A stretch of DNA of 64,000 bases from Utricularia gibba (Eukaryota; Plantae; Magnoliophyta), in NCBI GenBank assembly GCA_002189035.1, contig NEEC01000002.1, positions 5,394,001 through 5,458,000 on the forward strand. The letters run 5' to 3'. This document shows positions 1-64,000 of this stretch, piece after piece. A model generated the notes under the pieces. The model had not been told where the DNA came from, made no database searches, and saw only the letters and a list, made by a program, of their open reading frames with translations. How positions within the stretch are numbered: position 1 is the first letter of the stretch; every line of letters begins with the position of its first letter. Position numbers and translations under genes: made by a program.

Positions 1-419
1 ATAAAAAAATATGTACAAATAACAAAAATAAAATTTATATAATAAAATAAAATACTTATCAATATAAATTTTAATTTGAACGATTTAATCTTAAATTAAC
101 ACATGATATTATATAATAAATAAGTAGAAAATGACACTTAACACCCTAACTTGTAGACAGCTACTGTAGTCATTATCGTTTCTTTTATGCTGCACATCTT
201 CTAAGTAACCCCTTGCATGAAATCCTTGTCTTCTCTTCTGATTTTTGGAACTTAATGCTGGACTCAAAAAGGATTAATAACATGGAATGTGCTAAATCAA
301 AGGATTTAGCCCATTTGTACACATAATTCATATATTTCCTAAATTTTGAAGAAATATTTAAAATTATAAAATAAAAAACTAAAATATACTTATAGTTATA
401 ATTTTAATATCATGAAATT

Positions 420-904
420 AGAAAAATTCGTGTGTTATCAGCAATTCAAAGATATTCATCGTAAGCATCTGTGCGATACTTATATGCCATCATTTGCATT
501 ATGGCAATACATTTTTGCATTATTGTTAAGGAAACATGACAAATTGCATCTGGTTTCTATTATAGATGTGGAATTGATTTGACAAGACTAGACATAATAT
601 GCTTGAAAAAACTACGACACATTCTGAAACGTCGACAGAATATCTGATCATTGCATATGGCATTGATTGAGAAATAGTCGGTCACTAGGCAAGTGTTTCC
701 AAACTTACGACTGAGATCAATGTATTCACATTTTCCTCTATTTCTTTGGGGTTGATTTGGCTCATCTTCAAATATATATTCAACGATAGCTTCAATTGCA
801 TTAATAACTACACCACTATTATGATGCATAATAATTGCAAAATTCCATGGATTAAAATGCGCATTTTGAAAAGAAACATGCTCTTGATTATTGTGATAAT
901 CCAT
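420..904 (-). pseudogene. Harbinger/Pong DDE transposase N-terminal fragment
   Basis: ORF 560-904 contains LVTDYF...FCRRFRMCRSFF (family motif L..DYF...FRRRFRM.R.LF). It continues below 560 as KPDA...QKCIAIMQMMAYKYRTDAYDEYL*, with stops. Confidence 0.85.
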
Positions 905-1811
905 TGAATTGACAAACGAATTCTTTATATGATTGAGATGCGCTTAATGTAATAGATTGGTAGTTGTGAGATATGATTGTTAAGTTACCATGTTAGTTGT
1001 GAGATATTGTTACCGTAATAGATTGATGGTTGTGAAATATAATTAGTATGGTAAACTGATAGTTATACATTATGGTTGGTATGGAAGATTGGCAGTTGTG
1101 AAATGTGGTTATTGAGGTAGATTTAATAAATTAAATAATTTATTTAATGTGATATAATAAGCTAACCAACTTAAATTATCATATTAAACAAAATTAAAGT
1201 TATATAGTTCATAAAAGTTCAAACATTTCAAAATAAACAATACGAAAGATCAACAATTATTATTCAAATCCCTATGTGCTTTTTGAAAATTGGCTGAGGA
1301 AGTGAATTTGATTGAATATTCATACCAAATAATGCACAATTGCATGTCTCACTATATAGCATTTTTTGAAAGTCATTCATCTTCGACAAATTCTTTTCGA
1401 TCAGCAACTTCAACTCATTTGTAGAGTTCATTGCAATTTATATATTCTTTAGTATAATATGTTGATGGTATAGTGCACTGTTTTATACTTTCTATCCTAT
1501 ACTTATTTAATTTATCAGTTGTTATTTTACAACATCTTTTTTTCTCTTGAGAAATCCCAATAGAAGTACTACCTTGAAGTCATAGTTCCTTAGTATTCTT
1601 CTGTTCAATAAGACGTTGTATAGTTGGAATCTCTAAATTCACTTGTTTCATCACATTTTGAGCTATAATAGGTTGGATAAATGATGACTCATATGTGGTG
1701 CTAACTTTTTTTTTCTTCTTACTTCCATTGTCAACATCCTATTTTCATACAAAATAGTGAGTTAGTAAAAAAATACAATAACATGTAAATAGTAATAGAT
1801 TTTATTATCAT

Positions 1812-2140
1812 CTATTTTGACTGATCTGACAATATTTTCCAAACTTCAAAGTATGTAAAATGTTTACAAAGTTCTTCCTTACATAACTTTAATATCATAT
1901 CAATCAAGTCGTAGTTATTGTAAACTTGGGATCATGTCATGAAATCTTATTATACATTCTAGAAAAAATTTGCATATTAGTACTTAAACCATTTCTTCCT
2001 TCAAGATTCAGGCCCACGAACTTTTCCATTTGTTCCATTAGACTTGATTGTATCACAATAAAAAGAGCCGAAAACTTCCCAAAATGATTGTCATTTGGAA
2101 ATAACTGGTAATGGGATCAATTGAAATATTTAACCAAACT
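1812..2140 (-). pseudogene. Pong-type ORF1 (Myb-like/NAM-associated) remnant
   Basis: Manual translation gives VWLNISIDPI...(frameshift)QSFWE and YFEVWKILSDQSK*, matching WL.IS.DP..G..Q...FW and F..W.IL...KW motifs. Confidence 0.7.
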
Positions 2141-3247
2141 GTTTAGACATTAACTTTTTTATTTATTCATGTTGTTATTGAAGCCATATTAATCTAAAAA
2201 TATAAAATATATATGTAGATAAATACATTTAACATAAATACTATAAAACCATATAAAATATATTGAAATGATTCGAAAAAATAAGCAATTTTTTTCAAAA
2301 ATATATACAATAAGAAAATTATATAAGATGCTAAAAAAATATAATTTTATACCATGATATATAACATAGTTATCCTATAAAAAATTATAATTTAAAGCTA
2401 TAAAATATCACCAAGTACTAATTATTCCAAAATATCAAGCAAAAAAGTTAGAATGTTTAGAAATTTTCAAAGCCTCAACTAGTACAATTAATGTGAAAGA
2501 TGGAATAGAAACTTTAAGAACTTGCTAAAATGCAAAAATTCTACCTTAGGAAGTAGGGTTTTAAGAACTTTAATGTAACAAATCTATTACGCAAGAAAAC
2601 CTCGAAAGATGAAAGTGATTCTTAGGAAGTAGGGTTTTATAAAATATGTTACAATAAAAAAATAAATAATATATAAATATTTTTTATTCGCGGAGAGAAA
2701 TTGACCATGAACGGAATTTTTCAGACAAAAGTGTATGACACATTGTTATTCAAAAGTAGTTATTCATTTCCACCTAACCATGTGAAAGCCACATTTACAC
2801 AATAGATGCCCTTATATTGTGTTGTAGGTCAGAGAAGTCCTTGCTACAAATAATTCGATTTTAGTTGATTTTTTTGTTTGTGTTGCTTATTATTGTGAAG
2901 AAGAAGAAAAAAATACAATGTTTGATGATTAAGAAAAGAAGAAAATGAAAAATATTGCAACACTAGAGAAATAATTTCACATAAAATATGAAAATGAAAG
3001 TGAATACCTTTACAAAATATATACAAGTGGTTTTGAAGTCATATTAGACTCAACTTTGTAGAAAAGCTTCGAGTTCTAAATTAGCTATGAATAAAATTTC
3101 TATAAAAGTAATGATGAAGAATGAATGAGTAGCAAATATAGAGATAGTTTCATGAAGTGTAGTGAGAGCTTGAAGACAACAAGCATTAGGAGGCCAAGTC
3201 ATGTTTTTTTGGATCTCTCTCTCTCCAAAGCTTTTTTCCCATTTATA

Positions 3248-3843
3248 TGTTGAAATTAAGGATTCAATGGATCAAATGAATACACATAAATCCAAGTATA
3301 CAAGAAACATAAATTATATTAGAAAAGATTTAGGTAAACCAATTACTTGTGTTTTATAATTTCTCATACATTTGACTATTTTACTTTCAAGTTCCGATGT
3401 AATATTGTTTGTTCTAATATCCATCCTCAACTTGAACTAATATTCAATCCGGTTAGACTTGTTTTTTGTAATTTTAGCTAATATTTGGATCATAGATCAA
3501 TCTAATTTTTTATCATCTAAATCCAATGCATTTTCTTGTCTTTTTTAATCAGAACCCAGACCAATACAAAACCCATATTGACCTCTCAAACCATTCCATC
3601 AGGCAATGCTTTGATATCATGTTGGAATTAAGGATCCGAAGAGTTGAGCGAGTACACATAAATCCAAATACACAAGAAACGTATATCACAATAAAAAAGA
3701 TTAGGCTCAATCAATTACTTGTGATTTATAATTTCTTATGTGACTATTTCAATTTCAAGTCTGAATATATGATTGCTTGTTCTAATATCCGTACTCAAGT
3801 CAAATTGGTCTTCGTTCCGATTAAGACTTGTTTTTATGTGTCA
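3248..3843 (-). mobile_element. TRIM-like miniature LTR retroelement (degenerate)
   Basis: Two ~215 bp direct repeats (3248-3466, 3620-3835) both end ...AACA on minus. The minus 5' repeat is immediately followed by TGATATCAAAGC (3608-3619), 10/12 to the tRNA-iMet PBS TGGTATCAGAGC. The internal region is ~150 bp and non-coding. No clear TSD or PPT. Confidence 0.55.
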
Positions 3844-4214
3844 TGTGTGGTTGTTGCACCAGTTCCATTATTCCTTTACACTGTCACCTACCACCTTTGC
3901 AAAGGGCCAACATCGGCCACCGTTGAGAGTTCTCTCCCCTTCACATCCCTTCCTTTTCTACAATTTCAAAGATACAAGTAGAAAATGACAAGGAAAATTT
4001 TCTCCCTTTAGCATGATTACAATGTCCAACAACCTTGTTTACTGCCATTGGTTAAGAGTGGAATGACCATTAGGGCTTCTTGGGGACTCATCCATGCTAA
4101 AGGTTGCAACAAGCTCTATAGTTGAGCACTCACCTTTGGTTGTTGCTCGAAGAACCCCTTACTGCTTGTTGTATGTGATCCAAGCACTTCATGCTTGATC
4201 TGCAGTACACCAAC

Positions 4215-5396
4215 TGATAACACCGTTTTTATAGTGTTTTATATATGTTTTTAAGTGTGTTTTATAGGGTTAAATGTTGCTTAGGGTGCCAAAATGTCTT
4301 CTTTTGCGTATTTAGACTGTTGAAATATGTTAATTGTGAAAACATGCTCAATTGTTGCCAATTGAGCCGAAAACTCTAATATTTTGTCTAGTCTATGTTT
4401 TAAGTCTTACCAAGGAAAGAGCTAGTACCGTAGTAGCGCACTTTCCACGTTGACATGTCAGAAGGGACAGAAAAGTTGTTCAAAAGTCACTTTCCGCCGA
4501 AAGCAGCCGCCCTTCTGAAGAGATAAGATATAGAGCAGGGATCTCCCTTCTAGAAGTCAGAGGAAAAAAGACCAAGCTGCCCTTACTTTTGAGCAGCAAA
4601 AGGGAAAATGGAAGGGAGAGAAAGGAGGGAGTACACTGTGCACGCAGAGTGCACAGACAGCGAACAGGAACGAGCGGGAACGAGGAGAACATCGTTTCTC
4701 TGGCGACCTCCAGATCTGCGTGTCTACACCACCGTTCCGGCCAGAACTTCGATTTCCAACAGATCTCCAACCCATAGAAGCATCCTGCAACTTTTATTTA
4801 TAGATTTATGCACTCCCTTTTCTGCGTGAACTTGCTACTGTTATTGTCGTTGTTTTTATGCTTTCTGTTGTGTTTCGGTACCCTGTTGTGAACGAGAAAC
4901 TAGTTGTAGACCTTGTTTTAGCTTATGAATATGCTGCTATTTACCCTTTTTGTGCTTAGCCTTAAGTTTAACGCAATTTACTGTTCCTATGAACCATGCT
5001 CAGTTTATGCAAACCATTACTCTGTTTTTCAGCACTCCAAAGCTAGGTTTAAGTCTATAGCTCTCTTGAGTGACACAAGAGCTAGACCCTGATGTAAAAC
5101 CCAGCCAAATTACTTTTATTTTATGTTTTCTGCACCTTTACGTCAATTTCAATCTCTTTTCACCACTACAACTCATTTATTCCAGTTACTATTATTTTAG
5201 ATCTTACCTGCGTTAGAACTAAACTCCAGAAAACCCCCCTGTTTCCAGTAAATGTGTTAAACTTCAGAAAATTACAACCATTCCCTGTGGATTCGACATT
5301 TTCTTGCCACACTACTAATTCTTGTGATTTGTGTAGTAGATTAGCTTGGTTTATAAATTTCTTTTGATGTGTTGAATGTGTTAAATCGCGACATTA
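4215..5396 (+). mobile_element. Solo LTR, Ty3/gypsy (Athila/Tat-like), ~1.18 kb
   Basis: Starts TGATAAC and ends ...GACATTA (decayed ATCA). Contains CCCTGTGGATTCGAC near the 3' end, as I recall from Athila-type LTRs. No PBS or internal domains. Flanks accaac/agcaac match 5/6. Confidence 0.7.
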
Positions 5397-7308
5397 AGCA
5401 ACCTCATTTCCAACGTTCATCACCAACTACTAAATAATTATATATTTGACCTAAAAATTATGAATTTGAAGTATAACGAACCCAAAAAATTTTATAACAG
5501 GGCATAACGGGCGCATACAATTTCGTAAATAGGCATATTTGACCTACAAAGTTTTATTACTGTAGAATACACCCATTTAATAATGACAAATTTGACCTGA
5601 TGAAATTTCAATTTTGGCATATTTGACCCACATAATTTACTGGTTCGATATATTTGATCCACACAATTAAGCCTGGTTTAATAATATTATTATTATAATA
5701 ATTATTAAAAAAATCAAAATTTTTATATTTGAAAATTTCCCCAAATTGATTAACAAGTGAGTTGAACGAATTTCCTTAAGAATTAACATAAATCGTTCAT
5801 TCCCCTAGCTCCAACATTTTTCCCTTCTGGTACTAGGTGAATTTCGTGCGGAATCTTTTCCGGCTACCGGAGCTGAATAGTGCTACGCGGCAGAGTTGCA
5901 GGGGGTGGAAGCTAGGGTGCTATTTTCTGGCAGTGCACTCGATAAGCCATGGTTGAGGACCATAAGGGTATGGGTCGTAGATGGGTAGTAGGAGGATCAA
6001 ATCAGCGGAGGCAATGGTGAATTTACGAGGCTCCCACTGCCTTTTCTTGAAGCACTTTTCCTTTCAGTGAAGTATTTAGACCCCCTTCAACGTCAATGGA
6101 CTGTTAGTTGAAGGTCAACTTGTAAGTGAAGGAAGGAACAACAGGTTGTTAAGGTTTCAATGGAGTTGAACCTGCACCCAAACCTGAGAAGGGACTGAAG
6201 AAAGCCTATAATGGTACTATGGTAGGAGGAAGAACATTAAAGAATATAGCAGGTAGCGGAGAGGGATAATTGGGAAAGACAACAAACATATTTATTTTTT
6301 AGAGAGTTTATCTTATGGGTATCACTATTATTCATTTCATAGTTTATGTTGTCTCTCTCTTGTAATTAATAATCTGTTGACTTTGCATGACACCATTTAA
6401 TATGAACTGCTAATATCCATTGAATGTTCATCTTAGTTCAATTTTATTGGAGTTCTTGAAAGTTTGCATTCAGGTTTATATTGTGCTTTTAATCTTCAGT
6501 TTTCATATCGCAGTTATTGAAAGTTTACATTTAGGTTTCCTATCCTCTTCGCATGTATGGATATCTGGATTATATGCATTTAATCTTCAGTTTTATGGGG
6601 TCAAATGCAATGAAATGGTGTTTTTGACTTCTTGATGATTCATTAAGAACTGGAAAAAGATTTTTTTTTTCTATAATCACAACCAGCCTATGATGCAAAT
6701 ACTATTATGGATTGAGTTTTGCATTGGTTTTAGATAAAAAAAAAAAATGTAACATGTTCTTCTATAAGATGTTGCACATTATAAGATTATTAAAACATGT
6801 GCTTTTTACTTGTAATTTTTTATGGATTAGTGTTATTTATTTTCTAGGATTATATGCTCTTTGTATTATGCTATCACTAAGGGAGCCTTATGTTCTTTTT
6901 ATGCATGCTTTTAAAGATTTTCCATATGACTTCTGTTATATTTCATGTTAGTCCCATCAAAATAATGGGTGTCAATTGTCCTCGTCAATCTTATTATTGA
7001 TTTCTTAGTTGATTTATTTGAAGATATGTATACTTACACGAAGTATGAAAGCGACTTCGAATTAGACTACGGGAGTGAAGACGAAGACTATGAAATTCTT
7101 GACGACCAATTCCCCCTCTAGAATGATGATTATGGACTATCTTTGCAAGTTCCCGTATCCGAAGGAGTACAGTCGGAAGCTTCTCGTAATGAAACGAGTG
7201 AAGGGCTTTTGAACATTGTCAGAATGGAAAGTGTTCGAATACAAGAACTTGTGTAAGTATAATTTGTTATGATTATATTGTATTATTATTGTCTTTAGTA
7301 TTTAAATT

Positions 7309-8600
7309 GGGAAAAGGATAATCTTTGAATCGAAAGCCGACGCTAAATATGCACTTGAAGAATATTGCGTGCGGAAAGTTTATTTTTGTCCTAAGGTATG
7401 TATTTTTGAAGTATTTTTTATATATATTTTTGGATTTGTTTTTAATTTTGTAGTATTTTTTCTTACATATTTTTGATTGATTTATTACTGAACATTGTAT
7501 GTTAGAGGTGTATCTTATTTATTATATAATAATAATTTAGTATTTAAGTATAGTTTGTTTATTGGATTATGTGATAATATTTAGTTTTATTATAAGAATT
7601 AATGTTATATATGTTTTATTTTTTAGTATGAATACTTTATATTCTATTATTATGTTTATTATAAGAATTAATGTTATAATTTTTGTATTTTTTAGTATGA
7701 ATATTTTATATTCTATTGTTATATTTATTATAAGAATTGATGTGATATGTAGAGTATTTTTTAGTATGAATATTTTGTATTCTATTATTAGTTTTATTAT
7801 AAGAATTGATATTATATTTATCATATTTTTTATTATGAATATTTTATATTCTATTGTTATGTTTATTATAAGAACTGATGTTATATTTATTGTATTTTTT
7901 AGTATTAATATTTTATATTATATTGTTATGTTTATTATAAGAATTGATGTTATATTTGTTGAATTTTTTAGTAAATATTTTATATTCTATTGTTAGTTTT
8001 AGTATAACTATTGATATTATATTTATTGTATTTTTTCGTATGAATATTTTATATTGTATTGTTATTTTTATTATAATTATTGTTATTATATTTATTATAT
8101 TTTTTGTATGAATATTTTGTATTATATTATTAGTTTTATTATAAGACTTGATATTATATTTGTTATATTTTTTTACTATGAATATTTTATATTTTATTAT
8201 GTATTTTGTAATTTTTTTATTGTTTGTTTAGATATATCTTGCAAACATGCGACCGTTGCTATTATTTTGGAGATGTGTACTTTGGTCGAATACACGGACT
8301 CTAGATATACATATATGGTCTATCAAAGAATGTATGACGATGACGTGTTCAAGTTTTTGGGAACTGAAGAATGGCCTTGTATGGTTGATTTACCACTACT
8401 TCCACCTAAGTGGAAGCATAGGAAACGTGGCCAGTCATCTACTTCACAAAAGCGCAGATCCTCCAAATTTTGTCCATCACACTCTTTTTTGTATGGATTG
8501 GTTTTGGATTTATGGTCGATTGAATATAAATTGTAGGTTGGTATCATGTTCTACATGTGTCAAGAAAGACCATAAGACAAAAGATTGCAAAGAGGATGAA
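7309..8600 (+). pseudogene. mudrA-like transposase remnant: MuDR N-terminal domain, SWIM finger and zinc knuckle; DDE core not seen
   Basis: GKRIIFESKADAKYALEEYCVRK (7309-7380); SCKHATVAI...EYTDSRYT...YQRMY...EEWP...LPP..KHRKRGQ (8235-8440); CSTCVKKDHKTKDC (about 8545-8590). Confidence 0.85.
7560..8215. repeat. AT-rich 69-bp tandem array, ~9-10 copies
   Basis: Unit anchors at 7628, 7697, 7766, 7835, 7904 are exactly 69 bp apart. Later copies are slightly degenerate. Confidence 0.95.
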
Positions 8601-9089
8601 TTAAATATAGATAGGGCTCAACGAATGAAACTCTCATGTCACTAGAGCCATGTACGGCCAACATGAAAGCTACTGATTATTGTAGTTAGATGGGCAATGA
8701 GGATGTTGGTGAGAAGTTCTCACCAAAGCCTCCAAACTGCATCAAGAAATATCTCTAAAGATGGTACTAACAAGTGTGGTGTACAACATGCCACATGATC
8801 AAACTAACAACAAAGGAATTATCTTCAATAGTTGCGTGAATATGTGGGTGGAAGTCAGCAGCAACTCGGATGCTTCCGAGTTTCAACCAGTTTCCGAGAA
8901 ATAAACGAGTTGATGGATGGTGTACTAGACGACATCATTTAATTTTATTCATGATCATTGTTTTTATCTGTAGGAAAATAGTGGTATTGCAGCCACCGGG
9001 TTGTCTAACGAATGTTGCATTCATCCACAACCTATGGATGCAACATGCCATGGAGAAAAAGTTTGACTTGGAAATGATTGAAAAGTGGT

Positions 9090-9660
9090 GTGTGAGGTAC
9101 AATTCATGCAACACTTGTTACATCATTTTGCCAATTAACATGAAGTTTTTCTATACATATATATTCTTTATTTGCTATTAGAATATATGTTACTTTGAAT
9201 TGTCTCTATGTCTCGTAGTGGTTACTACACCTTTGCCATATTGGGCAATCTTGGAGAGAAATACCAACAATGTATCTTCGTCTTGGATTCGATGCATAGC
9301 ATGTCAACTCATATACCAAGTAACCGTCGAAAGTAAGTTATGTGTTTTAATACCTTGTGCTATATTGTATTTTATTATTAATCTCTATTAATTTTTTTGT
9401 TATGCATGATCTATAAATTAGTGCACTTCATTTTTAAAGTGAATGGTTGGGATGATGATTGTGTGAAGGAGCTTGAGTTGTCTATTTTTTAGAGGGGGTA
9501 GTATAACTTTGTTGATATTATTTTTTTCCTTATTTTAACGTTGATCAATATATCAGTCTCTAAACAAAATGGTGCAATTGAGTGTGGGATTTATGTGTTA
9601 TACTATGTGTATCTCTTCTTCCAACAAACTCCAAATTTTTACACTATCGAAACACACCCC
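9090..9660 (+). pseudogene. Ulp1/peptidase C48 (SUMO protease-like) remnant inside the MULE
   Basis: Fragments CYIILPINM, YYTFAILGNLGEKYQQCIFVLDSM and KQNGAIECGIYVLYY match HWSL.I...GE...CILHLDS and Q.N..DCG.FVL.Y motifs, in the correct order and separated by introns. Confidence 0.75.
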
Positions 9661-10425
9661 TTATTTGTAAGTAATTTTCAAAATTTGCTGCTTATTTTAT
9701 TAGTAGGTATTAAGTACTATAATGTTTCTATAGATGGTACGAGATTGGTTCGTTGAAGAATATGTTTGTGAATTTTCAAAGTTGATGAAGATTCCTCATC
9801 AATCTAGGAGTGGCCGAGTAAGCAAATCTTCCAAAAAAATATAGACATTGAACTTGTTTGTTGATATGAGTTTGTAGACTTTGTTATTTGTCTTTGACAT
9901 TATTTATGTATTATATTTGTTTCTTTAAATTTTTAAACAAACATCATACGAAAATCATAATATACATTGATTTCTGTATTTTTGAACATTAATTTATTTG
10001 AATACTTATTACTATCATTCTAATTACATTTAATAAAAAAATAAATACAATTATGTAGAAGGGCACATAAAATATTACACGAGATACACGCCCCTATAGA
10101 GGGTGACACACGAGCATGCAAGGTGGCATACGAGCGTGGGTTACACATGTGGAGGGTGGCATACGGGTGTGGGTTATGGTGACCCACATCCGAGTACGAC
10201 AACCCACGCCCGTATGCCACCCTCCACACGGGCATGGGTTATGGCATATGTCACAACATGTGGAGTATGACATATTTTTTTAAGTTGTTATTTGATATGT
10301 TTGGGGTACTCAAACTTAAGAATTTCATAAAAAAAATAATCTAATAATTTTTTTATTATCAAAAAACACTCTATCTTTATGACTTTTATAGATAGAATGT
10401 AATTTTTTATTGAATTATTTTTTAT

Positions 10426-10620
10426 TCATAAAATAATGAATTCAATACTTATGTATTTTAAGGAAATAGTGTATTATTTTATTTATTAAAAAAATAATGC
10501 ACTCAATCCTTATGTATTTTAAGAAAAGAATGTGTGATTTTATTTATTATTTTTTACTCATAAAATAATGCATTCGATCCTTATATGTTAAGTAAAGAAT
10601 GTATTATTTTATTTATTAAA
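10426..10620. repeat. Imperfect ~60-70 bp tandem repeat, 3 copies
   Basis: Recurring AAAATAATG(A/C)A(T/C)TC(A/G)AT(A/C)CTTAT...TGTATTATTTTATTTATT units. Confidence 0.75.
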
Positions 10621-12115
10621 ATAATAATAATCGAATGATATACATGTGATACTGTCACGTTTAGATTTTTACATTAAAATTTTTAAAAAAATCAGTATAA
10701 TGTTCACATTTTTGCTCTCAAAATGATGCACATGTGTACCATTTTTTCTCTCAAAATTAAAAGTATATTTAATATTAGTGTAAACAAAAGATAAATTTAA
10801 AATAATATATTCATTCATCTTATATACATATATTCTTCTGAATAACATATATTATTAGTATGTTTTTTATATAATCAATTTTGTAAATAAAGCTATTCAA
10901 TATTATAATATTTTTAATATTTAGTTATAAAATTTATTTAATTTGTTATCATTTGTATAATATAATTTGTGTCAAATAAAAATCCAAGATTGAAAACCTT
11001 AGCCCACATCCAAGATTTTTTTAAAATATATAACCCGACAGGTCAAATCCATGTATCCATCGAGGTTGACCTGACTCGTAACCATTTGAAACAGATACGA
11101 ATCACAAGTTTGACTCATAGTGGGTCGAACCGATAGATATTCACATTGATTGTTATGCCTACGTGTACAAGTCACTTCGACCAACATTTATTTCAAAAAG
11201 AATTCAATTTTTTAAAAAATTTTGATAAACTTTATAGGTTAATTATACCAATTCGATAAACTTATTGGATTAATAATGTTAATTTGTCACACTTTATGGG
11301 TTAAATATGTAGATTTAACAAATTTCAAGGGTCAACAATGTTAATTTATTAAATTGTAAGGATCAAATTGTCAAATTATTGGATTGAATATACCAACTGA
11401 ACACTATATATGTGACCAACAGTAAATTTATTGGGTCAAACGCACTCCATTGTAAAGTTTTATGACTTTTCGTTGGGTCAAATATATACTGCTATAATAT
11501 TTTGTAGGTCAAAAATATCAAAACTAAATTTTTATGGGCCAAATATATTATGCAATAAAGTTTTTACAAGTCAAATATGTCATTATGTAAATATTTTGGA
11601 TCACATATGCTAAACGTATACCAATTCAGGTCAAATATGTCAAATCGATCATTTTATTATGAGTCAAAAATACAAAAAAAATCAAAATTTAAGGTGATGC
11701 CATCATCCCCACCAACTACCTCTCCTGAACATTTTGTATCTAAGTATTGTCTTCTAAGTTACTTCCTTCTAATCCCTTCGCTAAATCGATCCTACTTTTG
11801 AGCAGTGTCTTTTCGAGTGCTTGGCATCGTAAGGCTTTCTTGCTTGGGTGATGGTCTACCCACATACTTTCCCTTTGTGATTCTTCTTTTAAACACTTAG
11901 CATCTTGGGAGCTATTTATCTAGACGTGACTATCCAACTGTTGCTTTTACAAATGTCTCTCTTAAGCATTTTGTTGCTAGCCTCTCCTCTGACCTTGGAC
12001 TTTCCCAATTGGATCTTCCCTTGTTTGAGCACTTTTTTCTTGAAAATTTCATTTGTATCATATATTATGGTAAATATATTTAAAATAGATAGTTTATAGT
12101 AATTAGTAGTAAAAT

Positions 12116-12293
12116 CTGTGTTTTCAAAGCCGCGAGTTAACTAGCGGTTGAAATCGATTGACCAGTTTTTAACAAGTTTCCAATTAACCGGATGAGGGAT
12201 TTCCAGTTTTGTAAAATATGTTATTTCCATAGTTATCATTATTGCGACCCACATTTTGTTTAAACTGATCAAAACCGGATTTTGAAAACATAT
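12116..12293. mobile_element. Degenerate hAT-type MITE
   Basis: Inverted termini TGTTTTCAAA ... TTTGAAAACA with internal ACCGG motifs; no TSD found. Confidence 0.4.
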
Positions 12294-13120
12294 ATTTTTC
12301 ATTCCTATTGATATTTAATTCATAAACAAATAAACCTTAAACTCAATTGGAGCTCTACCCTCAAAGCAAATGTAAAGATTCATTTTTTGTTGTTTTGGTT
12401 AAAATCCACTATTATGAGTGTTAATAGTTTTACTATATATGTTTTCATTTTGTTTTGCTCTATGAATATAATTTATGTAGTAGTTTTTATAGTAAAATAT
12501 TATATTTTCCATCTATAGTAAAGGATCATGATTATTTATATATTATCTTTTATGTTATTATTGTTGATTTTTTTTCTTGTCACCTTATTTATAATTATAT
12601 CCATGAAAAAGTGAAATGTTCAAAGTTTGTGAAATATGCAAGAATTGAAAATAAAATTAAACTTGACTTGGTTACCAAAAGTCATATAAAATGAGAATTT
12701 TAAAATGCCTTGGAATGAAGTTACACACGTGTTTAAACATATAAACACGTGTACCAAAGAGATCATAACCAGTACCAACGGTAACCAAAAGCAGCATCGA
12801 GAATCTGGGACAAAGGAAGACATGTCCAAAGTAATATTGTGGAATTTCTCTTACAGACAGTCAAGTTTTGACTAGTGAATGTTTAATGCACAAGAATAGG
12901 ATCATGCAGTGTAAGAAAAATATAGAAAAAATTAGCAAAATTAAGGTTCGAAAACAGCAGTGTGAAAAAGCATCTGTGACTTCTCCCATGTGTTCATGTA
13001 TCATATATCGTATAAATGCCTAGATAAGCAATCAAGGCTCCCCGGCTCATCCCTGTGTTGTGTTCCTACTGCAGAGGCATGTCTGGGAATAACAAGCTGC
13101 TGCTGCGACTGTGAGCATCT

Positions 13121-16100
13121 TCATCTAGACTTCTTGGTCATCTTCGGATTCTTGCACATCCTAATGCTCATTGGAGTGATCTCCACAAGCTCGTCTTCCT
13201 GGATGTACTCGATGCAGTCGTCGAGACTGTAATCCAGGGGAGTGTCCAGAATCACTGGAGATGCAGCGAGACACATTTGTCATGATGCGAACAGGAAGAG
13301 ATGGAAATGAGGGGTGGGGTGGGGGGGGGGTTTTCTCACCAGTTTGTTCTTTGTTCGACCGGATGTTTGTGGCTGCTTTTTTCTTGCACACATTCAAGGA
13401 TAAGTCTCCTGGGCGCTGGTGGATTCCTACAACTTGGCCTTTGTAGACGTCGACGCCTGGTCCGATGAACATCTGTCCTCTTTCTTGCGAGCTCGCCAGT
13501 GCATAGGACGTACTAGTGCCATCCTCAAAGGCAACCTTTAAGTGCAGAAAACAGGCAACATTATACATTTTTCTGGTGAGAGCTAAATATGAAGAGCCTC
13601 TTTGAAAACTGAAGTTGTGATATTGGGAAAGAGATTACCAGAGATCCCAGATCACGAGTACTTATATCTCCTGCCCAAGCTCCATACTCATCAAATATCG
13701 TATTGAGAATTGCGGTTCCTCGAGACACTGTCAGAATCGAATTACGGAGGCCAAGAAGGCCTCTAGTGGGAATCTTGTATTTCATCACGGTTGTGCCATC
13801 TGACCTGAAAATTATTCAGCAGTGATCAACAACTACGAACAGAGAGCTGACTGGTATTTTCTGTCAGATCGAGCATGAGAAATGGGTGTGGCATCTCAAG
13901 CATATGACATTCCTAAAGCACATGAATGGTAAATCATATCAACATAAATACATACCCTGTTCCTTGCATGTCTACCATCTGCCCACGCCGTCTGCCAAGA
14001 AGCTCAACAACAGAGCCCATGTATTCTTCTCGTACCTCTACAATGGCGATCTGAAAAGACACACACACCTTCATTAGGAGCGAATTTAAGGAAGTACAAA
14101 ATCATCATGTATTGCTCATCCCTGCAACTGTTGAAGTAATAGAAGCGACTGCTCAATTCCTTCTATACTGAGTCTACTATTTCTAACACTGAAAAGCCAA
14201 CTTACACATGAATTTGCCAGAATTGATAAAAGAAATTCAAAAAGCACCTCATACGGTTCGAGCAACTTATCACCAACTTGCTTGTTAATAACCTTTGGAG
14301 GGCCAACCATAAATTCATATCCTTCCCTACGCCTGAGAAGTAAGTTTCAAAACCATCACCTTTCACACATATGTTTTAAATTTTAAAGTGTTACAGAGAT
14401 TAATTAGACCTTACATATTCTCAATCAATATAGTGATATGTAGAGTACCACGCCCACTAACAATAAAAGTATCTGAAGTTTCACCATCCTCCACTTTCAT
14501 TGCCAAGTTCCTCTCAAGCTCACGGTAAAGGCGATCTCGGAGATTTCTACCAGTTACATACTTCCCCTGTATTTTGTTAAAAGAAAATGTTCACTGTGAA
14601 AACCATAAGAATGTCGAATCTGAGAACTAAAAGGAAAATGATACCTCACGTCCAACGAAAGGAGAAGTGTTAATAGAAAACGACATTCTCACAGTGGGCT
14701 CCTCCACCTTTATGGAGGGCAATGGCTTCCCAGAAGTTCGATCTGCAATTGTTTCTCCAATCTGCATGAGAAAGGGAGTGTTTATCGAGGCCTTAAAAAT
14801 GAGCAGTAACATTCATGATACATTATGAGTACCTGAATACCATCAATACCACAAACAGCACAAATATCGCCTGCCTCCACTATTTCTGCAGGAACCCTGC
14901 TAAATTTTTCATACACAAAAAGCTCGCTTACTCTGGCAAACCTGCATTCATCATCCGAGGAACAAACCTGGAAATATAAAAGCAAAAGTTGACGAAAATT
15001 CAAGCATCTTCCATGATCAATGTACATGACATGTACATTTCAAACGTACCCGCACATCCATTCCCTTTTTTAAAACCCCAGCATGCAAACGTCCAACAGC
15101 AATGCGCCCCTTGTGTTCATCATATTCAATGTTTGTTGCCTGCAGAAACTTTCCTTGAACAATAGCAGGAATGAAAGCGGCAGGAATGATTATTGCTTTT
15201 TTTAAGCAACTAAAATGTTATATTTTTCTTTCAAACAAACATTTATGTGTTGAATAAAATTTTCTGTGGGTACACAGCTTCGAGAAGCGGTGATTAAAAT
15301 TTTCTTTTAAAAGAAACCACCACTAACAAGCATTTGGAGAAGTCCATCCTTGGCAATTTTGGGACCAGGTATGCATCTGACAATGGCCTCAAACAGGGGC
15401 CCCAGATCACTAGCTAAATTTTCAGGTGAATGACCAGCCTTTCCATTGATTCCACTTGCATAAATAACTTGGAAATCACACTGTAGAAAAACCATTTAAG
15501 AATAAAAAAAATGTAGCAAGGATAAACTTTGAAATATGACAAAAATAATGTCCAAAAAATAAAAGGAGCTGGACTGTTTTCACAATATCTATAATATCCA
15601 TACCTGCTCATCAGTTGCATTTAACTCAATAAACAATTCAAAAGTTGCATTGATGACGTAATCAGGTCGAGCAGAAGGGCGGTCGATTTTATTGACAACA
15701 ACTACAACTGCATGGCCAAACTCAAGAGCTTTCTTCAAGACGAATCTAGTCTGAGGCATAGGACCCTCAACAGAGTCCACCTGAGAATGGTATTCATAGA
15801 TTGGTAAAATAATTAACACAACGAAGCACTTCACCTAGTAATGAATACAAACAGCATGATTCAACCATTCTAAACGAACATTTCGTGAATGCAAATAATA
15901 TGGTTGCACATGTGGAAATATACATCAAGTATTGGACAGAAAGCAGATCATACCACTAGAAGAACTCCTTCAACCATGTTAAGAATGCGCTCCACTTCAC
16001 CGCCGAAATCAGAGTGACCGGGAGTGTCAATGATATTTATTTTGGTATCATGGTAAGTAATAGATGTATTTTTGCTAAGAATTGTAATTCCCCTTTCACG

Positions 16101-17137
16101 CTCAAGATCATTCGAGTCCATGATCCTCTCTCGAATGAACTGGTTATCACGGAAAACCTGCATGATGAACATCAGGTAAAGAATAGTTGTAACTGTTAAA
16201 TACATATGATCCGCCAGAAACAATTTCTACGGTCACAAATAACAGCAAAACCATGTGAGAAAGCATCTTTCATCCATTTTTTCTTTTCCTTTATGAAGAA
16301 ATTTTTTTTAAGATTAAGAAATTAAGCCACCTTTGATTGCCTCAACATGGCATCCACCAAAGTGGTCTTTCCATGATCAACATGGGCAACAATGGCTATA
16401 TTGCGTACATCGTTTCTCCTAACCAATTGACTCTTCGTATCTGGCAAGGAAATGAACAGGACAAAAATGAGTAGCATTCCAATGCCCATAAAAAGGACTA
16501 ACAGACGAATAAAAAAGAAATCATTTATAATGCCATAGAAGTGGGATATTAGACAGCGTTAAGACCTTTACCATTACATAAAATGAATGGAACAGACCGA
16601 AATATGAGATAAAATGAATAGAGTCCCCAGTGACTGGAGACTCGCAGCTTGTGATTAGTGCTTCCGGAGACACTCCCGTCGACAGATTTCCATTCCAATT
16701 AGAAATTCAAATGCACAAATCAGAATCAATAGGGAACAACACAGTCAACTACATACACAAAGGATTCTCTTAACTGCGACGGTTGCAACAACTTTTAGGA
16801 AAATTATGTTTTTTGCCAACTGAACAGAAACATAAAAAGTAGACAGACCTCAAAAAATAGAAAGAAAAAATAACAGCAACGTAAGGATCAGCAAGTTACC
16901 AGTAGCACTCTCAGTGGCTTGGGAGACAGCGCATATGCTAGAACCCCGAAACGGGGTCCTAGAACACCGATAATAATTTTTCCTTATAGTCAAAGCACCA
17001 CCAAGAAAGGGTCTTTTCAGCCAGGAACTTGCAGAAATAGAGCGATATTTCTGGGGCTCCACAAAATTCGTAGAAGAAAGCTGAACTCTGTGAGCGGTGA
17101 AATTAGAAACAGGATGAGCACCAACAGCCATCTCCAT
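13121..17137 (-). CDS. TYPA: Plastid TypA/BipA translational GTPase (SVR3), 14 exons
   Basis: [53 protein letters not shown] and C-terminal [26 protein letters not shown] exons were chained by hand; transit-peptide-like exon 1. One +1 indel at 16349-16351. Confidence 0.96.
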
Positions 17138-17364
17138 CGCTCTTGTCGCTCGCCCTCCTCAGAAATTTGACCGGTGGAGAGCGAAGCGAAAGAGGAGATG
17201 AAGAATGAGGCTGTTTGGCTGAAGTTGAAGTGAGAGGCTGTTATATCTCCTGGAAGAGTAGCGCAAAAGATGATGCCATGAAACTCGTACGCAAAATTGC
17301 GAACGGCAAGTGACGGAAACAGTACAAAAAAAAAAGAAAATCAAAATTGATAATAAAATTAATA

Positions 17365-17430
17365 TGGGCCCACATTTGGGTCCCGTATACCAGCTTTACT
17401 AATTGGGCCAAATTGAAATGAACCGGGCTT
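17365..17430. promoter_or_regulatory. Site II (TGGGCY) motifs in the TypA proximal promoter
   Basis: TGGGCC at about 17366 and 17404, ~230-270 bp upstream of the TypA ATG. Confidence 0.5.
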
Positions 17431-18031
17431 CTTTTAACCTCGTAGTTGGCTGTTCACAACCCTCAACTCAAAAATTTTCCAACAAGTAAATAAGAAAATT
17501 ACATTTAAAATATGATTTTAAACTATGCAAATGACTTTAAATTAAAATATTATATTCAATAGATAAATTATAGTTTTAAACTTGTCAACATTTTAGAAAA
17601 CACTTATTTTCAAAAATTTTAACCTAACTATTTTAAGAAAATTAATTAAAACAGTTTGATTCTAAATGAATAAATCCTTTTTCTTTAATTCTATCATGAT
17701 TTCAATTTGATCCACATTTAATCACAATTTTAATTTTTCTTGTAATTTGATTAAAAAAATATTAATTATGTACCATACAGAATAATTTATTTGAAGACCA
17801 AGCATCAAACCCGTAAAATTGTATTACTTATCAAGAATATGATGAAATGTATTAAATATTTTTTTAAGATAAAATTTATTTATTGTCCATATTAAAACAG
17901 TTGAATGAAAAAAAAAGAGAGTAAAATGTGAAATAAATCATGATATTGCAGAAATAGCTTTATGCTATATTTTTTTGGTGTCCATAAAAGAAGGAAACCT
18001 TTTTCTTGACACTGTAGTAATCCGGTGGGGT

Positions 18032-18040
18032 ACACGTGTC
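18032..18040 (+). promoter_or_regulatory. ABRE/G-box ACACGTGTC upstream of the remorin
   Basis: Perfect ABRE core ~150 bp upstream of ATG 18184. Group-4 remorins are reported to be ABA-responsive (from memory). Confidence 0.5.
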
Positions 18041-18183
18041 GCGAGTAGATTGCTTGCGTAAGAAAGGATGGATCACTGATACCTTCCTTTAATGAACATG
18101 GATTGGGAGTACTGACGGTGATCGATTTCTACTTCCTTCCCTTTTCTACACACGACTGCACCCATTTCCAGAGGCCCACCAAA

Positions 18184-18935
18184 ATGTCAAGCGATGATCA
18201 GAGGGCGCTTGCTCCGGCAGCCCATTGGGGGGAGGAGGAGGACATCAGGGACATCCATGCGCTATCGCCCCCGCCTCCTCGGATTACAGCGTCGCCGTCC
18301 TCGTCCACCGATGGGACGGAGGATTTCAGCACGTTGAGTAGGGAGTTCAGCGCTTTGGTGGTCGCCGGAGCCGCCATGGGTGAGAATAATTTGGAGGTAA
18401 TTGGGGAGGAGGAGGTGGGTGTGATCGTGGCGGGTCCGTTGGAAACGGAACAGCGCGGCGGGGAAGCGGTGGTGGAGTTGGCGAAGAGGGGGGAGATTGA
18501 AGGGAGGATAAAGGCGTGGGAGAATTCCAAGGTCTCCAAGATCAATAACAGGTTCAGGTGTGAACAGGCCATCATCAAGGGATGGGAAGATGATCAAATT
18601 GACAAAGCCACCTCAAAGATGAAGAAATTCCAGGTCATCATTCCTTTTTATTATTTTCAAAAATATCTATTAATTTATCTAGGGTAACTGAATGAGAGAA
18701 ATTAAAGCGACATTCTGATTTGCGTGTCTTCTGAAAATGGCAGAGGAAGCTGGAGGACAAGAGAGCGAAAGCTGAAGAAAAAATGCATAACGAGATTGCA
18801 AAAGCTCGTAGAAAAGCAGAGGAAAGAAGAGCTCGTGCTGAAGCCCAGAGAGGCACTCAAGTTGCACAGATACTGCATAAGGGAACTTTGATGAGGGCAC
18901 TCGGGAGGCTTCCACTCAAACGGTCCTTCTTCTGA
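18184..18935 (+). CDS. Remorin, group 4 (REM4.1-like), 2 exons (18184-18633, 18744-18935)
   Basis: FSTLSREFSALVVAG N-terminal motif; Remorin_C IKAWENSKVSKINNRF..EQAIIKGWEDDQ...RKLEDKRAKAEEKMHNEIAKARRKAEERRA; ends LPLKRSFF*. Confidence 0.92.
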
Positions 18936-20422
18936 ACCAGTCAGTTTTCTTTCCATGCATAGCTTGCTTGCTCGGTCTCTTGGTTGCATACATTTTGTAT
19001 ACGCCTTGCCCACATGATCTGGTAAACAAAGGTAGCAAAACAGTGTCTTTGGCAAACCTGCTTGGGATAATGTGAAGGCTAATATTAGGGTTCTTAGGAT
19101 TCGAGCTCTGGTAGACCGAAATCAGAATGCTTCGTGAAAACTAAGGCCAGGGTTGATAAATCATGGAATTTGGGACCGGGAATCATAGGCTACTACTGTT
19201 CTCTTCGCATTTAGCAAGCTACTGCACATCCCCTTCTCCAACTCAGACTACCTAGAAACTCGTAAGGGCTCAAAATGCCAATGTTTTGTTACTATATTTT
19301 TATCCAAAGTCCCTCTAAGTTCAATCACACGCATGAATCTGTTGTAAATCGAACACACAGAAAAAAGACCTCACGCATGTAAACATGATGTTCTAAAGGA
19401 TTTCACGATCCCTTAGGATTCAATAGGACTTTCGAGAACTGATCTTTTCGGTCTCAAAAATCAGTCGAATATATACGTTAATCCTAATGGGCTCGAGACA
19501 AAAAAACGGAGCAAAACGTGGGCTCGGGTTTTGGGTCTCTTCAGGAGCCCAACCCGATCTAACAAATTAAGACCTTACATGCGCGTGAGGCCCAATTTAC
19601 TTTCAAACCCATCATAAGTATTGGTTTAACTCCCTATATAAACTAGTTGAACACATATTCAAATAGCAATGTGGAATAGAGTATCTCTTCTCCAATACAC
19701 ATTATTCCAACAGAATTTAGAAAACTCCAACAATGTGGAAGCGTGAAAACTCCAGGCTCTGTGCAACTACCCAAAGTCAATCCACCAACGCAAAACCCTT
19801 CCAATGGCGCCCCAAAGTTGCAGTTCATGTTGCCATGGCGAGTGAGAAAGGAGGATCCAACAATGTGGAAACACAGTGTGTTGAAAAAATGATGAAAAAG
19901 AGGATGACCTTGCAGAATTTGTGTTTCCTTCATGGAAGAGCTTGGCGGAATAGCAAACGCCTGCGTCCCATGAATGCCACTGCCCTTCCACAAGAGCTTT
20001 CTACGATGCTGAGCCAAATGATAAATATTCGAACAAATGCATGTCATCGGACAAGACTTATGATGTTATCATGAAGTAACATTGTTCCAGATGGGACATT
20101 AAAAACTTGAAATTTATGCTATTAATTTTTTCAATTAATAAATTACGAGATAATTGTATATATAATTTATACTGTTTAACTAAAATAATATAATTGATTC
20201 ATAAAACATTATTTTCATTTACGCAATTATGTATAATCGATTCCTTGCTATTTGTAAAACGGAACAAAAATGATTGTCGCTGGTTTCAATTATAATTAAA
20301 TTTCAATTCTCAATTTAAAATTTTAATTTTCCCCAGTATAATTTATTATCATTATCCACCGCCGCACACCTATCTGCCCGCCCGCCACACGCCCAACTCC
20401 TACCCATCGGCTGAGTGCCCGC

Positions 20423-21018
20423 TAGACCTGGGCACGGGTCGCAACTTGCAGAATAATGAGTCGGACTCGTTGAGTCATGCCTCTATTACCGGTTCAAGAG
20501 TCGACGAGTTTACAGGTTTTGATCCCCAACTTGTATCGTACTCGAGTTGACTTGCTACCCATCGACTCATCGAGTTGCCTCGAGTATGGACTCGTCAACT
20601 CGCATCTTATCTTATTTTTTTAAATAATTATTTTATTTTTCAGTTACTGTTTTGTTATATAGTAATGTTTTTATTTGTATATGATCTATTTAATTATTAA
20701 ATATTCGATTTCAAAAAATGTAATAAAGTTTTTCTTCATCTTTTATGATATTTGAGACTAGCATTATATAATATAAGTAAAATTAATTAGTATCAAATTA
20801 TTAATATTAAATAAAAAATATATAAAATCTAAATTAAGAAATGAATAATCTGGAGTACAAATCATTCATTTTTTCACGAATTAATCGAGTAACTCGTCGA
20901 ATTAAAAATCACCGACTTGATTCGTACTTGTTTTTCATGAGTACGAGTAACTTATACCCATGTTATACGGGTCGACTCGTGCCTAACCCGAGTTGACCCG
21001 TATCCATGCCTAGGTCTA
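20423..21018. mobile_element. hAT-family MITE, 596 bp
   Basis: TIRs TAGACCTGGGCACG / CATGCCTAGGTCTA, perfect 8-bp TSD GTGCCCGC (20415-20422, 21019-21026), and clustered GACTCG/CGAGT subterminal motifs at both ends. Confidence 0.93.
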
Positions 21019-22565
21019 GTGCCCGCCCCCCATCCACATTGAAAATAGTAGTAACCGTTTTTGTCTAATTTTGAAATAATAAAAAAATTAATTATATGTA
21101 ATTTTTAAATAATAAGAATGAAAATACTATTTTTCGTAAGAATGGAAATCAGAGGGATGAGTTGGATTATCCGGTCCAATCCACTCGGTTGAATCATATA
21201 TAGTTTATACAATTTGTTATTTGAATTGCATTTGGATTTAAATTCTATGATTCAAATTAGTTTGGGATCAATTTTTGATTAATAGAGAATTGATCCATTT
21301 ATGTTTTAATTATATTAATATATAAATAAATATTTAATTATTGTGATAAAAAATATTTTTAAATATTTTTTTGAATTAATAAATATAAAAAATAAATCAA
21401 TTATTAATTTTAGATTTTAATTATTTTTTTACATCAAATCAATAATAATAAAAAAATGATTTTTTTAACCAATGTAAAGATTACTTTAATGATAGAATAC
21501 ATTTTTCTTTTGTTTTTGATATTTCATAATTACTCAGTAAAAAAAAATCAGATTATTAGATTTGGATATTGTTTCAATCATATTTTTCGAATTTGTTACG
21601 GTTTTCATTTAAGAATTTTTGTTTGGTTTTGGATCGGTTTTGAATCTAATTATCTCTTTTGAATTGATTTTAGATTTAGTTCAACTCAATCTTGTCTAAT
21701 TCATTTGATTATTTCTATTATGTAATAAATACACAATAGTTGTGTAATTATTACACATTTTACAAAAAACAATTATCAATAAAAATAATAGGATAAACAA
21801 TTATGGTAAGAAAGTAAAAACAATATGATCAGAATTACAATTGCACTTTTTAAACTTGTTACAGGGTCAGAGTTGTTTGAGGAACTTTCTTCAAGACTTG
21901 TGGTGTAACGATTCGGCTTTTTAGAAATCTGGTCATAGATGCTCTCACACAATATAGAGTGACCAGATTTTTCATATAGTAGAGAGAGAGTGGCCAGATT
22001 TATAAATATCTCTTATGTAATATCGTTTGTTTCGGATATTCAAATCTTATGATTTATGTTTTTTTTTCATTTTTTGTTTATCTCCTCATAAGGTCATTAA
22101 TTTTTAAATTAATTTAAATTAAATACATTTATCTTTAAAAGTTTTTATCAAAAAACTTTCATAAATAAAAACATTGTGCAAAATTTACATGATTATTGTA
22201 GCTAATCTCATAATCTACTACATTCTACTGGACATCAAATTGCACGATCTGACCCACTAAATTAGCCCATGCACATGGCTCCATTCTTTGAATCCTCTAG
22301 CAGATAGAGTCACCCCCGACCCAGCTTCTCTTGTCTTCTTACATGACACTTGATTGGAGCTGTTTTTCTTGTTTTTAATGTATTTTGTTTATAAATTGAA
22401 ATTGGCTTATCGAGATCTCAATTTGTATTCCCTTCCCTTCTTCCCTCTCTCTACTTTCTTGCATTTTGAGTTGGTTGCGATTCTGAGAGAATCTGCTTGA
22501 TTTGATTCCCTCTGGGGTTATCGCACTGGTTGTTCAGACTCAAGTTCAGTTGTGTGGATTGCGCA

Positions 22566-25500
22566 ATGAGTTCTAAGAAATCAGGGAAATCGATAAAGCC
22601 TCCTTCCTCCTCATCCCGCGCTTCCTCCATTTCATCGCCGTCTTCTTCACTCTCATCTCACCTGGCCACCGTCGAGCTAAAGCAGAAAATCCTCAATTCT
22701 CTGTCGAAACTCGCCGACAGAGACACTCATCAGATTGCCGTCGAGGACCTGGAGAAGATCGTGCAGTCCCTCACAAGCGATGGCGTCTCAATGTTTCTCA
22801 ACAGCCTCTACGACGCCGTCAATGACCCTAAGCCCGCCGTCAAGAAAGAGGGCCTCCGCTTGTTCGCATTGCTGTGTACTGCCCACATTGACACTGCCGC
22901 CGCCCATCTCACAAAAATTATTGCCCAAATTGTCAAGAGACTTAGGGATACTGATTCCCAGGTCCGCGATGCGTGCGTCGATGCTATTGGCTCGCTTTCG
23001 GGACTATACTTGAAGGACGCTTCTGGGGGAGACAGTTTGGTTTCTCTATTCGTTAAGCCTTTATTAGAGGCTATGAGTGAGAACAACAAAGCCGCTCAAG
23101 GTGGGGCGGCTTTGGGTTTAGCTAAATTGGTTGAATGTGCTGCCGACCCTCCCTTGCATACTTTTCAGAAGCTTCTTCCGAGGGTATGCAAGTACTTGAA
23201 TAGTCCCAATTACATGGCCAAGGCTTCGCTTTTGCAAGTTGTATCGAGCTTGTCACAGGTTGGGTTCAAACACTTCTTTGGATATCACGTTATTTTCAAT
23301 GGATATCTAAAGGCCATTGTGGTTTTTTTAAATCTCTTTCCAAATGGTTTAATTTGACTCCTGGTTTTAGTACCTTTGGAATCAGTGTTAATTTCAGCTG
23401 AATGCTTGAGGATTGCTATGCAGTATGGTGACCAAACGAGATTTAGGTTTTACACGAGGGATATATTTTTCTTCCTGTGCCTTTTCGTATGGTTGATTGG
23501 ATTTAAGTGAGTTGTTGAACTGACGCAGGTAGGAGCAGTCACACCCCAAAGCTTTGAACCGCTGCAGCAGAGTATCCATGCGTGTCTTAATAGTTCAGAT
23601 TGGGCAACTCGAAAGGCAGCAGCTGAGACACTAATTGTTTTAGGATTAAAAACAACCACCATAACTGAAGAAGCAGCTGCTTCCACTTTGAAAGTTCTTG
23701 AGGCGTGCCGCTTTGACAAGGTAGCATCCAAAATCAAGTTTTATATGTGATTCCCATGATATTGACCTATGTTGTTGAATTAAGGAGCTTTATGTCAACA
23801 TGCATTTTTCTAGATAAAACCCGTTCGGGATGCTATGTGTGAAGCTTTGCATCTCTGGAAGAAAATTGCTGGAAAGGCAGAAGGTTCTTCTGATGAACAT
23901 AAATGTTCTTCTCGAGGTGGGTTTAATCGAAATATTTATCATTTCAATTCCAAACTACAGTTTTTCAATGCTCTGTTAACTCCCTCATCTGACATCAACC
24001 GCACCCCCTTTTGAAGATGGCAATACTTCTGTGTCTGCTGATTCATCATATAGAAAGGATCTTCCAAATTTTTGTGATGGAGAAAATGACAAGCATATGA
24101 AGAGTTCAGCTTGTGCACTCTCACCTTCAGATCCCTGCTTTAGTGGCAAGGGTAACAATATTTTGGACAAGGCTTTTGGGATACTAAAGAAGAAAGCACC
24201 CACTTTAAGTGACAGAGAATTGAACCCCGAGTTTTTTCAAAAACTAGAAACTAGAGTTTCAGATGATTTGCCCGTTGAAGTGATTCTTCCCCGTCGAGGG
24301 GCAAATGCCTTGAGTTCTGAAGTGCTGAAAGGGTCAGGATCCAGTGCAGCTCAAAATGAGAGTACTAGCTTTAGCGCCGATGCTTTTGATGAACCCCATA
24401 AAACAGGACATGACAGCACCAATACAAGAACTTCTGGTGATCATGCTGATTATGGTAATAAGGAGCCAGCAACTGTTTATAAAGATTTTTCTAGAAGCAC
24501 AAGTCAGTCTGAAGAATATGTGAATAACAAAGGATATGGCTTAGCCATCCAGAGACAATTATCTCTACTTGAGAGACAACAGGCTCATCTCATGAATATG
24601 CTGCAGGTGACCATTGCTATTTTCTTACACTGCTTCTTGATACTTGAATCTTTTTAATTGATGGATTGGTTCATTTTTCAGGACTATATGGGTGGGTCTC
24701 ATGATAGTATGGTGACCTTAGAAAACCGAGTGCGTGGGCTTGAGAGAGTTGTCGAAGAGATGGTACGAGATTTATCTGTCTCATCTAGTAAGAGAGGTGG
24801 CAGCTGTTCTTTGGCTGGTGTTGATGGATCTTCTAGTAGGTACCACGGCAGGTATAATTGCTTTCCTGATTTTCCCAGTTCCAAGTTCGGAAGAGGCAGT
24901 GATACCCGCATCAACTTTGGTGAGAGGTTCCCTAGGGGACCTTGTTGGAGGCCTGATGCATCGAACTCTTGGAATTTCCATGCATATGGTAGAAATGGAA
25001 CTACAGGCTCAAGGAGAGATGGTGCTCTTGTAGATATCAGGTCTGGCGACCCAGAGAATGAGGCTGACCATGCTGGCAGCAAAAGAGCATGTGAAAAGGG
25101 AGGAGGGCCAATCAGGTTTGGCGAGGGACCTTCTGCAAGAAGCGTATGGCAAGCGTCTAAAGATGAAGCAACCTTGGAAGCCATCCGAGTTGCTGGTGAA
25201 GAAAATGGCGTAAGTCGAGGTGCACGTGTGGGGATCCCTGAAATGACAGCTGAAGCACTAGGGGATGATGGATCCATTCAAGATCGGAACCCAGTTTGGA
25301 ATGCTTGGAGCAATGCTATGGACGCACTACATGCTGGTGATCTTGATGCTGCTTTTGCTGAGGTCTTGTCAACTGGAGATGATGCACTGCTTGTAAAACT
25401 TATGGACAGATCAGGACCTGTTATGGATCAGCTCTCGCATGAGATAGCAAGTGAAGTGGTGGGTGCTATTTCACAATTACTCATGGACCAGAATTTCTTT

Positions 25501-25801
25501 GATACATGTCTGAGTTGGGCCCAACAGGTATGTGATGCAGTTCTTTTCAATGTGCTTGCATGTTACCTTTTGACATTCTGTTTATTTTGTTCATTTCTCT
25601 CAGCTTGCGGATATTGCGATTGAAAATGGCCCTGATGCATTTGGCATCCCCATGGAAATCAAAAGGGACATTTTGCTGAATTTGCATGATTCATCTTCTT
25701 CAGTTGAGCTTCCTGAGGACTGGGAAGGACCAGCTTCAGATCAAGTGCTGGTTCAGCTAGCATCTGCATGGGAAATTAATCTGCAAGAGCTTTTGACATA
25801 A
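22566..25801 (+). CDS. TOR1: TORTIFOLIA1/SPIRAL2 microtubule-associated HEAT-repeat protein, 6 exons
   Basis: SSHLATVELKQKILNSLSKLADRDTHQIAVEDLE, DWATRKAAAE, CRFDK|IKPVRD, IQRQLSLLERQQ, EGPSARSVWQASKDEATLEAIRVA. All exons are in frame to TAA at 25799-25801. Confidence 0.95.
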
Positions 25802-26409
25802 CAATCTAGATTTCCTTTGGGCTTTATACTCGTTGCACTCTCTTCTAGTTCCAGTCACTGCTGCGCTTGATGATTGAAGAGAATTTTCATTTCCCTGAAT
25901 TTAATGGAACCCCGTGAATTGATTTTGCACTTCCTTTGGCTGTCACCTTGATTATGTTTCACTTGTGAATTTACATTATCTTTGGTATTCGATAATTGTA
26001 AGGATTTTAGAGAAATGTTTTATAGGCAATTTCAAGTATGAAATATATTATTTATTGTTGGATTAAATTATCAGAGATCTGATATTGTTGAAATATCATG
26101 CTAAGTAATTATTTTTCCATATTTTTAGTAAAATATCAAATCACATTCGTTTAAATAATTTTAAATCAAACATATAATTTAAAAATCAAGCCTTATTTTA
26201 TTTATAAATAACAATTAAATCAATTTTTTTTCTATTTTTCATTTGAAATTGAACATACCTTTACCAGATTTGACTTCTACAACACGCAAAGTATCTCAAT
26301 TTTCACATTTTCAGGAATATCTTTTTTTGTATAGCTATTAATGTTTGTTTGATTTAAGAAAAGACAATTCTGTCCAAACCGAACTCTTGTTTTTTTAGTT
26401 AAATTTTCC

Positions 26410-26816
26410 CGCACTGCACACCGTTCAAAAAACAAAACCCCGCGTGTTAGTTTTTATGAGGAACAACCCTAGACCGGTATGTGAGGAATCCGACTCGCAG
26501 CACGTAAGTTTTCTCGTCTCTCTTCCATCTGTAATTTGCAGCGTTGTTTCCTTGCCATTTTCCATTATTCCTACAGTGATTCTTTGCCATTTTCTCTTAA
26601 ATCTCTAAATTTGGTCCTGCTTTTAGTGTCAAGTTTCGATTGAGATGTTGGGTACCTCTAGAAATCATTGTTGGAATCAGATTTCTGCTTAATCTCATCC
26701 ATTCTGCTTTTGGTTTTTCAAGCGTTTATGATTGAGCTGTTATCTATTTATTGTCTGGATGCGCGTTGCAAGAGTATAGGTTCAATTTTTTTTTATCTTT
26801 CGAATGGAAATGGATG
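26410..26816 (+). repeat. Upstream copy (A) of the RH32 proximal promoter, exon 1 and 5' intron 1
   Basis: Colinear with 29618-30022. Shared blocks include GAGGAACAACCCTAGAC, CACGTAAGTTTTCTCGTCTCT, GGGTACCTCTAGAA, TTGTTGGAATCAGATTTCTGCTTAATC and GAGTATAGGTTCAAT. Confidence 0.95.
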
Positions 26817-26925
26817 CACGTTTAATTTTTATGTTATCTTGATGGGAGTGGTTATTGGATCAATTTTGTTTTTCTTAATCCTGCTTATGAATTGTTTATT
26901 TGTACAGTCTCTTACAACTTCTGAT

Positions 26926-28194
26926 ATGGAGGAAAAAAGCGCGTTTGTATTTGAGGTTGCACGTATTGTTGCAGAGTACATGTATTCGATGAATCGCCTA
27001 TGCTTTTTGTTTTGGAAGCACCATGATAGACGTTGTAAGAGTAAACTCAAGTACTCTACGAGAGCAAAACTGCCGATGCAAGTAGAACATATTTCGCGTA
27101 CAGTAAGTGATGTTAAGAGTGTTGCACTGGAAAATCTTGGGTTGAGCAGAGATGCCTTCGGGCTTCTGTGCAAAATTCTTGTGGACTATTCGGGACTAAG
27201 ACCTAGCAAGTATGTTGGAGTGAGTGAAATGGTTGCAATGTTTCTAGGCATTTTGAGTCATGAAAAAAGAACGAGAGTGCAGAAACTTGACATTAGAAGG
27301 TCAAAGAAGATAATTTCAAGGCACTTTGAATCAGTTCTCAATGCCGTTCTTGCTCTACATGAAATTCTATTAGCGAAAGCTGTGCCTTCTACTTGTGGAG
27401 ATACTTCCTCTAGGTTCAGCTTTTTTAAAAATTGTGTGGGAGCCTTGGATGGAACATACATTGATGCTCGAGTAAAAGCATGTGATAGAGCCAGGTACAG
27501 AAATCGCAAAGGTAACCTTTCAACAAATGTACTAGGTGTCTGTGACAAAGATATGAAATTCATTTATGTTCTTGCTGGATGGGAGGGATCCGCTGAAGAC
27601 AGTAGGGTGCTTCAAAGTGCACTAACTCGAGCAGACGGCCTTCATGTACAGAGAGGTACATCTTAACATTCAGCATCTTTATATATGCGATGTCAAATTA
27701 ACAAAGGGTTGACATGTAGGTCAATATTATTTGTGTGATAATGGATATGCCAACTGTGAAGGTTTCTTGACACCCTACCATGGTATTCGTTATCAGTTGA
27801 AAGAGTGGGATGTAGATCCTCAAAAATGCTAAAGAATATTTTAACATGCGTCATGCTTTTGCTAGAAATATTATTGAGCGAGCATGGGGTATAATGAAAG
27901 GAAGATGGGGCCATCTTGTAACATGCTTCTTTTGATTCTGTGAAAACACAGAATCGAATAGTTTTAGCCTGTGGCTTGCTCCATAATTTTATTCGCAACG
28001 AGATGCCTATCGATCCTATTGAAGAAGATCTGCCAGAGGGTTATCAGAATGAGGATGCTGACCCAGACATCCTCAAAGAGGATATTTCAAGGGTGCAAAG
28101 CTCCACGACTTGGGATGCTTGGCGTGACAATTATGCTGAGGCAATGTACACAGCATGGTTGAACTCGAAGGAGGAGGTAGTAGAGTCCTCATGA
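26926..28194 (+). pseudogene. PIF/Harbinger (HARBI1/ALP1-like) DDE nuclease, probably disrupted
   Basis: GALDGTY, NVLGVCD, GWEGSAEDSRVL, intron 27656-27719 at QRG|QYYLCDNGY, NIIERAWG, ACGLLHNFIR. +1 indels at 27822-27826 and 27907-27910, and in-frame TAA at 27919-27921. Confidence 0.9.
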
Positions 28195-29617
28195 TTTGAA
28201 GACATGCAAACTACGTCTATTATGCTCTATTTTGAAGTGTGTTGGCTCTCTTAGCAGTAGATTGTCATCTACTTTTGGATCAAAACCCATCTTATTCGGA
28301 AATAGTTTTATGTAGGATTTGTAAATTATAAGTTTGCTAGGTGGGAAACAACTGCAGTATAAGGAATATGTGTTTGTTTTTTAATGTAAATTCAGCATTT
28401 GGATGGAAACACAATGTATTAAATTACATATCATTTTCTTCTTTAAAAAACTGTGTGCCATTATTACCGATATCTCTTGTTTTGTTTTCAAGCATCACTA
28501 ACGATCATTGGTTGTGCCTGAAAATTATATTTAAAAAAATTGCAAGTTTTAGACATTGCTAATTGTCGTTAGTGGTACTAGAAAATTGTATTTAAAAATT
28601 TTGTATGTTCTAATCATCGTTAACAGGTACAGCAATGTTTGGGAATTATATTTTTTAAAAAAAATACATAATTTCCAATTGATTGTTAGCAATGCCTAAA
28701 AAATATATTTTAAAAATCCATAATTAATTTTTATGGGCATTGAGGGAGCTTGGAAACTACATTTTTTTTAAAAAAAAATGCATAATTAATTTTTCAGTCA
28801 TTTTGATATGCTTGTTATGTTGCATTAATTAAAGCCCATGCTTCATGAAGATTTGAGTATTGTTTATTGCTTTTAGGGTTTGCATCCGATGAAAAAAAAA
28901 TCAGTATGAACAACAAATGATATTTTGCATGCTAAAAAATTTGATATCCATAAAAAAGGAAACATTTTGAATGTGGAAAAATAAAATAAAAAAGTGAAAA
29001 GAAAATAAAATATAATAGAAAAGAGCATGAACAAGATGGAGACATTCAGGTACAACAAGAAACCTCTAATTTCATTTTATCATCTAACCCCAAATTATGT
29101 GTTTAGTAGGGTGAATAATTCTAATTTTCTTGGGAGTGGAAATATTATTTAATTGTTTGATACTTAGGAAATACTTAATTATTTCATACACCTCTTTTTA
29201 GGTTATACTTGAATATAAAACACATCATATACATAAACTTCAGAATAACTTGATCTTTTTATTTTTTATCTTGATAATTAAATATTTCTTTTGAAATAAT
29301 TTATTATTGTTTATCTTTTTCAATTTCTTTTCGCATTCTTCTTAAAAAAATGTCATGGGTTTTTTTAGTTATTAAGTTTATTTTCGTACTATTAAATATA
29401 AATAAAGAAAAAAAGACAAATAAAAGTGATAATTTAAAAATTACAATAAATTCCTTTCCTTGGTATGTCAGATTTAATAAATTTAATAATATTAAAATTA
29501 ATTTCAGAATTAGAATATACAAAAATTAAATAAAATTAATTTCAGAAATTTATAAAACATAGCACGGCCCTAATAAGACATCTCGTGAGTCCATGGTATG
29601 CCATCCTCCCCATCAAA

Positions 29618-30022
29618 CGCACTACACCCCGTTCAAAACAAAACCCGCCTGTAATTTTTTGTGAGGAACAACCCTAGACTGGCCTCTGAGGAACGGCACT
29701 CGGAACACGTAAGTTTTCTCGTCTCTTTTCCATCTGTAATTTGGCGCTGGCCGTGGTGCCTTGATTTCCGCCTTCATTTTTCCAGCGCCGATTCTTTGCC
29801 ATTTGCTGTTTTGAGTGTCGGGTTTCGATTGAGATGCTGGGTACCTCTAGAATTTATTGTTGGAATCAGATTTCTGCTTAATCCTAATCCATTCGACTTC
29901 TGGTTAGAATATCATGCGCTAATTTTTAGGTTATGATTAGGTTGTTATTTATATATTGCCCGGATGCACGTTTAATGCGAGAGTATAGGTTCAATGTTTT
30001 ATCTTTCGGATGGAATTGGATG
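29618..30022 (+). promoter_or_regulatory. RH32 proximal promoter, non-coding exon 1 and 5' part of intron 1 (copy B)
   Basis: Strong donor CAC|GTAAGT at 29709; candidate acceptors at 30328 or 30389 just before ATG 30391; telo-box AAACCCTAA at 30358-30366. The exon assignment is inferred. Confidence 0.65.
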
Positions 30023-30390
30023 TAGAAGTTGGTTTCGATGGTTATGGACCTCGTTTACGCTTAACGGGTGACAATACTGCAATTTCTTTTTTTTTTTTTT
30101 TTTTGTAAAGTAAACTGGTTAGTGGAAAAATGGCGTCGAGAAGTTATTATCTGAATTACACACTTTGAATTCCCTTATTTTTCATCTTTTAATTGCAATG
30201 TTGTTTTGTCTTTCTGGTGGCTTGGTTCTTATATTCATATTCTTTGTAAATGCCATTTACTAAATGGGACCTTTGGGGTTGTCTTGGCTGTTTGGTCATT
30301 TCTGAGGGATTTTTTTTCCATTATATAGATTGTTCCTAAAACCAACTCCATCCAAGCAAACCCTAAGCGCTGGCCTGACCAAATTTCAGA

Positions 30391-33300
30391 ATGAAGAGGC
30401 CAATATCTAAGAAGCAGAAACTTCAGCATCGCGACTCAGAGGTCCGGGAGATTGAACTGCTGGAATCATGGATTAATTCAGGGAAGCCCAGCCCGGGCTC
30501 AAATCCCCTGTTGTTTCCCTCATTGCCAGAGAAGTCACCGGTTGGCTTGTTGCCCAGCGGATCCTTCTCACAATATGCTGGTGCCGACAGATTCCAGCAG
30601 TTACCACTGTCTATTAAGACAAAAAAAGGTTTAACCTCCGAGAAGTATGTAAAAATGACAGATATACAGAGGGCCTCCCTGCCACATGCTCTTTGCGGCC
30701 GTGATGTGCTTGGTGCTGCTAAAACCGGCTCTGGGAAGACACTTGCTTTTATTTTACCGGTTAGTTTACAATTTAGTACGCTTTGCTCATCTTTATGCAT
30801 CATATCCGATAGGTTTCTTGGAAGTGTAGTTATTGGTCTGGTCGAAGAAAAAATACTTTGCTCTTTTGAGCTGCAATGAATTAATTACTTATGAAATGAT
30901 AAATTTAGGTTCCACATGCACTTATACATCTATTGATTCTCGTGGGATTTTAGAAATGTTAACTGAAGAGGTTTTCAGGTTTTGGAGAAGCTTTATCGTG
31001 CTAGATGGGGCCCTGAGGACGGGGTTGGTTGTATCATATTGTCTCCCACTCGGGAACTTGCAAGCCAGCTTTTTGGAGTATTAAAAGGTGTTGGGAAGTA
31101 CCATGGTTTTAGTGCTGGACTTATGATAGGTGGTCGAAAAGGCGTTGACACTGAGAAAGAGCATGTGAATCATTTGAATATTTTAGTCAGTACTCCTGGA
31201 AGGCTTCTTCAGCACATGGATGAGACACCGAATTTTGACTGTTCGCAGCTTCAGGTGTGATTGTTTGCTTCTGTGTCTAGTTATTTGATGCCTAACTGTT
31301 TCATAGTGCGGCATTTTTAAGATCCACGTGGTTTCTTGCACTTCAGTAGTTTGTTTTTTAAGGATTTTCGTTCTCCAAATATCATGTATGATTCATTAAT
31401 TCTGTTGTTTTCTTAGCTTTTCTGGTAAGCTCTGACTACAAAGGATCTTCACATATACAAGTTCTTATTTACGTTCAGTTTATTATTTTAATAGTTATCC
31501 ACATAGTCATGTCTATATATTGTTTGAGAATTTTGGTTGATCTTGGATTCCATGATGAAATGGCTAGTCACTTTTTTTCATTTTGGGAAGCGAGCAGATA
31601 CTAGTTCTTGATGAGGCAGATCGTCTCCTTGATTTAGGATTCAAGGACACATTAAATGCCATCATCTCTCAACTTCCAAAGAGACGACAGACCCTTTTAT
31701 TCTCTGCCACCCAAACAAAGTCGATTGAAGATCTTGCAAGGCTGGGCTTGAAGGACCAAGAATATATCAGTGTGCACGAGGAGGCACCCACTGCCACTCC
31801 AGACCATTTGGAGCAGAAAGCTTTGATTGTTCCTCTGGATCAAAAGCTAGATATTTTGTGGAGTTTCATTAAGAAAAACCTCAGTTCAAGAATTTTGGTG
31901 TTCCTTTCAACCTGTAAACAGGTGTTTTTTTTTTTGGGTCACGGCCATATGAACTATAATTTTCCTTAAGTTTAATTTTCATGAAAAACTTTGCTTGGTG
32001 TGCCTCTTGCTGCCCCTCTTTACATTATTTCCATGCTTCTTTAGTCATTGCTATTTCATGTATCTATTGTGGTCATATGGTCCAATTGGGTCAATTCGCC
32101 TTGTGGTCATTTACTCTACTATTTTCTAGTATTCACTTTCTGCTGTACCCCCATCATTTATTTGCTTTAGTGCTTACAGGTATGCAGTAATTGACCTACG
32201 ATTTGATATCTGCACATGACAGGTAAAATATGTGTTTGAAGCTTTCAAGAAACTACATCCTGGAATTCCATTGAAATGCCTGCATGGCCGGATGAATCAA
32301 GAGAAGCGTTTGGTAATATATGAACAATTCTGTGACACTGTGTCTGTCCTATTTTCAACTGATGTTGCATCTCGAGGGCTTGATTTCAAAAGGCAGTGGA
32401 TTGGGTAGTCCAGGTTACCATCTGTTTCATTTTATCAAATGCTTAACTTCGATCCTTCTTTCTCAAGTTATGGATTCTGATTTATTCATTTTCGTTCTTG
32501 TGGTATTTCAGGTGGATTGCCCTGATGATGTTGCTTCTTATATACACAGAGTTGGGCGTACTGCTCGTTACTATTCCGGTGGAAAATCTATTTTATTCCT
32601 TGCTCCCTCAGAGGAAAAGATGCTTGAGAGGTTGCAAGAAAGGAAGATTCCTATTCGTCTTTCAAAGGTATGACTTTCAATGGATTTCTGGACGCAGCTC
32701 TTTGTGTATGCATATTAAAAATAATAATTGATCTTGCTTTACAAGTAGTCATGTTAGGGAGCTACTAAGTTGATGACGTTTTGCAGGCAAATCAAACGCG
32801 ATTGCAACCTGTCTCAAGACTGTTGGCCGATCTGCTAGTGAAGTACCCTGACCTACAAGCTCTGGCCCAGAGAGCTTTTATCACTTACTTGAAGTCAATT
32901 CACAAGCAGCGTGACAAAGACGTTTTTGATGTCACAAAACTTCCAATTGAGAAGTTTTCTGAGTCATTGGGCCTTCCTTTGATTCCCAAAATCCGGTTCC
33001 TTAAGCATAAAGTTATGGCGAAAAAAACATTGGAAGACTCACTAAAACGTAATGCTGATCAGATGCCTTTTGAATCATCGAGGGAGAATCTTGAAAATGG
33101 AATGCACGAGGAAGCCGGATTGGAAGTGGATGATGTTTTCCGGAGGAAGGATGATCAGCATGATGACTCATTCTTTCAGGAAAAAGCCTGTGACTATGCC
33201 GAGACAGAAGAAGCAAATCACCGAGGAGATAATTTGTACGTATATTTCTGTTCTCTTTTTCCAGTTACGTGTGTCATGATGCTGCAAAATTGTTTTTAAC

Positions 33301-34164
33301 TAATTTTCTAAGTATATGGTCTTTTGGGCAGGACAACCACCAGAATTGGGAAGAAGAAAAAGTTGAAGATAAACGTAAATAGGCCTGCTGGCACACGAGT
33401 TGTATTTGATGATGAGGGCAATACCTTGAACCCTCTTGCAAGGCTATCTGAAGTGAATTCTGATCCAGATACAGTGAAGCTGGATATGGAGAAGGGTAAG
33501 CTTCTGTTGATTCCTCACTTAATTTTTTCTGGTGGTTGGTCCCGAATGTGAAGTATAAATCATAAGCTCAAGATTCCATTCATTATAGGAACTAATTTTC
33601 ACAATTAAAGAAAGCGAGTTCTGAAACAAAAGTAAAAACAGATACTCTTGCAAATGAGTAATTCGAAAGTCTTTCTTTCAATAGAGATGTGGAATCACCT
33701 TCCTGTTGATTAAATTCAAGAAAAGTTTACTCTGCATGTTTTGGATTGATTTTGAGTACACAAGTAGTTTTTTTCTTCCTTAAATTTTGGTTAGTTGTCT
33801 TCCAACTTAGATACAGTTTCATGTCTGCTATGCTGTGAGGTGGTTGTGTCTCATCTCTGACTTTTGGTTTCCAGTGAGCGAAAGGTACTCTAAACTGAGG
33901 GAAGAGATGAAGCTCATTGACAAGGAGGATAAAGCATTGGACCGGCAGCGCATGAGGGAGAAGCGCATCAAACAGAAGATAAAGCTGAAGAAGAGGAGGG
34001 GTGACGATACGGCGGAGCCGGAAACCGTACGCGAATTGGCTCATGAGAAGAAGAAACCAAAGATCAACGAAGATGCCAACAACCAGATTCTTCGTCATGA
34101 TCTGATTACAGTTGCAGAGCAAGAAGAACTCGCCCTTAAGCTACTCAGTTCAATGCATTCGTAG
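30391..34164 (+). CDS. RH32: DEAD-box RNA helicase 32 (DBP4/DDX10 ortholog), 8 coding exons
   Basis: Q motif, [45 protein letters not shown] and the DUF4217-like [13 protein letters not shown] region. One -1 indel at 32388-32391. Confidence 0.95.
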
Positions 34165-34361
34165 ACTGACATTTTTGAAGCTCATGCTTTTCTTATAAAA
34201 GAAATATTTATTTATTTTTTGTAGTAATACAAAATATTTCATCAATGTTGCTTTCTTTTCGCCCTTCAAATTTCAAAAGTTTTTTTTTTTTTTTTTGTTG
34301 TATTTGTACCACAAACAAAAAGAAGGTCTTGCGCTCTTTTTTCAATGAATACACCAAAAAC

Positions 34362-35849
34362 TCAATCCTCGGGCTCGGAGGAAGCCTTGGGCTGCTTGGG
34401 TGATGCAAATTGTCTGGTGAGGCGCGATCTGGCCCAGGGATCTAAAGGGACTCTTTGAGGTGGTTGTGGGACCGCTGGCTTGGATTGCCTGAGTTCATTC
34501 TCCCTGTCAATGAACCTGCAGCGTGAGGCAATCTATGGTGAGTGAGCGCTAGGGGAATTCGGACTAATTCTACTTCAATGTATCCATACTCAATGTATGC
34601 CAAGGGGGCAGCATCACCGACTCGGAATCGGGTTCTTAGCAACCTGGTGTATCCCCCAGCTCTATCTCTGGTATCAACAAAATTATGCAGAAGCATACCG
34701 TCAACAACAGTCACACCTATATAAGAATCTTATAAATTCAGGTGTTCTGGTTTTTTACTTGTATCTATATGCCAGTTCGGTGAATAATTTGTGAAGTACA
34801 TCATCCCCACGAACAAAAGCAGCAGCTTGCCTTGCAGCACATAGGGTGCCCTGCAGGGTGGAACCAAAAATCCATTCATACCCTTTGCTATATTGCAATC
34901 TCTAGGCTTAAAACAATGCCTCATACAGAAATTGCACAGTAAAACGAATACCAACAAATGGCTACATAAATGCAGATTTCAGGTACATACCTACAGTTGA
35001 CTAGCTCAAACCTCAGGTCATGGATGAAGTTTAGAAATATGGCAATCACAGATTACACATACCTAAAAAAGATGGGGACAGGAATCTAGTGAACGTACAT
35101 ACCTCTTTACCAAGTTGCACCATATTATCTGCAAGTCTACGAACTTCCTTGGCCTTAAAAATCACCAGAGAACAATAGAACAAACCAAACTTCAGCACAT
35201 CAGAAAGACAGGAGGAAGTTAGATGTCCTACAAGAATGTGAACTTTAATTTTCACCGGAAGTAAATGGACCATCACAAGGACTATTCCTAGTCATGTAAT
35301 GCTAAAGATGAAATATAACAAAATAAGAACCACTCAGTCTTTGAAGTTGCTACTTCCATGCACTGGCTCATGAAACACAGTACAAGAGTAGTATCATAGA
35401 CAACGTGCAAAGAACAATATGCATATGGAAAAGCAGCAAATCCACTATGAATTTACTCAAGCCCATGCACATCGCCACATATCAGGAAGTTGTGATACAC
35501 AACACGCTTTCAAATAACGTGGAACAGACATAACCCATTCAGAAAACAGCGAATTCGTAGCACAGATAATCGACCAAAGTAAACACAGGAACGCTATGAT
35601 CAAGAAAAAACCCCTAAAACCCTAGACAAATGTGAAAAAATTGATGGCGACGAACTCACCTTGGCAACGGTGGTTTCGACACGCTCGTGTTTCACCAATT
35701 GAGAAACCAGGGTCCTGTACATACAGTAGTCGGATATCTATGAACATATTCTGAACAAGGAAAACTATTTCTTGGATAACAAAATTCCGTTACCTAAGCA
35801 TGGAAATTCTGTGGGCAGTATGCCGATTCAGCTTCCTGAACTTCGTCAT
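34362..35849 (-). CDS. RPL17: Ribosomal protein bL17 (probably mitochondrial type), 6 exons
   Basis: MTKFRKLNRHTAHRISMLR|TLVSQLVKHERVETTVAK|AKEVRRLADNMVQLGKE|...|DRAGGYTRLLRTRFRVGDAAPLAYIE|FIDRENELRQSKP...*. Confidence 0.95.
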
Positions 35850-36100
35850 CTAGCGAGCTCGAGGAGACGAGCGATCCGGCAGCGGCGGAGTTTGCAGTTG
35901 AAAAGGTTAAAAGATCCTTTCACTTGTGTGTGTTCACTGGAGTGGAGGAAAAAAAGAGCCAAATGAGCCATTTCGGCCCATAAAAAGCCCAGCGGAGGAG
36001 GCCCATGAAGCGTGAAAAAAGGGCGTTGCAGTTTCCAGTTCCAGGTAAGGACAACTATTTTGGTCGCTTGACACAGTCGTCGAGTACAGAATTCGAATCC
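35850..36100. promoter_or_regulatory. 251-bp bidirectional promoter between RPL17 and OTC
   Basis: Head-to-head ATGs at 35849 (-) and 36101 (+); site II motifs GGCCCA/AGCCCA at 35975, 35986 and 36000. Confidence 0.75.
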
Positions 36101-37910
<1,810 letters not shown>

Positions 37911-38180
37911 TCCTTCTGTAGATATCATCATCCTTTGGGCTGCGGGATGGGGCGTGGTCTATTTCTCCGGTGACCATGATGCCCTTTCCTCCAGGAACTG
38001 AAAGAGTTTCCCGATGGTCAGTCAAATATTGAAGTTGTGTTTCTGAAACCTGCACAATCAGGGGGGCTGTTGAGGCAATAAAACATTTTGCTCCTAATCA
38101 TTGAGGAAGGCATGCCATTGTGTTTGTCTGCCCAGAGCGGGGTTGGCGGCTCATTTATTTGGAGGTGTGGTGAGGGGAGA

Positions 38181-38205
38181 GGTAACTGGTAACTGGTAAC
38201 TGGTA
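38181..38205. repeat. (GGTAACT)3.5 short tandem repeat
   Basis: Direct reading. Confidence 0.9.
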
Positions 38206-39375
38206 TGACGTGGAGGTGGACTGGGACTGGACAGTACGAGCGTTAGGTGGGTGGGCGAGGACAAGTCATTATGAGGCATGACCGCTGCGGGTGGGCTTCT
38301 TTAACTGCCGCTGCACTTTCAACGTCGCGCCTCCCCCTCCCTGTCTGGGAATCAATCGCAAAACTCCTCTTCATTTTTTAGTCATGCCACTAAATCCCGT
38401 TGTTTACAAAACTACCCCTACACAAAACCTATTTTACAAAAGTGCCCATCGTTTTTTTAATTTCTAGATATTTATTTAGTATTTTATTCAATTAATTTTT
38501 GTAAATTAAAATATTTTTTTTAAAAAAAAAGGAGAAGGGCGATATGTTAGGAAGGAAGTTACCTGTTTTACTCTTTACTGCACTGCAGCTCGTCCCTGTG
38601 ACTTCACTTTTGTGATTCCCGCCCCCACCACGTTGCTAATTGCATCTGCTTTCGGTCAGTTTAATTACCGCTGCAGTGCTGCTGCTGCAGCTCTGGTCCT
38701 GCTCCCCACCTACGCCTCAGACCCGGGAATCTCTCTCTGCCTTCGTGTTCTCGTTTTGTTTTGCTTCCTTGCTGAAACCCACGAAATAACTTCCTTCCGG
38801 TGACGTGCTTGCTTCACTTGTTATACATTGTTTGCAGTGGGCTGTATTTTACTGCTGAAGTTACTCAGTGGGTTTGCTTTACTGGGGGGTGATTTTTCTG
38901 GGATTTGGTTTTGCAGAGGTTACTTGCTAGTCACCTTATATGGATTTCCTTTTATTCCACTCTTGATGGATTGCAGTTGCCTTTTCTTTTGATAGCGGGT
39001 AGCCGTGAATTTAGTCATTTTCATGAGATATGTTGGCAGATTTGTCGAATTATTTAATCAGATTTGGTATGTCTTGATTCCTGAGATGTAATGAGCGGCC
39101 TGCCCTTTTCTTTATTACACAAACGAACAGATAGAGACTCTCCTATCAGCTCCGTTGTCACTGCCCCAAGTCTGTAAAGCGGCATTCTCGTAAGGTTAGT
39201 AGTGTGCATTTCTGAATACTTGTGTAAGATTGAAATGTATCATGTATTTCTTGTTTTTCTCCATGATTGGATTGGCTGTTTTGATTGCACTCTCAGGGTG
39301 TCCATTTTTATCTGTTAGTTTGCTGTTCAATCCCTCTAGGAAGTGAAGCACAAACTTTAAGGTCTCAACTTCGAT

Positions 39376-41212
39376 ATGGAGAAAAGGAAACTAAATCTGC
39401 ATGCCCCATTGATGTCTGTAAGGAGATACGCATCGCCTTTGAAATCCTCTGAGAATCTGAAAGGGAATGTGGTTCAGAAGAACCTAGATATGAAGCAGCA
39501 ATCTTGCAAATCCAATGGATCCGGACGGCGATCAGAGATGGTGATTAAACCAGATGGCATACCATTTCACTGGGAACATAGCCCTGGAAGGCCCAAGGAT
39601 GATTTTGGTAGCCAAGAGCAACGCAATTCTAGACTTTCTCTAGCTAGATCATTGGATGCCTTTAGGCGTCATCGCTCAGGAGAACTTCCAAGGCCTACCT
39701 CTGCTAGCAGAATAGGTCGATTCACTTCTGGTGAAGGTGTTCCTGATTATAATATTTACAAGCCCCAGATTGAAGCCTTTTCCTTTAGTGAACATGCTAT
39801 GCTTGTAGAGAAGTTAAATGAGAGCTTGAATTGTCCTGAAGAAAATGGTTCCCAAAGCGGAGATGCATACTCTGATGCTCTGGATGAGCTATCTTCTCTA
39901 GAATCAGGGCTCCTAGGTGACAATGCGGATCATGGTTTCTCTGTTATGCCATCTGAGCCTTGTAGTGTTGACACACAAACGAGAAGCATTATGATGAAAA
40001 GGTTTCTTCGAGAGGCCAAGGCAGCTGTAGTGGAAGCACAGGATCCAGTAAAGAAGAGTGTTTCTAGGGCCATAGCACCCTTGCCAAATGCCTCAGCATC
40101 TTTACCACATCTTAATCCATATGCAGATGATGGAGAAAGTGAAGATGAAATCCCATCAAAAAAATCTGGAAGATCAGCTTGGGGATTCCTTCCACGGTTT
40201 TGTGTGAAGAACAGCTTCTGCCTCATGAATCCTCTTCCAGCACTGAGATCAAAAAAACGCTCAACATCTGTTCCCAAAGCTGTTGAATCTCGGAAAATTA
40301 CAAGAAAAGCAACCAGTGGGCCACTTGAGCGGGTAATTTTTTTTATATCACATCCTTAGCTTGTGTTTGCAATGTTTTAGCAGTATCAGCAACAGCAGAG
40401 CTTCCTCTTTTAAAACTTGCCTATTTTCCTTTGGATCATTTCAGAGTGCAAGCCCTGTGCCCGTTCTTCAAAAGAAGAAATACCATTCTGGTTTGCTCTC
40501 CCGAGATATGCCAGTGATCGACAGTAGATTAAACTCCAACTCCAGTGATTCATATAAATCAGGATTGGCACAGTTGAGGCGTTATCGAAGTGGCAGCGAA
40601 TCGCCTTATCGAACTGAATCAGCAAAGTCACCTTTTCGTGAAGGTGTGGGATCAATTGCTCATGAAGTTGAGGGCTTGAATGGTAACAAGCTTGCTTCCT
40701 CACGTAAGCTGTTTAATGCATTGCACGACGTATCAAGGAGTCATGTGAATGCCAGAGGATCAGTTCCAACCAGAGAAACAGTGGAGAAAACAGTGTACAT
40801 AGATGTATCATCTTACAAAAAAGATGGTCATCCGGATATCTCCAGTGGGAATTTGAAGGCTGATCAGGGACGAGGGGAGATCCAAGACGTGAACCTTGGA
40901 TACAAACAGATGCCTCTGTTCACGAAAGAAGGGAAACCTACACAAGAAATTGGGAAAAAACCATTTCCCTTAGCTCCACCATTACCAGATTCACCATCTG
41001 AGTCATGGCTACGGATGACTACCGCCCGGAAAACTTTTCCTCCTCGCCTCCCTCCGAAGAAACAGAGTTCACAATGTCAGAGGCTCGTCAGCAAAGAGCA
41101 CAAACAACATTCACAGGTGCTAACTTCATTCAACATCCTGTTCATCTTTCTCCTTGCCCTTCCATGTTCATGGTTTTCATTCTTGCAGGATGTTGCACCT
41201 TGTTATCGTTGA
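39376..41212 (+). CDS. DUF688 family protein, 3 coding exons (39376-40332, 40445-41116, 41189-41212)
   Basis: LNLHAPLMSVRR, IPFHWEHSPGRPK, YSDALDELS, MMKRFL, GFLPRFCVKNSFCLMNP, EKTVYID, PPLPDSPSESWL. Confidence 0.88.
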
Positions 41213-41369
41213 ACGAGCAAATCAATGGCGTCCCGCTCGTCGTTGGGTGATGCCACGCGTAGGTTTCGGAATATCAGTAGACTAAAGATGTGCGCGTCTT
41301 TGGCCTTGGAGAAGCCTTTCTTCCTGTATCCTTGCAACTTTTACTGTAGGGATGGATTGAACTGTGGAG

Positions 41370-41410
41370 TGGGCCCAAATTGGATTGGGCCCAAATTGGA
41401 TTGGGCCCAA
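41370..41410. repeat. 16-bp direct repeat x2.5 containing palindromic TGGGCCCA site II motifs
   Basis: TGGGCCCAAATTGGAT TGGGCCCAAATTGGAT TGGGCCCAA read directly. Confidence 0.9.
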
Positions 41411-41649
41411 GTCGGTATCGGGCCGGCGCTCGAATGATGTTCTAGAACGACTTCATAACCCATACCAACGTTCGTAATGTAATGAATGATGTATAATGTT
41501 TTTAAATTTCAGGGTTTTTTTAATTTTTCATAAAAACTATTGAATCAAAACAAAAAAAAATCAACAAGTTCGGATTGAACCAAATATATCCTCGGGTTCA
41601 ATCTCAAATTTTAAAACACTAACCCCAAATACGTGCGTGAAATCTAGGT

Positions 41650-41950
41650 ATAGTATACTACAACTTTTAGCATATTTTGTATCAAATTAATATAAAAGGA
41701 AACACAAAATCGAGGGTAATACTTGAAAAGCAATATAAGTTGTACGACATATCTTGTATCAAATTAATATAAAACATATGCAAAATCAACTTTTAGCAAA
41801 TCTTGTACCAAATTAATATAAAACATATGCAAAATCGAACGTAATTGTAGAAAAGCTATATAAGTTGTATACTACAACTTTTAGCATATCTTATATCAAA
41901 TTAATATGAAACACAAAATTGAGCGTAATAGCAGAAAAGCTATATGAGTT
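41650..41950. repeat. Imperfect tandem array with 4 copies of core TTGTATCAAATTAATATAAAA
   Basis: The core recurs near 41678, 41753, 41803 and 41891 with variable spacers. Confidence 0.8.
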
Positions 41951-43413
41951 GTTGGTATTCCACTTAATTTGAACCCAAAGATAGAGAGGGAGTAGAAAGA
42001 CTTGGGTAATGAGAATAAAAGGGAAACTCAAATTAGGGTTTGTGAGGTATGGAGGAGGAGGAGGTTTGGAATTTGTACACGACTTTTTAGGGTAGGCGTT
42101 GGAGATGGAGGTAGGGGCCGACTCCCCCCTTTCGCACATACGAATTCCAATTACATTTATTATAATAATGATTATAATTATCATATCCAAGTAGCCAAAA
42201 CTATTTCATAAATAGTATAAGGACCTACGCACACTCTCCAACCACGCGCTCACGCCACCCCCTAAATAAAGTAATTTTTTTTTATAAAATACAAGTCGGA
42301 TTAAAAATATATTATTTTAAAACAGAGTTAATCAAAAAATATTTTTAATTAAAATTTATTCCAAAGAAAACTCTATGGTTTTGTTTGGTTAGTTGATTTA
42401 GTTTTTTATAGATTTAAATTATTTAGATTTAGAAAAATTCAAATATGTAGATATAAAAATAATATATTCACCCTTAGTATACATATACAGGATAATATAT
42501 GGATATCCTATATATCAAACAACATAATTTTATTAAACTCATTATAAATCATATTTTGGTTGATACCAAATTGGTAATATTTTGGATATGTTAATGAACT
42601 GCAGAGGGGCAAACATGGAAACTTTCAAGGGTAAGAAATTGTTTCAAAGAATTAATTAATTTATATTGTATATAAAAGAATAAAAAACTTTCAGAAAAAA
42701 AAGAAAAAATGGATGGATAATGTACCAACCCTACAAGGCTTTTTTTTTTCTCAACAATGAGACCTGAACTGCTACTATTAATATTAAAATAATAACATAA
42801 ATAGACATGGAAAGAAATATAAGGGAGTTGAGATGGGTCCCACTCCCACAGAAAGGTTGAAGACGGCATTAATTAGGCAACCGCAGGTTAATGCATGGAT
42901 TCCGATATTCCAACGACTCCCACCTAAAGACAAGGAAAAATGCAACACCAATTCTTTCTTTTCTTCACTTACGTGTGTCCTTGGCCTTGCTTCTTACCCA
43001 CTTACGCCGCCCCTTTCTGGAGTAAAGAATGGATTTTGATCAACTGTGCATCTGGGATGAAGACACCCCTTTTTTTGAGGTTGTGTCGTGTCGATTGATG
43101 CCATCGCATGATGCAGTAATCAGTTCTGATGAGCCTAATTGCGCCCTTCAGAGTACGAGGGAGAGGCGCGAGCTTGAGAAAAATGGAAGAGTGGAGTAGT
43201 AACTTATGAAACGGAAGGCTGAGTACTCGCATCATCTGATTGCGATGATCCCAAGCGGACATACGGGATCAGATCTGGAGTACTGAGCCTTTTGTCTAGA
43301 AGTTTCTAGAAGTCAGAGTAAGTGTATGTGATGATGCTATGTATGTAGTGTGATGAGTGTCTGCTATGAGGTCAAGATTAAGGGGTCTTCGCGCATGATC
43401 CAATCGCCGCCGC

Positions 43414-44926
43414 CTAAGCAAGAGAAAGCTTCGTGTTAATCTCTGAATGATTGTTGCGTTTGCTCAAATCCTTCGTCTCGTTGTTGTTGCAAGGGCCGAG
43501 GCTCAAGGTGAGTTGCAAATCGCCTTCCTCCTTCCCTTGGTTTGCCTGCGGGGGACGACAGTGAGACGATCCAGTGAATCCGGAGCTGGGGTTTGTTCCT
43601 GAAGTAGAAAATGTTACCTTTAATGAATTGGATGGGTCCTTATCTATGGAGTGACTTGAGATCAGTTCCCTTGGCGGCCATACTCTTCCTTGATGGAACT
43701 GGTTTGGTCTTAGTGGAGCAGTGCTCTTGTTATCTATCATTCCAATATCGGATCCCACCCTTGAGTTGAGACGATTCCGGAGCTCGTGCTGAGAGGAATG
43801 CCATTGCTGATACCTGCAAGTTCATGATTGGCCAATGTGATACATAAATTGCAAGTACACTGCTCCACATTTGGGTTTGGGCAAGTGTTGATCTTACCTA
43901 GAAGATAAAGACTTGAAGTCGTAGGGATAACGGATATCAGGGTTTTGTGAGAAGCTCCGGAGGCGCTCGACGTAGCGATTCGGGTCGGGGTTCCTGACCA
44001 AGACGATGCCGCCGTTCTCGAACTTCAGTTGGTGCAGAGGGCTGCTGCTGCTGCACCTCATGTAAGGCGAGCCGAGAAATTGGTTCCGGCCATGAATGCC
44101 GTAAAGCCTACCCGCTTGACCTAGCACTGCATCATCATCATCATCATCTCTAGTTGTTACTCCCTCCCAATAATAACTCGGATGCAAAAACAGATGAAAA
44201 TCACCATTATCGACGAGACCCTAAATCTCTAATCATCGTAATGTAAATGTGTACCTTTTCCTGATTCATCCAGCTTCTTGCTTCTGTACATCTGGAAAAA
44301 GAAATTGTTTCACAAGATCATCAGGTGTTGTAAATTGTTTTGGTGCAAACCTAGCTGTCTGACAAGTACCTTATTTACTGGATTTGTAATAACTTAGTCC
44401 TTTTGTTGTTATAAAAGTGATTAGGATGTGTGTGCAATGTGAGACATGTACCTGTAAGTGACTTTTAACGTGGGAGATGCTGAGTCCTCTGACATTCATC
44501 AGCTGAAGCACAGCTTTCGGAGTTGCTCCTGTGCAGCAAATTGACATGAGATTCACAATTGATAACGGGAACAAACAAATGAAACTGACTTTCTTGGCCT
44601 CCCAATCTCTCAATTGCACCAACGAAGGAGAGATGCAATTCAGGAGTCCAACGCAGCCTAGGCAGTTTTGATCGGATATACTGACGAACAGTAGACTTCC
44701 GCTCGCTCCCTTCCCCACCGGATTTTGAGCTGACGTCCACCGATCTGTCGTCTCCGGCGGCCGCTTGCTGGCCCCCGATCACATTGCTCCCGGCCTTTTC
44801 ATTCAAGTTTATGGAAGATGCAGCGTCATCATCTTGGTTTACTTCTTCTTCTACTTCCCTCGAATTTGATCTCAAGTTTTCAGCTTCCTCTTCATCTGTC
44901 CCTCTAGTTTTACTCTCTTCAGCCAT
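43414..44926 (-). CDS. GARP/G2-like (SHAQKYF-class MYB) transcription factor with C-terminal EAR motif, 5 exons
   Basis: RQYIRSKLPRLRWTPELHLSFVGAIERLGGQE|RATPKAVLQLMNVRGLSISHVKSHLQ|MYRSKK; C-terminal DLQLTLSL and TKLSLA. Confidence 0.93.
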
Positions 44927-47900
44927 GGATGATTCAAGGACTCATCTAACCCAGCCCTGCACAAACAAAAAAAGAATCTTTGTTTCACTTTCTTTTCTGG
45001 GGTGCTAGAAACCACATAAATTTCCCATTAAAGAATTTTCAAATGGTTCCGATGTGGGACAGGGGTATTGAAAGTAGAGACGACGACGATTCACAAGAAG
45101 ATTAATTGGGTTCACTGGGAAAGAAACCAAAGGAGAAAACTTCTTTTGAAATAGTCATCAAAAGATGATCATGAGAACACGGAAAAGTGAAGTCAAACAA
45201 AACCCTAAAGAGATCGAAGAACACTACCCGGTTTAACCTTGAGAAGTGTATCAATCAATCATCCAACTGACACCGGTTTGTTACTCCTCTGCGGTTTCTG
45301 TTGAGACAAAGACTTAGCCGAGATCAGAGAAGAAAGCTGTTGAATCGTGACAGTTGTCTTCAAGAAAGAGCAGAAAGAAGGGTTGGTTCTGTTCAGATGA
45401 TAAAGGAAACCTTATGGTGGGATTTGACAGCGACGCGGTTCCCCGTCTCCCGCGAAGCTCGGCGCCTGTTTCCTGTGAAGAATGAAAATGGTGGAGTGGA
45501 GGGGAAGAGAAGGGGAAGGCAACGGGAGGGAGGTGTGAGTCCACCTGCTCCCGCGGGTTGCTGTTTATGGGATGTTGAAAGGCAACTATCTCTGGCGTTT
45601 CATTCAACTATGGAATTAAATTGAATGGTGGGAATAATTTAATAGCCACATCTCTCAACTACACTTTCATGCAAACACACACAACACCAGTATCCTCCAC
45701 AGGTCTCTCTTTTATACACCCTTCCTCTCCTCCATCTCCTCATCCCCATTTACAAGTGATGCATGCTTTCAGATCAACGCCCTAGTGATCTTTTTTTTTT
45801 TTTTGTTTTGAGTTGGGAGGTACGGGAGCCACCCCAACTCATGTAAAGAGATCTGCAGATGTTTAAGCCAAATGGGTGCCATTTTGTCAACTGATGGGCA
45901 AAGAATCATAAACCCAAAAGTTGTAATTTTGTCCACATGATGAGTATTGGCCGTTTTTTGTGACTTTCGATGGGAGATTAGAGGGAAAAGACACTGAATT
46001 CGCCATTGCAGAAAGCAAACTGCGCTCAAGGGTTTAACCTCCTCCACTGTTTGGAATCTAAAAAAAAAGTGTCAGCCAGCATCAGTCTATGCCCGAATCA
46101 GGAGTGGCTTGGTTTGTTGATTGGATAGTTTATGCAAATACATTTCCTTATAATCACCCCCCATTTTCTTGTTTTTCGATTCAAACCACACTTTGATTTT
46201 TCTATAATTGCTGGAAATGGACATGTTCACCCGGTTTTGGATGCCGATTTCCCATGTGGATGAGGGGTGTGGGACACCACATATTTAGCACCCCTCTAAT
46301 CCTCTAAAGTATCTTCATAGTCTTGAATTCATACATACACACGACTTTTATTTCTATAAAAAAAAACATTGTACAATCAAATTTTGTTACGATTTCTATT
46401 TCAAAAATAACATAAATTTAAATGGGTATTTCTTGAAAAGTGTTTTTCAAAAGGGTATTGTAAAAAAAATAGGGTTTTAAATTGAAGATCACTTGTAGAT
46501 GTAACTTCATGCGTCCCATACAAAATTCCGAACGGGTGATGTCTTGATACAAGATGGAGGGAAACTCACATTGGCAATACGGTGTGTACGCAACCCATTC
46601 TGTCTTTCTTGTTGAGTTGAATCATCGGAATGTTGGGTTTCAACAAATAAGTCATAAGACAGCAGTTGTGAAGGAAAAATCAATCCCTTATCTCGTTCTG
46701 TGTGGGTGTGGGTCTGGGGCATTAAATGCCTTGTTGCAAACGTCATTTTCTGAGAATATGTCGCCCAGTATCCATCTATCTATCTATCTATCCATCAATC
46801 ACATGTGGAATTGTTCAATGAAGCAACGGGCGGCCGGATCTCGCAGCAAACAAAAAAAACAATTCCCATCTCAGAGCTTCATTATCGCCGTCTAGTTACT
46901 GCAACTGCTGCAGCCCCCACAGCATTGACTTGCTGCTCCTCCATCAATATCAATATCACACGGTGCGCTGTTATTGTTGTCCAAATTCATGATCTCAGGG
47001 GTGAAATGAGTATAATGAAGTCAAAACACACAAGAAACATGAATTATATTAAAAAAAGTTAGATCCAATCAATTCATAATATCTTATATACATAATTATT
47101 TCATTTTCAAATTTTAATATGGAATCGTTTGTTCTAATACTTATAACGGGTTTTTTCTGCTGCTGCTCTAAGGGCTGAAAAATGGACACACATGCATGTT
47201 GATAGCCACAAACCAGACTCATTTCCGACGTGGAGTGGAGTGGAGTGGAGTGGATCATTCTCTGCACAGCTTGAGTTTAACAGTTAGGGCTGAGAAGAAG
47301 GAGAGTTTGTATCAGATTCAGGTCACAGGTATCTGTCACCCAATTAATTCCTGAAAGCAACCGAAGCTGCGTTACTGAAAGGGGTTTGGGGCCAACTACC
47401 AGAACTGCAGCACCCCTCTGCTGGGTCTTGTTTATAAATAATCTCCAAAACTATGGTTGGTGGTGCCTAAATCAATGTCTGCTCCATGCTCGCACAAACT
47501 CTCCCATCCACTACCTTCACAATATATCATTCTGGAATATTTTTATTTATTTGTACATATCATTTAGATATTAATACCGATCTAAATTGAAAAAAATATT
47601 TTTTTAGTATAACATTTTAATTTGTTGGGAGGGAAATTCTTAGGCATATAAATAAAAGATTTGATTTGATATAAAGTTTTACAATCGAATTTACATATAA
47701 AATTATTAAAATTTTGTCCATGAAAATTACAATATTTTCTAAATAAAAGTGGCGCAGCGATGAATGTTTTGTCATTTGTGACTTGTGAGATTAATAAAAT
47801 CCACTTAAATAATTATCTAATAAAAAGTTGGCATGTATTTCGTTATGGATTTTAAAATTAGGTTGAATTTATTCTCCATTTCAGTTATGGATTTCGTTTG

Positions 47901-50645
47901 TTGCAATGTTTTTTTAATTATATTTAAAATTTTATGAAGGTAAAAATGATTATTGAAACGAATTAAAACCATTTTTTATACGCAAGGTGAATATTTCGTT
48001 TGTGATGGATTGCAATAGGCTAATGTATTAGGCCCAAAGATTAGGGCTTTGCATTAGCCGCAATGCACACGTGGGTTCGAATAAGGACAAATTTTAGACC
48101 CTTTGTTTTTTTTTTTTTTTACTTAAAACAGATATGGAATACAATATCTCCAAAATGTTTCTAGAAATTAAAAGAGAGAGAGGGTGGAGCCCTAATTGCA
48201 TCATCACATTTACTGGGTCGGGGTCAAGATTTGGTTAGACTTGGAGGGCGTCATTAATTATTGTATTGGAATAGTGATTAATTAGATGATCTAATCTGAT
48301 CATGCTTCAATTAAACGTGCATTTCATATTTGCAATCTCCAACAACTATAGACGAGTTTTTTTTTTCCATGCTGTGTATACCAATTAATGAAGATCACGT
48401 AAGTTTGTTTGGTATAATATTTTAGTTAATGATAGATTATTTTTTATATGTATGTAGACACGTGTTATTGGTTTAAATTCAAAGTACATTTTTTAACGCA
48501 AATTGAGATAATTATGTTTAATAGATATATTTAGAATAAATGAAAGCTGGTTTTATTAAGAAAAATCATCTAAAAACTATTGATTAATAAAAAGACTGTG
48601 TTGGGAAACTAACAATAGGATAGGATTTAGCAATCTTTTGAAGTTCTTGTGGGTGTGGCAAATGTACACAGTAACACAACCAAAGTATATAAAAAAATGT
48701 AAATTATGATAGAAAAGATTAAGTTCAATTAATTATTAATGATTTATAATTTTTTATATACTTGATTATTTTACTTTAAAATATTGATATTAAATTGATT
48801 ATTCTAAGAGATGAGGACTAAAAAGTTAGCCAAGCCGAGGCGGGAGAGTGCTACTGGACTGCTACGTTCCTCGCCCCCTCCAACTGACTGACTCTCTATT
48901 CGGCCCGATGAGGAGTCCTCTTCCTTTCCATCTACAGTGTGGCCCGCTAGAGAGCCCATGCGCATTCCATTGCAAAATAAAAACAATATGTTAAAAAAAG
49001 TGATAAATGCGCATTTTTTAAATTTATTTTATATAATAAAATATTCAGAAATCAAATGTGGCTTTATTAGAATGGTCATTTTCAAAAAGTCAAGTGAAGT
49101 CAAATACAACAAAACGAGAAGCACAATTGGCTGCCGACCTGCACATAAAAAAACTTGAACTGCAGCAACACATGGGGCACGGGGCCATTCAATTTTTCTG
49201 CCCAGCCTTTCGACACCGTTTTGTTTTGGGATCCGCTTCAGTAATTATTTTTCAAAAATATGATTAAACTTACAGAAAAAATTATTAAATAGTTACAAAT
49301 ACATGACTAAAAAAGGGAACAAAAAGCATGCATTAGGAATATAAATGGTCACCCAATTTGATAAAAATACAATTTAATTTGAACCTAAATAGGCACAATC
49401 CAAGTCATCCTCCCTACTTTATCTATTTATTCTGTTATCATAATATCTTAAAATGATTACATTTAATTTTTGAAGATTCTGATATTTAGTTATTAGATAG
49501 TATAATCAGAAATTCAATTCTTTGATTAATTTCAGAAATTATTAAATTTCTATTTTAATAGTTAAAATAAAATATGAATTAAAAAATATATTATAATTTT
49601 TTATCTACTTTAAAAATATAATTATATCATAATATTAAATTATATAATAATTTAATATATGAAAATCTATAATATATATTTTATTTTATAAATTTTTATA
49701 ATATAATTTTATGTTAAACTGATTCTATTTTACATAATTTGAAGTATAATTTCAAATTACACAACATTCACATACATTAATTTGAATTTTTTTTATCAAG
49801 TAAGAGTTAAAAAATTGATATTTAAGTGACCAATTTTTAAATTCTCCAAAGTAGTGGTTTAGGTGATGCCATTCATTCTCGTTGGAGTGGTTCAATAAAG
49901 GTTAGGTGATAAGAGCAACGTGGGTCCCGCAACTTGGACTACCGCTTTGTATGTGTTGGTAGTATGTGCACGCACGTTCCCTTCTTTTCACTCAACCCAA
50001 ACGCAAACCAAAAAAGAAAATAAAAAAAAAATCATCATTTTCTTTATAAAAAATAAAGAAAAAAAACAAGCTTTTCCCTTTATGACTTTTCCCTTTGGGA
50101 ACTTAGTTGTGAATTTTCTCTCCGATTGGGACAAAATTACCATAAAAATTTTAATCATACAAAAACTTAGCAGGGGTTAATCCCATAAAACTAGTTTTTG
50201 AAAACTGGCTCATTATTGATGTGCAAATTTTTTGAAGTGTAAAATTAAAAACATCTTTTAATATTTTTTATTTTTCTCTAATTTTAATATTATAAACAAA
50301 TAGCCATCATATTACACGGAAAGAAGCATGTGGATACTTGATGGCCTCAAGTCTGTGAGTGCATTTAATAGACATGGGGCTCTTTGTTTTCTAGAAATCG
50401 AATTTATTTCCATTAAAATAACTCAAAATCGGACAAAAAGAAAGTTATTTATTTTTTAAAAGAAGAAAATGCTCATCAAATGGAGATAGAAATTTATGGA
50501 GCCAGTGCCAGTGGTCTGGTTATTCCAATTCCACTTCATTTTCAACTTCTCCGGCGGCCTAAAAAAATGTCTCATCACGAAACCCTTCTCCTCCTCCTCC
50601 TCCACCACTACAACATCAACTCTTTTCAATCATCCCTCTGACGCC

Positions 50646-53239
50646 ATGAAGCTTCTCAAGCTACTCTTCTTTCTCCCCTTCCTTTTCGTTTCCTCTTCCG
50701 CCCCCACCTGCTCTGATTCCGACCAGGGCCGTCTTCTGACCCGGGCCTTCGCCGCTGTTCCAAAGTTCAACGCTTTGTGGGTTTTCAACTCCACCCGCGA
50801 CTGCCGCCGAGTCTTCATCACTGATATAAGAGTGCCGGCGAGAAATCTCACCGGAACTGTGGACTGGAAATCCCTCGCAAACATCACGACGCTGAGGGTT
50901 CTCGATCTTTCCGGCAACTCCCTGACGGGAACTCTTCCATCTTACGTTTGGTTACTCCCGGCGCTGGTTGAGCTCAACGTCGCCAATAACCGCCTTGGCG
51001 GCAAAGTTGGCGCTCCTTCGAATCTGAGGGACTCGCTTATCCAAAGAGTCGATGTTTCGTTTAATCGATTCAAGGTTTTGGGGGATTTAACGAATCTTGC
51101 TACTCACCTCACTTCTTTGAATGTCTCTGGTAACAATTTCAATTCCCCGTTTCCCCTGTGGCTTGCAAACTTGTCGAACCTTCAATTTCTTGATGTCTCG
51201 GGTGTAACTTTTCTGGGAATGTGAACCCAGTTGCTGGTCTCAGATCATTGACACATCTCGATGTTTCGAGAAACCATTTAACCGGTAATTTCTCCGGCGA
51301 CTTCCCGCCATTGGAGCATCTGCAGAGGCTGAATGTTTCCTTCAATAATTTCTCCGGGGTTGTTGCATCTAATCAGATTCGCAGATTTGGCACTTCCGCG
51401 TTCCTTCATGGTGGAAATCATCTCATAATTGAGAGACAGAACCGACCTCCCGTCGTCACCACATCTCCCGATTTACATCAGAGTCCCCATAACCCAATAG
51501 ACACAGTTCCCGTGCCCCAGACTGAGAACCGGAACAGGGAACGGGGTGGAGGCGTGAATCGAAGAACGTTGATAGCAATCGTGAGCGCGGTTTCGTCGCT
51601 GGTGCTGCTAACGGGGTGCTGTGTTTCACGGCGATATACAAACGGAAACAGAGGAATCGAGAAGCCGAAAAATGGTCGATTTCGATGCCCATACAAATCC
51701 CCCCATTCCGAATCGAGAACGAGAAATCGGGGCCGTTTTCATTCGAAACAGAATCCGGGTCATCGTGGGTCGCGGATATCCGGGAACCCACTTCCGCTCC
51801 GGTTATCCTGTTCGAGAAGCCGTTGATGAGCCACCTGAGCTTCAAGGATCTGATGGTGGCCACCTCGCATTTCGGGAAGGAGTCGCTGATGGCGGAAGGG
51901 AGATCGGGGCCGGTCTACAGAGCGGTCCTACCCGGCGAGCTCCACGTCGTCATTAAAGTACTGGAGAATGTACGGCACGTCCCCGACGCGGAGGAATTGT
52001 TTCGACACCTCTCGATGCTCCGGCACCCGAACCTGTTGCCGATTTGCGGGTACTGCATTGCAGGTAAACTTAAATGCTCATATTCCCTCTCATTGCATCG
52101 CGTGTCCCCCGATCCCATTCAATTCCTCTCTTCCTTTCACATTTTACATTGAATTGCCTGCTCCCCCTTCCCTTTCAAGTGGGTTGTATCAATTAATTTT
52201 ACCCTGCCGTCTTTCACCACCCCCTCCAAATAACCTCGACGGGCCACCGCCTCTGTCACTAAACTCCGATATAGAGCCCGGCGGTACTTAAGCTTGCTTA
52301 GATGTTTGTGGGAAATGTAGCACAAGAGTGAGCAGACATCCAGTTAGTTTAGTTTTAGGGTGCGGAGGTGGGGATGCCGTGTGCCCTGTAGGAGGAGACT
52401 GACTGAGAGGTCAGACCGTGGGGGTGGGTGGGTGGGGGATTGATAGGAAACGTGGGAGGTTGTGTGTGGTGTCTGGCACTTGGCAGTTGGAGGATTTATT
52501 TCTTCACCAGGGAAGCTCCAGTCTGTAGACTGTGGCATGGCAGTGGAGTAGAGGAGCAGGCATTCATCACTCATGGGGTTGCTTTCTTTTCTTTCTCTTC
52601 ATTTAGATCAGATCGATGATGATTATATGGTTTGCAGGGACGGAGAAGCTGGTGTTGACGGCGTTTATGGGCAACGGCGACCTCCGCCGCTGGTTGCGCG
52701 AGCTTCCGACGGGGGCAGCCAACGTGGAGGACTGGAGCGGCGACACGTGGGAGATTCCTCAAGACAACTCACCCGATAAACTAGCATGGCGTACGCGGTA
52801 CCGCATCGCCGTCGGGGTGGCGCGTGGCGTCGCGTATCTCCACCACGCGGGTTCGAAGCCGGTGGTTCACGGCCATCTGGTGCCTTCCAACGTCCTTCTG
52901 GACGACGACCTGGTGCCCCGAGTCACCGATTTCGGGCTCAATTCCGGGGGCTCCACGGCGGAAGACGTGTACCATTTTGGCATCATTTTGATGGAGCTCT
53001 TGACGTACGACTTCAAACTGGGGTCCGTGGATAAGATACGGAGATTGGTGAAGGACAGACGTGGCATGGAGGCCCTCGACCAGCGGCTCCGGGACGGCGA
53101 GGGATCGGCGAGCAGTGAGATGGTGAAGTGCCTGCAAGTCGCCTACTTGTGCACCGCGGACGCCCCGGAGAAGCGCCCCTCTATGCAGCAAGTCGTGGGT
53201 CTGCTCAAAGATATACATCCTTCGTCCTCCTCTGCTTAG
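50646..53239 (+). CDS. LRR receptor-like kinase, CaMRLK/MEE62-like, 2 exons (intron 52064-52637)
   Basis: Signal peptide, LRRs ([26 protein letters not shown]), TM segment, [30 protein letters not shown] and [14 protein letters not shown]. Two -1 indels in G runs (51200-51202, 51613-51616). Ortholog call is from memory. Confidence 0.88.
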
Positions 53240-53670
53240 TGTCGTTTCTGCACAACGTAGGAAAACAACAACACTCCCTTCCTCCCTCCCTTAGTTGTTA
53301 AATACAATCATCTTTTACGTCCTGATGTACAAGTAGATCCTGGGAGCATTGGGCCTCAAAGGGCAGCACAAGAAGAGCAATGGACAGAGGGAGGCCCAGC
53401 GCAGACACACGTGATAACTCAAAGGCAGACAGTCTTTCTTTCTTGTCCCGAGTTGGGGAAATGATTATGCTGGCGCTTGGATGATAAAAGACACTACATG
53501 GTGGTTTCAGAAGAACTTTCTAATTCTTCTTAACACATCTCTCTTATGTTGACAGTGGATAAGGACTGTGCCATGTTTTTTTTTGCATCAAGCGTTTATA
53601 TGTTATATGTTGGAACATTGAAGCCATCACATCACGCACATGAGCCACGCCATCAAATTTGTTAATATTT

Positions 53671-54110
53671 AAGAAAATTACAATATAAAACCCAAAGTTT
53701 AATATCTTAACAAAATTAATTTTCCCTTTTTAATATAAATTACGCAACTTATTTTCATCGACAAAATCAATCTCCAAAGTTTCATGTATTGACATAATTA
53801 ATCTTTAAAATTTGATGTACCAGATATAATTAATCTGTAAAATATTTATGTTATTTTTTATTCTCCAAAGTTTGGAAATCGATCATATTTAGTTTTCTAC
53901 TATTAAAAAAACTAATTACAATTAGATGAAGATTAATTTTATAAAATTTTTAAATAATTAAAAATTAATAATATCAATTATTTCAAATAATGTGAACTAC
54001 TTATCTCAAATTGATAGGTACCAAGATATTGGAGATCAATTTTTGATAAATTAGAAACGAATTTTAAAATTTTATGCACACAGTATGGATCAATTTTACT
54101 ATTATTTTAA
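53671..54110. mobile_element. Possible Mutator-type MITE
   Basis: Roughly 30-bp-spaced CTCCAAAGTTT-like motifs at the left and inverted GGAGATCAATTTT/GGATCAATTTT motifs at the right; no TSD found. Confidence 0.3.
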
Positions 54111-56614
54111 AATAATGGGAAAAAATTAAAATAGTGAGAACTAGTTTTCTAATTTTTACAGGTATTTGAGATTAATGATACCAAGGGCCCTATTTGATTT
54201 GAACATTCATGATTAGTCACGATTCATGATTATTTTAATATTTCTTTTTTATATTTAGTTTACTAAAGTTATTTTTTGATATTTAAATGAATCATTGGAG
54301 GTTGGTTATGATCTTGTAAACAATCTTATTTTTTCTTCTTTCTTTTAAATTTGCGTACAATTGTGCTTTTCTAGTACTCTCATCTTTTCTAAAACACATA
54401 CTTTTATTACATGGTGTTCCGCTTACTCACGATTAGATCCTCTAATCATCAAAAGATTCATTGCAATCAATCACGGAAGGAGTCACATGGCATCTTTAAT
54501 GATTTCCAGAAATCTATAAATCCAAGTTACATTACTAATTTTTCAGAAATCCAATAAATGACTTTTCACCATTTTACATATGTATCTCAGAAAATTGGTT
54601 TAATTATAAATAAAATTAGAAAATTTAAATTTTATCCATGATTAAAATTATTAAAAACTTTAAATATTATACATAAAATAAATTGAAATAAATATAATTA
54701 GAACATTTAATTAAAATTTGATCAAATATATTCGATCAAATCATTTTTAAATGTTTAAATATTAACATCATATGAATTGAGTATTCTATCAATTTACTTA
54801 TAGTGTATAGTCTTAAGAACCAAAAGTCATTACAAAAGAAGTGAAAAAAAAGGGTTAAACTTGATGTTATTGGAAGTTTACATTTGGAAACTATGTTTTC
54901 ATAAATTGCATTTTTAGGAATTCAAAACATTAGCATAGCTTGAAAATTTAATAAATAAATATGTACAAACATGTAACTATTTCCGAAAATAAATAAAGAT
55001 GTTCTAACCATGGCCTTGTTTTCAACACTTGGGGTATTTCCCATTAGACACAAAAATGATGGCATATTGAGATGGTGCTATAAAAAAAGCAAATAAACAA
55101 TTCTCACTATATCAATTTCAAATATTTGCATTTTGAGTGAATTGGTAAAATAGCCCATTACAAAAACTTTAATACAACATTAGTCATATTTGGTAAACTT
55201 GGCTAAATAATTCCTCTTTTTAAAAAATAATTATTTTTATTAATATATATATTACGGTCGTAAATTGGTTTCATTAAGGAAACTTGATTTTTGAATGATG
55301 GGATCAAGTTGTTTAGTTCCGACTTAAGGTTAGTCAGTTTTTTTGGGTTGATGTTTGAGTGAAAACATTAATGACTGACTAGAATTTTTACATAGAAACT
55401 ATCGGAACGGAAAAATTATGAAACTAAATAATACAAGTCAAAATGTAGAGAGTTCAATCTTTTATTCTTTAAATTTCCTTATATTTATATGGAGAACCGA
55501 TCCAACTGAATTTTACAGATATTGGCTACTTTTTGCATTTGATAGCCATACACGTGGTACTGTTGAAAGATAACTACCGATTGCTATGATATTCATTTAA
55601 TTCGATTATTTTTCAGACTTTGCCAAAAATGATCACCATAACTTAGTTTTGAGATTTATCAGTCTACCTACCTATAACAGGTTGTCAGGACACACTAACG
55701 ACCTCCTTCTAGTTGATTTCGTCAAGGAGAGACCGATTTTGCTATCTTATGGTTCGTTGATTTATAAGTGTCTCCTCCACTTGCTTCCCCTTGGCACTTG
55801 CCGATTTCAAATTACATCAATGTATTTCATTTAATGTATAAAAAATATATTTCTTAAATACAATGTATCATTTATTTGATAAAAATTATCTTTTTAAAGG
55901 AATTTTTTATAAATAAAAAATATAGATTCTGCAAAAATTATATTTTATCCTAATGCAATTAGCTATATTTATAATTTAACATATAAAAAACTTATATAAT
56001 TTTTCCAATGTCATAAATCATAGTATTTTTTTATATAAATAATAGTGTAACACATTTTAATGTAACTAATATTCATTATCATAACTTTTTTCAATATTTA
56101 ATAAGTTTACATATTAAAAAATGGATTATATCACAATCTACATTGATATTGACTTGGTGCAATTCCATTACATTGGGGAAATTGCGTTTTTAAACTACAA
56201 AAATGGGATTTGATAGGTATATAGTAAAAATTTAGAATTAATAAAACAATAAGTTAATCAGATTTAAGATTGATTTAGATAATGCGTCATCCACACGCAA
56301 TATGTTAGTGGAGTTATATTTGCTCTCAAATATTTTATTTTCCCAAATAAATGGTAAGAGTTTGCACTTTTTGGTATCTATGGGTTGTCAATATATTTAC
56401 CAGAATTGACAATGTAATTGATTTAATCTCATAAAAAAAACTCAAGTTGTGTGTGACACTATTCATGATAATGTACTCAATCAATGATTTGACCATATTT
56501 ATACCATTGAAAATAGTATTAGAACGGAAACTCATTCAAAACACAAACATGTATCAAATAAACCTTCAATTTTTGAATCACTTTTATGAAGAATGTATTA
56601 ATTGAGAATTATAG

Positions 56615-59495
56615 TATTACACTATCGGGAGACGCATAAAAAATCATTGGATGATGACTATTATTTTACTTCCACTTTATTTTATTTGTACTTTAAATAT
56701 ATGCATATGTTAAAAACACTGTAAGAAAATTGAAGTGGATTTTCTTTTTCTTCTTTGTATCAATCCCTTCCTTCGCTTCCTTCCAGCTCGAGTGTTTGAT
56801 TTCTCACATCTCTAAAGACATGCTTGTTCATGGTGCGGTGAGTATGGATCTGAGAAAAATGACAACTCTGAAACTATAGGAAAAAAATTAGTAGACTCTC
56901 CTAAGTTAGATATTCTTTATTTGAGAAGACTACTCCAACTTCTTCAATCTTCAAGAGTTGATGTATCAGATCCATTATATATATGTGGATTTGAAAACCT
57001 TGATCTCATTCTTATTCAACCTGCACTTACAACAAGAAATTATCTATCTTGGCAGCGAAATATGACCATGGCTTTAGAAGCTCATAGCAAGTTAGGTTTT
57101 GTGAATGGAGTATTGCCAGACCCACTACCATCTAAGGTATCTTAAGTTTTCTGTAATAGGATGGACGTCATGGTGAGGTGGTGGTTCATTAATTCCATTT
57201 AAAAAGAATTAGAAAATAATTTCAATTCCAAAGATACAGGTATGGAACTTGGGATACGATAAAGAAACAACTTGGACAAATGAATTTAGTTGTAATTTAC
57301 CATATACAACATGAGTTGTATCATTTTTCTCAAAGAGCAATGATAGTTAGTGATTATTATGCAAAAATGAAAAATTTATGGGCATACTTAGAGGGTTTGA
57401 TGCCATTCAATCAATGTGATTTGCAAGGATACCAAAGGAGCGCATACGACCAAATTGATTAAGCTCGTGAATGGCTTGAATGAACATTTTACCCCACAAA
57501 GAATCAAGTGATCATCATTAGGCCAGAGCTTTATTTAGATCAAGCATATGTAATGATTGTAGCAGTGGAAGTTGAAACGAAAATGAGGTTAGTTTCATTG
57601 GTTCTAGAAAGTGCTTGAATGAGTAATCAATATGTGAGCTACAATCAGTAATAGTTGAGGGCAACAATGCAATTTGTAGTCTCATCTGCTCAAATAATAG
57701 ATCCTAAAAGTCGAGTGTGTAGTTATTGTAAAAGCGAAGGTCACGTAAAAGACACTTGCTACAAACTACATGACTATCCTGCTAACCAAAGAAAAAGAAA
57801 AATCAAAATCAAATATCTTTTGTGAAAATAGTATAAGCTAGCCTGCTAAAGTTCCCTAGTTATTGAGAAAATGAAATACATATTAGTGAATAAAAAAAAA
57901 CAATTCATGGAAGATTATTCAGCAAGAGCTGCTCAATCTGGTTTCTCCATAGTCACAATTTAGTGCAATTGAGTAGACTCATTATGTTTTCAAGAATTAT
58001 GCAACTACATCTGTTAGTTTGAATGTTATTTTATCTTTGATGGGTAATAGAGACTAGATAATTGACACTAAAGCCACTATTCATTTATGTACCAAAAAAT
58101 CAATGTTTTCCTATCTAAGTTCTTTATCTAAACTTGTGACCATTTTATTTCTTGATGGTTTTAATCAACTTGCCACACATAGCTATTTTGTTATGTTGTT
58201 ATATGTATTAACACTTCAAGACGTCATTTATGTTCCCACTTTCAAACATAATTTACTTTTCATTTCCAGACTTGCGAGCTTCATCTCATTCTTCATAACT
58301 AATACTACTCTATTTTGCAAGATCATGTATCCAGCAATATCATAGCAGTTGATATCCAACGTCATGGGCTATTTATGTTGAAACATCGTTCTGTTTTACC
58401 ACATACCATTCAATTGTACATCTTTGATTTGCAAGACAAATTGTCTTTAGAACAAAAACATCTTTTGTTACATTCAGGTGGTCTCTTTTTGACTTCCATG
58501 GCTATGTATTGTGCACATGTCAATTCTACTTATTCACATTTATTGTGGCATAATAGATTGGGTCATGTCTCAAATCAACATTTTCTATTAGACTGCTTCA
58601 CTCATAACAATCCATGTGATGTTTGTGAGTATGCTTAATTCTATAGGTTACTATTCACCCCAAATGAAAATTGATTATCCCATCCATTATTTTTATTATA
58701 TTGTGACACTTGGGAGCCTTACTTCACAACCATTGTTATTGGTCAAAATGTGTTTATAAAGAAAATTTGAAAGCCGATATGACTTTCGAGAAGGTAAAGC
58801 ATGATTGGTTTCTAAGGGTTATACCCAAATCGAAAGATCAGATTATTTTGATATTTATGCTAACCAAAAAACAACACATAGTGTCATGCTACTCTACAGA
58901 GGCAAAATATCAATGTCTTGGATCAACCTCTCTTGAATTATTATGGGTCTTTTATTTGGCACATGACCTTGGCATTGTTTTTCCCAAATCGATTTCTTTT
59001 TTGTGTGATAGTCAATATGCTTTACATATTACAAAGAATCCGGTTTTTCATGAGAAAACTAAGCATTTAGATATAGATTGGCATTTGGTTCATGACTTCT
59101 TTAAGATTGATTTTTTACTTCATCAGTTTGTTTCTTCATGGTCACAAATAGCCGATTGCTTCATAAAAGCCCTTGTTGCTCCTGCATTTCAACATCTCTT
59201 GTCCAAGTTGCGCGTTCGTGCTTTCCGAGTACCCAACTTGAGTACCCAACTTGAGGGGGGGAGGATATTACACTATTAGGAGACACAAATGCATATGGAT
59301 ACAAAAGAAATTATTGAAAGATAACTCTTATTTTATTTTTATTATATTTTATTTGTATTTTAAATATAAACATACATTAAGAATACTGTAATAAGATTGA
59401 AATAGATTTTCTCTTTCTTATCTTCATCTCCTTTCCTTCACTTCCTTCCAATTTGAGTATTTGGCTTCTCACATTTCCAAAGACACGCTTGTTCT
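56615..59495 (+). mobile_element. Decayed Ty1/copia LTR retrotransposon, internally deleted
   Basis: LTRs 56615-56830 and 59266-59495; TSD TATAG/TGTAG; PBS 56831-56850; PPT 59253-59265. Remnants of gag (NYLSWQRNMTMALEAHSKLGFVNG), CCHC, protease (WIIDT), pre-integrase (LWHNRLGH) and RNase H (CDSQYALHITKNPVFHEKTKHLDID). RT is largely missing. Confidence 0.93.
56831..56850 (+). other. Primer-binding site complementary to tRNA-Phe(GAA)
   Basis: TGGTGCGGTGAGTATGGATC vs the reverse complement of the plant tRNA-Phe 3' end, TGGTGCGGTGAGCGTGGATC as I recall it: 18/20, with CG replaced by TA. Confidence 0.8.
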
Positions 59496-61468
59496 TGTAG
59501 GTTATATTGCAAATATTTCTTAATGACACCAAATTCACAATATTTGATTCTATATGAAATCTATGATTTCATCACCATCAATTTTTTTCATTAAAATATA
59601 ATATTATGTAACAATATAATAGATACAATTTTTTTCATAATTTCACTTCTACCTATGAAAAGAATTTGACCAATACATATATTGAGGATTACAACTAGAT
59701 AGTTTATATATAATTTTCACTGATATTATGTATAATGTGTGGATTTTTGCTCATGTACATTCTAACTAACTTATAAATAATATGAGCAAAAATCCACAAA
59801 TTAGTGTGGGGTTGTATCAACATCACGTGTCAAAAATTACAACCATTTGATGGAAATGATCTATTGCATATATGTGAAAACTCATTAGTGTCTAATAAAC
59901 ATATTACTTGGATAATATTCCATGACAGAGTACAATATAAGATAAATTTATTTTTCACATACTCAATGAATTTTAAATTCTACCATCATATATGACTTAA
60001 TCCATTTAATTTTCAAATTTGGTGGTATGACTACAAAATATGCTAAGATGAACAAAGGAGGTGTTATTTGTCACTTATATACATTGTCAAAGTATAGTGC
60101 TCACATACCTTAATCATCATAGCATACCTTAGTTAACCATACTTTAAATAACTATAGTCAACATTTAATAAAAAAATACTTTGTAGATAGGGCAATCATT
60201 GCTCATGGGATAGTTCTACATCAAATAAAGTTTACATAAACAATTAAAGAACTCATTTTGATGGACTCTAATAACATTAGTAGCATATGAGTTAGAGATC
60301 ACAATAAAGACATGACGACAACCTCTATATCATTTAAGTATAAGTGGCATATACATTTTTCAAGTGTGTTGTTTATATATGAATAGAACCTATATATATT
60401 TGTATATTTTTTTATATAACAAGTGTTGATACAAAATCAATGTAAAATTATATTTTTTTTATTAAAAATAAAAAATTCATGCTTTTGAAATGGACATTGT
60501 TTATGTAATTCACATCAGTTTATAATTTTTTTGTTAATATTATTTATAAATATGTTAAATGATTAATAAATTTATTATAAAATTAAAATTTTACAATATT
60601 AAATACAATGATTTTGAAATTTTATATATTTATAACATTATTGTAGATTCAATATGTATAAAATTATATTAATTTAATGAATGAAAGTATTTTAAATTTT
60701 TATTTATTGGCATCTTTTGTAAAGTTATATATTTAAACTTGTATTTGAATTTTTTTGTAAATATAATTATTTATTTTTTATTATATGAAATATAGTAATA
60801 TATATTATATAAAAAATATTACAAGTATTTAATAAATAAATAGATAAAATAGGGTTATTTTGTTAATGATTATATAATACGATTTTTTGACTAATAAAAT
60901 TTTATTTTTGTAAAAAGTTCCTTGCATTCTTGACAAAGATAGCAATAGATGATGTTGATACTCTCTTTGTGTAGTTATTTGAACAATGGATGAGAAGTTG
61001 GGTAAAAAAAGAAAATGAAATATAATGTTTTAGTAATGAACTATTTTTAATTAAATAAATTAAAATTTAAAATATTTATAAACTAAAATATTATTTAAAG
61101 AAATTTAACTCATTATTCAATGTAATCATGAATTTAAGAATCAATCTAACCTCATTTTGAATCTATAATTTTAAAACATTGGTATAAATATTAGTGATTG
61201 AATAATCGACATAAATTAATAATTTTAAAAAAATTAACATATTTTTTCATATTTCACGACATAAATGTAATGTAATTAATGATCAAATATATATTAACTA
61301 ATTTGTCCTAAAGTTGCGTACCCTATAAATTGAACTGTCGCATTTAACTTCTATCATTCGTTCCTTTTGCATCTTCCTGCCTGGCCCAACCTATGATGAC
61401 GTTAGGTGGGTCCGAGTCCACGTCACACTTCAGTTTGTCATAGGGACCCACCTGTACGGGCACACACA

Positions 61469-61488
61469 CCCCCCCCCCCCCCCCCCCC
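61469..61488. repeat. C20 homopolymer preceded by a (CA)n tract
   Basis: Direct reading; the length may be unreliable in a long-read assembly. Confidence 0.85.
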
Positions 61489-62112
61489 TCTACGATTTGC
61501 CATTTGCTATGAAATGAAAACAAAATCGGTTTATTTTATTCTTTTTAAACACAAAAAAATCCCAATGAATTTGAAATGTTTAACATCAACTTGAAATTAA
61601 TATTTTTTAAAAAAAATTATTCAAATTATTTGTGTGTGAAATTGCAAAAAATTTATATATATTTAGGAGGGCGTCGGGGGCGGTATGGTTTTGGGGGATC
61701 CCCAACGGTAACATGTGATTTTGGCAGCTTCTACAGGGGCATTTTGGAGATACCATTGAAAATCCAACGGTCCAAATATCAATTTCTCATTACATGTTAA
61801 AAAGCGAATCCCCCCTGGGAAAGCTCTCCAACACAAATCTTTCTTCTCCTCTTTCACTTTTTGTTGTTCTGGGTTCAACCTTCACTTGCTTTTCTACTCT
61901 TCTTTCACAACTCTGAGTTGTTTACACGTCATTCAGGTGAAGAAAGCAATAGTTGCTGTCCCCCTGTTTTTTTTTTTCCTTTTCTTGACTTTTGCTTTGT
62001 TGTTAAGGCAGGGGAAGTGGGGGTTCTTGACTTTTTATCCCCATGGATTTGCTTTTGCTGATTTAATGTTTCTTTTGAATGAGAATTTCGGGGAATGTGT
62101 GTAGATTGAGTG

Positions 62113-64000
62113 ATGGCTGCACCAGCACCTAAACCGGAGGAAGTAAGCCACCCACCAATGGAACAGCTTCAAGGATTAGAATATTGCATTAATTCAAATC
62201 CTTCTTGGGGTACGTATGATAATTGTGGCGTTTATTGTATTTTTTTTGGTGCAGTGGATTCATTAGTTCTGTTTTAATGGTTCCTGAATGTGGCACAGCT
62301 GAGGCAGTGGCGCTTGGATTTCAGCATTATGTGTTAGCACTGGGAACTGCGGTGATGATTCCTTCGTTTTTAGTCCCGTTAATGGGTGGGAATGATGTAA
62401 GATAGCTCGACTTTTGGTCTTTTATTTTTTTGTGGGGGTGCTTCACGTTGATGAACATTATTCTTTATTAATCTTTGGATAATGGAGTTTGTGTTGTTTG
62501 TTATCAGAAAGACAAGGCCAGAGTAGTGCAGACTTTGTTATTTGTTGAAGGGATAAATACACTTGTCCAGACATTGTTTGGCAGCAGATTGCCTACTGTT
62601 ATTGGAGGATCATGGGCATTCGTAATTCCGATAATTTCGATCATCCATGACCCATCCTTTCAGGGAATCACCGACCCTCAGACGGTATGGAGCGTCTGTA
62701 CATGGTCCCTCTTATTACTTTTCATCAGCTCGCTAAATGGATTCTGCATTGATTAAAAAAGAATAAAAGGTGATATGAGCAGCATTTGTAGTATATTCGT
62801 TCCCATATTTCTTGTTTTTATGTAGAGGTTTCGAAGCACAATGCAAGCAATACAAGGTGCACTTATAGTGGCTTCAAGTCTTCAAATAATATTGGGTTAC
62901 AGCCAGATATGGGCCATATGTTCCAGGTATGGACAGCTTTTCGGTGGGATAAGGCCGATATATCATGATGATGATCAGAGTGAATCAATAGGTGATACTG
63001 TAGCTTTCATGTATATCTCACAGGTTTTTCAGCCCACTGGGAATGGTTCCAGTGATTTCTTTGGTAGGACTTGGCCTTTTTGATAGGGGCTTCCCCGTGG
63101 TAAGTGGAAAATTGCGTGCATAAGTTAATAAATAGATTGGATACTAACAGAAAAAGTGTATTTTTTTTTTCTGCTGTGGATCATCATCAGGTTGGACGAT
63201 GCGTGGAAACCGGTGTTCCAATGCTTATCGTGTTCGTTGTATTGTCCCAGGTGGTATCAGTGAACCTAGATGCTTTATATAAACAGCATGGAACTAAGCC
63301 CTACTGTTGTTTTGCAGTATCTGAAGTTTACCCAGTTGAGAAAAGTCCCCATCCTTCAGAGATTCGCCCTTCTCATCTCTGTTGCTATTATATGGACTTA
63401 TGCAGAGATCTTAACATCAAGTGGGGCGTACAAGCACCGCCCCGAGCTAACACAGAGAAACTGCTGCACAAATAAAGCTCATCTCATTTCAGCTGCACCA
63501 TGGTGAACTAATCTTTCGATTTTCTGTCCTTATGTGGATGATTATAACCAAATATAATCCTCTCCTCTCCTCTTGAAACAGGATAAGAGTCCCGTATCCA
63601 CTTCAGTGGGGTGCACCTAAATTTGATGGCGGCCATGCATTTGGAATGATGTCTGCTGTGATAGTATCAATGATTGAGGTAAAAAAAGATGATGAAAATC
63701 CCAATTCCAAGTTAGCTTGTCATGTTTTTGGAGTGAATATTTCAATGAAGTTCTGCCTTCTGCAGTCAACGGGAGCATATAATGCTGCAGCTCGTTTTGC
63801 AAGTGCCACGCCACCACCTGCTCATGTTCTTAGCCGTGGAATCGGGTGGCAGGTTCGGAATTGATAGGAGGAATAAAGCATCAGTTTCTGTTCAAGTGAA
63901 GGCTTTTTATCTAATAAGTTCAACATATTTCTGTGTTTGGACAGGGCATTGGCATCCTTTTGGATGGACTATTTGGAACCTCTACAGGGTCTACTGTCTC
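62113..64000 (+). CDS. Nucleobase-ascorbate transporter (NAT1/NAT2-like), first 10 exons, truncated by the window end
   Basis: HPPMEQLQGLEYCINSNPSW, LGFQHY, QTLLFVEGINTL, RLPTVIGGS, PYPLQWGAP, ESTGAY, LSRGIGWQ|GIGILLDGLFG. Confidence 0.95.

Follow-up and report, generated by a model that had tools for sequence, protein, structure and literature searches.

Among the closest described relatives of the locus analysed here, which lies in a stretch of 64,000 nt of Utricularia gibba DNA (hereafter, the window), are the plant PIF/Harbinger ORF2 proteins (DDE_Tnp_4 / Plant_tran), including M569_02213 of Genlisea aurea. The nuclease encoded at this locus resembles them in colinearity over the full length, in a DUF8040-type N-terminus, in the DDE residues and in the C-terminal LLHNFIR and W..WRD motifs; in contrast to them, the locus lacks TIRs, a TSD and a Myb-like ORF1, its frame is interrupted, and the identity is about 50-55%. 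What identifies an autonomous element of this family, namely, TIRs with a 3-bp TWA target duplication, a Myb/SANT gene and an uninterrupted ORF, was not found here. A second set of related systems, the domesticated Harbinger nucleases ALP1/ALP2, HDP1, HARBI1 and PANDA (PMC4671723, PMC7282668, PMC5339849, PMC9129072), is similar in that these are lone nucleases with no transposon ends that are expressed in a host context. Here, however, the DDE triad is intact, the ORF is truncated, and no conserved orthologues or partner were found. With regard to the ALP1/ALP2 clade in particular, one or two DDE residues are replaced in its members (DGA in ALP1) (PMC4671723), whereas our nuclease has an intact triad and its only intron falls after codon 243 of 400, and so carries neither of the characters that mark the clade. 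Domestication is more generally recognised by transcription, which we observed, and by an intact ORF under purifying selection, which this gene does not have now.

Two other classes of loci are relevant for comparison. First, host-transposase fusions that arise by 'transposase capture' splicing (bioRxiv 10.1101/2020.05.07.082677) share with our locus a host 5' exon and its donor upstream of a transposase exon and its acceptor; however, the splice junction that defines such fusions was looked for in RNA contigs and was not seen, and, with a host exon that is non-coding, the outcome would be no more than a donated UTR or promoter, rather than a protein fusion. Second, expressed transposase pseudogenes and decaying relics of DNA transposons are, like this locus, transcribed and spliced, with a premature stop, frameshifts and no ends. 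In contrast to such relics, the locus is flanked by a 405-bp duplication of host 5' sequence, and it is better kept than the age of this duplication predicts.

The duplication, which the initial annotation had judged by eye to be some 75-80% identical, is real. Positions 26410-26816 (copy A) and 29618-30022 (copy B), both on the + strand, form one colinear match, as seen with MAFFT and with blastn against the whole window, where 310 of 378 aligned positions are identical (82%, or 73% with gaps counted), with a K2P distance of 0.21, eight indel events and a BLAST E of 1e-72. The edges of the block are sharp, no similarity was found 5' of 26410/29618, and blastn detected no third copy in the 64-kb window. 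The donor block CACGTAAGTTTTCTCGTCTCT is the same in both copies, as had been claimed and as the alignment confirms, and a telo-box-like AACCCTAG, located by motif search, is kept in both as well, at 26465 in copy A and at 29670 in copy B. Each copy is found together with its two unique flanks inside a single DNA contig of run X1 (26067-27191 and 29242-30074, respectively), the DNA depth over the two copies equals that of single-copy flanks, and no further contigs align to them.

As originally annotated, copy B represents the genuine 5' end of an RH32-like DEAD-box helicase gene. An RNA contig of run X9 covers this 5' end as transcribed, from 29600 to 30758 on the + strand, with joints at 29708>30329 (GT..AG) and 30758>30978, and the exons 3' of copy B match RH32 from 18 plants. 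Exon 1, which extends from 29600 or earlier to 29708, is non-coding; it is followed by an intron (29709-30328) and by exon 2 (30329-30758), where the ATG is found at 30391. Copy B starts at the 19th known base of exon 1, includes the donor at 29708/29709 and extends 314 nt into intron 1; copy A, its diverged duplicate, has most of exon 1 (26410-26503), the splice donor from 26504 and ~313 nt from the beginning of intron 1. Since the transcript start of RH32, at or before 29600, lies outside the block, at least 18 nt 5' of its first base (29618), the block represents the larger part of the 5'-UTR exon together with the donor and the beginning of intron 1, without the upstream promoter. Of the host promoter and first exon that were said to be duplicated, it is therefore only most of the exon, with its donor and the start of its intron, that stands.

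Between the two copies lies a segment of 2.8 kb (26817-29617), with no homology found to the RH32 locus, which contains the leader of the nuclease, the nuclease gene itself and an AT-rich spacer (28195-29617) in which no gene, repeat family or RNA family could be recognised. Neither tandem nor dispersed repeats were found. The lack of TIRs and of a Myb/SANT ORF, previously noted, was borne out: seed extension and local alignment against shuffles yielded no inverted repeat, either at the insert ends or near them, that exceeded the shuffles (P 0.23 and 0.05; AT-rich matches only), no TSD was found at the insert, and no ORF of at least 50 aa in 25990-26925 or 28195-29617 has any Pfam match. An inverted match of TTGATGGG(G)AG (26838 / 29617), found by eye, was rejected, being not above the AT-rich background.

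Both the acceptor tttgtacag, with its last base at 26907, and the ATG at 26926, the start of a DDE_Tnp_4 (PIF/Harbinger) ORF, are as annotated. Coding exon 1 (26926-27655, + strand; 243 codons plus 1 nt) encodes the N-terminal region, which is DUF8040-like, as well as the first D (ALDGTY), and matches Pfam DDE_Tnp_4 with an E of 3.8e-07, above the cut-off, the piece that contains the catalytic E being a weaker match. It is followed by an intron of 64 nt (27656-27719, GT..AG), spliced out in RNA (joint 27653>27718, cut +2), and by coding exon 2 (27720-28194), with the second D (YYLCDNGY), the E (NIIERAWG) and three lesions. On sequence comparison the nuclease is assigned to the PIF/Harbinger (DDE_Tnp_4) transposase family: phmmer matches go down to 1e-55, the protein aligns colinearly with 16 intact homologues along 400 codons (401-column alignment), and its D, D and E align with the family-invariant catalytic triad. 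Its best protein relatives, ~50-55% identical, belong to multi-copy families in Lamiales, and no orthologue above ~55% identity was found among 5.8 billion proteins. In the phylogenetic tree the nuclease is sister to two Genlisea aurea copies (99/95), within a Lamiales clade of multi-copy nucleases, on a long terminal branch of 0.84. The 'ALP1-like' labels among the protein matches are automatic names, and at the 50-55% protein identity of the nearest homologues, synonymous sites are saturated.

Transcription of the nuclease gene from the + strand, with removal of its own 64-nt intron, was shown by an RNA contig of run X5, which spans 26551-28402 (1785 nt; depth 12.9) and is continuous apart from this intron; a 176-nt piece was recovered in a second RNA run, X18. 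Given that X5 has zero depth across intergenic DNA, the spacer and intron 1 of RH32, the contig is not DNA carry-over. What does not hold is the annotated splice from 26503 to 26908. The sole RNA contig over the gene is unspliced across 26551-26907, that is, inside the proposed intron, and continuous to 26925, and none of three RNA runs gave a joint from 26503; all three are represented by assembled contigs of older runs, which drop rare isoforms. Thus, the 26503>26908 host-exon splice is not the main RNA form. The unspliced leader that is seen instead holds nine upstream ATGs, and its first base, 26551, is not a transcription start site, because in the same run the RH32 contig likewise misses its first ~210 nt.

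The three lesions of exon 2 all fall within 100 nt; neither they nor the 64-nt intron had been noted in the initial annotation. Two of them are +1 frameshifts, caused by an extra base in an A5 run near 27822 and in a G4 run near 27907, and both extra bases are in the assembly and in X1 DNA but absent from the X5 RNA contig. The third, an in-frame TAA at 27919-27921 that replaces a family-conserved Arg, is present in DNA and RNA alike; it is codon 310 of 400, so that the protein ends short of the conserved C-terminal LLHNFIR helix. In the RNA allele the frame is kept up to codon 309, and past the TAA another 90 codons are open and colinear with the homologues. With regard to the chimeric gene that had been proposed, transcription is real, but a working gene is not what this frame encodes. 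As they occur in homopolymers and are absent from RNA, the two frameshifts may be assembly errors; X1 agrees with the window but may be the assembly's own data. The assembly may, more broadly, hold homopolymer indel errors that mimic pseudogenes. Elsewhere in the window, an LRR kinase gene (50496-53239) likewise shifts frame twice near homopolymers.

With a broken frame and a host-exon splice that is not seen, the locus is best read as an expressed pseudogene rather than as a working chimeric gene, namely, and in our opinion probably, as an immobile relic of a PIF/Harbinger nuclease, from a Lamiales-specific lineage, in intron 1 of the RH32-like gene. A segment of 2.8 kb would have been inserted in the 5' part of this intron, leaving ~405 bp of the target on both sides of the insert, as in an oversized target duplication during insertion or repair, which we infer from the geometry only. 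Copy B, downstream, serves the live helicase gene, and transcription of the nuclease would start in or just upstream of copy A, given that the unspliced leader of at least 375 nt (26551-26925) begins within this copy. In line with this reading, the RH32 loci of Sesamum and Penstemon have no DDE gene; they also have no TOR1L neighbour and no nucleotide similarity to copy B, and are not syntenic with the window. Nor do the loci of ornithine carbamoyltransferase (OTC), a neighbouring gene in the window, have neighbours in common with it in Erythranthe and Buddleja. The 405-bp duplication would then be an unusually clean footprint of a foreign segment entering the 5' intron of an essential gene, which was not killed because a full 5' copy of exon, donor and intron was kept downstream. 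If this conservative reading is right, the locus adds a further case, of no more than local interest, to the expressed transposase pseudogenes.

What counts against the expressed pseudogene is that its ORF is much better kept than neutral decay since the duplication predicts. Assuming that the insert and the A/B duplication have the same age, with a per-lineage d of ~0.10 and a CDS of 1200 nt, the neutral expectation is ~4.6 stops, ~12.7 indels and ~17.5 losses among 82 family-conserved residues, whereas we observed one stop, 0-2 indels and mismatches at 6 of 88 residues (P about 3e-4 and 7e-4). A plain dead-on-arrival relic fails to account for this preservation, and past host constraint on the nuclease is possible, if unproven. 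We therefore entertain, tentatively, the alternative that the nuclease was formerly domesticated and is now being lost, having been selected by the host, once immobile, over a large part of the time after the duplication, with copy A as its 5' regulatory region, and having then gained the TAA and, in one lineage, two frameshifts. An ORF preserved beyond the divergence of its flanks is the signature expected of a transposase that was kept by its host and then abandoned. The clustering of all lesions within 100 nt, the open codons past the TAA, the continued transcription and splicing, and the presence of a nuclease without TIRs or partner ORF, of which no copy at ≥90% identity was found in the DNA contigs of X1, point in the same direction.

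However, former domestication has to contend with the lack of an orthologue in the protein search already described, and with closest relatives that are paralogous and non-syntenic: the nearest one, in Genlisea aurea, adjoins an RPL4 gene and not RH32 or TOR1L. Moreover, the nuclease retains a complete DDE triad, like active elements; it may postdate the duplication or have been renewed by active copies through gene conversion; and the indel rates of AT-rich intron DNA overstate what is expected for coding DNA. The complete scenario is that of a domesticated transposase born and dying within one lineage: it would have been immobilised in the 5' intron of RH32, an essential ribosome-biogenesis helicase gene, would have used the duplicated, telo-box-bearing 5' exon as its regulatory region, would have been under host selection for most of the ~10% per-lineage divergence, and would now be decaying, with a stop common to the reference and the RNA plant and with frameshifts in which the two differ. 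In our view this is unlikely. To our knowledge, losses of domesticated transposases have rarely been documented.

Transduplication of the Pack-type, in which the 5' fragment of RH32 was picked up by a Harbinger element that carries copy A as internal cargo, is improbable. A fragment of a host gene does lie directly 5' of the transposase ORF, and an AT-rich inverted match (26167-26211 / 28292-28336) would enclose both copy A and the nuclease. Yet this match is weak, 71% complementary, of low complexity and not above shuffles, and comes with no TSD; captured pieces normally land far off, whereas the source is here 2.8 kb away; the ends of the copies coincide with those of the insert; and neither the window nor the X1 contigs yielded a second copy at ≥90%.

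Even less probable is the working chimeric gene of the initial annotation, with host exon 1 spliced from 26503 to 26908 onto the nuclease ORF under a promoter of the ribosome-biogenesis type. The donor context of copy A is that of RH32, which is used in vivo, a plausible acceptor and the shared telo-box-like motif are in place, the RNA allele keeps its frame to codon 309, and contigs can miss minor isoforms. Against it stand an RNA contig unspliced over 26551-26907 with no joint from 26503 in any of the three runs, a block without DNA from upstream of the RH32 transcript start, the nine upstream ATGs of the unspliced leader, and a TAA before the LLHNFIR helix in both DNA and RNA. Lastly, two direct repeats around an internal segment do resemble an LTR layout, and the initial annotation had allowed for a dispersed repeat, a TE end or an assembly artefact, but to read the 405-bp block as any of these, or as an LTR, is hardly credible. 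DNA depth is single-copy with no extra contigs; the 64-kb window contains just the two copies, which are 18% divergent and have flanks of their own in DNA contigs; copy B is a genuine exon, spliced in a transcript that starts outside the block; and the internal gene is a DNA-transposon nuclease, not gag/pol.

The best-conserved part of the duplication is a block of 78 nt (26617-26694 / 29806-29883), with 91% identity between the copies. A structured or small RNA, such as an intronic snoRNA, was rejected as the cause, with no Rfam hit at E≤1 over 25900-30450; the consensus fold of the block is weak, at -12 kcal/mol.

As the initial annotation had proposed, the segment at 26410-26816 (copy A) is a colinear duplicate of 29618-30022 (copy B), both by sequence reading and by alignment of the two segments. 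Searching the 64-kb window by blastn with the extended flanks returned exactly these two intervals (E-value 1e-72), and no third copy of the block. The MAFFT alignment gave 310 identical positions out of 378 (82%), a K2P distance of 0.21 and eight indel events of 1-23 nt each, with similar divergence in the exon-homologous (80% identity) and intron-homologous (83%) portions, and no similarity between the copies upstream of 26410 and 29618. The 21-nt donor block is the same in both, at every position. Read support was evaluated on assembled contigs of four runs, namely, the public DNA run X1 and the RNA runs X5, X9 and X18. X1 contigs span each copy together with both of its unique flanks (26067-27191 for copy A and 29242-30074 for copy B), and X1 depth over the copies equals that of adjacent single-copy DNA. 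Thus, the duplication is neither an assembly artefact nor, at identities of at least 90%, a high-copy repeat. Within the duplicated intron part, identity rises to 91% over 78 nt (26617-26694 and 29806-29883), from about 82% for the block as a whole. This stretch lacks a match in Rfam and its consensus fold is weak; it may represent a regulatory element of the intron, or a tract of gene conversion.

The gene that follows copy B encodes an RH32-type DEAD-box helicase (Pfam DEAD and CTE_SPB4); 18 RH32 proteins used as tblastn queries cover 30391-34161 at 57-65% identity. On the forward strand, RNA run X9 delimits exon 1 of the helicase gene (29600 or earlier to 29708), a 620-nt GT..AG intron 1 (29709-30328) and an exon 2 that starts at 30329, with the ATG at 30391. 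The claim that promoter and first exon had been duplicated holds for most of the non-coding exon 1, its donor and 314 nt of the 620-nt intron. It does not extend to DNA upstream of the transcript start, that is, the promoter in the usual sense, since the first base of the block lies at least 18 nt downstream of that start.

A telo-box-like AACCCTAG is present in each copy, within the portion that corresponds to the exon (26465 and 29670), and the telo-box AAACCCTA is found at 30358, 33 nt upstream of the RH32 ATG. As RH32 of Sesamum and Penstemon carries it about 43 and 68 nt upstream of the ATG, respectively, AAACCCTA at 33-68 nt before the ATG is, judged from these sequences, a conserved promoter-proximal feature of the gene. 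Promoter-proximal information of the ribosome-biogenesis type may therefore, in part, have been copied with the block. The boxes were recorded at 9957 in the comparison loci L004/L005, at 9932 in L006 and at 30358 in the window, where the 5'-UTR exon of RH32 holds a further telo-like box; this further box is the duplicated one. The window RH32 is 60-65% identical to all Lamiales RH32s, whereas the asterid proteins among the matches listed for an Ipomoea query reach about 66-81%; this greater divergence fits a fast-evolving lineage with no annotated close relative. No DDE gene was found within 10 kb of RH32 in Sesamum and Penstemon.

Between the copies, a putative acceptor (tttgtacag) ends at 26907, 18 nt ahead of the nuclease ATG at 26926, as had been described. 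The ORF that begins there has a Pfam DDE_Tnp_4 match and aligns with plant nucleases of the PIF/Harbinger family, with E-values as low as 1e-55 and a top identity of about 50%. Read in pieces, with X placed at frame breaks, the predicted protein is colinear with 16 intact homologues over 401 columns, and retains the DDE triad (ALDGTY, YYLCDNGY and NIIERAWG) and the C-terminal motifs LLHNFIR and W..WRD. By profile, colinearity and triad it is thus assigned to this nuclease family. At the near-invariant positions of the family it has the conserved residue in 82 of 88 cases (93%), compared with 79-100% for intact homologues in leave-one-out comparisons. Its frame is also open for 86 codons upstream of the ATG (26668-26925), and this AT-rich stretch contains further ATGs in frame (26728, 26842 and 26887); the N-terminal extension encoded in an unspliced transcript would be hydrophobic, and has no counterpart in the homologues.

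Three lesions, all within 100 nt of the forward strand, interrupt the frame in the window: an A5 run near 27822 and a G4 run near 27907 each have one base too many, and a TAA stop occupies 27919-27921, where the 16 aligned homologues have Arg (AILR), save for a Gln in the Papaver sequence. DNA and RNA data alike support the stop. Relative to the window, the X5 contig has three substitutions (27170 G>T, Cys>Phe; 28110 T>C, synonymous; and 28361, in the 3' UTR) and three 1-nt deletions, every one in a homopolymer (26786, 27822 and 27907), the last two falling exactly on the frameshift sites. The RNA allele is therefore in frame up to the TAA, and at best yields a 309-residue protein with the triad but with the C-terminal 90 residues of the fold missing. 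X1 DNA agrees with the window at all these variant sites, although X1 may be the assembly's own source data. An LRR receptor-kinase gene at 50496-53239 (+) bears on the reality of the frameshifts: its expected single long exon is spread over three frames, changing near a G run close to 51200 and near A5 and C7 runs at about 51670. Either this gene is a pseudogene or homopolymer indel errors affect the assembly, which makes such errors a live possibility.

The X5 contig (1785 nt, depth 12.9) covers 26551-27653 and 27718-28402, skipping a 64-nt GT..AG intron (27656-27719, +). Together with this skip, zero X5 depth over 25994-26387 and 28555-30327 (intergenic DNA, spacer and RH32 intron 1) indicates spliced plus-strand RNA rather than DNA carry-over; a 176-nt piece from X18 also maps to this gene (28118-28293). 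The contig is unbroken through 26551-26925, inside the intron (26504-26907) by which 26503 had been thought to be spliced to 26908, and no joint from 26503 was reported in contigs of any run. Hence, a splice from host exon to nuclease is not the main RNA form, although a minor 26503>26908 isoform could exist, since contigs drop rare variants. Nor is the end at 26551 a transcription start, as the far better-covered RH32 contig of that run (depth 67) begins only at 30433 and so misses about 210 nt of the mRNA 5' end documented by X9. The nuclease transcript could begin inside copy A or some way upstream; RNA contigs of the upstream TORTIFOLIA1-like gene (Pfam TOR1L1_N and TOR1L1_C) stop near 25900-25990. 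From 26551, the unspliced leader has nine upstream ATGs, one in frame (26728).

The locus is not an autonomous element, as none of TIRs, TSD, ORF1 or an intact ORF was found. The TIR search gave nothing above shuffles and the Pfam search of flank ORFs gave no Myb/SANT or other match, in agreement with the initial annotation; tandem repeats of note and Rfam families were also absent. With moderate confidence, we favour a Harbinger nuclease pseudogene, immobile yet expressed, in an insert that lies between two copies of a 405-bp segment across the RH32 5' exon-intron boundary, with transcription most likely starting in or near copy A. The observation of a duplication thus stands, but the chimeric-gene interpretation is only partly supported, given the TAA, the missing 26503 joint and a promoter outside the block.

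Since the copy ends coincide with the insert ends, the simplest reading is that the 2.8-kb segment arrived as the block was duplicated, in which case each copy and the nuclease would have accumulated about 0.10 substitutions per site. The lesion load, low for such an age, fits two readings, namely, an ORF selected for most of the time since duplication, or one younger than the duplication. Selection is not expected to keep a single inserted transposon copy intact at its own locus. The main rival to our pseudogene reading, which we consider unlikely, is that the nuclease was once host-maintained and is now decaying. In its favour, a neutral 1200-nt CDS at d = 0.104 would have about 4.6 new stop codons (1 observed; P(<=1) = 0.05), about 12.7 indel events at the rate between copies (0-2 observed; P(<=2) = 3e-4) and about 17.5 losses among 82 family-conserved residues (6 of 88 observed; P = 7e-4). 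However, AT-rich intron DNA gains indels at higher rates than coding DNA does. A younger ORF, inserted later or converted by an active copy, would fit as well, but TIRs and a partner gene are missing and the X1 DNA contigs contain no near-identical copy.

Maximum-likelihood analysis of 37 sequences placed the nuclease as sister to two copies from Genlisea aurea (99/95 support), within a Lamiales-only clade (99/97) where several species have multiple paralogues; its terminal branch is 0.84, against a median of 0.34. One Genlisea copy, M569_02213 (5015-6267 of a 6.7-kb contig, L001), adjoins the ribosomal protein L4 gene (RPL4), and its contig has neither a called Myb gene nor similarity to copy A, so it is not a syntenic orthologue. 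It is a lone nuclease with an open frame, RPL4 being the only other called gene, and a second paralogue exists in Genlisea; nucleases of this small clade may tend to occur alone. The geometry of the window locus resembles that of vertebrate host-transposase fusions by 'transposase capture' (bioRxiv 10.1101/2020.05.07.082677), but their defining splice junction was not found in our contigs, and the host exon here is non-coding.

Some minor features accompany the insert. One X1 contig (depth 3.55) links 28667 to 29536 through 15 unrelated letters, skipping 868 nt with a short side of 25 nt, and X1 coverage is close to zero across 28555-29145; the cause may be structural variation in the spacer, or AT-rich DNA there that does not assemble. 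Between the TORTIFOLIA1-like gene and copy A, several X1 contigs stop or diverge at 26120-26240 (loose ends at 26158, 26189 and 26220; 26237 joined to 26328 through 22 unrelated letters), and a weak 69-nt match lies at 54593-54656; the explanation may be a heterozygous indel, or a dispersed repeat that is short and AT-rich. Lastly, X9 and X18 RNA contigs and one X1 DNA contig match only the 34 nt at 27726-27759 (YYLCDNGYAN), diverging on both sides, which suggests that the genome contains, at another locus, one or more further PIF/Harbinger nuclease paralogues that are expressed.
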